From: a virus
Lineage: Duplodnaviria > Caudoviricetes
Direction: 5' to 3' (one strand)
Virus record (IMG/VR): IMGVR_UViG_3300033405_000937
Coordinates: 1 to 39,756 of that record
Length of the DNA: 39,756 nucleotides
Shown here: piece after piece, positions 1 to 39,756 of the stretch
Position numbering within the stretch: position 1 is the stretch's first letter
Layout of the letters: each line of letters opens with the position of its first letter
Translations under genes and position numbers: made by a program
Notes under the pieces: model-generated
Databases searched by the model: none
Seen by the model: only the letters and a program-made list of their open reading frames with translations
What the model was told of the DNA's origin: nothing

Positions 1-819
1 ATGCACGCCAAGTTTGAAGAGTTTTTACGCGAGCGTCAATACCTGCTCAATGTATCCCCAAAGACGCTGGACAACTACACCGGAGCCTTTGTTTGGCTCA
101 ATGTTGAGAACCCCACCCAAGCAGATGTTACTGACATGGTAGTCAGGATGCGTGAGGCTGGTAACGCTGCTACGTCGGTAAACAATCGGCTCCGCTGTGT
201 CCAAGCCTATATGCGCTGGCTGACGGGTACCGATGTCAAGCTTAAGAAGCTCAAGGAACCCCAGCGGGTGCCTCAGGTGTTCTCACAGTCCGACATTGCA
301 AAGATAGCTGCATACAAACCCCGATTAGATGGGCAGCACAGGCTTCAGGTGCTCTTACTCTTGCTGGCTGACACTGGCGTAAGGATAGGTGAGGCGCTGG
401 GGCTCCAGTGGGCTGATATCGACATGGACAACCTACTGCTCACGGTAGTAGGAAAAGGCGATAAACAGAGACGGGTTCCATTCAGCTACGAACTGCGAAA
501 GTACCTCTGGAGGTATAAGCAGCGGAAGAACACTCACTGGGTCTTTGAGAGTCGAGTCGGCACGCCGCTCATCGACCACGACGTGTACATGGATACCAAA
601 CTGCTCTGCACCCGGTTGGGTATAAAAGCACCGGAGAGACTGCTGCACGCCTTCCGGCATAGCTTCGCCACCAACTACGTGAGGATGGGCGGTTCGGTAT
701 TCGGATTACAACGGGCGCTGGGGCATAGTTCAATCCTGATGTCGCAGAGGTACACCCATCTGAACACGGCTGACTTATCGGCAGTCCATGAGCGCATCAC
801 CCTGCTTAAGCGTAAGTGA
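1..819 (+). CDS. int: Tyrosine recombinase / phage integrase (XerC/D-like)
   Basis: Catalytic motifs DTGVRIGE (R), GKGDKQR (K), HAFRH (HxxR), LGHS (H) and QRYTH (Y); N-terminal SAM-like core-binding region (SPKTLDNY). Confidence 0.95.
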   Translation: MHAKFEEFLRERQYLLNVSPKTLDNYTGAFVWLNVENPTQADVTDMVVRMREAGNAATSVNNRLRCVQAYMRWLTGTDVKLKKLKEPQRVPQVFSQSDIAKIAAYKPRLDGQHRLQVLLLLLADTGVRIGEALGLQWADIDMDNLLLTVVGKGDKQRRVPFSYELRKYLWRYKQRKNTHWVFESRVGTPLIDHDVYMDTKLLCTRLGIKAPERLLHAFRHSFATNYVRMGGSVFGLQRALGHSSILMSQRYTHLNTADLSAVHERITLLKRK

Positions 820-952
820 CCTTCGTGGGTTACTTCGGTGTCCTCCGGTTCGAGCAACGGTCCGGAGCCTGAGAACATCACATCTTAGAAGCGCGTCGTG
901 TAAGTGTTAGCGCACCTACACGACGCTGACCAAAGCGAAAGAGAGACTTTCG

Positions 953-1225
953 ATGGCTACCAAGAAGTTTATCATTCTGACTGCGCTGCTGCTCTTGCTC
1001 TCCGGACTCGCAGCCAACAAGGTGTGTGCCTGTAGCAACGGCAGGATGCCCGTGCTGGCCGAGGACATCAGCCCCGACCCCAACCATACCTCCTATTGTT
1101 CGGACACCCGCTATCCCTACCTGTGCGACTGGATAGAGTTCCAAGGCTATGCCTACAGCCTCGGCGACATCCTGATGTTGTCGAGCGTCGTTGTCCCCGT
1201 TATTATCCTCTGGAGGTCATTATGA
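953..1225 (+). CDS. Small membrane protein, DUF5317-like
   Basis: Two hydrophobic segments. Motifs N..NGRMPV, LCDWI and SLGDIL resemble the DUF5317 pattern as I recall it. Confidence 0.6.
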   Translation: MATKKFIILTALLLLLSGLAANKVCACSNGRMPVLAEDISPDPNHTSYCSDTRYPYLCDWIEFQGYAYSLGDILMLSSVVVPVIILWRSL

Positions 1226-1617
1226 TTACTGTGCACTTTCGCTGTGGACACCGCAAGTCCTTCCAAACCCCGGCGCTGGCGACCTTGTACTGCCAGCATC
1301 TGGATGGGTATCTAGAGGCACGCTTCGAGCTGCAGGGTGGAGACTACGTCCACACTGGCATGTGTGACTTCTGTGACTCGCAAGAGCGACTCCGCCAAGC
1401 AGCCATCACGGCAGTCAAGTCGGCACTCATCCGCGCTGGTGGAGAGGTGCCTCCGGGGGTGGAGTTGACCTATAGCTGCGGCCATACCCGCGACTTCGAG
1501 TCGCTCTCCGCGATGGTCGTCACCCACGAGTGGCGGAAGGACGGCACTATCATCGCCATGAATGATGGCAGCTACCGTTATGGTGCGCCTTGTGACGAGT
1601 GCACTAAAGGGGCATAA
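1222..1617 (+). CDS. Hypothetical protein with two CGH...CxxC putative zinc-binding repeats
   Basis: ATG at 1222 with GGAGG SD and ATGA overlap with the upstream stop. Repeats FRCGH...MCDFC and YSCGH...PCDEC. Confidence 0.7.
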   Translation: MITVHFRCGHRKSFQTPALATLYCQHLDGYLEARFELQGGDYVHTGMCDFCDSQERLRQAAITAVKSALIRAGGEVPPGVELTYSCGHTRDFESLSAMVVTHEWRKDGTIIAMNDGSYRYGAPCDECTKGA

Positions 1618-1653
1618 AAAGGAGGGGGCACCCCCATGGCAGGTAGGTGCCCC
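1616..1653 (-). terminator. Rho-independent terminator (minus strand)
   Basis: Minus strand reads GGGGCACC-13 nt-GGTGCCCC then CTCCTTTTT; lies at the end of the long minus-strand virion operon. Confidence 0.55.
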
Positions 1654-1697
1654 ACGCGACCCAACACAGGTCGCGCATACTTAAGGAGCTGATAGTC

Positions 1698-1856
1698 ATG
1701 TTTTATATACTTATCGCCATCGGAGCCGCTGCCTTCGTCTGGATTATCGAAGACGCGGTAAAGCGCATCGTCGCCGCCCTGAAGGATGTCCAGACAGCGG
1801 TCGAGAGTACTAACTACACCCTCGACCAGATGAAGGAAAAGAACCTACTCGGTTAG
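1698..1856 (+). CDS. 52-aa single-pass membrane peptide
   Basis: AAGGAG SD then ATG at 1698; N-terminal hydrophobic helix MFYILIAIGAAAFVWII followed by an amphipathic coil. Confidence 0.6.
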   Translation: MFYILIAIGAAAFVWIIEDAVKRIVAALKDVQTAVESTNYTLDQMKEKNLLG

Positions 1857-3494
1857 CCTGTGGTAGACGGGTCTTCCGACCCCGATAGCCGCCGCTCCAA
1901 TACCCGACCACTTGAGTATCGAGTTGATGAGGGTGGTGTACTTCAAGGCATGCACCCCGTTGGCCTGAGCCGTCCGTAGCGAGTCCATCAGGTAGTGCGC
2001 CCCCTCGGTACCCAACGCCTGTTCCAAGCGGTTGGTGACCCCGGTTGACCCCTCTATTAGCCTACCCTTGCCCGGTACATACTTGGTGCTGTCCCCCAGC
2101 TTCTGAAGTTGGATTATCAGCTTGTCCACATTGATGGCCTCAGGCTGACGCATCCCTGCGGTGACATCGCCGACGACGATGTTCTGATTTTTAAATATCT
2201 TGCCAACCTCTTCCAACGCCCGAGCTTTCTGCCATTGGGCGTCGGCTCCTTCGAGGTCGATGCCTTTCGCCTTCAAGGCTTCTTCGACCTTAGCGATGCG
2301 GTCAGTACTATCGTTGATAGCCTCAATGAGGTTTCCCCGCTGCGTGACATCTGCATCGGTGTTACCGAGCTGCAAGAGCTTACTCTTGTCAGTAGCCAAT
2401 TGCCGACGTTCGGCCTTCAGGTCGAAGCTGCTCTGTCCTAGAGCCTCGCCAGCCGCCTTGTCCACCGCCTGATACCTTACCTTGGCATCATTGGCAACTG
2501 ACTCCGTCAGGCTGTCAAACGCGCTGCGTACTGGTATCTTGCTTTCCAGTGTCGCCTTGAAGGTATCAGGGACAGTCGTTTGCGGGTGCTGACCCGATGC
2601 GACCATGTTATCTATCTGCGACTCGTCCATGTTGGCGATGTCTACGGTGTTGTGAATCAGCGACCGATTTCGCACCTGATTTAGCTCTGACATTGGGTCG
2701 GCGGTATTGTAGAGTTTTTTGACTGCCCCGTAGCCCTCGCCTAGCGCCTGACCGCCAGCTCCGAAGGCCGCGCCATACTCGGCTCCGGTAACCGCTCCGT
2801 CTACGCCGTCATGGATGCCGCCGACCGCTCCGCCTACCACTCCACCTTTGATACCCGCTTCTACGATACGAGCCAGCCTCGGGTATTGCTCAAAGAACTG
2901 CATGGCTTTCCCCGCCTCCGCCAGCTTGGCTGAGGTAGAGAGTCCTTTGAGGGCTCCATCGCCCATCGCAAATTCCAACAGGGTCTCCCCGGTGGCTCCG
3001 AGCTGCTCTCGGTCGCCCTGCGGCTTAAGCGCGGCGTCGGCTTGGTCTGCTGCTTGCTTGCCGCCGCTGATACCCGTGTGACGCTGGATAGCTCTCGGTA
3101 CAGCGGTCAAAGTCTGAGCCGCCGACTTACCCGCGCCCCTTACAATACCTTCGGATGCATACTTCTCCTGCTCCGCTTGCTGTGGATTCAGAGAAGCCTG
3201 ACGCTGCCGCGCCCGAGCCATGGTGTCGGCGAAGCTCTCCCCCGGCATCGGGGTCACTACCTGATAGCCATCCTGCTGCGATAGTCCTGCTCCTGCTGCA
3301 TCCCCATTGGTAGGCTGGAAGCTATTCGGGTCATAAGAGGTAGGCTGCGCGTAGTTAGTCACCGGGTGGCTGGCGACGAGCTGCGGCTTACCCTGCGGTG
3401 CAACAGGAGCCTGAGCAGGGCGTGCTTGCTGTGCCTGTTGTTGGGCTCCGCTTAGCGGTACGAAACTATTTGGGTCGAACGTTAACTCACCCAT
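1845..3494 (-). CDS. Putative internal virion / DNA ejection protein
   Basis: Last gene of the virion operon; Ala/Gly/Gln-rich, with glycine-zipper-like GGVVGGAVGG and a C-terminal hydrophobic helix. Call rests on position and composition. Confidence 0.6.
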   Translation of the reverse strand: MGELTFDPNSFVPLSGAQQQAQQARPAQAPVAPQGKPQLVASHPVTNYAQPTSYDPNSFQPTNGDAAGAGLSQQDGYQVVTPMPGESFADTMARARQRQASLNPQQAEQEKYASEGIVRGAGKSAAQTLTAVPRAIQRHTGISGGKQAADQADAALKPQGDREQLGATGETLLEFAMGDGALKGLSTSAKLAEAGKAMQFFEQYPRLARIVEAGIKGGVVGGAVGGIHDGVDGAVTGAEYGAAFGAGGQALGEGYGAVKKLYNTADPMSELNQVRNRSLIHNTVDIANMDESQIDNMVASGQHPQTTVPDTFKATLESKIPVRSAFDSLTESVANDAKVRYQAVDKAAGEALGQSSFDLKAERRQLATDKSKLLQLGNTDADVTQRGNLIEAINDSTDRIAKVEEALKAKGIDLEGADAQWQKARALEEVGKIFKNQNIVVGDVTAGMRQPEAINVDKLIIQLQKLGDSTKYVPGKGRLIEGSTGVTNRLEQALGTEGAHYLMDSLRTAQANGVHALKYTTLINSILKWSGIGAAAIGVGRPVYHRLTE

Positions 3495-5689
3495 TACTTA
3501 TCATCCTTTCCAGCCTTGTTCTTCAGGGCGTTGAGCGCCTCTTGCATCTGCTCGATGGTGTTATCGATTTTTACAAGCTGGGGACCGCGTTGACGTGGAG
3601 TTACCTGCTGCTGCTGCAGACTGGTCTTCTTGTCTTTAGCGTCAATCTCCTTGGCAAAGCCTGAACGACCACGGTCGAGACCGTTCTCATCCTTAGGCTC
3701 AGGCATCTGCCTGACGTTCCCGGCCTTGTTCTTCAACTCGGCCAGCGCATCCTGCAGTATTTTTACCTGCTTCGCTTGCGCTTCCCGGTCACTCGCCTTC
3801 TGTACTTCGGTGGCTTTAACCCCCGACGCCTTATCCAGCTTGTCGGACTCCTCTACCGACTTGACCTTGACGGGCTCAAGTCGTGGGTTTTCTTGGCTGT
3901 GAGCTTCCCGCCATGCCTTAATCTCTGCCTCAGTGGGCATCGGTTGCTCAGGCATCCGGAATGGATTCGGCGGTGGTATCGGTAGCGGCTTCTGGTACGG
4001 TCCTTCGCCTTTGTACCTTCGGGCGTACTCTCGCTGCGCCTCGTCTCGATAGTCTTCCGGAGGAAGGTGAGGAGCGGGTTTTTGGTCGGTAGAGGTATGA
4101 GGGTCATGGGGACTCCATGTTCGGTCTACACCGTTATTGAGTTTGGCTCCCGGTCCTACCCCCGGCTTGAATTCACCTTCCGGTTCTGTGACCCGTAGAT
4201 TTTCTAACCTCCGCATGCGCTCTTCTTGGACGTCCAAGTCTTCGACAGGAACGCCTGTACCGCGCCACGGGAGCCGCGTCGATTCTGCTCCGCGAGTCAG
4301 ACCTTCGAGACCGTCGCCAGAGTAATCCCCGCTGGCAGGAGCTGCAGCTTGACGGCTACCGTTCTCCAGCTCCATGTCGCCGCTACCATAGACACCACCG
4401 CTCACATGGTCTGGGTTAAGTCCCGGATTCGGCGTGGTGACGTTCTGTGGTGGCTCCGCTGAGTAATAGTCGTTGGGCTTGCTGGTATCCACCACCGGGC
4501 GCTCCATCTCAGGCTTTCCTGCGGAGTACTGCGGTGCTGGCTTACCCTCATGGACTATCTCGTCGGGGTTAGCCCCGGCATAGACGGTGTTACCCTTCTT
4601 ATTTGCAGCCTTGGTCGCATCGTCGGCCTTGACAAACTTACCCTGCTCCTTCTGGGCGGCGATAATCTGCTGCTTTAGCTTCATCGCCTCTTCATCAAGC
4701 TTCGCGGCGACTCCCCAGTTACCCTCTTTCATCGCCTTGGCGTAGTTAAGGTAGGTCTGCCTGAACTGCTCCGCCATCTCGGGGATTGCTACCACCTTGG
4801 TCGGCGGAGCTATGTCCGCAGCCGGGTCGTAGTGGATGTCCTTACTAGCATCGAACGGAGTCTTCGGTATTTTTTCTTCGACCATACCAGCGGTATGGCG
4901 CAGCCAATTCTGCTGCTGCTCAAACGGCGTGTACGGTTGGTCGAGCTGCAGTGGGGTGTATACATGCTGCTGTGGCTCGGGCAGATTCTTGTAGTAGTTA
5001 TAGAGTTCCTTGGCCGAGGCTACGGTCGCATCGGCTACCGCATCTCCCTGCTTGATTCCCTCAGGCATTCCCAGAAAGGAGGTAGCCTGACCTGCGGCGT
5101 TCATCGCCTGTGGGTTAAAGGGTTCAGTGCCCCCCGACTCCGCCTTCTGCACGATTTGTCCGGCGATAGGTATCTGCTCCGCTACCTTCAAGGTATTCCC
5201 GGCGACTGAGGCTTCCCCCCTACCATGGGCAACATCTGCCACGGTGTCCCATAGCTTGTCGTACTGGTCACTCAGCGCGTTGCCAGCCTGTATCGGATGG
5301 GTAGCCATGCCGTACATGCCTTGCGCAATGCCACCGACTCCTTCGACCAACAAGCCGTGGCCAAACTGGTACTCGCGCTCTCCTAACGCGGAGAAGTTGT
5401 CAACGACCGAGTGCAACGCCGCTGCGAAGCGGGGATGCGATTCGAAGAACTGCATGATTTGCCCGGTCTGCTCTACCTTTTGCGAGGTAGGCAGGTTTTT
5501 CATCTCCGGGTCGGCCATGACGAACTTGGCAAGCTTCTCGTGGCTTACAGCGGGTTGTACCTGCTGGTTAGGCTGCGCCTGTTGCGTCGGTTGCGTGGTA
5601 CCCTGCGCGGCGGAGGCCAACTGTTGGTTGACAGGGTGGCTCGCCGCCAGAGGCACGAATGAGGTGGGGTCGAACGTTAGGTTAGCCAT
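3494..5689 (-). CDS. Putative internal virion / DNA ejection protein
   Basis: Position after the nozzle; N-terminus is paralogous to 1845..3494; long Pro/charged low-complexity C-terminal half. Confidence 0.55.
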   Translation of the reverse strand: MANLTFDPTSFVPLAASHPVNQQLASAAQGTTQPTQQAQPNQQVQPAVSHEKLAKFVMADPEMKNLPTSQKVEQTGQIMQFFESHPRFAAALHSVVDNFSALGEREYQFGHGLLVEGVGGIAQGMYGMATHPIQAGNALSDQYDKLWDTVADVAHGRGEASVAGNTLKVAEQIPIAGQIVQKAESGGTEPFNPQAMNAAGQATSFLGMPEGIKQGDAVADATVASAKELYNYYKNLPEPQQHVYTPLQLDQPYTPFEQQQNWLRHTAGMVEEKIPKTPFDASKDIHYDPAADIAPPTKVVAIPEMAEQFRQTYLNYAKAMKEGNWGVAAKLDEEAMKLKQQIIAAQKEQGKFVKADDATKAANKKGNTVYAGANPDEIVHEGKPAPQYSAGKPEMERPVVDTSKPNDYYSAEPPQNVTTPNPGLNPDHVSGGVYGSGDMELENGSRQAAAPASGDYSGDGLEGLTRGAESTRLPWRGTGVPVEDLDVQEERMRRLENLRVTEPEGEFKPGVGPGAKLNNGVDRTWSPHDPHTSTDQKPAPHLPPEDYRDEAQREYARRYKGEGPYQKPLPIPPPNPFRMPEQPMPTEAEIKAWREAHSQENPRLEPVKVKSVEESDKLDKASGVKATEVQKASDREAQAKQVKILQDALAELKNKAGNVRQMPEPKDENGLDRGRSGFAKEIDAKDKKTSLQQQQVTPRQRGPQLVKIDNTIEQMQEALNALKNKAGKDDK

Positions 5690-7674
5690 TACTCTGCCAC
5701 CGCTGGTTCGCCGTTATTCATGATGGGTGTGCGTCCGTCCGCTGACCAGTAGTTACGGCCATCGCTACCCCGGATGTAACCTCGGGCTCCCTGTGGAGGA
5801 ATCTGGGCTTGCATGTGACGGTTGTTCTCAGCCACTGCCTTATCCAGCGTGGTGATTGACCCATCCCGATAAGTCGCCGGAACCTGCGCAGCCGGAATCC
5901 TGTGACCATTGCTGGTCACCTGAGCGCCCTGTAGCGCCTTGGTGTAGGCGTTGTCTTGTAGAATGTCGGCCAGCTTCTGACCCTCGGCGACGAGCTGCGG
6001 GGACATCTTCCCGGTGGTAGCCTTAGTGAGCCATGCGTTGAACTGCTCCGCCCATCCGCCCGGTAAGTTAGCCGCTTGAGCTTCGGCGGGGGAGATGCGA
6101 TGCACACCTTGGCTGACGTTGATGCCTAGAACCGCCATGGTGGGCGCGAACGAGGTCATCAAGCCATTACCATCCTTGGCGGCGGTAAGACCTGCGCGGA
6201 GCTGGTTAGTGCTCTGTACCGTGTTCAGGTAGCCATGCTGCGGGTCAGTCCATAGCTTCTCGTTGGCGGTAAGTCCCGCGTTGGCAAAGGCCGCTTCCTT
6301 ATTCGAGGCCGCTTGAATCCGAGCCGCCGAGATGGTAGCGTTCTTCATCTCATACCTATTAGCCGCTTGCATGACCGCCTGTTGAACCTTGTCCAGCTCA
6401 TCGACGGTGCGTGCCTGAGTACCCTCCGCCAGATACCCTTGACGTTCCTTAGGCGGGATAACATTGAGGCTAGAGACTGTCTTAGCGAAGGCAGCAAGTA
6501 CCCCTTGTGAGGGCGGCTGTACCTTAAGCTGCGCGTCCTTGGTCTGGGCGATGTCCTTGGCGTCTTGGTTAGCCTTCAAACCACCCGCGACTAACGTCGC
6601 CAAGGGTCCGACGACCGACATGTGCATCATGTGCACATCGAGGGTAGAAGGCATCGGGGCTCCGTTCTTCTGAGCGGCGGCGAGGGCATTCGAAAAGTTC
6701 TGGAACTGACCCTGTAGCTGCTTGACCTGCGGGTCATCGCCCAAGCCCAACTGCTGTGCCTGTGCCAGCATGCTTTTAACTTCCGCCTGAGAGGTACTAA
6801 TCTGGCGGGGGGTGGCTGGCATCTTCATGTACGCGGAGTCATTCGGTACGGCTACCGTCGAAGTACCATTGCCATGCGTGTTATCGTTGTGGGTCGTCAG
6901 GAAGGTATAGTCGGTCATCGACTTACCCGCTGGGATACTGCTCTGGATAGCCTTCATCACATCAGCCGTCCGCATATCCCCGGTCGAGGGTACGGTAAAG
7001 GCTCCCGGCTGGTTGGCCGCATCGCCGATACCCATCCGCTGCTTGGCTTGCGCAGACTGGGCGGGGTCGTCCATGTCGTAGCCCATCTTCGAGCCTTCGT
7101 CATAAGTCTTGGTGAAGGCATCCACGGTAGAGTTCAACAGGCTTAACTGCGCCTGTTTAATCTCCATCGGGAAGGTCAGCAGACTCTTCTGCAGGTTAAT
7201 CTCGTTGATGTGCATCTGCGCGGTCATCGACTTGATGCGGATGTCGGACTCTTGCTTCTGCTGTTCCGCTTGCTGCTTCTGAATCTGCTCCCGCTGTTGT
7301 TCGGCGTAGTACTGCTGTACGTCCTGCACACCACCCTCTTTACCGTGGGTGGCAATAGCCTTACCAAAGGCTCCGACGCCAACGAACAGTCCCTGCAGCA
7401 TGGACATCAGACGGGCATGCGGCTGGTCAGGAGAAATAGGTGTGGGCTGAGGAGCTGGCATCCCGACCTGTGAAGGTCCGGCAGCGGCCTGAGTCTGCAT
7501 CGGGTTGCCAATGCTGTTGTACTGGTCGATGGGGGTGGAGTTGGCCACCGCATTCACCGCTGTGTTATCCATAGCCGGAACGTTAGCGTCGGCGACTCCC
7601 TGTCCCATCTGGTTCGGGATGTTGTTTACCGCCGAGATATTCTGGTCGGCTGGGGTTGCGATTGGTTCAGCCAT
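5689..7674 (-). CDS. Putative internal virion / DNA ejection protein
   Basis: Gln/Ala-rich helical protein with an N-terminal amphipathic segment (LMSMLQGLFVGVGAFG); translationally coupled to its neighbours. Confidence 0.6.
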   Translation of the reverse strand: MAEPIATPADQNISAVNNIPNQMGQGVADANVPAMDNTAVNAVANSTPIDQYNSIGNPMQTQAAAGPSQVGMPAPQPTPISPDQPHARLMSMLQGLFVGVGAFGKAIATHGKEGGVQDVQQYYAEQQREQIQKQQAEQQKQESDIRIKSMTAQMHINEINLQKSLLTFPMEIKQAQLSLLNSTVDAFTKTYDEGSKMGYDMDDPAQSAQAKQRMGIGDAANQPGAFTVPSTGDMRTADVMKAIQSSIPAGKSMTDYTFLTTHNDNTHGNGTSTVAVPNDSAYMKMPATPRQISTSQAEVKSMLAQAQQLGLGDDPQVKQLQGQFQNFSNALAAAQKNGAPMPSTLDVHMMHMSVVGPLATLVAGGLKANQDAKDIAQTKDAQLKVQPPSQGVLAAFAKTVSSLNVIPPKERQGYLAEGTQARTVDELDKVQQAVMQAANRYEMKNATISAARIQAASNKEAAFANAGLTANEKLWTDPQHGYLNTVQSTNQLRAGLTAAKDGNGLMTSFAPTMAVLGINVSQGVHRISPAEAQAANLPGGWAEQFNAWLTKATTGKMSPQLVAEGQKLADILQDNAYTKALQGAQVTSNGHRIPAAQVPATYRDGSITTLDKAVAENNRHMQAQIPPQGARGYIRGSDGRNYWSADGRTPIMNNGEPAVAE

Positions 7675-7675
7675 G

Positions 7676-8389
7676 TTAGTTACCCTCCATCTTTCCGACG
7701 CCTGTCATGGCGCTCCCTGCAGCCATACCCATACCTGCGATACCGCTCATCATGCCGCCCACATCCTGCCACCCAGCCTGTTCCTCGCTGAGTACAGCGT
7801 TAGCTGCATTGGTGGTGGCGTTGGAGCTGCTCGAAGCTGCCCCGGCATACCCGGTGGGGTTATACGCGGCGGCAGTGTTACCGAGAGCGGAGATACCAGC
7901 CCAGTAGTTCTGCTGTTGGCGCTCGGCGTTGGAGATGGCAATGGTGTTCTGCTCATTGCTCTCGGTCGATGCCTCAGCGGCGTCGATGCCACCCATAAGC
8001 TGGCCAGTAACTCCAGAGGCGACATCACCGCCATACCTTGCAGCCGAGGCACCTGCGGCACCCCGTGCTTCGCTAAACTGGCGGGACGTGGTATCCATGG
8101 CTCCTGTCCGGAGAGCGTCTAGCTCCGGGGTGGAGTAACCTTGCGGCTTAGCTATCTGCGCGTTCAGGGCGGTGGTGAGGTTATTGAGAATCGCTTGGTT
8201 TTTGCCGAACGATATCGAGTAGTCCGCCTGTAGCGTCTTGGTCATCGCTAGAGTTGCGTCTTCATTTTCTTTCTCGTCAGGGTCAGCCGATGAGCAACAG
8301 AGCATAACTAAACCCGTGTACTCATAGGTCTCCGCAGGAAGCCACGTCATTGTTTCCATGTCTAAAGTCGGATTGATTGTTATACGCAT
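7676..8389 (-). CDS. Putative small ejection (pilot) protein, P22 gp7-like position
   Basis: N-terminal YEYTGLVMLC leader, Ala/Ser/Gln-rich body and Gly-rich hydrophobic C-terminus; first of the ejection cluster. Confidence 0.6.
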   Translation of the reverse strand: MRITINPTLDMETMTWLPAETYEYTGLVMLCCSSADPDEKENEDATLAMTKTLQADYSISFGKNQAILNNLTTALNAQIAKPQGYSTPELDALRTGAMDTTSRQFSEARGAAGASAARYGGDVASGVTGQLMGGIDAAEASTESNEQNTIAISNAERQQQNYWAGISALGNTAAAYNPTGYAGAASSSSNATTNAANAVLSEEQAGWQDVGGMMSGIAGMGMAAGSAMTGVGKMEGN

Positions 8390-8883
8390 AACAGCTCCTT
8401 AAAGGGATTGACTAGTGGGGTAACGCGGAACTTGAAGGTGGTGCGAGACTCAGGCTCGAAGCCATGCTTCAGCGCCCACTTGCCGATGGGGTAATCCTTG
8501 GAGGTCTGTACGGTTATCTCGCGGATGCCATGGTCATAGGCGAACTCCGCCGCACACCAAAGCATCTTCTCCAGTGCCTTGAGGCGTTCTTTCCCGGTAA
8601 CCTCCGGGTTGAAGCCGATGAAGCCTAAATTAAGCTGGCAGTAGAAGGGGGCGTAGAGAGCTACCTTACCCTTGTGTTCAATGACAAAGGACTTGGCGGT
8701 GGGGTTGTTCTCCCCCATAATCGCCACGATGTCCTTGCGGGGTATCTTGTTATTGTTGAGTGTCCAGTCGGCGAAGTCTGAGGAATCTTCTTCTGCGGCG
8801 AGCCGGAATGTCCACGTTTCCGTGGGGTTCTCAACTTCGGTGGTAGGAATTTCTTGAATGGAGTCCATACCTATGGACTCCAT
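8380..8883 (-). CDS. GNAT-fold virion assembly protein (T7 gp13 / P22 gp14-like position)
   Basis: GNAT-like pattern FRLAAEED...FVIEHKGK...AYDHGIREITV...ALKHGFEP; lies between nozzle and ejection genes. Confidence 0.6.
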   Translation of the reverse strand: MESIGMDSIQEIPTTEVENPTETWTFRLAAEEDSSDFADWTLNNNKIPRKDIVAIMGENNPTAKSFVIEHKGKVALYAPFYCQLNLGFIGFNPEVTGKERLKALEKMLWCAAEFAYDHGIREITVQTSKDYPIGKWALKHGFEPESRTTFKFRVTPLVNPFKELLCV

Positions 8884-8888
8884 AGTTG

Positions 8889-9347
8889 TTATTTTAGGGA
8901 GATAACCTTGGTTGGACTGTGGACAACCGGGATGCTGGCCACACTCCCCACACTCTGCACAATGAGGTTGCTGGACAGGTGGCTCTTATTAGTCACGAAG
9001 CTGACCGAGTTACCCTCCGTGCTGGCTACCAGATTGGGTGTGCCATTCCCCTGCTTCAGGTAGACATTAGCCGACTTGAACTGGGTGTCGCCTCCGGTCG
9101 GGGTGAATCGTACCGTTACTTTATGCTGGGTAGCGGAGATAGCTTGACGGCTCACCGTGATGTTGGAGACGGGTTGAGGCAGGGAAGCGTGTAGATTCAA
9201 AGCACGGGGAGCTGCCGCCGTGCTGGTTGGCTGACGACTAATCTGCGTTTTCAACTGTTGCAGCAGTTGGTTACTGTTATCGCCGATATGGAAGGGTTCC
9301 GGGGGTCTATCCATCGACCCCGTCTCCCAGATGTTTACTTGTTTCAT
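8889..9347 (-). CDS. Hypothetical virion protein with a beta-rich (FN3/Ig-like) C-terminal domain
   Basis: PQPVSNITVS...VTVRFTP...ANVYLK pattern; GAGGAG SD upstream; located in the tail module. Confidence 0.5.
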   Translation of the reverse strand: MKQVNIWETGSMDRPPEPFHIGDNSNQLLQQLKTQISRQPTSTAAAPRALNLHASLPQPVSNITVSRQAISATQHKVTVRFTPTGGDTQFKSANVYLKQGNGTPNLVASTEGNSVSFVTNKSHLSSNLIVQSVGSVASIPVVHSPTKVISLK

Positions 9348-9362
9348 GTGTCTTCTCCTCGG

Positions 9363-12300
9363 CTATTCTTGGTCGAACTTTATGCACAAGGTCTTAATCG
9401 TGTGCGGTGAGTTTGTACTCGGGAACGCAATCTTAATTTGCAAGTGGTGCATGAACTGGCTGGTCACCGAGTTGCACATGTTAATCGGGTAGCGTAGCTG
9501 CTGCAAGGTGGTCGAAGGCAACGCTCCATACGGCGGCTCCGGGATAATCGCATCCGGGGGAATCGCTATCCACCCTAAGCCAGTGTCCGCAATCTCGTTA
9601 GGTAGTATCGAGATGCTGGGCTGCGCCCCATCGGCGGTATCGAAGTAACCAATGATGTGCTGCACAGGCACCAGTGGCTCACCCGCTTGCGAGACGGTGA
9701 TGGAGCCGATGTTGACATACACCGTGTTGGGATTGGTCGGGTTGGTGTAGGTGCCCCCGTCATCCTGCCAGCTCGACAAGTTCCGAGCCAAGATGTAGCC
9801 GCTGCTGTTGGTCGTTAGCAAGGAGTAAGTTCCGATAGAGGTCTCCACCGAGTTGAGCGCGGTGCAGCCACCCACCGGATAGTAAGGCACTGACCACCCG
9901 CCGACGTTTGGACCGAACCTGAGCATCTGGGTAGTGCCGTTGCACAGGTAGAGTCCAACATCGTTGCCATTGCGGTGGTAGGTGACATAGGAGCTAGGCG
10001 TGGGGAAGTTGTTCGCGATGTAATCAGCTATCCTCAAGCCTTCGTTCTGCTTGGCACCCTCGGACATTGAGTAAATCTGACCTTGGGTGGAAAGGACATA
10101 CAGCTCTTGACCATCTTGGAAGAGACAGTTGGCCGACGACACCCCGAAGTTGGTCATGATGGTGTCGGGGTAGAAGCTCAGAGTCTGGGGTCCGCCTCGG
10201 ACGCAACATACCTTATCAGCAAGGAAGACCAACAAGGTGTTACCCAGTGCGGCCAACGCGGTGATGGTGCTGCTGTACTCAAAGCGGTTGGCGGGAGGCC
10301 ATGACTGATGCGGGTCACCGTTCTGGCAGTCCGCCCCAGCGTCAAAGTACAGATACTGTTGCGCGGCTACCCATTGCCGACCCTGCCAATAAGCGCATAG
10401 GGTCGGTACTACACTGGGAGTGGCGATGCTCCCCTCACCCGGTGGTGGGTCATTTTGGTGGGATAGAGGCGCGACCATCTGCTGGTTGAGGTCGCCATCG
10501 GAGTAAATGTCCACAAAGCTCCATGGATTGTACTGCCCCGGATTAGGCACCGCCCCCGCCAAGTACCACACCCCGCCGCCATCGGCGGTACGGTAGATTT
10601 CAATGGCGCAGAAGGTGGCTATCCCGAAGTCAATCGTCGGACCATAGCTGGTTACTCCCGGTATTGTCAGGTAGCAGGTCAGTGAGGTCGAAGTCGCCTC
10701 CGCAATCTGTAACGTCATCCCGTTGAGGAAGGTAGCATTAGTGCAACTGGAGATGAGGATAGAGTTGCCGGGGAAGAAGTTCTGTGGTGAGGTAGTGAGT
10801 ACCACCTGTGTACCGTAGACAAACACCTCGGCAATGTCGCAGGAGCCACTGCAGCGACTGTCCAAGATACCATGTCCCGAGAAGATGCCTAACACCGGAG
10901 TTACTGTTCCCACATCGTTCGTCAGCCCCACGTTGGCGTGAGTGAAACTCGGTGATGATGCGGTGAACTGTGATATCACAGTGAAGTTTCCAGTGTCGGT
11001 GGCTGCGGTGTAGTTGGCGTGGGTGAACGGAGCCGTGAACTGCGTCGAAGATGACGTCGCCACTGTAATGGTATGTCCGTTCAGCCACGTTGCTGTGGAG
11101 AAGCCGTTCAGCACTAGTTGATTTCCCGGCTGAAAGGTGTTGGTCATGGTTACAGTCAAAATGTTGCTGGTTACCGCAACCGTGAAGCCACCCACGGGCG
11201 CTGGTAAGGTTGCGGTTCCTCCCGAAGCCGTTCCGCTGTAGCTTCCCACCAAACTAATTCCGAATTGGGTGGAGCTGCTAACCGTGTCAACATATCCAGT
11301 GCCCGACCAAACTGAGTTACCCGCAATGGTGACGCTCTGACCAATTGCAATATTGGGGTCAGGGGTGGATAAGGTCACCAAAATACCCGTGAAGCCCATG
11401 GCTGTGGCTGCGGTGAGACTAGCTATCGGAAAGGGGAAAGTACCCATTGACGGTGGCGCTGTTCCCTCTACCACCGCAGGAGGAGTGGATGTCTGCACGG
11501 TTAAAGTCTGACCATTAAGGTAGGTTCCTGTGGTCATGCCTTGGATATAAACTTGCTCCCCCGGTGCGAACGTCTGGTTCCCCGTGAACAACACGGTATT
11601 GCTGCTGATTTGGAATTGAGAAATCTGAGATGGCGTGATGAGTGACCCACCAAGCAACGGACCTGTGTTTGTGGTCGGCTGTGACATGGTGGACAAGTGC
11701 CCATCCATCGTCCGGATACATTCACCCCAGCTATAGCCTGAGGAGGCAACGATATTGCCCGGACCAATCATCTGCCACGTTATCAAACCATCCACCGTTG
11801 TTCCGCCGATGTTTGTCGCCCAAACAGGCTCGGTAGCTCCTGCCGAGATAGGACTTCCAGTCTCGAACCATGTGTAGACGTAAGTGGTGGTACCACCTGA
11901 AACGGTGGAAGAAGTCACCATGCCGTTGGGGGTAACACCCGTGTTCGCAATCTGCGCAGTCCAGTAGGTGCCGTTGTACAGGACAATATTGCCCTGCACA
12001 TAGGCGGTGCTGGAACTCCAAGCTAGGACAGGGGTCGATGACTTAATCATCTGGAGGTTGTTGTTGGAATCCAGAATGACCGATGGAATGGTGTAGACAG
12101 CGTTGGGGTACCACACTCCCACCGTCCCTAGATTCTCCCAGCGTAGGGTGGTGCCATCGGCGGTGGTGGAACCCGCGAGGGTTGACCACACGGGCAGCAA
12201 CTGTCCCGAGGTTCCGTTGGATAAACCTGAGTACTGGATGCAACCGTTGTAATCAAGGAGCACCGACCCAGCGGTGTAAGCGGTGCTGGGGAGCCATCCC

Positions 12301-12797
12301 CCAGTAGCGGAGATGGTCAGCGGGAAGGTTGGGGTGAGTATGCCATTCGGAGCCAAGCCATAGGTCTGGTCGTAACGCTGCGCCTCATAGCCATCGTAGA
12401 AGTAGGTGGTGTTACCCACTTGGTTAACATACCCCTGCGCGGTAGTACCCTTAGGAATCATGGTGGTAATCGAGGTAGGCGTAAAGGAGGCCAGCCTCTG
12501 GTTGCTGTCGAACATGGTCAGGAGGGTGCCGTTGAGGGTACGAGCAGAGTAGAACTGGTTGATAACCTCACCAGTATTCAGCTTCTGGGTACAGTAACGG
12601 CTAAAGCCGGGGCGCTGTTGCCACTCTAAGAGGTCAGTCAGCTCCATGTCAGCTCCGTCGAGGACGGAGTCGTGGAAGGCGATGATATTAACACCGATGC
12701 TCTTGAAGGGCGCGAAGAGCTGGGAACGATAGGTATAAAAACCAGAGCAAAACCAGCTTATTACTAGAGGTTTAGGCGCGGGGGCAGCTTTAGACAT
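9363..12797 (-). CDS. Tail nozzle / tail tubular protein B-like with inserted carbohydrate-binding-like modules
   Basis: Start likely at 12797 (AAGGA SD, MSKAAP). Beta-propeller-like N- and C-terminal parts (YWQGRQWVA, SWPPAN, FGVSSANC, IEIYRTADGG). Central Thr-rich repeats include a CBM5/12-like WSSSTAYVQGNIVLYNGTYWTA. Confidence 0.65.
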   Translation of the reverse strand: MSKAAPAPKPLVISWFCSGFYTYRSQLFAPFKSIGVNIIAFHDSVLDGADMELTDLLEWQQRPGFSRYCTQKLNTGEVINQFYSARTLNGTLLTMFDSNQRLASFTPTSITTMIPKGTTAQGYVNQVGNTTYFYDGYEAQRYDQTYGLAPNGILTPTFPLTISATGGWLPSTAYTAGSVLLDYNGCIQYSGLSNGTSGQLLPVWSTLAGSTTADGTTLRWENLGTVGVWYPNAVYTIPSVILDSNNNLQMIKSSTPVLAWSSSTAYVQGNIVLYNGTYWTAQIANTGVTPNGMVTSSTVSGGTTTYVYTWFETGSPISAGATEPVWATNIGGTTVDGLITWQMIGPGNIVASSGYSWGECIRTMDGHLSTMSQPTTNTGPLLGGSLITPSQISQFQISSNTVLFTGNQTFAPGEQVYIQGMTTGTYLNGQTLTVQTSTPPAVVEGTAPPSMGTFPFPIASLTAATAMGFTGILVTLSTPDPNIAIGQSVTIAGNSVWSGTGYVDTVSSSTQFGISLVGSYSGTASGGTATLPAPVGGFTVAVTSNILTVTMTNTFQPGNQLVLNGFSTATWLNGHTITVATSSSTQFTAPFTHANYTAATDTGNFTVISQFTASSPSFTHANVGLTNDVGTVTPVLGIFSGHGILDSRCSGSCDIAEVFVYGTQVVLTTSPQNFFPGNSILISSCTNATFLNGMTLQIAEATSTSLTCYLTIPGVTSYGPTIDFGIATFCAIEIYRTADGGGVWYLAGAVPNPGQYNPWSFVDIYSDGDLNQQMVAPLSHQNDPPPGEGSIATPSVVPTLCAYWQGRQWVAAQQYLYFDAGADCQNGDPHQSWPPANRFEYSSTITALAALGNTLLVFLADKVCCVRGGPQTLSFYPDTIMTNFGVSSANCLFQDGQELYVLSTQGQIYSMSEGAKQNEGLRIADYIANNFPTPSSYVTYHRNGNDVGLYLCNGTTQMLRFGPNVGGWSVPYYPVGGCTALNSVETSIGTYSLLTTNSSGYILARNLSSWQDDGGTYTNPTNPNTVYVNIGSITVSQAGEPLVPVQHIIGYFDTADGAQPSISILPNEIADTGLGWIAIPPDAIIPEPPYGALPSTTLQQLRYPINMCNSVTSQFMHHLQIKIAFPSTNSPHTIKTLCIKFDQE

Positions 12798-13347
12798 GTG
12801 AGTCCTTTCGTACAAACTGGCCTTGTTCGTCTCTGGTATTCAGACACACATGACCCATTAGGGAGGCGGCTATCCTAGCTTTAGTTTCAGGGGAGTGGGT
12901 GTATCCTTTTCTTCCCTCAACTGACTTAGCGATGCGCTCTGGAGTTTGTTTTATACCCCGGTTGCCGTTACCTGCGGCATACCGTTGCTCTGGGTCGGTG
13001 AATTGAAGTCTCGACCTTTTACTGGCTTTAGCCCGTACTTCGGGTTTTCTTAACCCGGCTGTCATTTTGATTCTCGTCTCGGGGGAGATTTCTCTACGCC
13101 CATCACCACCATCAGTCATGTTTCTAAGACAGCCCGTGCCTAAGTCCTTGCGACCAAAGAAGTCAATGAGGTAAATCTCATAGGCAAAGGCGGTAGCTTG
13201 GTCGGGCATTGGGTAGATGGTGATTCTTGACTTATCCTTCGGAGGGGCACAATGGTGATTGAACTTAGCGAAAGCTCGGCGATTCTTACCCTTACCGACG
13301 TAGTAAGGAGACCCGTCCTCACGGAGCCACATATAGGTGTAGAACAT
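12790..13347 (-). CDS. Free-standing GIY-YIG homing endonuclease with NUMOD3-like repeats
   Basis: FYTY...YYVGKG...RRA, a downstream E and LRNMTDGGDG; NUMOD3-like KGYTHSPETKARIAASLMG. Confidence 0.85.
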   Translation of the reverse strand: MFYTYMWLREDGSPYYVGKGKNRRAFAKFNHHCAPPKDKSRITIYPMPDQATAFAYEIYLIDFFGRKDLGTGCLRNMTDGGDGRREISPETRIKMTAGLRKPEVRAKASKRSRLQFTDPEQRYAAGNGNRGIKQTPERIAKSVEGRKGYTHSPETKARIAASLMGHVCLNTRDEQGQFVRKDSHV

Positions 13348-13354
13348 GAATTGT

Positions 13355-13386
13355 CTCGTTAGTAGAGCGGTTGCTCTACTAACGAG
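13355..13386 (-). promoter_or_regulatory. Perfect 14-bp hairpin covering the RBS of the GIY-YIG gene
   Basis: CTCGTTAGTAGAGC-4 nt-GCTCTACTAACGAG ends 7 nt before the ATG at 13347. Confidence 0.7.
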
Positions 13387-13399
13387 GCGAATAGTCGAT

Positions 13400-13428
13400 A
13401 AAAAACCCCCACAGTTATTGCGGGGGTT
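13400..13428 (-). terminator. Rho-independent terminator
   Basis: Minus strand AACCCCCGCA-ATAAC-TGTGGGGGTT-TTTT after the adaptor gene. Confidence 0.75.
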
Positions 13429-13456
13429 AGAAAGTTACTTTACTTCTCAATTGCCA

Positions 13457-14809
13457 CTATCGCATCAAGCTGAAATCAGGGGCAAAACTGAACCCGCTTT
13501 CTTCTCTGTCCTGACTTTCGAGCGCAGCCATAACGGACGCCATCGCATTCTGCATCTGGGCTTGAGTCTCACCTTCACCAATCCCATACGCCATCCGCAT
13601 GCCCTGCCAGAGACACATTTCAAAAATAACGTAACTTAGCTCGTCCGGCCACGGGAAGATATCACCGGGTTGAAATATCTTAGGCGCTCTCTTCTGGATG
13701 GACATACTGAAGCCCCACGGATAGTTACCCAGCGGCTCAGAGAGACGGAACTTAATCACTCCGTTGTTGTAGTCGCAGACGGGAGCGATTTCAATCTTAT
13801 CCCCGGTGGTGCTGTACTCCTTCGCCCTGCTCTGCACCGCATTAATCGAGTCAATCGGTGGAGGGAAGGACTGCGAGTTGAGGTCGAAGATGCTGGCACT
13901 CTGCAGCCACGAGAAGTTGAAGATACCGGGCGCTCCGGATGGTGCGGCATACACATACCCAAGGTCACCCTCGTTGGTGATGGTCACACCTGAGGGTGTA
14001 GCAAAGGTGATGATACTTGTTGTGGCGGTAAGCACAGTGATTACTTGTCCGTTCAATCCCGAATTGTGCGCGATGGAAGAGAACGTTAAAATATCGCCAG
14101 CACTGAAAGTGTTAGCGCAAGCTACCGTGGTAATACCACCAGACGCGGCGATGTAAGTGATGCTCGCGTATTGAGCGCCCTGAATACCCTGCACCGTGAA
14201 GTTGTAGGGGCTCTGGATGCCCAACAGTTGGTAGCCGCCAGTCCAAGATGCCGTACCCAGCAGGTTGTTGTAAGTATAGGTCGAGTTGAACGCAGGGTTA
14301 CTTAGCCCCGTCAGGTAAATCGGGGGTCCGGTAAGATTGGCCGTCTGGAAGGGATGGGGGTCGATAGTCTGCACCGACATCAGTCCCGTGGAGGGGATGA
14401 TGCTGACTCCCGCTGTGCCTCCGTTAACCGGGCTGTAAGTGAAATTGTTGACCGTGGTAGGAGCTAAGTCCACACCCACGCCGCCGACGCCGAGCCCACT
14501 GGTAGTGGTACTGGCGGATGTCGGTTGGAGCACAAAGCAGGAAGCTCCCGCGAACTTGACGTCCTGCCATCCAGCTTGGGTTACCATAAAGTTACCCGAG
14601 CCCCAAGGCACCGGAGCGTACTCCGCGACGTTAAATTTCCACGGCATGCGGCGGGTGAATAGCATCTGCATGACCCGGTTGGCGATACCTGCCATCGGCT
14701 CTCCGGTGATGCCGCCGACTGCGAAGAAGTTCTGCAGTTTGGTGTGGAGGCGCAGTTGGTCGGCCATCTGCCCCATGGTCGTGCTCATCGTGATAAGTGG
14801 ATTTGCCAT
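13457..14809 (-). CDS. Putative head-tail adaptor (tail tubular A-like) with inserted beta-rich modules
   Basis: Helical N-terminus (ANRVMQMLF...PWKFN) and C-terminus (PWPDELSYVIFE...AMASVMAALE) flank Thr-rich inserts; lies upstream of the nozzle. Confidence 0.55.
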   Translation of the reverse strand: MANPLITMSTTMGQMADQLRLHTKLQNFFAVGGITGEPMAGIANRVMQMLFTRRMPWKFNVAEYAPVPWGSGNFMVTQAGWQDVKFAGASCFVLQPTSASTTTSGLGVGGVGVDLAPTTVNNFTYSPVNGGTAGVSIIPSTGLMSVQTIDPHPFQTANLTGPPIYLTGLSNPAFNSTYTYNNLLGTASWTGGYQLLGIQSPYNFTVQGIQGAQYASITYIAASGGITTVACANTFSAGDILTFSSIAHNSGLNGQVITVLTATTSIITFATPSGVTITNEGDLGYVYAAPSGAPGIFNFSWLQSASIFDLNSQSFPPPIDSINAVQSRAKEYSTTGDKIEIAPVCDYNNGVIKFRLSEPLGNYPWGFSMSIQKRAPKIFQPGDIFPWPDELSYVIFEMCLWQGMRMAYGIGEGETQAQMQNAMASVMAALESQDREESGFSFAPDFSLMR

Positions 14810-14816
14810 AATGTCC

Positions 14817-14981
14817 TTAGCTCGCGGGGGCGATGGTGTTACCCGCCGCCACCCACACTAAATAGGTTTGATAGTCAACGTTAGCCGGGTCAGCCGGGAT
14901 GATAGCCCCATCGGGCAGACGCCGGATGCATGTCATGAGATTGCCAGAGATGTCAACGATTCGTTGGTACGTGTAATCCAT
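14817..14981 (-). CDS. 54-aa tail-fibre-associated protein (not in ORF track)
   Basis: Hand translation MDYTYQRIVDISGNLMTCIRRLPDGAIIPADPANVDYQTYLVWVAAGNTIAPAS. The IPxDPxNxDYQxYLxW..GN motif is typical of small genes following phage fibres. TAATG coupling to the fibre stop. Confidence 0.8.
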   Translation of the reverse strand: MDYTYQRIVDISGNLMTCIRRLPDGAIIPADPANVDYQTYLVWVAAGNTIAPAS

Positions 14982-17782
14982 TAGAACTCCGCTATAAATT
15001 CTTGGTAGCCGCCAGAAGCGCCCGTTTGAATGGTGGCCGGGGCACTGCCTGAGCCTTGTGTGCCCGAGGTGTAATCGACCAGCGCAGTTTTGTTGGTGCA
15101 GTACGAATCAGCGATGGCGGAGATAGTGGCACTCGCGCCGGGAATACCTGCAGACAACGTGACCGGAGCACTTAGCGTCGGGGTGGTTCGCATCTCCACC
15201 GGGAACTGGAAGAACCCACGAGTGTTAGTGGTTGAGGTTTGGTATCCGGTGGCCAAAGCCGAGAGCACGGAAGGTGCTCCATTGCATGGCGTCCTGTAGT
15301 AGTACCGGGCGCATAGGTCATTCTCGATTCCGATTGGCCTACGCTCGAACGGAGTAACCGTTGCACCCGGCTCAAGCTGCACTCCGGTAAAGAAGAAGCT
15401 CGCACCAGAGTTTTGGGCGAATCGCACCACGCTGCCTGTAGAAGAATAGTAGCCACCCGTCTGCCATGAGCCTGTGGTACCCGTCTGGAAGTTAGAGCCT
15501 CCGCCCATGTCAAAATGGATACTAATACCCGCCGTGTTATCGGTAGCCCAAGTCCCTGTGGTGCAACCGGGGATGGCGACAATAACCTGCTGCCAAGAGT
15601 TAGCGGTGAGTGAGTACAACCCAACATAGGACATCGTGGAGCCGTTCAGGGCGACACAGTAGTTTCCCGCCACCGTGGTATAAGCCCAGAACGAAAGCGT
15701 AACCGATTGGGCTGACGAGGTGCCCCAAGCAAGGTCAGCAATATTCTGCCCCTCGATGGTTTGAAGGACTTGAAAGTTATCCGCCGCTGCGGGTGAGGTT
15801 CTCACCGTTCCAACCACAATACGCAAGTCCCATGCAAACCCCGGATTCGAAGATGCGACTTGAGTCGCGGTGAGCACACCGTTACTCGCCGCACCGAACG
15901 AGGCCACATTCCAGCGGTCGGTGGCGTATCCTGATGCGTAATTCAATGTAATGGTTGAAGTCCCATTACGCTGACTGACCCGATGGTCGCCATTGTACAG
16001 GCGGTTCCGGAAGTTATACCCTCCGACCTGCGAGGTGGTAATCAGGTTAGGGGCGGAGACTGTCCCTGTGGTAAAAAATGACGAGGCAGAAAACACACCA
16101 GCATTACTAAGTGAGGCTTGGTAGCCATTGGTCTTGAGGACGACCGCGCCAGAGCTAGTCTGTGACGACACATTGGTGTTGTTTCCATCCGTGTTCAGGA
16201 CTGTTGTCCCGGCTACCTGATAGCCCCCGACGACGGGGGTGGTTATGGCACCTGTGGCAGTGATGGTTCCCACCGAGATGTTGGGGGTTCCGGTTAAATT
16301 GGAGGCCAGTGCGGCAATCCCACTTGTGTTCGCCGCATTAGCCGGGATGTCGCCACTTTGGAGGGCTGGGAGCTGGGCGTGGGGTAACGTCCCGGTGGTA
16401 AGGTCGGACGCGCTTACCGTAACGTTCCCGCTCAACGCATGTCCGTTGACCGTGGTTGTCTGGGGTACGTAGATGCTTGCGATGCTGGTTCCACCAATGG
16501 TGAGGCTACTTGTCGCCAACGATGAAACAGTCACTAAATAAGGAATCGAGACGGATGCTGTGCCGGAGCTGCCTGACTGACTCAAGGTTAATGTGGAGGT
16601 GGGGTTTGTCCCCGTACCTTCGACCACCGTCAATGACCAGTTATCGGGTTCCCCCATCGTCCCAGCCCAATAGGAACCCAAAAGTGCATAGCTGGGTGAG
16701 TTGTAGTTCGTGCCCGAGGTGGCTGTGTTGGGGTTGCCTAGATACAAAGACCCCGCCGCGCCATTAGTGTAGATGTTGGGCGATGGGGATACCGTGGTGC
16801 TGGTTCCAGAGCCATACAACGCGATGGCACCCCCGCCGCCGCTGTTGACCTTCCCTTTAGCATCAGCATAGGCTGTAGTCGCCACCTTAGAGCTGTTATC
16901 CCCTGCTGTCTGTGTGGTAGCAAGAGTGCCATTAGGTAGAGTTGGAGTGCCTGATAAGCCAGCGGCGGTGCCGCCGATGTTTAGACTTGCGGCTGTTCCG
17001 GTCAAGCCTGTGCCCGGTCCGGAGAATTGCCCTCCAGAAACGCTTACAGTACCCGTAAACGATGGGCTCGCATTAGGAGCTAGGAGAGCCTCAGCCGCTT
17101 CAGCTCGGGAGGTTTCAGCAGAGATAGCATTGGCGTTAGTGAGGTCAGCGGCGGCTCTGGTTGCAGCCTCAGTGTTGAGGTTGCTCTGTACTGTCGCTGC
17201 CGCTCCAGCATTATCAAACGTGGTGGTGGCAACATAGGCAGCGGAGCCGAGACTCACATACCCGGTGCCATCCGCTTTTACCACGCTCCCCGAGGGTGCT
17301 CCAAGTATGTCAATCGACGTAAACTCTCCGGTGTTCGGAGTTACGTTACCAATCGGAGGAGGTGAGGAGAAAGACCCCTCAGCCAGTGATGAGAGGGTGG
17401 GGTAGTAGGCCGTCCCTTGGTTGATGGAGGTCATTGTGCCAATGTCCACCGAGCTTCCTGCTATCTCAGTGAAGACCCAATTCATCGGAGCGTTGTTGAG
17501 CCGGGTGCCATTCGAATCATAGAAGTTGACCACATACCATGTGCCTACCGAAGTAATGTTCTGTGGGTTCAGCTCGATGTTGCTCCAGATTTGAGCGGGG
17601 GTAATGATGTCGCAGTTCGAGTCGAAGTAGAACCGCACTGCATTCTTGGTGCCCCCTAAGACCAACCCATAAGGAGCGGCCAGCACAGAGGCATCCATGT
17701 TGAGGTACATTTCCATGTACCCCAGCGGCTGGATAGGTAGGTTGTTGACGGTCTGGATGTGCCCGTTGATAAGACTAATCAT
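14981..17782 (-). CDS. Tail fibre / receptor-binding protein
   Basis: N-terminal anchor shared with 17783..18535; coiled coil (AETSRAEAAE); fibre repeats (TAGDNSSKVATTAY, TTVNGHALSGNV); C-terminal carbohydrate-binding-like domain (RNRLYNGD...DRW...TGVQLEPGATVTPFE...LCARYYY). Confidence 0.85.
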   Translation of the reverse strand: MISLINGHIQTVNNLPIQPLGYMEMYLNMDASVLAAPYGLVLGGTKNAVRFYFDSNCDIITPAQIWSNIELNPQNITSVGTWYVVNFYDSNGTRLNNAPMNWVFTEIAGSSVDIGTMTSINQGTAYYPTLSSLAEGSFSSPPPIGNVTPNTGEFTSIDILGAPSGSVVKADGTGYVSLGSAAYVATTTFDNAGAAATVQSNLNTEAATRAAADLTNANAISAETSRAEAAEALLAPNASPSFTGTVSVSGGQFSGPGTGLTGTAASLNIGGTAAGLSGTPTLPNGTLATTQTAGDNSSKVATTAYADAKGKVNSGGGGAIALYGSGTSTTVSPSPNIYTNGAAGSLYLGNPNTATSGTNYNSPSYALLGSYWAGTMGEPDNWSLTVVEGTGTNPTSTLTLSQSGSSGTASVSIPYLVTVSSLATSSLTIGGTSIASIYVPQTTTVNGHALSGNVTVSASDLTTGTLPHAQLPALQSGDIPANAANTSGIAALASNLTGTPNISVGTITATGAITTPVVGGYQVAGTTVLNTDGNNTNVSSQTSSGAVVLKTNGYQASLSNAGVFSASSFFTTGTVSAPNLITTSQVGGYNFRNRLYNGDHRVSQRNGTSTITLNYASGYATDRWNVASFGAASNGVLTATQVASSNPGFAWDLRIVVGTVRTSPAAADNFQVLQTIEGQNIADLAWGTSSAQSVTLSFWAYTTVAGNYCVALNGSTMSYVGLYSLTANSWQQVIVAIPGCTTGTWATDNTAGISIHFDMGGGSNFQTGTTGSWQTGGYYSSTGSVVRFAQNSGASFFFTGVQLEPGATVTPFERRPIGIENDLCARYYYRTPCNGAPSVLSALATGYQTSTTNTRGFFQFPVEMRTTPTLSAPVTLSAGIPGASATISAIADSYCTNKTALVDYTSGTQGSGSAPATIQTGASGGYQEFIAEF

Positions 17783-18535
17783 TTATTGCTCCAACCGGAT
17801 TGAAACTCCGTAACTGGGCTGCGTAGTGAAACCCGAGCCTGATGTGTAGGCCACAGAGTAAGACACCGTGGTGCCAGCCACGCAAAATATCGCTTTGGTG
17901 GCGCTCAGGGAGTTTGCACCTATCGAGTTGAGCATACTGAGTTGGCTGGTAGTCCAGTAGTTAATTCCTGAAGGGTCTACCCATTCGATGGTTACACACG
18001 CAGTGGCTGCGACAGTTCCGTTCGCACCAGCACCCGACTGGTATAAGTAGACAGAGACGGTCATGGGCTGCTGTAGCGTGGTGGTCATCAGAGTGGTGTT
18101 ATTGATACTGGCTGAGTTGGTGGAGTACACCGAGACAGCAGCGGGGAGAGCCGGGTAATAGATGGTCGCCGCATTGATGGGGGTCATCGTGCCGATGTCT
18201 ACGGAGTTACCCGCCGCCACGTTGAACATCCAGTTCTGGGGGGCGTTATTAAGGCGGGTACCGTTCGAATCGTAGAAGTTCACGATGTACCATGTGCCCA
18301 AGCCGTTGCTGCTCTGGGGGTTCAGTTCCAGATTCGACCAGACCTGCGCGGGGGTTACTAAGTCGCCATTAGAATCAAAGTAAAACCGGACAGCGTTGGT
18401 GTTGCCGCCTAACACAACCCCGTAAGGAGCAGCTATCACCTGCGCGTCAATGTTGAGGTACAACTCGATGTACCCATTGGGGGTGATAGGCACGTTGTTG
18501 GCGGTCTGGATGTGGCCATTGGTTAAGTAAATCAT
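17783..18535 (-). CDS. Short tail spike/fibre with the same N-terminal anchor domain
   Basis: First ~125 aa clearly paralogous to the 933-aa fibre; short beta-sandwich-like C-terminus. Confidence 0.7.
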   Translation of the reverse strand: MIYLTNGHIQTANNVPITPNGYIELYLNIDAQVIAAPYGVVLGGNTNAVRFYFDSNGDLVTPAQVWSNLELNPQSSNGLGTWYIVNFYDSNGTRLNNAPQNWMFNVAAGNSVDIGTMTPINAATIYYPALPAAVSVYSTNSASINNTTLMTTTLQQPMTVSVYLYQSGAGANGTVAATACVTIEWVDPSGINYWTTSQLSMLNSIGANSLSATKAIFCVAGTTVSYSVAYTSGSGFTTQPSYGVSIRLEQ

Positions 18536-18553
18536 GTGCTGTCCTCATCTGGT

Positions 18554-18579
18554 AAAATGGGCTCCCCGAAGAGAGCCCA
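18554..18579 (-). terminator. Rho-independent terminator with UUCG loop
   Basis: Minus strand TGGGCTCTC-TTCG-GGGAGCCCA-TTTT. Confidence 0.8.
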
Positions 18580-18600
18580 CAGGTTAGTTAGGAATCCGAC

Positions 18601-19554
18601 TCATTTACTGAAGAAGTCGTATTCCTGAGCCACAGGGTATGAAGCGGAGCCCGAGGAGTTGGCAAAGCGCAGAGCAATAACACAAGCCTTGCCCAGCGAT
18701 GTCCACACTACCGACCCGTCCGTTGTGGTTGCGCCCTTGGTCTGGTTGAACGAGCCGCTACCGATGAAGGTAGAAGCAGTCGTACCAGACGTGGTGCACC
18801 AGTAGAGGTAGCCGTTGAGGCTCATCAGCGCGGAGATACCGAATCCAGCAGTCACCGACTGGCTAACACCGGGGTACATCGGCTGTATCACGTCACAAGT
18901 TGCGGCGACCACACCCGTGGTGTCAACCACCTGATTAGGACGGGCGAAGGAGACAGGCTTGCTGACGCGCCACAGAGAGCCACTGTTGGGAACGATTACC
19001 GGGTAGTCATAAGAGCTGTTAGCACTCACCGAAGGCAGCGGGAACTGGATACCAGACATGCTGGCGACCTGCTCGGCCTGACCCGCTCCATAGGTCTGAA
19101 CCTGTACGGCAGTGGTGGCAATCGGGAAGGCATTGATGGTTGTGGTTCCGCCGCCAAGGACGTTCACCGTGAAGCTGGACATGGTCTGCGTGGTACCAGC
19201 AGCGTTCAGCAAGCAGCTACCTGCGCCACCCGAAGAGCTATACACCCTCCAACCCACAACGGCAGCGCCGTTGGTCGGTACGGTCGGCATGGTGGCAGTG
19301 AAAGCGCCCGAACCTGCGGAGATGGAGACAGTTGCTTCTGCCGAGGGGAGAGATTCGCCGTAAGCGGTAACCCATGTGACGCAGCAACGAGCAGTACCGG
19401 AGCCCAGTGAGCCCTGACCTGCGTTGTATGCGAGGGCGGGAGCGGCTCCGCCGAGCTGACCAAAGTCCTGCGCAAGGACAATGGAATATGCGCCCGGAGC
19501 GTCTGCTCCACGGCTGGAGGAAGTGTATCCCTTTGACGAGACCAAGTTTGCCAT
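18601..19554 (-). CDS. Putative virion structural protein
   Basis: Gly/Ser/Thr-rich beta protein with YGESLPS and GWRVY (FN3-like) motifs and a TTTDGSVVWT module shared with the nozzle; AAGGA SD. Confidence 0.6.
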   Translation of the reverse strand: MANLVSSKGYTSSSRGADAPGAYSIVLAQDFGQLGGAAPALAYNAGQGSLGSGTARCCVTWVTAYGESLPSAEATVSISAGSGAFTATMPTVPTNGAAVVGWRVYSSSGGAGSCLLNAAGTTQTMSSFTVNVLGGGTTTINAFPIATTAVQVQTYGAGQAEQVASMSGIQFPLPSVSANSSYDYPVIVPNSGSLWRVSKPVSFARPNQVVDTTGVVAATCDVIQPMYPGVSQSVTAGFGISALMSLNGYLYWCTTSGTTASTFIGSGSFNQTKGATTTDGSVVWTSLGKACVIALRFANSSGSASYPVAQEYDFFSK

Positions 19555-19635
19555 AATTTTCCTTTTGGACTAGTTCGCCTGAGGCTCCCTAGTTACGGCA
19601 TGTTGAAGATGCCGCCTAATATAGGAGTCGGTAGT

Positions 19636-19728
19636 TCAAAACTTACCGAACCACATCGAGACACTCCACCATAGGGTGTCCCAGAAGAGGTTCCAGTACA
19701 GTTTCACCATCAACATCCAGTACCGCAC
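19636..19728 (-). CDS. 30-aa Trp-rich micropeptide (not in ORF track)
   Basis: GTG directly after the upstream TAA; MRYWMLMVKLYWNLFWDTLWWSVSMWFGKF. Confidence 0.4.
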   Translation of the reverse strand: MRYWMLMVKLYWNLFWDTLWWSVSMWFGKF

Positions 19729-20175
19729 TTAGAAGCTCTCTAGAGTGCGAACGACGTGATACAGCGGGTGCTCCTTGACGATGTAACCTTCGTCCTTGAT
19801 AGAGCCATCGGGCTGAGCTACCGGGCGGTAATCCCAGTACGCTGGATGGATGAAAGCCTCACACAGGGGGCAGATACCACGGGGCATATGGTCATGGTAG
19901 TTATGCACAAGCGAGATAGCCCACTTGCCGTTCTTGTCCTTGTGGGGGCAATGAGACTGCCGCTCCAGTTTAATTTTGTCCTTCTCGTTCTCCTGCCGAC
20001 GCCAGTTCTGCTGCTCACGCAGTTCACGGGCAAGTTCTGCCGGGTCTTCGTAGGGCTTCTGAGCTTCGCGGAGCTTCTCCGGGGTTAGGGCGATGGACTG
20101 CAGTACGGGTCCGAGTTCCTTGAACAACTCTTTCACGGTCTCGCGGATGAGTTCTTTCTGTGTTGGTTCTGCCAT
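19729..20175 (-). CDS. Hypothetical protein with CPH...CPLC putative zinc site
   Basis: GAGAGG SD; coiled-coil N-terminal half, then HCPHKD and GICPLC. Confidence 0.7.
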   Translation of the reverse strand: MAEPTQKELIRETVKELFKELGPVLQSIALTPEKLREAQKPYEDPAELARELREQQNWRRQENEKDKIKLERQSHCPHKDKNGKWAISLVHNYHDHMPRGICPLCEAFIHPAYWDYRPVAQPDGSIKDEGYIVKEHPLYHVVRTLESF

Positions 20176-20224
20176 AAAATAAAACCTCTCTGTTAAGAGA
20201 GGTTGATAGTTCAGTTATTCACAA

Positions 20225-20779
20225 CTATTCACAGAAGTGGTTCATGAGGTTCTTGTGGGCGGTGCCGGAAGCTTGCCGATTACGATAGGGGGCGGTAAAC
20301 ATATTCCACCGCTCCGCATTGACCCCGGTAGAATTACCGAACTCTTTTATCACCGTATCCCATGACAGGACACCCTTACCCATCAGCCGGGTGAGGACAT
20401 GTCGCCAACCCCAGCGGGGCTCGTCGGGGAGGTTCTTCTCATCGACGGTAGTGTAGGAAAACTCCGTGAGCCAGCCTTTACTTACCTGACAGAGGAAGAT
20501 GAGTTTGTTATCCCGCTGCAGGTACAGACCCCAGTCATTCTCATAGTTGACCTGTCTTTGCACTACCAGCATAGGTATCAGCTTCTTGAGCTGTAAGATG
20601 AACCGGGAGGAGTGGATGACCTGACCCTTCCGCCGTTGGAAGTCCTTGAAGGAGTCGTGGTCGAACAGACGGTACTGCTCTAACTGGGGCTCTATCTTTT
20701 CCGCCTTGTACTTAGATAGAGCCACATCGGTTGGAAGAAAGCTATCGGAGTCAAAGTGCTGCGGTAAGATATTAGCCAT
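20225..20779 (-). CDS. Hypothetical protein
   Basis: AAGGAG SD, operon-consistent strand, globular composition; no family recognised. Confidence 0.75.
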   Translation of the reverse strand: MANILPQHFDSDSFLPTDVALSKYKAEKIEPQLEQYRLFDHDSFKDFQRRKGQVIHSSRFILQLKKLIPMLVVQRQVNYENDWGLYLQRDNKLIFLCQVSKGWLTEFSYTTVDEKNLPDEPRWGWRHVLTRLMGKGVLSWDTVIKEFGNSTGVNAERWNMFTAPYRNRQASGTAHKNLMNHFCE

Positions 20780-20849
20780 GTTTGCTCTCCTTGAAACTGA
20801 GGTACCCTATCACAACCACCAGTAGGAGGAAGGCGACAAGGTTGACCAT
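20772..20849 (-). CDS. 25-aa single transmembrane micropeptide (not in ORF track)
   Basis: MVNLVAFLLLVVVIGYLSFKESKHG; ATG abuts the phosphatase stop and the stop overlaps the next gene start. Confidence 0.55.
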   Translation of the reverse strand: MVNLVAFLLLVVVIGYLSFKESKHG

Positions 20850-21512
20850 TTAACTGGCCTCAGGTGTAGTCTCACTATTAGTTTCACCCATCAGGGCTTT
20901 GATATCGATGTTGCCATCGGTATCCACATAGACGCCGATGATGCCACCCGGCTCGATGATGTCCGCGACCTCTTCGTTGTTGTCTTCCAGCTCATGTACC
21001 ATGCGGTGGAAGGCGGTGATGTTCGAGGTATGCACCACGATGACGGTGGGGAGCCCTTGTACGGGGTTCAGCACATAGTCGAGAATGCAGTTATTACGCT
21101 CGCGAAACTGCTGCAGGGACTCACCGGGCAACCCGTAGTTAGTCTCCGGGATGACCTCGGTGTCATGGTTCACATAATACTCAAACTTAGCGATGTTGGC
21201 CTTGGTCTTCTCCATCCCGGCGAAGCCACCGATAGCCCAGCTACGCAGGTTGGGGTCGGGGCTGACATAAGGGATAACCACGTTACCAGTATCTAAGACG
21301 TACTGGGCGGTCTGCATGGCGCGGGTCAAGTCGGAGCTGACCACCTTGCCAATCTCCTCGTAGGAGAAGAAGTTCTGGATAGCCTCGGCGGCGGCTTCAC
21401 CCGCTTCATTCAATACCGGATTCTGCCAGCCTCTCCAGCAGTTCGATTTGTTGAGCACCGTCTCACCGTGACGCACAAGGTATGCTTGGGGGCGCTTCCA
21501 TAGGTTATGCAT
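20850..21512 (-). CDS. Histidine phosphatase superfamily (phosphoglycerate mutase-like) protein
   Basis: YLVRHGET catalytic motif, SSDLTRAMQTA, GESLQQF and VIVVH. Confidence 0.92.
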   Translation of the reverse strand: MHNLWKRPQAYLVRHGETVLNKSNCWRGWQNPVLNEAGEAAAEAIQNFFSYEEIGKVVSSDLTRAMQTAQYVLDTGNVVIPYVSPDPNLRSWAIGGFAGMEKTKANIAKFEYYVNHDTEVIPETNYGLPGESLQQFRERNNCILDYVLNPVQGLPTVIVVHTSNITAFHRMVHELEDNNEEVADIIEPGGIIGVYVDTDGNIDIKALMGETNSETTPEAS

Positions 21513-21526
21513 AGTTCTCTCCTAGT

Positions 21527-21558
21527 AAAAAAGGCAGACCCTGTTTTGAGTCTGCCTT
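21527..21558 (-). terminator. Rho-independent terminator after the capsid/decoration genes
   Basis: Minus strand AAGGCAGACTC-AAAACA-GGGTCTGCCTT-TTTT. Confidence 0.8.
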
Positions 21559-21580
21559 AAAGGTGCAGCGTTAATACGAA

Positions 21581-22216
21581 TTATCCAAGGGACTCAATCT
21601 GCAGACCCATCAGGGTGACTGTGTCACCAGCGTGGCCGACCGACAGAGTCGAGGTCACGAAGAAGTTCAAGTCGCCTTCGCCGTAGAGACCGCTCGGTGA
21701 GGCAGTCAAGATGACCGGGCTAACCAAGGTGCCTTCGTTGACGAGGTGGGTCTGGAAACCCTGCAGGGTAACAGCAGTACCGCTGGTGGCAACTGCCTGA
21801 AGGGTAAGTTCAGAGTAGAAGCAGCCCGTGGTGCTGTTAACCGCCAGAGCGCCTGTGGTGGCAATCTTGGTGGCTCCGGTGAAGCTGGTGGAGGTCAAGC
21901 CAGAGATGGAAGCAGCCGGAACCTGATAGATGTTGATGGTCAGGTTTTCGGATGCGCCCGTCTTGGCAAACCCATAGGCCCGGAGCTTGAAGGGAAGACC
22001 CGTCGAAGCCAGCGTGCCCAGAGCATAAGACCCCGCGACGAAGATACCGGGGTTGCCCAGTGACAAGGGAAGAACAAAAGAGGAGATTCCGGCAATGGAG
22101 TTACCATTTACCATGAACGCGGTCTCGGTAGTGGAGGTACCCGTCGCATTGGCTGCGAGGGTCTTCTCGATGTTACCGAATACCTGAGACTGGAAAGCTA
22201 GAGGCGTCTGTGCCAT
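21581..22216 (-). CDS. Putative capsid decoration/cement protein
   Basis: Beta-rich, Thr/Ser/Gly-rich protein directly after the major capsid gene and before a terminator. Confidence 0.55.
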   Translation of the reverse strand: MAQTPLAFQSQVFGNIEKTLAANATGTSTTETAFMVNGNSIAGISSFVLPLSLGNPGIFVAGSYALGTLASTGLPFKLRAYGFAKTGASENLTINIYQVPAASISGLTSTSFTGATKIATTGALAVNSTTGCFYSELTLQAVATSGTAVTLQGFQTHLVNEGTLVSPVILTASPSGLYGEGDLNFFVTSTLSVGHAGDTVTLMGLQIESLG

Positions 22217-22264
22217 TGTATTATTCCTTTTTCAAGGGGGTGGTACTCCACCCCCGGTTAAAAA

Positions 22265-23263
22265 TTAGACAGCCGAAACTTCAGCGCGAACCCTTCTAAA
22301 ACCCGGAGTTCCGTTCGTATTCGGGCGTGCCACCACTCCCAAGAACCAGTCATAGCTGACGATGGCGCGGGTCTGGAGGCAGGGGTTGCTCAGGTCGATG
22401 TCGCTATCGCCAAAGTACTTGACGTTGACCTTGAAGCTCGGGTTACGCGGAGCCTTCTGCCCCATCAGCTCAGAAGCCAACATCGCTTCGCGGCCAACGG
22501 TGTAGCAGCCGTAACCAACCTTACCCGTCGAGGGGTAGTTCGCAAAGGAGGTTACAGTCGGGGTACGGATGATACGGCAACCCGCCCATTCCAGAACCTG
22601 ATAGCCCTTGTTCATACCCGCCTGAATGGTAGAGACACCAGCCTGAGTACGCTTCAGGGTGTCAACTGCGCTTCCGGCAGAGTTATCAGACATGAAGTCG
22701 TAAACCATGTAGGGGTGCATGACTGTGGAGTACATCCCATCGTTTCTTCCGGGGACCGCGTTACCCATCAGTTGAGCCTCACCCTTACGGATGGTGTTCG
22801 AAAGCAGGAATTCGTTGTCCGCTAAGTCGATACGGGCAGCAGACTGGGCGCTGGAGGCCGAGTCGAAAGCATTAAATGCAATCTGGTTGGCCGTAAGGGC
22901 TCCGCGATAGCTCAGGTTGCGCGTGGCATCCAGAGTAATGTCGGACAGGAACATGGTCTGAGCCACGTTGTCGATGCCAATCCAGTCAGCGTACTCGTCA
23001 GCAAATGCATCACTGTAGACCTGCGACAGAGAAAGGGAAGGAGGCGGAACTGCCTCGGAGACGGGTGCTCCTGCAGCTACAAACGGCTGCTGACCGTAGA
23101 ATTGAATGGTACGACCAGACCGACGAGGCAGCGGACGAAAGTCGCAAAGTTCCTCTAGAGCTGGAGTGTTGCACTGCCATTCCACGATAGCAGTGCGGTC
23201 GTATGCAATCTGCGGGAATGCGGCAAGAGTATTACTCTGTACGCCGGGTGCGAGTGAAGGCAT
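22265..23263 (-). CDS. Major capsid protein (N4-gp56-like, HK97 fold)
   Basis: YDR...RPLPRRSGRTIQFY, EYADWI, YSTVMHPYMVYD and GCRII; 332 aa; follows the scaffold gene. Confidence 0.85.
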   Translation of the reverse strand: MPSLAPGVQSNTLAAFPQIAYDRTAIVEWQCNTPALEELCDFRPLPRRSGRTIQFYGQQPFVAAGAPVSEAVPPPSLSLSQVYSDAFADEYADWIGIDNVAQTMFLSDITLDATRNLSYRGALTANQIAFNAFDSASSAQSAARIDLADNEFLLSNTIRKGEAQLMGNAVPGRNDGMYSTVMHPYMVYDFMSDNSAGSAVDTLKRTQAGVSTIQAGMNKGYQVLEWAGCRIIRTPTVTSFANYPSTGKVGYGCYTVGREAMLASELMGQKAPRNPSFKVNVKYFGDSDIDLSNPCLQTRAIVSYDWFLGVVARPNTNGTPGFRRVRAEVSAV

Positions 23264-23319
23264 TTGTGTAACCTCGTAAGTTAAAGTACTTCTATAAGTA
23301 GGGGTTGATAGTTCGGAAA

Positions 23320-24258
23320 CTACCGATTCTTCAGGTAGTCATCCGGATGCATACCTTGCGCTTGTGCTGCCGCCTTGTACGCCTCCATGATTTCCCGTGG
23401 GCTCATGTCATCGGTAATCTTCGGTACAGCAGCGGTTGCGGTAGTCGGTTTCCGCCCTTGGTTGCCAGAACCCACGCCAAAAGTACCCGACGCCTGTAGC
23501 TTCTTTTTTTGTGGTGCAGCTTCCGGGGCTTCGACCGCAAATACCAGCTTGTCCGCCTTCATCGCGGCGTAGGCTTTTTGCAAGCTATCGGTAGAGGGGC
23601 TGTCTTTCAACCCGAGTTCCGCCAGCTTGTAACCCAGAACCTTGAGGTTCTGTTCCCCACCCGGCCAGTCATTGCCATCGAGAGATAAGAACTCGTTAGT
23701 GGCGTTCTGCCATGCGTTGACTTCCTTGGTGGACTTTTTTTCATCCACAAGAGTCTTCAGCTCGTCTACCTGCAGCCCCTTGGACTTCAGGTACTTGTCG
23801 ATGGCTCCGGACTTGACGAGGTAGTCTTCCATCGAAATCTTTCCAGCAAAGACATCCAGTTGCATCGCGACGAGGTCATCGGACTTAACTTCCGGCTTAG
23901 CTTCCACCTTGGGGGCAGTAGCATGTTCGTGAGCGGCGATAGCAGCCTTTACCTGCCGATTGATGTCGGCGGGGCTATCACCTTCGAAGTTATAGGTCTT
24001 GCCGCCGATAACAAAACTGTCTGTATAGACGGTTACTTCGTCGGGCTCAGCCTTGACTTCGGGCTTCTCTTCGGCTGGCTCCTGCGCGGCGAAGCGACCC
24101 TTGGCATCGCGTCCGGGGACTACGATACCTTGCTTCTCGGCCTCCTCCGCGATGATGCGGCGGATGTCTTCAGCGGTGGCGGCACCTTCCAGTGCGGTGG
24201 ATACTGCGTCGGTTACTTCCATTTCAGCGCCTTGCGGCTTAATTTCCTGTTCAGCCAT
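23320..24258 (-). CDS. Capsid scaffolding protein
   Basis: Acidic and helical, with an RDAKGRFA motif; between portal and capsid; start at 24258 with AGGAG SD. Confidence 0.7.
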   Translation of the reverse strand: MAEQEIKPQGAEMEVTDAVSTALEGAATAEDIRRIIAEEAEKQGIVVPGRDAKGRFAAQEPAEEKPEVKAEPDEVTVYTDSFVIGGKTYNFEGDSPADINRQVKAAIAAHEHATAPKVEAKPEVKSDDLVAMQLDVFAGKISMEDYLVKSGAIDKYLKSKGLQVDELKTLVDEKKSTKEVNAWQNATNEFLSLDGNDWPGGEQNLKVLGYKLAELGLKDSPSTDSLQKAYAAMKADKLVFAVEAPEAAPQKKKLQASGTFGVGSGNQGRKPTTATAAVPKITDDMSPREIMEAYKAAAQAQGMHPDDYLKNR

Positions 24259-24269
24259 AACGTCTCCTA

Positions 24270-24674
24270 TCAATAAGTCCCGCTGACGCGGGTTTCGTAC
24301 CTGTTATCCAACTCGGTTAAAATAGCTGCGCGCAGCTCATCCGCTCCATCGGCGGCATCAGCATTGTTAGCCTGAGGGTTGGCATCCCGCGCCATCATGG
24401 CCTCAGCGATACCCGCCTGTATAAGACCACCCATTCGGGTGAGTAGCTGTTCTTCGAACTTCTTCGCCGCCCGGAAAGCGATAGACCGGGCTACCAGCTC
24501 CTCGTTGTCCCAACCTTCATATGAAACAAAGGCATCCTCGGCGACCTTGACGACCTCGTTAATCAGTGCCACAAAGTCATTGAAGCCGGGATGACTCTTA
24601 AGCCCGATGAGCCTATTAGCCCGGTCGATGGTCATGGTGGTGCGTGGTGCGTAAGGGTTGATGTCGGCCATCAC
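24270..24674 (-). CDS. Small helical head-module protein
   Basis: Typical small gene between portal and scaffold (LKSHPGFNDF); coupled to the portal stop. Confidence 0.65.
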   Translation of the reverse strand: MMADINPYAPRTTMTIDRANRLIGLKSHPGFNDFVALINEVVKVAEDAFVSYEGWDNEELVARSIAFRAAKKFEEQLLTRMGGLIQAGIAEAMMARDANPQANNADAADGADELRAAILTELDNRYETRVSGTY

Positions 24675-26842
24675 TCACCGCCCTCGAACTGCGAATCTGA
24701 CTTCTGCATCGCCTCACGCTCGGAGCGGTTAAAGGCGTCCTCCTCAAGCGTGTGCTGGTGCTGTTGGTCATTCATCGCCGTGCCGAAGCCATGCTTACCC
24801 GCTTCCAGAAGCATCCTGTTCTCGGCCTGATTGTTATCGATTTTCATCTTGCCGTCCGTCTGCATCTGAATCTTCTTGGCGGTGTTATCCGGCTGTTGCT
24901 GGGAGGCGGCGTAACGTTGCTTGTCCTCGTCCGTCATCGGCTGGAGGATGTTCTCGCGGTAAGGCAGACCGGAGGAGTCAATAATCGCCTTGTAGAACTC
25001 AGCCACGTTCAGCTTCATCGCCTGTACGCCGAGTAACTCCACAGCGCCCGGAGCGGTGATAAGGGTCTGCACGAAGCCCATGACAGTGTTGAGCTGCTGA
25101 CGGGCGCGCAGCCGGGTAGCGGCTGAGACGGTAACCTTGTACTGACCATTGAGGACAGACAGAGGGTCTACCTTCTTATAGGCGGTGGAGAGTTCGTCGC
25201 TAAGCCAGTTCTTTATTTGCGATGGCTTCAGCTTATGGTTCTGTTCAATTAAGTACTCGATAAACGGTACGAAGATGCCATCGCTAATCTGGTCGATGAG
25301 GTCGGTGGACTTGATGTTCTCGCCCGTCGATAGAGCCTGTACCCCAGCTCCAGTACGCATGTCGCCAGCCTTGCCAGCGTTGACACCCTGCGCGTTGACG
25401 CCAGCTCCGGAGATAGCGACCGCCCACGACTTCACCTGTTCGATGATGGCGAGCGGCGGACCCTCCATGATGGAGTTACGGGTCAAGGGTTCAATCTTCT
25501 TGCCGGGGTCGGACTTCATAATCTTGCCGGGGAAAATCCACTGGGTCTGCGCGGTGTTATTCATACCCGCATCGGTGGTATAGGTACCCATTAGGTTTAG
25601 GTTTACATCATCGAAGAAAGCGTTGACGATACCTTGCGAGATGCGTTGGTAGTCGGTGAGCCAGAAGCCCAACCCGTAGCCGTAGAAGCTGTCCGGAGCC
25701 TCTCTAAAGACAAAGGAGAGGAACGGAATCCGGCCTAGATTGTGCGGCTGGTTGTAGATGCAATACTGGCCTTCCAGCACCATGATATGACGGTAGGGAG
25801 TCCAGTAATCAAACACCTCCCAGTTCTTCGACAGCGGGTCGGACTTAGCGAAGTCATAGCTCTCAGGCATCGCCTTCTGCGGCGTGGTCGAGGTCTGGAA
25901 GATGGGGTTGGGACTGGAGCCACCTTGGGTGTCCAGCATGTTGTGCCCGGTGCCATCCACCTTCCACGGGGTGGTCAGGGCGATAAGCTCGTCGCGGCTG
26001 GGGATGTTGAAGCCCTCAGTCTCGCGCCAGCGGTCGAGGTCGTAAGAGTTCGGGTAGATAAGCCGACCCGCCCAACCAGCGGTCTGAATCTCACCACGAC
26101 GGCAGGAGGGGTCTACACGGAGCCTACGAATGGGTACGTGCTCGAACTTACCTTGGTTGAACTCTAGAACGTGGTCGGTGTACTCCTCGGTGTCATCCTC
26201 ATTCGCCATGGGGATGGTTACGCTACCTCCGCTTACCCCTACCGAGACGCCCTGATGCTTGTTACGCAGCTTCTTTATCTCCTGCTGGTAGAACTCCCAG
26301 CCAAAGAAGGCGACTCCGGTACCATAGAGGAGGCCGTCATAGACCACATGGCGCATCTCCTGCTTGAAAGTGACTCCCCGGAAGCCGCAGTGCTTCATTT
26401 GCGCCCGGATTAGGGCGGTCTCGGCGGCGGCGGTATCAATATCGGTGCCCGAGGTTGGGTCGAGAATGAATGGGTTGTAGCCACCGAAGAGATTCTCTTG
26501 TACGACACCAATCATCGAGTAAAAGTGCTCGGCGAGGATGGGAATCCCGAGGTGGGAGCGGAACTGGTCGCTGTTTTTCCACTTAATCGGCTCAACATAA
26601 GCCCGGAGCATCAACTCCGTGAGGTTCCACGACCCGATAAGCCCACGCGAGGCTTCGAAGGACTCGCTGAGTGACCGATTCTGGATAGCTTCCTTGAGTA
26701 GCGACTCATCGGAGCGGTCTTCGTCCGGGAAACCGACGTCTTTCTGCTGGATGGGTAGAGATAACTCCCCAATAGGGATGGCTCCCGGCAGGTCTATTAG
26801 TCTTAGCTGTGCTAAATCGCGAAATACATCATCGTTGGCCAT
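24671..26842 (-). CDS. Portal protein (P22/N4-like podovirus type)
   Basis: DGLLYGTGV, IPFLSF...PDSFYGYG...YQRISQGIVN and RTGAGV; Gln-rich barrel-like C-terminus; follows TerL. Confidence 0.88.
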   Translation of the reverse strand: MANDDVFRDLAQLRLIDLPGAIPIGELSLPIQQKDVGFPDEDRSDESLLKEAIQNRSLSESFEASRGLIGSWNLTELMLRAYVEPIKWKNSDQFRSHLGIPILAEHFYSMIGVVQENLFGGYNPFILDPTSGTDIDTAAAETALIRAQMKHCGFRGVTFKQEMRHVVYDGLLYGTGVAFFGWEFYQQEIKKLRNKHQGVSVGVSGGSVTIPMANEDDTEEYTDHVLEFNQGKFEHVPIRRLRVDPSCRRGEIQTAGWAGRLIYPNSYDLDRWRETEGFNIPSRDELIALTTPWKVDGTGHNMLDTQGGSSPNPIFQTSTTPQKAMPESYDFAKSDPLSKNWEVFDYWTPYRHIMVLEGQYCIYNQPHNLGRIPFLSFVFREAPDSFYGYGLGFWLTDYQRISQGIVNAFFDDVNLNLMGTYTTDAGMNNTAQTQWIFPGKIMKSDPGKKIEPLTRNSIMEGPPLAIIEQVKSWAVAISGAGVNAQGVNAGKAGDMRTGAGVQALSTGENIKSTDLIDQISDGIFVPFIEYLIEQNHKLKPSQIKNWLSDELSTAYKKVDPLSVLNGQYKVTVSAATRLRARQQLNTVMGFVQTLITAPGAVELLGVQAMKLNVAEFYKAIIDSSGLPYRENILQPMTDEDKQRYAASQQQPDNTAKKIQMQTDGKMKIDNNQAENRMLLEAGKHGFGTAMNDQQHQHTLEEDAFNRSEREAMQKSDSQFEGGE

Positions 26843-26891
26843 CGTATGTCCTCATATAAGGGAGCGGTAGTTTACTTTCTGTGAAAAACTG

Positions 26892-28637
26892 TTAATAGGT
26901 GCCGGGGATTCGGGTGTCGTAGAAGTCATGGTCGTTAGAAGCATGCAGACTACGAATAAAATTAGCTGTCGTAGGAGCCTCTCGCGGCTGTATAGACTGC
27001 ATGTCACTCTGGAAACCCGTGGGACACTCGCAGACCAAGCCAAGGCAGTCAGCAAAGTCATCATGACCGCCGCTCTTCGGGAACTTAAGGAGCTGGTCTT
27101 TTAGTTTGTCGTAGCCGGGGGAGCCCCCATGGAGCCAGAGCCGCTGCTGCGCCAAGATACCCTTGATGCCGCCGATGCGGATGTTCTTGGCGTCGGCCTG
27201 ATTCGACATCTTTTTCCACTCGATGGGCATCTTCTGGATGCCATTGTCACGGGCGAAGATTTCAAACACCGTGTTGTAGGCTTCCCAGCCCATAAATCGC
27301 TCCAGCCATATCATGGTGGGGCGATGCTTCATGGTCATCAAAGCCAACTGCTGGGCTACCTGCATCGAATCCCACTTACCATAGTTACAATCGACTTGAT
27401 AAAGGGAGCCCTGATAGTAGCGGACGACATACAGCACCGAGATGTCCCGCTTCTCGTCGCCGACGTAGCTTAAGTCGCCGCAGATGAAGCAGGAGGCTTG
27501 CAGGGCGCTGGGGAACTGCGAGTCATACCACAGGGTCTGCGCCCCTAGTAGACTCTCGGAGAAGGTCTGGTCATCCGCCGCTAATGGCGTGTTGAGGTAC
27601 TGGCACGCGAAGAACTCCTTACCCAGACGTAACTCTTCCGACTGCAGGAACTCCGGGGAGTGACCCTCGGTTCTACCATCCCGACACCGAAACTTGGGGA
27701 ACAAAACTTGAGTAGCACCAGAGTCCACAAACTGTTTGCAGTCACAGACACCACAGGGGTGCTCAACTAAGTTGGAATCGAAGTCATGCTCGATGTCTTT
27801 GTGACCGCAGGTTCGGCATACCTTAACCCAGCATGATTTAATCGAGACCTTCCATGGGTTGGTGCCCAGCTCTTGGATTTCCTTCTTGATTAAATCTTGT
27901 ATCTCTTCGTATAAATCGCCGAAGGAGTAACGGGTTCCCGTGACATAGATGAAGCCATCCGGAGCCAGCAGAGGACAGATGTCCTTGTAATCTTGCTTAC
28001 AGGCTTCCAGCGCCTTCAGGCTGCGGTAGTTCTGGTCGTTGACTAAGTCATCAACAAAGATAACGTCATAGTGGGAACCCGCCTTAACACTCTTGGCCGT
28101 TGTGATGGCCATAGTAGGTTCGGCCATGTTGGTACGCGGACGGTTGGGGATGTTGAAGTACTTCTTGGTGCCCAGCTTCCGACCGCAGAACTCCGGGAAT
28201 AGCTGCTTGAACTTGGCCGAGGGGTACTCAAAGTGCTTCTTGACGCGCTCTAACTGACGGGCGGCGAGGGTATCACCACCCGTCAAGAAGCAGATACGGA
28301 TGCCGGGGTAGTTCAAGATGAGCTGGACAATTTCTACGATAGTCGCCGAGGTCTTGAACAGACCACGCGACCAGAGGATGAGCCGCTTCTTCTTCTTCAA
28401 GTCTAAGTCATAGAGAGGCACACCGGGGCGCTTCTTTAAGAAGTTGTTGAACAGCCAGCGGTGAGGTACCTCTTGGAAGTCGCCCTCCATGACCTCGGTG
28501 CCCAAGTAGATACCGTCCGTCAAGGCACGGTATCTATCCTGCTTCCATTTCTCTTTCGCTTTGTCAGACAGATGGTTGAAAGAGGACATGAACTCAGCCG
28601 GAAAATCTGTCATGTCCACTTCGTAGGTTGGCGGCAT
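26892..28637 (-). CDS. terL: Terminase large subunit
   Basis: Walker A-like RGLFKTS, Walker B DVIFVDD, motif III GTRY, FACQYLNTP, nuclease GDLSY and HDDFAD. Confidence 0.93.
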   Translation of the reverse strand: MPPTYEVDMTDFPAEFMSSFNHLSDKAKEKWKQDRYRALTDGIYLGTEVMEGDFQEVPHRWLFNNFLKKRPGVPLYDLDLKKKKRLILWSRGLFKTSATIVEIVQLILNYPGIRICFLTGGDTLAARQLERVKKHFEYPSAKFKQLFPEFCGRKLGTKKYFNIPNRPRTNMAEPTMAITTAKSVKAGSHYDVIFVDDLVNDQNYRSLKALEACKQDYKDICPLLAPDGFIYVTGTRYSFGDLYEEIQDLIKKEIQELGTNPWKVSIKSCWVKVCRTCGHKDIEHDFDSNLVEHPCGVCDCKQFVDSGATQVLFPKFRCRDGRTEGHSPEFLQSEELRLGKEFFACQYLNTPLAADDQTFSESLLGAQTLWYDSQFPSALQASCFICGDLSYVGDEKRDISVLYVVRYYQGSLYQVDCNYGKWDSMQVAQQLALMTMKHRPTMIWLERFMGWEAYNTVFEIFARDNGIQKMPIEWKKMSNQADAKNIRIGGIKGILAQQRLWLHGGSPGYDKLKDQLLKFPKSGGHDDFADCLGLVCECPTGFQSDMQSIQPREAPTTANFIRSLHASNDHDFYDTRIPGTY

Positions 28638-28642
28638 GCAAG

Positions 28643-29182
28643 TTACCCCAGTAGCGTAACCTGACAGTAGGTACCTGTGTTGCTCGTGTCGATAAAGATA
28701 CGCGAGGCGTCGATGTTATCGTCGTCAATCTCCACCCAGTTCTGCGAGGAGAGCTGCAGACAGGCGGTGTACTGCGTAGAGGAGACGCTCTTGTCGCCGA
28801 CGTAAATCTTGTAGGTGGAGGCGGCTTGGTCAATCTCCAGCCGGACCTTCATATATTTCGTCATCGGCATCATCGCGGTGTTACCCGCATCTCCTGTGTA
28901 GCTCACATTGGCATGGGTCGTGTTGAAGGAGAACTGGAACAGAGCCGGGTTGTTGGCTGTCACTGTAACAGTGAGGCCGTTGAAGTAAGTGGCGGTGGTA
29001 AAGCCCCACAGGGTAACCTCCTGCCCAAGGTTGTAACCATTCGCAGGAAGGGAGCCGCAGGTGATGGTGGCGATGCCATTGGTAATCTGGAAGCCCACAG
29101 CGGCCAGTACCGTGCCCGTGTAGATGGGGGTCGGGGTACCAGCGGTGGCGGAGACGCGAGGGAGAACACGCATGATTGACAT
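28643..29182 (-). CDS. Putative virion structural protein carrying the module also inserted in nozzle and adaptor
   Basis: GQEVTLWGFTTATYFNGLTVTV...THAN matches repeats in 9363..12797. Confidence 0.6.
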   Translation of the reverse strand: MSIMRVLPRVSATAGTPTPIYTGTVLAAVGFQITNGIATITCGSLPANGYNLGQEVTLWGFTTATYFNGLTVTVTANNPALFQFSFNTTHANVSYTGDAGNTAMMPMTKYMKVRLEIDQAASTYKIYVGDKSVSSTQYTACLQLSSQNWVEIDDDNIDASRIFIDTSNTGTYCQVTLLG

Positions 29183-29189
29183 AATTTAG

Positions 29190-29453
29190 TTATCCTTTAC
29201 CCATGTGGGTCAAACCCTCGGCGGAGTCCGCCATCTTACGGATTTCAGGGTTCTTTGATTTTTCGGCCTTCGCGATGCGGCTCTGGCCTAGTTTCTCGCC
29301 CTTGGGCACGCCAAGAGCCTCGTGGAGCTTGCCGGGATGAACCTTGAAGCTTCCAGCCTTACCCAAGTCAACCTTCGTTACTTTGGGCTTCTTAATCTGT
29401 GACGGTACAGCGGGTTTGGACAGGTTCTTTAACCCATCGGTCAAATCGGCCAT
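29190..29453 (-). CDS. Small Lys-rich phage protein
   Basis: HPGKLHEALGVPKGEK motif, which I recognise from small basic proteins near phage packaging genes; function unknown. Confidence 0.7.
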   Translation of the reverse strand: MADLTDGLKNLSKPAVPSQIKKPKVTKVDLGKAGSFKVHPGKLHEALGVPKGEKLGQSRIAKAEKSKNPEIRKMADSAEGLTHMGKG

Positions 29454-29494
29454 AGTTTCACCCTCTACAGAAGGGGCTTGATAGTTGCAACTTT

Positions 29495-30024
29495 TTACTC
29501 CTCCTCAAAATCACCGAGATTGAAAGCGTCGGCCTGAGCCTCGGCTTCCTTCTTGCGTCTCTCAAGCACCGCGTTGGTGCGCTTGAGGTTATCCAGCTTG
29601 TGGCGGGGTCGATACTTCGGAGCGTTGCCATGGGTTCCATAGCCCATCTCCTTGGCCTTGTCTAACGCCTGTAACACAGGCGAGGTCGTCCAGCCTTGAA
29701 TGTTGGCGTACAGCTTGTAAGCCTGTATCTGCTGCGCGGTTATCGTGCCTTTGGTTATCTGGCGGCAGAGCATGGCAAGGAAGGACTGCTGGGGGTCATT
29801 TTCAAAGCAGCGGCTCAGGCACATAGACACATTGAACGCCGACATTACCCGGTAAGACATCACCAAGGCGGAGCGGTCGTTCTTGCACTTGTAGGCCGTC
29901 CGGATAGCGGTCACCGGGTCGAAGGCTTGATTGTCCAAGGCATTCTGAACGTAAGTCGCGACAAACATCTGCTGCTTACGGGTAAGCATGCGCCACTCGG
30001 GGGTCTTGGTTAACTCTTTCAAAG

Positions 30025-30031
<7 letters not shown>
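29495..30031 (-). CDS. terS: Terminase small subunit (putative)
   Basis: LTRKQQMFVATYV...TAIRTAY...A resembles the Terminase_2 HTH; upstream of TerL. Confidence 0.7.
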
Positions 30032-32313
<2,282 letters not shown>

Positions 32314-32341
<28 letters not shown>

Positions 32342-32571
32342 GGTAGAAATAGCTCCTTAAGTTTGACCCAGAGGGTTCTGGGGGTTCGGGATTCGATGGT
32401 GGAAAGGGTGACGAAGCAGAGCTTCGTTTGGTCGTTGTAATAGCGGGACTCGATGCAGGGGATGCCATCCTCTTCGACCAGATAATCGGCGATGAAGTAA
32501 GACCCCTCCGCCCTTACAGAGATGGGGTTACTGGGGGAACTAAAGTTTGGGGAGGTCAGACTAACTAACAT
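32314..32571 (-). CDS. Hypothetical protein
   Basis: Fills the operon with overlaps at both ends; start uncertain. Confidence 0.5.
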
Positions 32572-32986
32572 GAATGTCGAACTCCTCAACCAGATACTTA
32601 TTGACCTCGGCCAGAATGGCTACCTTCTCGGCGTTATCTGGGGCGCGATGGAGCCTCTGGGCGAAACCGAGGAGGGTCATCCGGCGCTGGTACTGGGGGG
32701 CTTCGGTACGGAGCTTGCCACCACCTGCTAGGCCGATGTAGACGTAAGCCCGTTCACGCGGGATTTGTTGTGTAAGCAGCCAGCGGGTAAAGAGACCCTT
32801 GCAACCCTTCTTGGCGGTGGCCTTCTGAACGGCGATGAGTTCCTTACCCAGAGCTAGGCGGTCGGCCTTCGCTGCAAGCTTACGAGCCTCGAACTTAGCC
32901 CAGATAGCTGCGGCCTTCTTGGCCGAGGGGATGGAACTGATGAGCTTAGACTCGGCGGCGGTTAGTACTATCGCGGGGCGACCCAT
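32561..32986 (-). CDS. DUF3102-like small basic protein
   Basis: LGKELIAVQK...GLFTRWL...RERAYVYIGLA resembles the DUF3102 pattern; GGAGG SD before ATG at 32986. Confidence 0.55.
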   Translation of the reverse strand: MGRPAIVLTAAESKLISSIPSAKKAAAIWAKFEARKLAAKADRLALGKELIAVQKATAKKGCKGLFTRWLLTQQIPRERAYVYIGLAGGGKLRTEAPQYQRRMTLLGFAQRLHRAPDNAEKVAILAEVNKYLVEEFDIHVS

Positions 32987-32987
32987 G

Positions 32988-33248
32988 TTACTTACCCTCC
33001 TGACTGATGAGGAACTGCACCGGAGTATGGGGGGCAGACTCGGAGCCATCCGGCCAGATAGCACCGGGGCAGAGGGGGAAGTAAAGGTGGGTGGGCAGGG
33101 CGTCCATGTACTCAGAGCTGGGGACGACCTGTGAGATACCCCGTTCGAGGTTGGCCAGATAGTAAGACCGGGCTTCCTCGGGGGTGGTGCCCCATGCGTA
33201 GGTGTACCTACCGTTGGTGTCCCAGATGACGTAAGAGTTAACCTTCAT
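32988..33248 (-). CDS. Hypothetical protein
   Basis: Operon-consistent ORF coupled to its neighbours. Confidence 0.55.
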   Translation of the reverse strand: MKVNSYVIWDTNGRYTYAWGTTPEEARSYYLANLERGISQVVPSSEYMDALPTHLYFPLCPGAIWPDGSESAPHTPVQFLISQEGK

Positions 33249-33426
33249 GTTGTGTTGGTACCTCGGGGAACTGGATGTATTGGTTGAGGAGGTCGGCTAA
33301 CCGGACGAGGTCAAAGGGTACCTTATTAACGAACAGGGTGGTGTCCCTATAACTCAGGGTGGAAGACTCGGGGGGTGTACAGATGCCCAGCAGACTACCA
33401 AGTATGGTCGGGGTAACTTTCCTCAT
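33238..33426 (-). CDS. Hypothetical protein
   Basis: First ORF downstream of the motif at 33441; no clear SD (possibly leaderless). Confidence 0.45.
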   Translation of the reverse strand: MRKVTPTILGSLLGICTPPESSTLSYRDTTLFVNKVPFDLVRLADLLNQYIQFPEVPTQHEG

Positions 33427-33759
33427 ATAACTCAGTACTTGATAGTTTGGAAATTCACAGTAATTAACATTGCGACAAAGGAAGGTAACAAATAATAGGG
33501 GGTCACCTTAGCGTAGCCGCACCGAGGTACCCTTGGGGCATTTGAATTCCATTTTCAGAATCAAAAGGAACCCCCTCACGCCCAGCCCCCTGCCTCAGCC
33601 CCAGCCACAAGATGCGCTCCGCGCCTATGTGCTTCAGTACTCGCAGCCCTTTATCCATGCGGCTGCGGAGTGAGTGGGCGAGGGGAGGGTTATGGCTGCT
33701 GGCTCAGAAATAATATGGCAGACCGGGCAACCATTGTGGTTGACCTGCGCTCTTATCTA

Positions 33760-33798
33760 TTGTACATTTGAGTCATCGGGTGTTGCACTAATGTACAA
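33760..33798. promoter_or_regulatory. Inverted repeat upstream of the serine recombinase (candidate binding/res site)
   Basis: TTGTACATT-21 nt-AATGTACAA just upstream of the SD. Confidence 0.45.
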
Positions 33799-33814
33799 AT
33801 AGGGAGATAGAAAC

Positions 33815-34480
33815 ATGGCAGACGACGGAAAATATATTGCATATTATCGGGTGTCCACCCAGCAGCAAGGAGTGAGTGGCCTCGGCTTAGAGGCGCAACA
33901 GGCATCGGTCACTAACTACCTCAATGGTGGCAAGTGGCAAGTACTTGCATCCTTCACTGAGGTCGAGTCCGGGCGTAAGAGTAATCGTCCCCAGTTAGCT
34001 GCCGCCCTGAAGATGTGTAAGTTGACCGGAGCCAAGCTTCTTATCGCTAAGCTCGACCGACTGGCACGTAATGTCGCCTTCATCGCCAACCTGATGGAGT
34101 CCGGAGTAAAGTTCGTCGCCGTCGATATGCCTCAGGCGAATAACATGACCATCCATATCCTCGCCGCTGTGGCCGAGGGTGAGGCTGAGATGATTAGCTC
34201 CCGGACTAAGGCAGCGTTACAAGCGGCTAAGGCACGCGGAGTCAAGCTGGGTGGAGCGCGTGGAGCGACTATCACCGATGCGACTCGTGAGGCCAGCCTG
34301 AAGGTCCGGCAGGAGACCGCCGCTAAGCGCAATGAAGGCATCCTCACCACGCTACTCGGGCTCAAGGCTCAAGGGTTCGAGACCCTCAACCAGCTCGCCG
34401 ATGAACTCAACCGTCGTGGATACACCACCGCCCGTGGCAAGCAATGGTCGCATGTGCAGGTGATGCGCATCATGAAGTAA
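33815..34480 (+). CDS. Serine recombinase (resolvase/invertase) with short C-terminal DNA-binding domain
   Basis: YYRVST catalytic Ser, ESGR..NRPQL, KLDRLAR, ISSRTKAAL and LNRRGYTTARGKQW. Confidence 0.95.
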   Translation: MADDGKYIAYYRVSTQQQGVSGLGLEAQQASVTNYLNGGKWQVLASFTEVESGRKSNRPQLAAALKMCKLTGAKLLIAKLDRLARNVAFIANLMESGVKFVAVDMPQANNMTIHILAAVAEGEAEMISSRTKAALQAAKARGVKLGGARGATITDATREASLKVRQETAAKRNEGILTTLLGLKAQGFETLNQLADELNRRGYTTARGKQWSHVQVMRIMK

Positions 34481-34501
34481 GTTCAATCATTGCAATGATA
34501 T

Positions 34502-34530
34502 AGCCGCCCTTCATCGGGGCGGCTTTTCTT
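34502..34530 (+). terminator. Rho-independent terminator
   Basis: AGCCGCCCT-TCATC-GGGGCGGCT-TTTCTT after the recombinase stop. Confidence 0.8.
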
Positions 34531-34602
34531 GTGTTCCTGCGATTACGGATACTGCTGATTTTTGAAGCTCGGGCTGAGCGTCTTAGCGACCCACGAGTGT
34601 GT

Positions 34603-34899
34603 CTATTTTACCACACTATCCTTGGGTGGCTTGGAGAAGATGCTGGCCACTTGGTTGACGCCATATGGGCTGGTACTCAGCAGTGTCAGGCTCCCAACCA
34701 TGTACGGGAACCCCGAGACCCAGATAGCCAGTTTGTCGCAGGGCAGGTAGTACATATGGTGCACTATGCTGGCGATAACACAGGCGCTGAATAGGCTGAG
34801 CAGGTAACTCAGAATACGGCTTGAACTAGGTAGTCCACTAGGCTCGGTGAAAATCCCTTGTGCGAACTCTTTGATAGGTAAACTGTACTTCTCGTCCAT
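34603..34899 (-). CDS. Putative holin (two transmembrane helices)
   Basis: SSSR motif before the first hydrophobic helix, a second hydrophobic segment and a basic C-terminus. Confidence 0.5.
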   Translation of the reverse strand: MDEKYSLPIKEFAQGIFTEPSGLPSSSRILSYLLSLFSACVIASIVHHMYYLPCDKLAIWVSGFPYMVGSLTLLSTSPYGVNQVASIFSKPPKDSVVK

Positions 34900-34976
34900 A
34901 ACATCCCTTACATTAAACGGTCGTATTTCGACACCGAACGGTAGTATGTACCCTCGTGAACTGTCGAATCTTTACA

Positions 34977-35150
34977 TTAAGCGGTCGTGCCACACTCCGC
35001 ATGAATCTTCGCTGCGCAGAACTCTAAGAACTCGTGCAGCTCTAACACTGTGTCGAATCCAAAGAGGTTAGCCTTACTCTTCTCCTCCACCACAGGAGGA
35101 GTCCGCATCCGCGAGGTCATCTCCTCAATGGCATGCTCTAGCGTGGTCAT
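34977..35150 (-). CDS. 57-aa hypothetical protein (not in ORF track)
   Basis: ATGA overlap with the upstream stop; MTTLEHAIEEMTSRMRTPPVVEEKSKANLFGFDTVLELHEFLEFCAAKIHAECGTTA. Confidence 0.5.
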   Translation of the reverse strand: MTTLEHAIEEMTSRMRTPPVVEEKSKANLFGFDTVLELHEFLEFCAAKIHAECGTTA

Positions 35151-35488
35151 CCGACGATACTCTTCAGGTATCCATAGATAGCGCCTAACTTACATAGGAA
35201 GGTCACCAGCGCCCCTGTTACGGTGCTTGCCGCTACTACCCATGCCAGTTGCTTAGACTGGGTCAGCTCGACCGCTGAGATGCGACTATTGATGTGGGTC
35301 AGCTCATCGCCCCGGAGCTTGCATAGGCCGGGTTGGCCGTTTCCCGTCAAGCTCTCCATGTTGTCCTGCAGGACGGCGACCTTGGGCTTAATGTCGTTGA
35401 TGACCGCTTGTAACTCGGCTCGCATCTCCGCCATCTGGGTGGTTAGATATCTCTCGAAGGGTGACAGCTCAGGCGACATCTCGCTCAT
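35147..35488 (-). CDS. Coiled-coil plus C-terminal TM protein (XhlA/holin-like architecture)
   Basis: Heptad-rich N-terminus, GNGQPGL motif and one C-terminal hydrophobic helix. Confidence 0.55.
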   Translation of the reverse strand: MSEMSPELSPFERYLTTQMAEMRAELQAVINDIKPKVAVLQDNMESLTGNGQPGLCKLRGDELTHINSRISAVELTQSKQLAWVVAASTVTGALVTFLCKLGAIYGYLKSIVG

Positions 35489-35543
35489 TAGTGTGGTTTC
35501 CTGTGAAGGTAGCTACACATATGAGCGAGATAGTGGTTAAAAT

Positions 35544-35777
35544 TTACTTCGACTTCTCCAGCAGGGCGATACGATGCTCCCCCCCGGACTTCTTATGCGC
35601 TGGCTGGCCGCAGGGTGTCCCTTGCCTGTTGTAACAGGCTTGGCAGGTCATCGCGTATGCCCTAGTACGACAGCGATGCATAGCCAGAAGGGTGTCGTAA
35701 CAAGGAGGGCGCAGACGAGTCCCGCGCAACAGGCGGTAGCGTAGAGCTTCAGAGTTATCCTTTGGAGGCTGTCTCAC
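35544..35777 (-). CDS. Small basic zinc-finger-like protein
   Basis: CQAC....GTPC...H..RI pattern; Arg-rich. Confidence 0.45.
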   Translation of the reverse strand: MRQPPKDNSEALRYRLLRGTRLRPPCYDTLLAMHRCRTRAYAMTCQACYNRQGTPCGQPAHKKSGGEHRIALLEKSK

Positions 35778-35928
35778 CAGCCTCGGTTAATGGTTGATTA
35801 GTTCTTTCCTTACCCGTGCCTTTGTTAGTCTTCGGGGCAGACTTCGAGGTCTCGCCCCAAATCTTTTCCAGCCGCTGCCAACTTCTATCTAAGGATTGCG
35901 GCGTCATGTTATCCCATGTGTCACTCAT
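35755..35928 (-). CDS. Hypothetical protein
   Basis: GGAG SD before MSDTWD; operon-consistent. Confidence 0.45.
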   Translation of the reverse strand: MSDTWDNMTPQSLDRSWQRLEKIWGETSKSAPKTNKGTGKERTNQPLTEAGETASKG

Positions 35929-35992
35929 ACCTATCTCCATTCGCGTTTGCAGCCCTTCTGAGCCTCATCTAGCTCCCCGGTGAGGGTTTCCC

Positions 35993-37492
35993 CTACCCGA
36001 CCATCGCCAAGTACTCCAGACAGCCCTGCTGATGTGCTAACAGGTCGTAATCGTCGGTCGCCTCATAGCCGCAGTGGCAACGATAGTCTGGGGCTTCGGT
36101 TTGGAAGTTCCGTAAGTCCTCACATATCATAGGTAGTTCCCGGACGATGACCCTCGCAGGTAGCTCCAAGATGCCCCGAGCTAACTCCTTCACCTTCGGC
36201 GGTAGCTGCTTGTCCCCCGTATAGTCGGGTCGAGATATCCAGAGGGTATCCAACACCTCACGGATAGAGTCGGCGGTCATACCATGCGACAGGTGCTGCT
36301 CCAGAGTTTTCACTATCTCGGGGATAAGCTCAGACCTGACGTCACAGCCGAGTACATACGCCACCTCCTGCGCCAACTCCCAGAGCGCGTGATTCTCTCC
36401 GATGCTGGACTCAGCGGCGGAACTCTCCTCAGGCTGGGCAGGAGCGGAACTCTTCGCTTTCTTACAGGTACGGCAGGTCTCCGGGTCATGGGCTACATAC
36501 TGGTCGAGGATGTCACCGGACTTGACAGCGTGGAGCATCTGAGGAGCACGTTTGAAGTAGAGTGCTCCAGACTTATGCGTCCGGTTGTAATCGAGGATGT
36601 TACAGGCTCCGTACTCCCTGCAGAGTTCTACTATCTCCAAACAGACAGGGTAGTACTTCTGCCGTTTCTCAGGATTCTTACCGGAGGCAGGATAGAGGGT
36701 TTGAAAGAGGTTCTCAGCTTCAGCTCCATACTTAGTCTCTAACTCAGAGGGAACAGGGTTACCTTCTGGTTCTGGAACAGGGGTAGACTTACTCATACTG
36801 GTTTGGACAGGAGGGTTTGACTTGCTCCCGCAGGGAGATGTAGTTGAAGTTGACTCACCCGACCCGGACGGGCGGCTGGGAGGGAGCGAAGCGACCGACC
36901 TTCCTTCCTCCCTCACTCCCTCACTCACTTGAGTTAAACATGTAGAGTTCCCATGAGGAGTTATATATGGAGAGTTAGGGTGCATCTCCTGCACCACGGG
37001 TAGTGAATCTAATGCACCACGGTGGTGCATCTCCTGCACTACCTGTGGTGAATCTAATGCACCACCCCCCCGTGGTGCATCTCCTGCACTACCTAGTGCA
37101 TCTGGCGCACTACCCCCCACTTTCTTACGCTTCTTGAGTTCCTTCTTGGCCAGTTCTTCCTGCCTCAGTTGCTCCCGCACTGCCTCCACTTCTGCTGGGG
37201 TGACGGTGCCCATGCGCTTCAAGTCGACCTTGTAGGTGTTGGCACGGTTCCCCAGCTCCTTGCTGCGTCCCCCCTTGGAGGTGACAGGTACCACGCCTAG
37301 CCGGGTCAGGAGGCTGACCGACTGGATGCACGACCGCCGACAGATACCTGAATCCTCGGCTATGACGCGGTAGGATGGGTAGCAGGTGCCCTCGTCATTA
37401 TCTGTGCGCTGGCAGATAACCCATAGGATGAGTTTATCGACGCCCCCTATGGCCTTTTGCGCGAAGGCGGCATCGGTATATTGGTTCGCCAT
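35993..37492 (-). CDS. Replication initiator with N-terminal winged HTH (HTH_36 / lambda O-like organisation)
   Basis: KLILWVI...GTCYPSYRVIAEDSGICRRS...NTYKV; low-complexity linker contains the iterons; start at 37492. Confidence 0.8.
   Translation of the reverse strand: MANQYTDAAFAQKAIGGVDKLILWVICQRTDNDEGTCYPSYRVIAEDSGICRRSCIQSVSLLTRLGVVPVTSKGGRSKELGNRANTYKVDLKRMGTVTPAEVEAVREQLRQEELAKKELKKRKKVGGSAPDALGSAGDAPRGGGALDSPQVVQEMHHRGALDSLPVVQEMHPNSPYITPHGNSTCLTQVSEGVREEGRSVASLPPSRPSGSGESTSTTSPCGSKSNPPVQTSMSKSTPVPEPEGNPVPSELETKYGAEAENLFQTLYPASGKNPEKRQKYYPVCLEIVELCREYGACNILDYNRTHKSGALYFKRAPQMLHAVKSGDILDQYVAHDPETCRTCKKAKSSAPAQPEESSAAESSIGENHALWELAQEVAYVLGCDVRSELIPEIVKTLEQHLSHGMTADSIREVLDTLWISRPDYTGDKQLPPKVKELARGILELPARVIVRELPMICEDLRNFQTEAPDYRCHCGYEATDDYDLLAHQQGCLEYLAMVG
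36980..37110. repeat. Iteron array / putative replication origin
   Basis: Six 15-bp quasi-palindromes: GTGCATCTCCTGCAC (36980, 37025, 37075), GTGAATCTAATGCAC (37003, 37048) and GTGCATCTGGCGCAC (37096). Confidence 0.85.
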
Positions 37493-37494
37493 GG

Positions 37495-37749
37495 TTACCG
37501 AGCCCCCTTGAGGTAGCCGAGAGCTTGTAACCGCTCTATCGCTTGCTGGAGAGTCTCGATGCTGGGGGTGCCCTTTGTCCGCCGCCCCGGCCACATATGT
37601 TGCCGGATAACGGTAGAGGTCGGCACCTCGGTGCTATACCTGTAGTGCCAGAGCATCACCATGAACATGACGTGGGTTATCTTGCCCTCGTGCAGGTCTT
37701 CAAAAAGTTGGTTGGGGATGTGGGCATCCCCACTGATGAGGTTACCCAT
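37495..37749 (-). CDS. Small winged-HTH-like protein
   Basis: HIPNQLF N-terminus and SIETLQQAIERLQALGYL, typical of replication-linked wHTH domains. Confidence 0.6.
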   Translation of the reverse strand: MGNLISGDAHIPNQLFEDLHEGKITHVMFMVMLWHYRYSTEVPTSTVIRQHMWPGRRTKGTPSIETLQQAIERLQALGYLKGAR

Positions 37750-37751
37750 AG

Positions 37752-37961
37752 CTACCGGACCTCTTCCTCGGTGGGGATGGCGACCGCCATGGCCAACGGC
37801 TTGGGACGCTTGACGCCAGCCGGACGGGTGATACCTGCTTCAGCGGCGTAACGCTGGATGCTGCCGCCATGTTTGCCGAAGCGGAGTCCAATCTTGATGT
37901 AGCTCTCTTCGGGGTGGTCAATAATATACCGGAGTATTGCTGCGCGTTCTTCGGGTGCCAT
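37752..37961 (-). CDS. Small HTH DNA-binding protein (Cro/Xis-like position)
   Basis: SYIKIGLRFGKHGGSIQRYA HTH pattern; AAGGAG SD. Confidence 0.65.
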   Translation of the reverse strand: MAPEERAAILRYIIDHPEESYIKIGLRFGKHGGSIQRYAAEAGITRPAGVKRPKPLAMAVAIPTEEEVR

Positions 37962-38016
37962 GTATATCTCCTTGGATATAAGTTAAGGGGGAGGGTTACT
38001 CCCCCGGTGTGTGGAA

Positions 38017-38490
38017 CTACTCTTCGTCTTCAGACCGAAGGCGGCTTTGAAGCTGGCGAATCTCAGCAGCGACTTCTCCCCTCAGCTTCATAGGCTCCCA
38101 GACCGAGTAAGGAACTACAGTTCCCTTGTACTCTAGGGGTTGACCGGGCTCAGGGTAGCCATCAATGCAGCTAACCTTATGAAACCTGCTGACGGTGTTT
38201 CGCTGCTCCCTCAGCAACTCCACCTCAGGGGGATTCTGTAAATCTCGGAGGTCGGACTGCAATGCCCACATCCGGTTCTCTAACTCGCTGATGGTCTCCT
38301 GTAACCTATCAATCTCTTGTGTGAGTTCGACCTGCCGCTCGGGCTGGTTGGCGGCGGACATCCTATCTAAGTCCTCCTCGTCTGCCCTCCTCAGCTCACG
38401 CTGCTGGGAGAGCAGCTCGGTCAAACGCTGCTTCATCTCTTTCTTCTCAGCGGCGGTATACCCTTCGCTGACCTTTACCTTCTTTGCCAT
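38017..38490 (-). CDS. Coiled-coil hypothetical protein
   Basis: GAGGAG SD before MAKKVK; long heptad-rich Glu/Leu/Arg/Gln stretch. Confidence 0.7.
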   Translation of the reverse strand: MAKKVKVSEGYTAAEKKEMKQRLTELLSQQRELRRADEEDLDRMSAANQPERQVELTQEIDRLQETISELENRMWALQSDLRDLQNPPEVELLREQRNTVSRFHKVSCIDGYPEPGQPLEYKGTVVPYSVWEPMKLRGEVAAEIRQLQSRLRSEDEE

Positions 38491-38519
38491 GTGTGCTCCT
38501 CGGGTCTTAATACTCAAAA

Positions 38520-38811
38520 CATCAACAACAACTGCTACCTATGGAATCGGTAGCGAACTAATTGTGAGTTCACTGACTTTCAGGGTATTTACGTAAGTGA
38601 CTGACTACAATAGAGTTATCTCTATCGCAGAGGGAAAATGTAAGTTTTACACGGTCTGCAAAGACAAAACTTTACAAATCTTTACAAACAATGTAAAACG
38701 TACACACTATGGCTTAGCATGTATTTGGGTTGGAATTTGTGCAGGGGTGTAGAGAGGATAGTACCACAATCACACTGGTGAAAACAATCGGACCACTACC
38801 GACCCCTATAC
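38520..38811. promoter_or_regulatory. AT-rich divergent control region with operator-like repeats
   Basis: TGTAAGTTTTACA (38639-38651), CTTTACAAA twice (38670, 38680) and TGTAAAACGTACA (38692-38704) between divergent genes. Confidence 0.5.
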
Positions 38812-39756
38812 ATGGGGATGTGTCACCAGAAGATAATCCAACTCGAAGCCGCCCGTACTCCAGAACCCGATGAAGACCTGAAGCGAATAGCCGCATCATC
38901 CTTATCCAATGCCCGTGTGGTCGAGATAGAGTACAAAACCGCCGAGCCGCTTATCCTCAAGTTTGAGTACCTTCAGAACATGGGAGCCGCCCGTCACTGC
39001 TTCGGCTTGTACTTCGATAACTATTTGGCGGGAGTGGTGGTCTTTGGTATGACCGGGGGTACCCATGTGCCGCAGAGCATCTGTGGGAAGGAGCACGCCG
39101 ACAAAGTACGGACGTTAATCCGTGGCTGCTGTACCCACTGGAGCCCAGCGAACAGCCCGAGCTACCTGATTAACCGCGCCTGTGCCCTGATGGCGGCTAA
39201 AGGGTTCCCGCTGACAATCGCTTATGCGGATGAGTCAGCTTTTGAGCTAGGCTGCTGCTACCAAGCGGCGGGATGGGATTATATCGGATTGGGAGGCCGG
39301 GATACCGCCCAGCGTAGACCCGATGGCAGGTTAATAGGTTCCCGCTGTATCTCTGCTTACCTACGCGACCGTAAGGGACAACCCGACCCACGCAGAGGTG
39401 CCACACTGGCCGATGCCGAGGCATGGATAGCCCAGAGTATTAAAGAGGGGTACACGGTCGTCGGACAAGGGTTCAACGCATGGCGGGTCAGGAAGAACTG
39501 GGATGGCAGCGATGTTACTCGGGCACAGGTGAAGTGGGAGCTAGAGTCGCGCTATGGCAAGTTCCAACCTACCCCTCGCAAGCATCGTTATCTCCATATC
39601 GGGGGTGACAAGCGTACCCAACGGCTATTAAGGAAGGCTCTACGCTACCCCATCCTGCCTTATCCCAAACGCGGACTAGACGAAGGTGTCGCCCTGAGTA
39701 CCCCTCAGGGAAGCCAAGTTCAATCCTTGGAGTCCGCTCCAATTCTCTCCTTGTAG
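38812..39756 (+). CDS. mom: Mom-family adenine-modification enzyme (GNAT fold)
   Basis: FGLY...LAGVVVFG, LIRG...ANSPSYLI, IAYAD....GCCYQAAGWDYIG, KHRYL and terminal PYPK match the Mom-like family pattern. Confidence 0.85.
   Translation: MGMCHQKIIQLEAARTPEPDEDLKRIAASSLSNARVVEIEYKTAEPLILKFEYLQNMGAARHCFGLYFDNYLAGVVVFGMTGGTHVPQSICGKEHADKVRTLIRGCCTHWSPANSPSYLINRACALMAAKGFPLTIAYADESAFELGCCYQAAGWDYIGLGGRDTAQRRPDGRLIGSRCISAYLRDRKGQPDPRRGATLADAEAWIAQSIKEGYTVVGQGFNAWRVRKNWDGSDVTRAQVKWELESRYGKFQPTPRKHRYLHIGGDKRTQRLLRKALRYPILPYPKRGLDEGVALSTPQGSQVQSLESAPILSL
39671..39741 (+). ncRNA. tRNA-Gly-like cloverleaf RNA (anticodon ACC, encoded CCA) embedded in the mom 3' end
   Basis: Acceptor GCGGACT/AGTCCGC + TCCA; D arm GAC-GAAGGT-GTC; anticodon arm CCCTGA-GTACCCC-TCAGGG; variable AAG; T arm CCAAG-TTCAATC-CTTGG. 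All stems are perfectly Watson-Crick. Confidence 0.8.

Follow-up and report, generated by a model that had tools for sequence, protein, structure and literature searches.

A tRNA-Gly-like RNA in the reading frame of a prophage mom gene: a candidate glycyl donor for DNA modification

Why should a prophage gene for a DNA-modifying enzyme carry, within its own reading frame, an RNA that looks like a glycine tRNA? The question is raised by the IMG/VR provirus record IMGVR_UViG_3300033405_000937, considered here over its full 39,756 nucleotides (the window). An integrase gene occupies positions 1-819, the structural genes lie on the minus strand, and the last ORF is a plus-strand mom gene (Table 1). 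This is the final prophage gene in the window; about 230 nt beyond its stop codon, the parent contig (L281) turns to genes of host type. No com gene lies upstream of mom, and sigma-70 promoter calling returned nothing for either mom or the embedded RNA. The original prediction, made from the sequence, saw in this arrangement a two-component system in which a private RNA, charged with glycine by the host, is channelled to DNA modification.

Table 1. Features of the mom gene and of the RNA that it contains (window coordinates).
Feature	Coordinates	Strand	Basis
mom-family gene, 314 codons	38812..39756	+	Profile, structure and homologue matches
Folded Mom enzyme, residues 1-286, ending at the conserved YPK motif	38812..39669	+	Alignment, model
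Unconserved 28-codon read-through tail spanning the RNA	39670..39756	+	pLDDT <50 for residues 290-314
Whole tRNA-Gly-like RNA, 71 nt	39671..39741	+	ARAGORN, folding
Acceptor stem, 5' strand, pairing with 39731-39737; G1-C72, C2-G71, G3-C70	39671..39677	+	Sequence, folding
1-nt connector (A, no U8) and minimal D arm, 3 bp, loop with AAGG	39678..39691	+	Sequence, folding
Anticodon arm; ACC at 39700-39702, U33, C37, predicted G32-C38 pair	39692..39710	+	ARAGORN, folding
T arm, 5 bp, without bulged A; C49-G65, C50-G64, A51-U63	39714..39730	+	Folding
Discriminator U73 and encoded CCA	39738..39741	+	Sequence

The cloverleaf is real and non-random. It lies at exactly 39671-39741, as predicted, and this segment folds with an MFE of -30.6 kcal/mol (z -3.52; 1 of 200 shuffles was as good); when it is placed in mRNA context (up to 200/150 nt), the four stems have mean pair probabilities of 0.86-1.00. 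The acceptor stem has 7 bp, position 8 is A, the variable region is 3 nt long, the T loop is normal and U33 is retained. The bacterial tRNA-Gly identity set of G1-C72, C2-G71, U73, C35 and C36 is complete (PMC7826273, PMC9976931), and G3-C70, A34, C37 and A51-U63 were also read correctly from the sequence, just as the ACC anticodon, the missing U8, the 1-nt connector and the minimal D arm are genuine oddities. The anticodon arm was only partly anticipated: U33, ACC and C37 are there, but in place of an open 7-nt loop, a predicted G32-C38 pair extends the arm to 7 bp and leaves a loop of 5 nt. A weak call by ARAGORN, or none, had been expected; it reports tRNA-Gly(acc) at its default threshold. 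In Rfam, the tRNA model (RF00005) fell short of E 5 at 39671-39741, and no other family matched.

As an elongator, the RNA departs from a canonical tRNA-Gly in its A8, C37 and ACC, in the absence of an Rfam match and in a T stem of about -9.2 kcal/mol. The latter figure is calculated, as the sum of the pair terms in Table 3 of PMC3239215; by the EF-Tu classes of that study C49-G65 is weak, C50-G64 tight and A51-U63 weak. Mean tRNA-Gly stands at -10.8 and the staphylococcal non-proteinogenic tRNA-Gly at -9.6/-9.7 (PMC7826273), the calculated window stem being weaker than those of these donor tRNAs. The window RNA thus joins a T stem predicted to bind EF-Tu weakly to an intact GlyRS identity, as non-proteinogenic tRNAs do. 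By the same arithmetic, the T stems of its unbulged relatives L287, L086 and L513 are near-ordinary, at about -10.1 to -10.5.

The assignment of the ORF to the Mom family is upheld on several counts. It scores 72.1 bits against Pfam PF25680 (cut-off 27.1) and matches PHROG 1384 (E 5.6e-30). Its predicted structure (pLDDT 89) is confident up to about residue 289, the RNA-coded tail being disordered, and the top Foldseek matches are to Mu Mom, 8bv8, a GNAT fold (E 9e-10). A single-sequence search of the PDB found no match, but a profile search did reach 8bv8 (E 3e-27). Translation may in fact start at 38818, from the second ATG; the N terminus of close relatives reads MKCHQR. Among eight residues to which roles have been given in Mu Mom (R111, S124, D149, R151, H58, Y59, Y159 and W48; PMC13219725), five align, as R111/R104, S124/S117, D149/D140, Y59/Y53 and Y159/Y150 (Mu/window). 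H58 and R151 are replaced by E52 and S142, and the W48 position differs too; R151, essential in Mu Mom, is therefore not conserved. The two enzymes share fold, family, these five equivalents and YPK. However, Mu Mom works with host tRNA-Gly and stops at YPK, there being no such RNA in Mu, whereas the window enzyme has a longer insertion, lacks equivalents of H58 and R151, is not preceded by com and continues past YPK across the RNA. It is because Mu Mom stops at YPK that we regard the tail of the window protein as read-through. Two variants of gene organization were seen among the homologues: in P0005, a Mom homologue (42%) is fused to an N-terminal region of about 230 residues belonging to no called family, and in L082 (1700-2850) the closest viral Mom homologue lies directly 3' of an integrase gene resembling that of the window, with the RNA at neither end.

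The use of Gly-tRNA by Mom, put forward in the original prediction, is published for the Mu enzyme, which transfers glycine from Gly-tRNA-Gly to the N6 of adenine in dsDNA, yielding 6-NcmdA; all three E. coli tRNA-Gly isoacceptors serve it fully, and Gly-tRNA-Ala is rejected (PMC13219725). By analogy, the window enzyme may make 6-NcmdA from Gly-tRNA-Gly, an activity known for Mu Mom only.

The RNA lies inside the mom ORF, not beside it. It begins one base after the end of YPK (register +1), G1 being the second base of codon 287, and the stop codon comes 12 nt past CCA. When relatives of the window Mom were read beyond YPK, similar RNAs were seen. G1 falls at -1, +1 or +3 relative to the YPK end in 58 of 71 copies, with +1 the commonest register (24/71), and the stop codon is 3' of the RNA in 64 of 71. 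The mom frame is open across the RNA in 54 of 59 copies at the 3' end of the gene (other frames, 59/118) and in 44 of 46 at the 5' end (other frames, 26/92), where many copies have an in-frame ATG 4-13 nt ahead. Register-matched counts are uneven, the short copies in one register giving 0 open and 4 stopped. Since several registers are in use, the RNA-coded peptide is not the conserved thing. In operons, translational coupling to the next gene offers an alternative reason for the open frames, though in the window mom is the last prophage gene.

The association can be approached from the RNA side, with a pattern that describes a bulged T arm and a 3' acceptor end and specifies neither mom nor the anticodon. 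This one strict pattern occurs in an estimated 1100 or so viral stretches. Loci were counted only when both flanks reached at least 900 nt, by which 54 of 121 viral, 56 of 120 cellular and 60 of 123 control loci were dropped. A same-strand mom gene was found beside 65 of 67 viral loci, with the RNA at its 3' end in 47 and at its 5' end in 18; in cellular genomes mom was on the same strand at 42 of 64 loci, on the opposite strand at 2 and absent from 20. Ordinary tRNA-Gly 3' ends, used as control, had mom beside them in 0 of 63 cases, and the sole mom match among all 123 control loci was itself an ACC RNA after mom. The 20 cellular loci without mom comprise some chance matches lacking a cloverleaf, some that follow ParB-like genes and some beside glycosyltransferases; a number of them look like real RNAs next to other genes. 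As the sequences are related, none of these counts represents independent events.

Removal of duplicates and of 14 among 228 RNAs that had no 6-7-bp acceptor left 214 distinct RNAs. An NCC anticodon is present in 198 (TCC 94, ACC 89, CCC 12, GCC 3); ACC occurs in 2 of 75 control tRNA-Gly. U33 is kept in 86, A37 in 142 and U8 in 71 of these 198 RNAs, versus 75, 75 and 66 of the 75 controls. GlyRS identity is thus maintained while decoding features decay, as had been proposed for the window RNA. In the scanned family, CCA, U73, the first three pairs and the T stem are fixed by the search pattern and so do not count as evidence. Among base pairs not fixed by the pattern, 14 of 22 in a set of 76-nt RNAs (partly chosen by anticodon-arm register) and 11 of 19 in a set of D-armless 69-nt RNAs (chosen by length only) change on both sides; paired cells amount to 94.7% and 96.9%, against 34-45% in slid controls, and shuffled controls are also far lower. 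The recurrence of a linked, covarying cloverleaf at mom homologues, an expectation of the original prediction, is supported. The family extends from 76-nt cloverleafs down to D-armless forms of 67-70 nt, and its members sit mid-contig in many phages. Rfam misses most of them, as did a strict cloverleaf descriptor, owing to the T-stem bulge; covariance models are not family-specific, and their scores were therefore not used for membership.

Surveyed from the mom side, the RNA is a minority feature. Of 91 sources searched with a covariance model, 25 have it at the 3' end of mom (28 matches, 3 elsewhere); in a second set, of more distant sources, 3 of 80 have it at mom. Both figures are minima, since the filters discarded even the copy in the window. 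The RNA covariance models gave no match in the Mu mom region; L082, the closest viral homologue (49%), L083 and L284 have no RNA, and a first viral scan returned mostly a distant aquatic Mom clade without it. In a tree of 271 Mom sequences, a sample enriched for RNA carriers and not reflecting natural frequencies, presence of the RNA changed at least 15 times. The clade to which the window belongs, with 9 leaves and a support of 0.99, contains five labelled carriers, namely the window, L282, L286, L287 and L086, a sixth recognized by eye (L285) and three leaves without the RNA. The nearest design match is L282 (Mom 46% identical), with ACC, the same junction, the same connector and D-arm design, and compensated stems. 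Copies found in this mom-first manner mostly keep U73 and often CCA. Two members of the clade have an extra tetraloop hairpin in the anticodon loop, 5' of the C-rich stretch (L285:1828-1911 and L086:2964-3050). Elsewhere, at L225:335-472, two family RNAs stand in tandem 3' of one mom gene.

How does the window RNA relate to this family? It has no bulged-A T stem of the kind found in the main subfamily, only a plain 5-bp stem, and two family models give it 31.1 and 26.8 bits, where free-standing phage tRNA-Gly score 31-49. A pattern built on its own design found 7 loci, all free-standing phage tRNA-Gly and 0 near mom. In L293-L299, free-standing phage tRNA-Gly, mostly UCC, have a short AAGG-containing D loop like that of the window RNA; such genes are a possible source of the window's RNA type. 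By position and anatomy, that is by the YPK junction, the open mom frame and the NCC loop, the window RNA appears nevertheless to be like the embedded family, and may have arisen separately, from a phage tRNA-Gly captured at this same place in mom.

A mom-embedded tRNA-Gly-like locus, overlooked in the original prediction, has been known since 2011, when a 76-bp tRNA-Gly-like "pseudo-tRNA" was described inside a mom homologue in 16 Dehalococcoides ssrA genomic islands (PMC3146451). As far as its description goes, it resembles the window RNA in having a complete tRNA-Gly-like fold and an NCC anticodon variable at 34 ("DCC") inside a mom homologue. It differs in lying at the 5' end of the gene, in one genus, and no function is given in the available text; the window RNA has 71 nt, a 3' location and a reduced D arm. 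The 5'-type RNAs of our family, 76 nt long and in frame at the gene start, include copies from Dehalococcoidia genomes (L335, L347, L370). In the isolated Salinibacter phage B2_17 (L421:1373-2576), a ParB-like gene and a Pfam-recognized mom are followed by a GenBank-annotated tRNA-Gly located after the mom stop; the annotated mom start looks too late, the upstream frame being Mom-like. A functional parallel is provided by the Staphylococcus non-proteinogenic tRNA-Gly NP1-3, donors for FmhB (PMC7826273). They too combine GlyRS identity with A51-U63, weak predicted EF-Tu binding and a GNAT-fold aminoacyl transferase as client. However, NP1-3 are free-standing chromosomal genes with a tested role in cell-wall synthesis, while the window RNA is phage-borne, lies in its client's coding frame and would serve an acceptor that is DNA; we claim no homology between them. 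With ordinary tRNA-Gly (RF00005) the window RNA shares the cloverleaf, the identity set, the T loop and CCA, and it differs in A34, C37, the lack of U8, the 1-nt connector, the 3-bp D stem, a sub-threshold score and its location in a coding frame. The literature consulted, largely outside subscription journals, contained no paper linking a mom-embedded RNA to glycyl donation; the terms "tRNA-like" and "encoded tRNA" are absent from the main text of PMC13219725.

On the strength of sequence comparison, we think it probable that the window RNA is a dedicated, non-ribosomal glycyl donor for Mom, processed from the mom mRNA. The mom transcript would fold the cloverleaf, and host nucleases, RNase P at G1 and 3' trimming to the encoded CCA, would release the 71-nt RNA. 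Recognized by its G1-C72, C2-G71, U73, C35 and C36, this RNA would be glycylated by the GlyRS of the host, and the weak T stem, A34, C37, absent U8 and shrunken D arm would prevent EF-Tu and the ribosome from taking it up. Mom would then pass the glycine to the N6 of adenine in dsDNA, with rearrangement to N6-carbamoylmethyl-adenine as for Mu Mom, and the modified phage DNA would likely be protected from restriction. The behavior of minihelices and of RNase P, and the tagging of stop-less messages by tmRNA, form the general background to such a scheme. Fixed positions 35-36 with a free 34 reproduce the way GlyRS reads tRNA-Gly (PMC7826273, PMC9976931); Mom being indifferent to the isoacceptor, this pattern points to charging. 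An A34 tRNA-Gly is charged by human GlyRS, with a loop that is distorted in simulation (PMC4928997).

The term "two-component system" claimed too much. Mu Mom is served by three ordinary isoacceptors, and Mu, like many mom loci, has no RNA, so that the RNA is to be seen as an accessory supply and not as an obligatory subunit. What stands of the original interpretation is the use of Gly-tRNA by Mom, the linkage, the tRNA identity and the rejection of an attachment-site origin. Since the stop codon comes only after the RNA, a mom message that has released the RNA would be without a stop, and the supply of donor would thereby be tied to a curb on an enzyme that is potentially toxic. If tRNA-processing enzymes cut the RNA out, the 5' type would lose its start codon and the 3' type its stop codon, so that any one message could either yield donor or be translated, but not both. 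One could envision, as a tentative extension that we hold to be rather doubtful, that mom is a dual-coding unit: a single transcript, in the same frame, would encode both an enzyme and its aminoacyl-carrier cosubstrate, and the either/or switch would set the enzyme-to-donor ratio and cap the toxic enzyme, the arrangement having been rebuilt at both gene ends and re-captured from different tRNA-Gly sources.

The main rival, possibly a second function of the same RNA, is regulation in cis, which the original prediction had not considered. The cloverleaf would act only as a tRNA mimic in the mom mRNA, either as a processing site that inactivates the message or as a binding site through which Mom or GlyRS sets the Mom level by glycine-tRNA status, and a released RNA, if any, would not be a donor. 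The location within a translated frame keeps such a role alive, all the more as the RNA is held in frame at either gene end and in more than one register; Mu, by its annotation, regulates mom through Com, and the thrS operator is a precedent for tRNA mimicry in cis. We consider it unlikely as the sole explanation, however, for an internal mimic cannot be charged and yet C35-C36 are kept with 34 free; U73 and often CCA are preserved in the mom-first copies; the structure is found at the 5' end, at the 3' end, after the stop (B2_17) and in tandem (L225); and the register-matched frame counts are uneven.

Could the RNA instead be a tRNA-Gly of general use to the phage, one that replenishes or protects the pool of glycine tRNAs, for translation or as a decoy for host anticodon nucleases, and that resides at mom only because both draw on that pool? 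The ARAGORN call, the normal U33 and T loop, the occurrence away from mom of free-standing phage tRNA-Gly(UCC) whose D loop has the same AAGG, and the frequent use of GGU, which makes up 209 of the 695 Gly codons in 13 prophage ORFs, would agree with this. Yet the free-standing copies keep UCC or similar loops together with A37, whereas the window RNA has ACC, C37, A8, a predicted 5-nt loop and a weak T stem; moreover, ordinary tRNA-Gly ends lie beside mom at 0 of 63 loci, and the D-armless 67-70-nt members are unlikely to decode. These features make a general translational role quite improbable. The idea of an att remnant, a decayed host tRNA or a chance fold draws on the position of the RNA at the prophage end, 15 nt from the end of the window, with host-type genes about 230 nt further in L281. 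It is largely refuted, and we give it very little credence: the cloverleaf is complete, with its own matching 5' strand; it lies within mom as a single copy, no second one being present in the window or over the 2.5 kb to its right; the same junction and design recur, with compensated stems, in the 46%-identical relative L282; and the family sits mid-contig in many phages. An att remnant, which the original prediction had named as grounds for its own rejection, is thus not supported by the window or the 2.5 kb to its right.

If the RNA does serve as a glycyl donor to Mom, dedicated non-ribosomal tRNAs would extend from cell-wall chemistry to DNA modification, phages would be seen to supply a private charged-tRNA channel for anti-restriction, and mom would offer a natural case of a tRNA encoded within the reading frame of its client. 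The proposal lends itself to direct testing with the in vitro assay already published for Mom. The large family also constitutes a natural library in which the needs of GlyRS and Mom can be set against those of the ribosome. RNAs of the same type occur with no mom nearby in L334 and L369 (Acidobacteriota contigs), L346 and L183, either between YdjC-like and glycosyltransferase-2 genes or after a glycosyltransferase-1 gene; these are possible donors for other glycyl transfers. Bulged-T-stem tRNA-Gly-like RNAs were seen as well in L309, L314, L319, L329 and L358 (Bacillota contigs), L305 and L341, with neither mom nor a Pfam-named neighbor among the ORFs tested.

Some further features of the prophage deserve mention. 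In the divergent region 5' of mom, positions 38639-38704 contain an AT-rich 26-nt inverted repeat and short direct repeats, operator-like in appearance; an Rfam match to mir-19 at 38633-38710 is below gathering, falls on this AT-rich inverted repeat and was dismissed as spurious. A GroES/GroEL-like pair (Cpn60, 198 bits) is encoded at 30025-31958, between the terminase region and the replication genes. Just past the window end, at L281:3444-3537, four GGTACC-containing repeats surround TTGACA and TATACT elements with a 15-nt spacer, facing the prophage end; seen by eye, in a stretch with no promoter call, they may be the integrase promoter and operators near attR.
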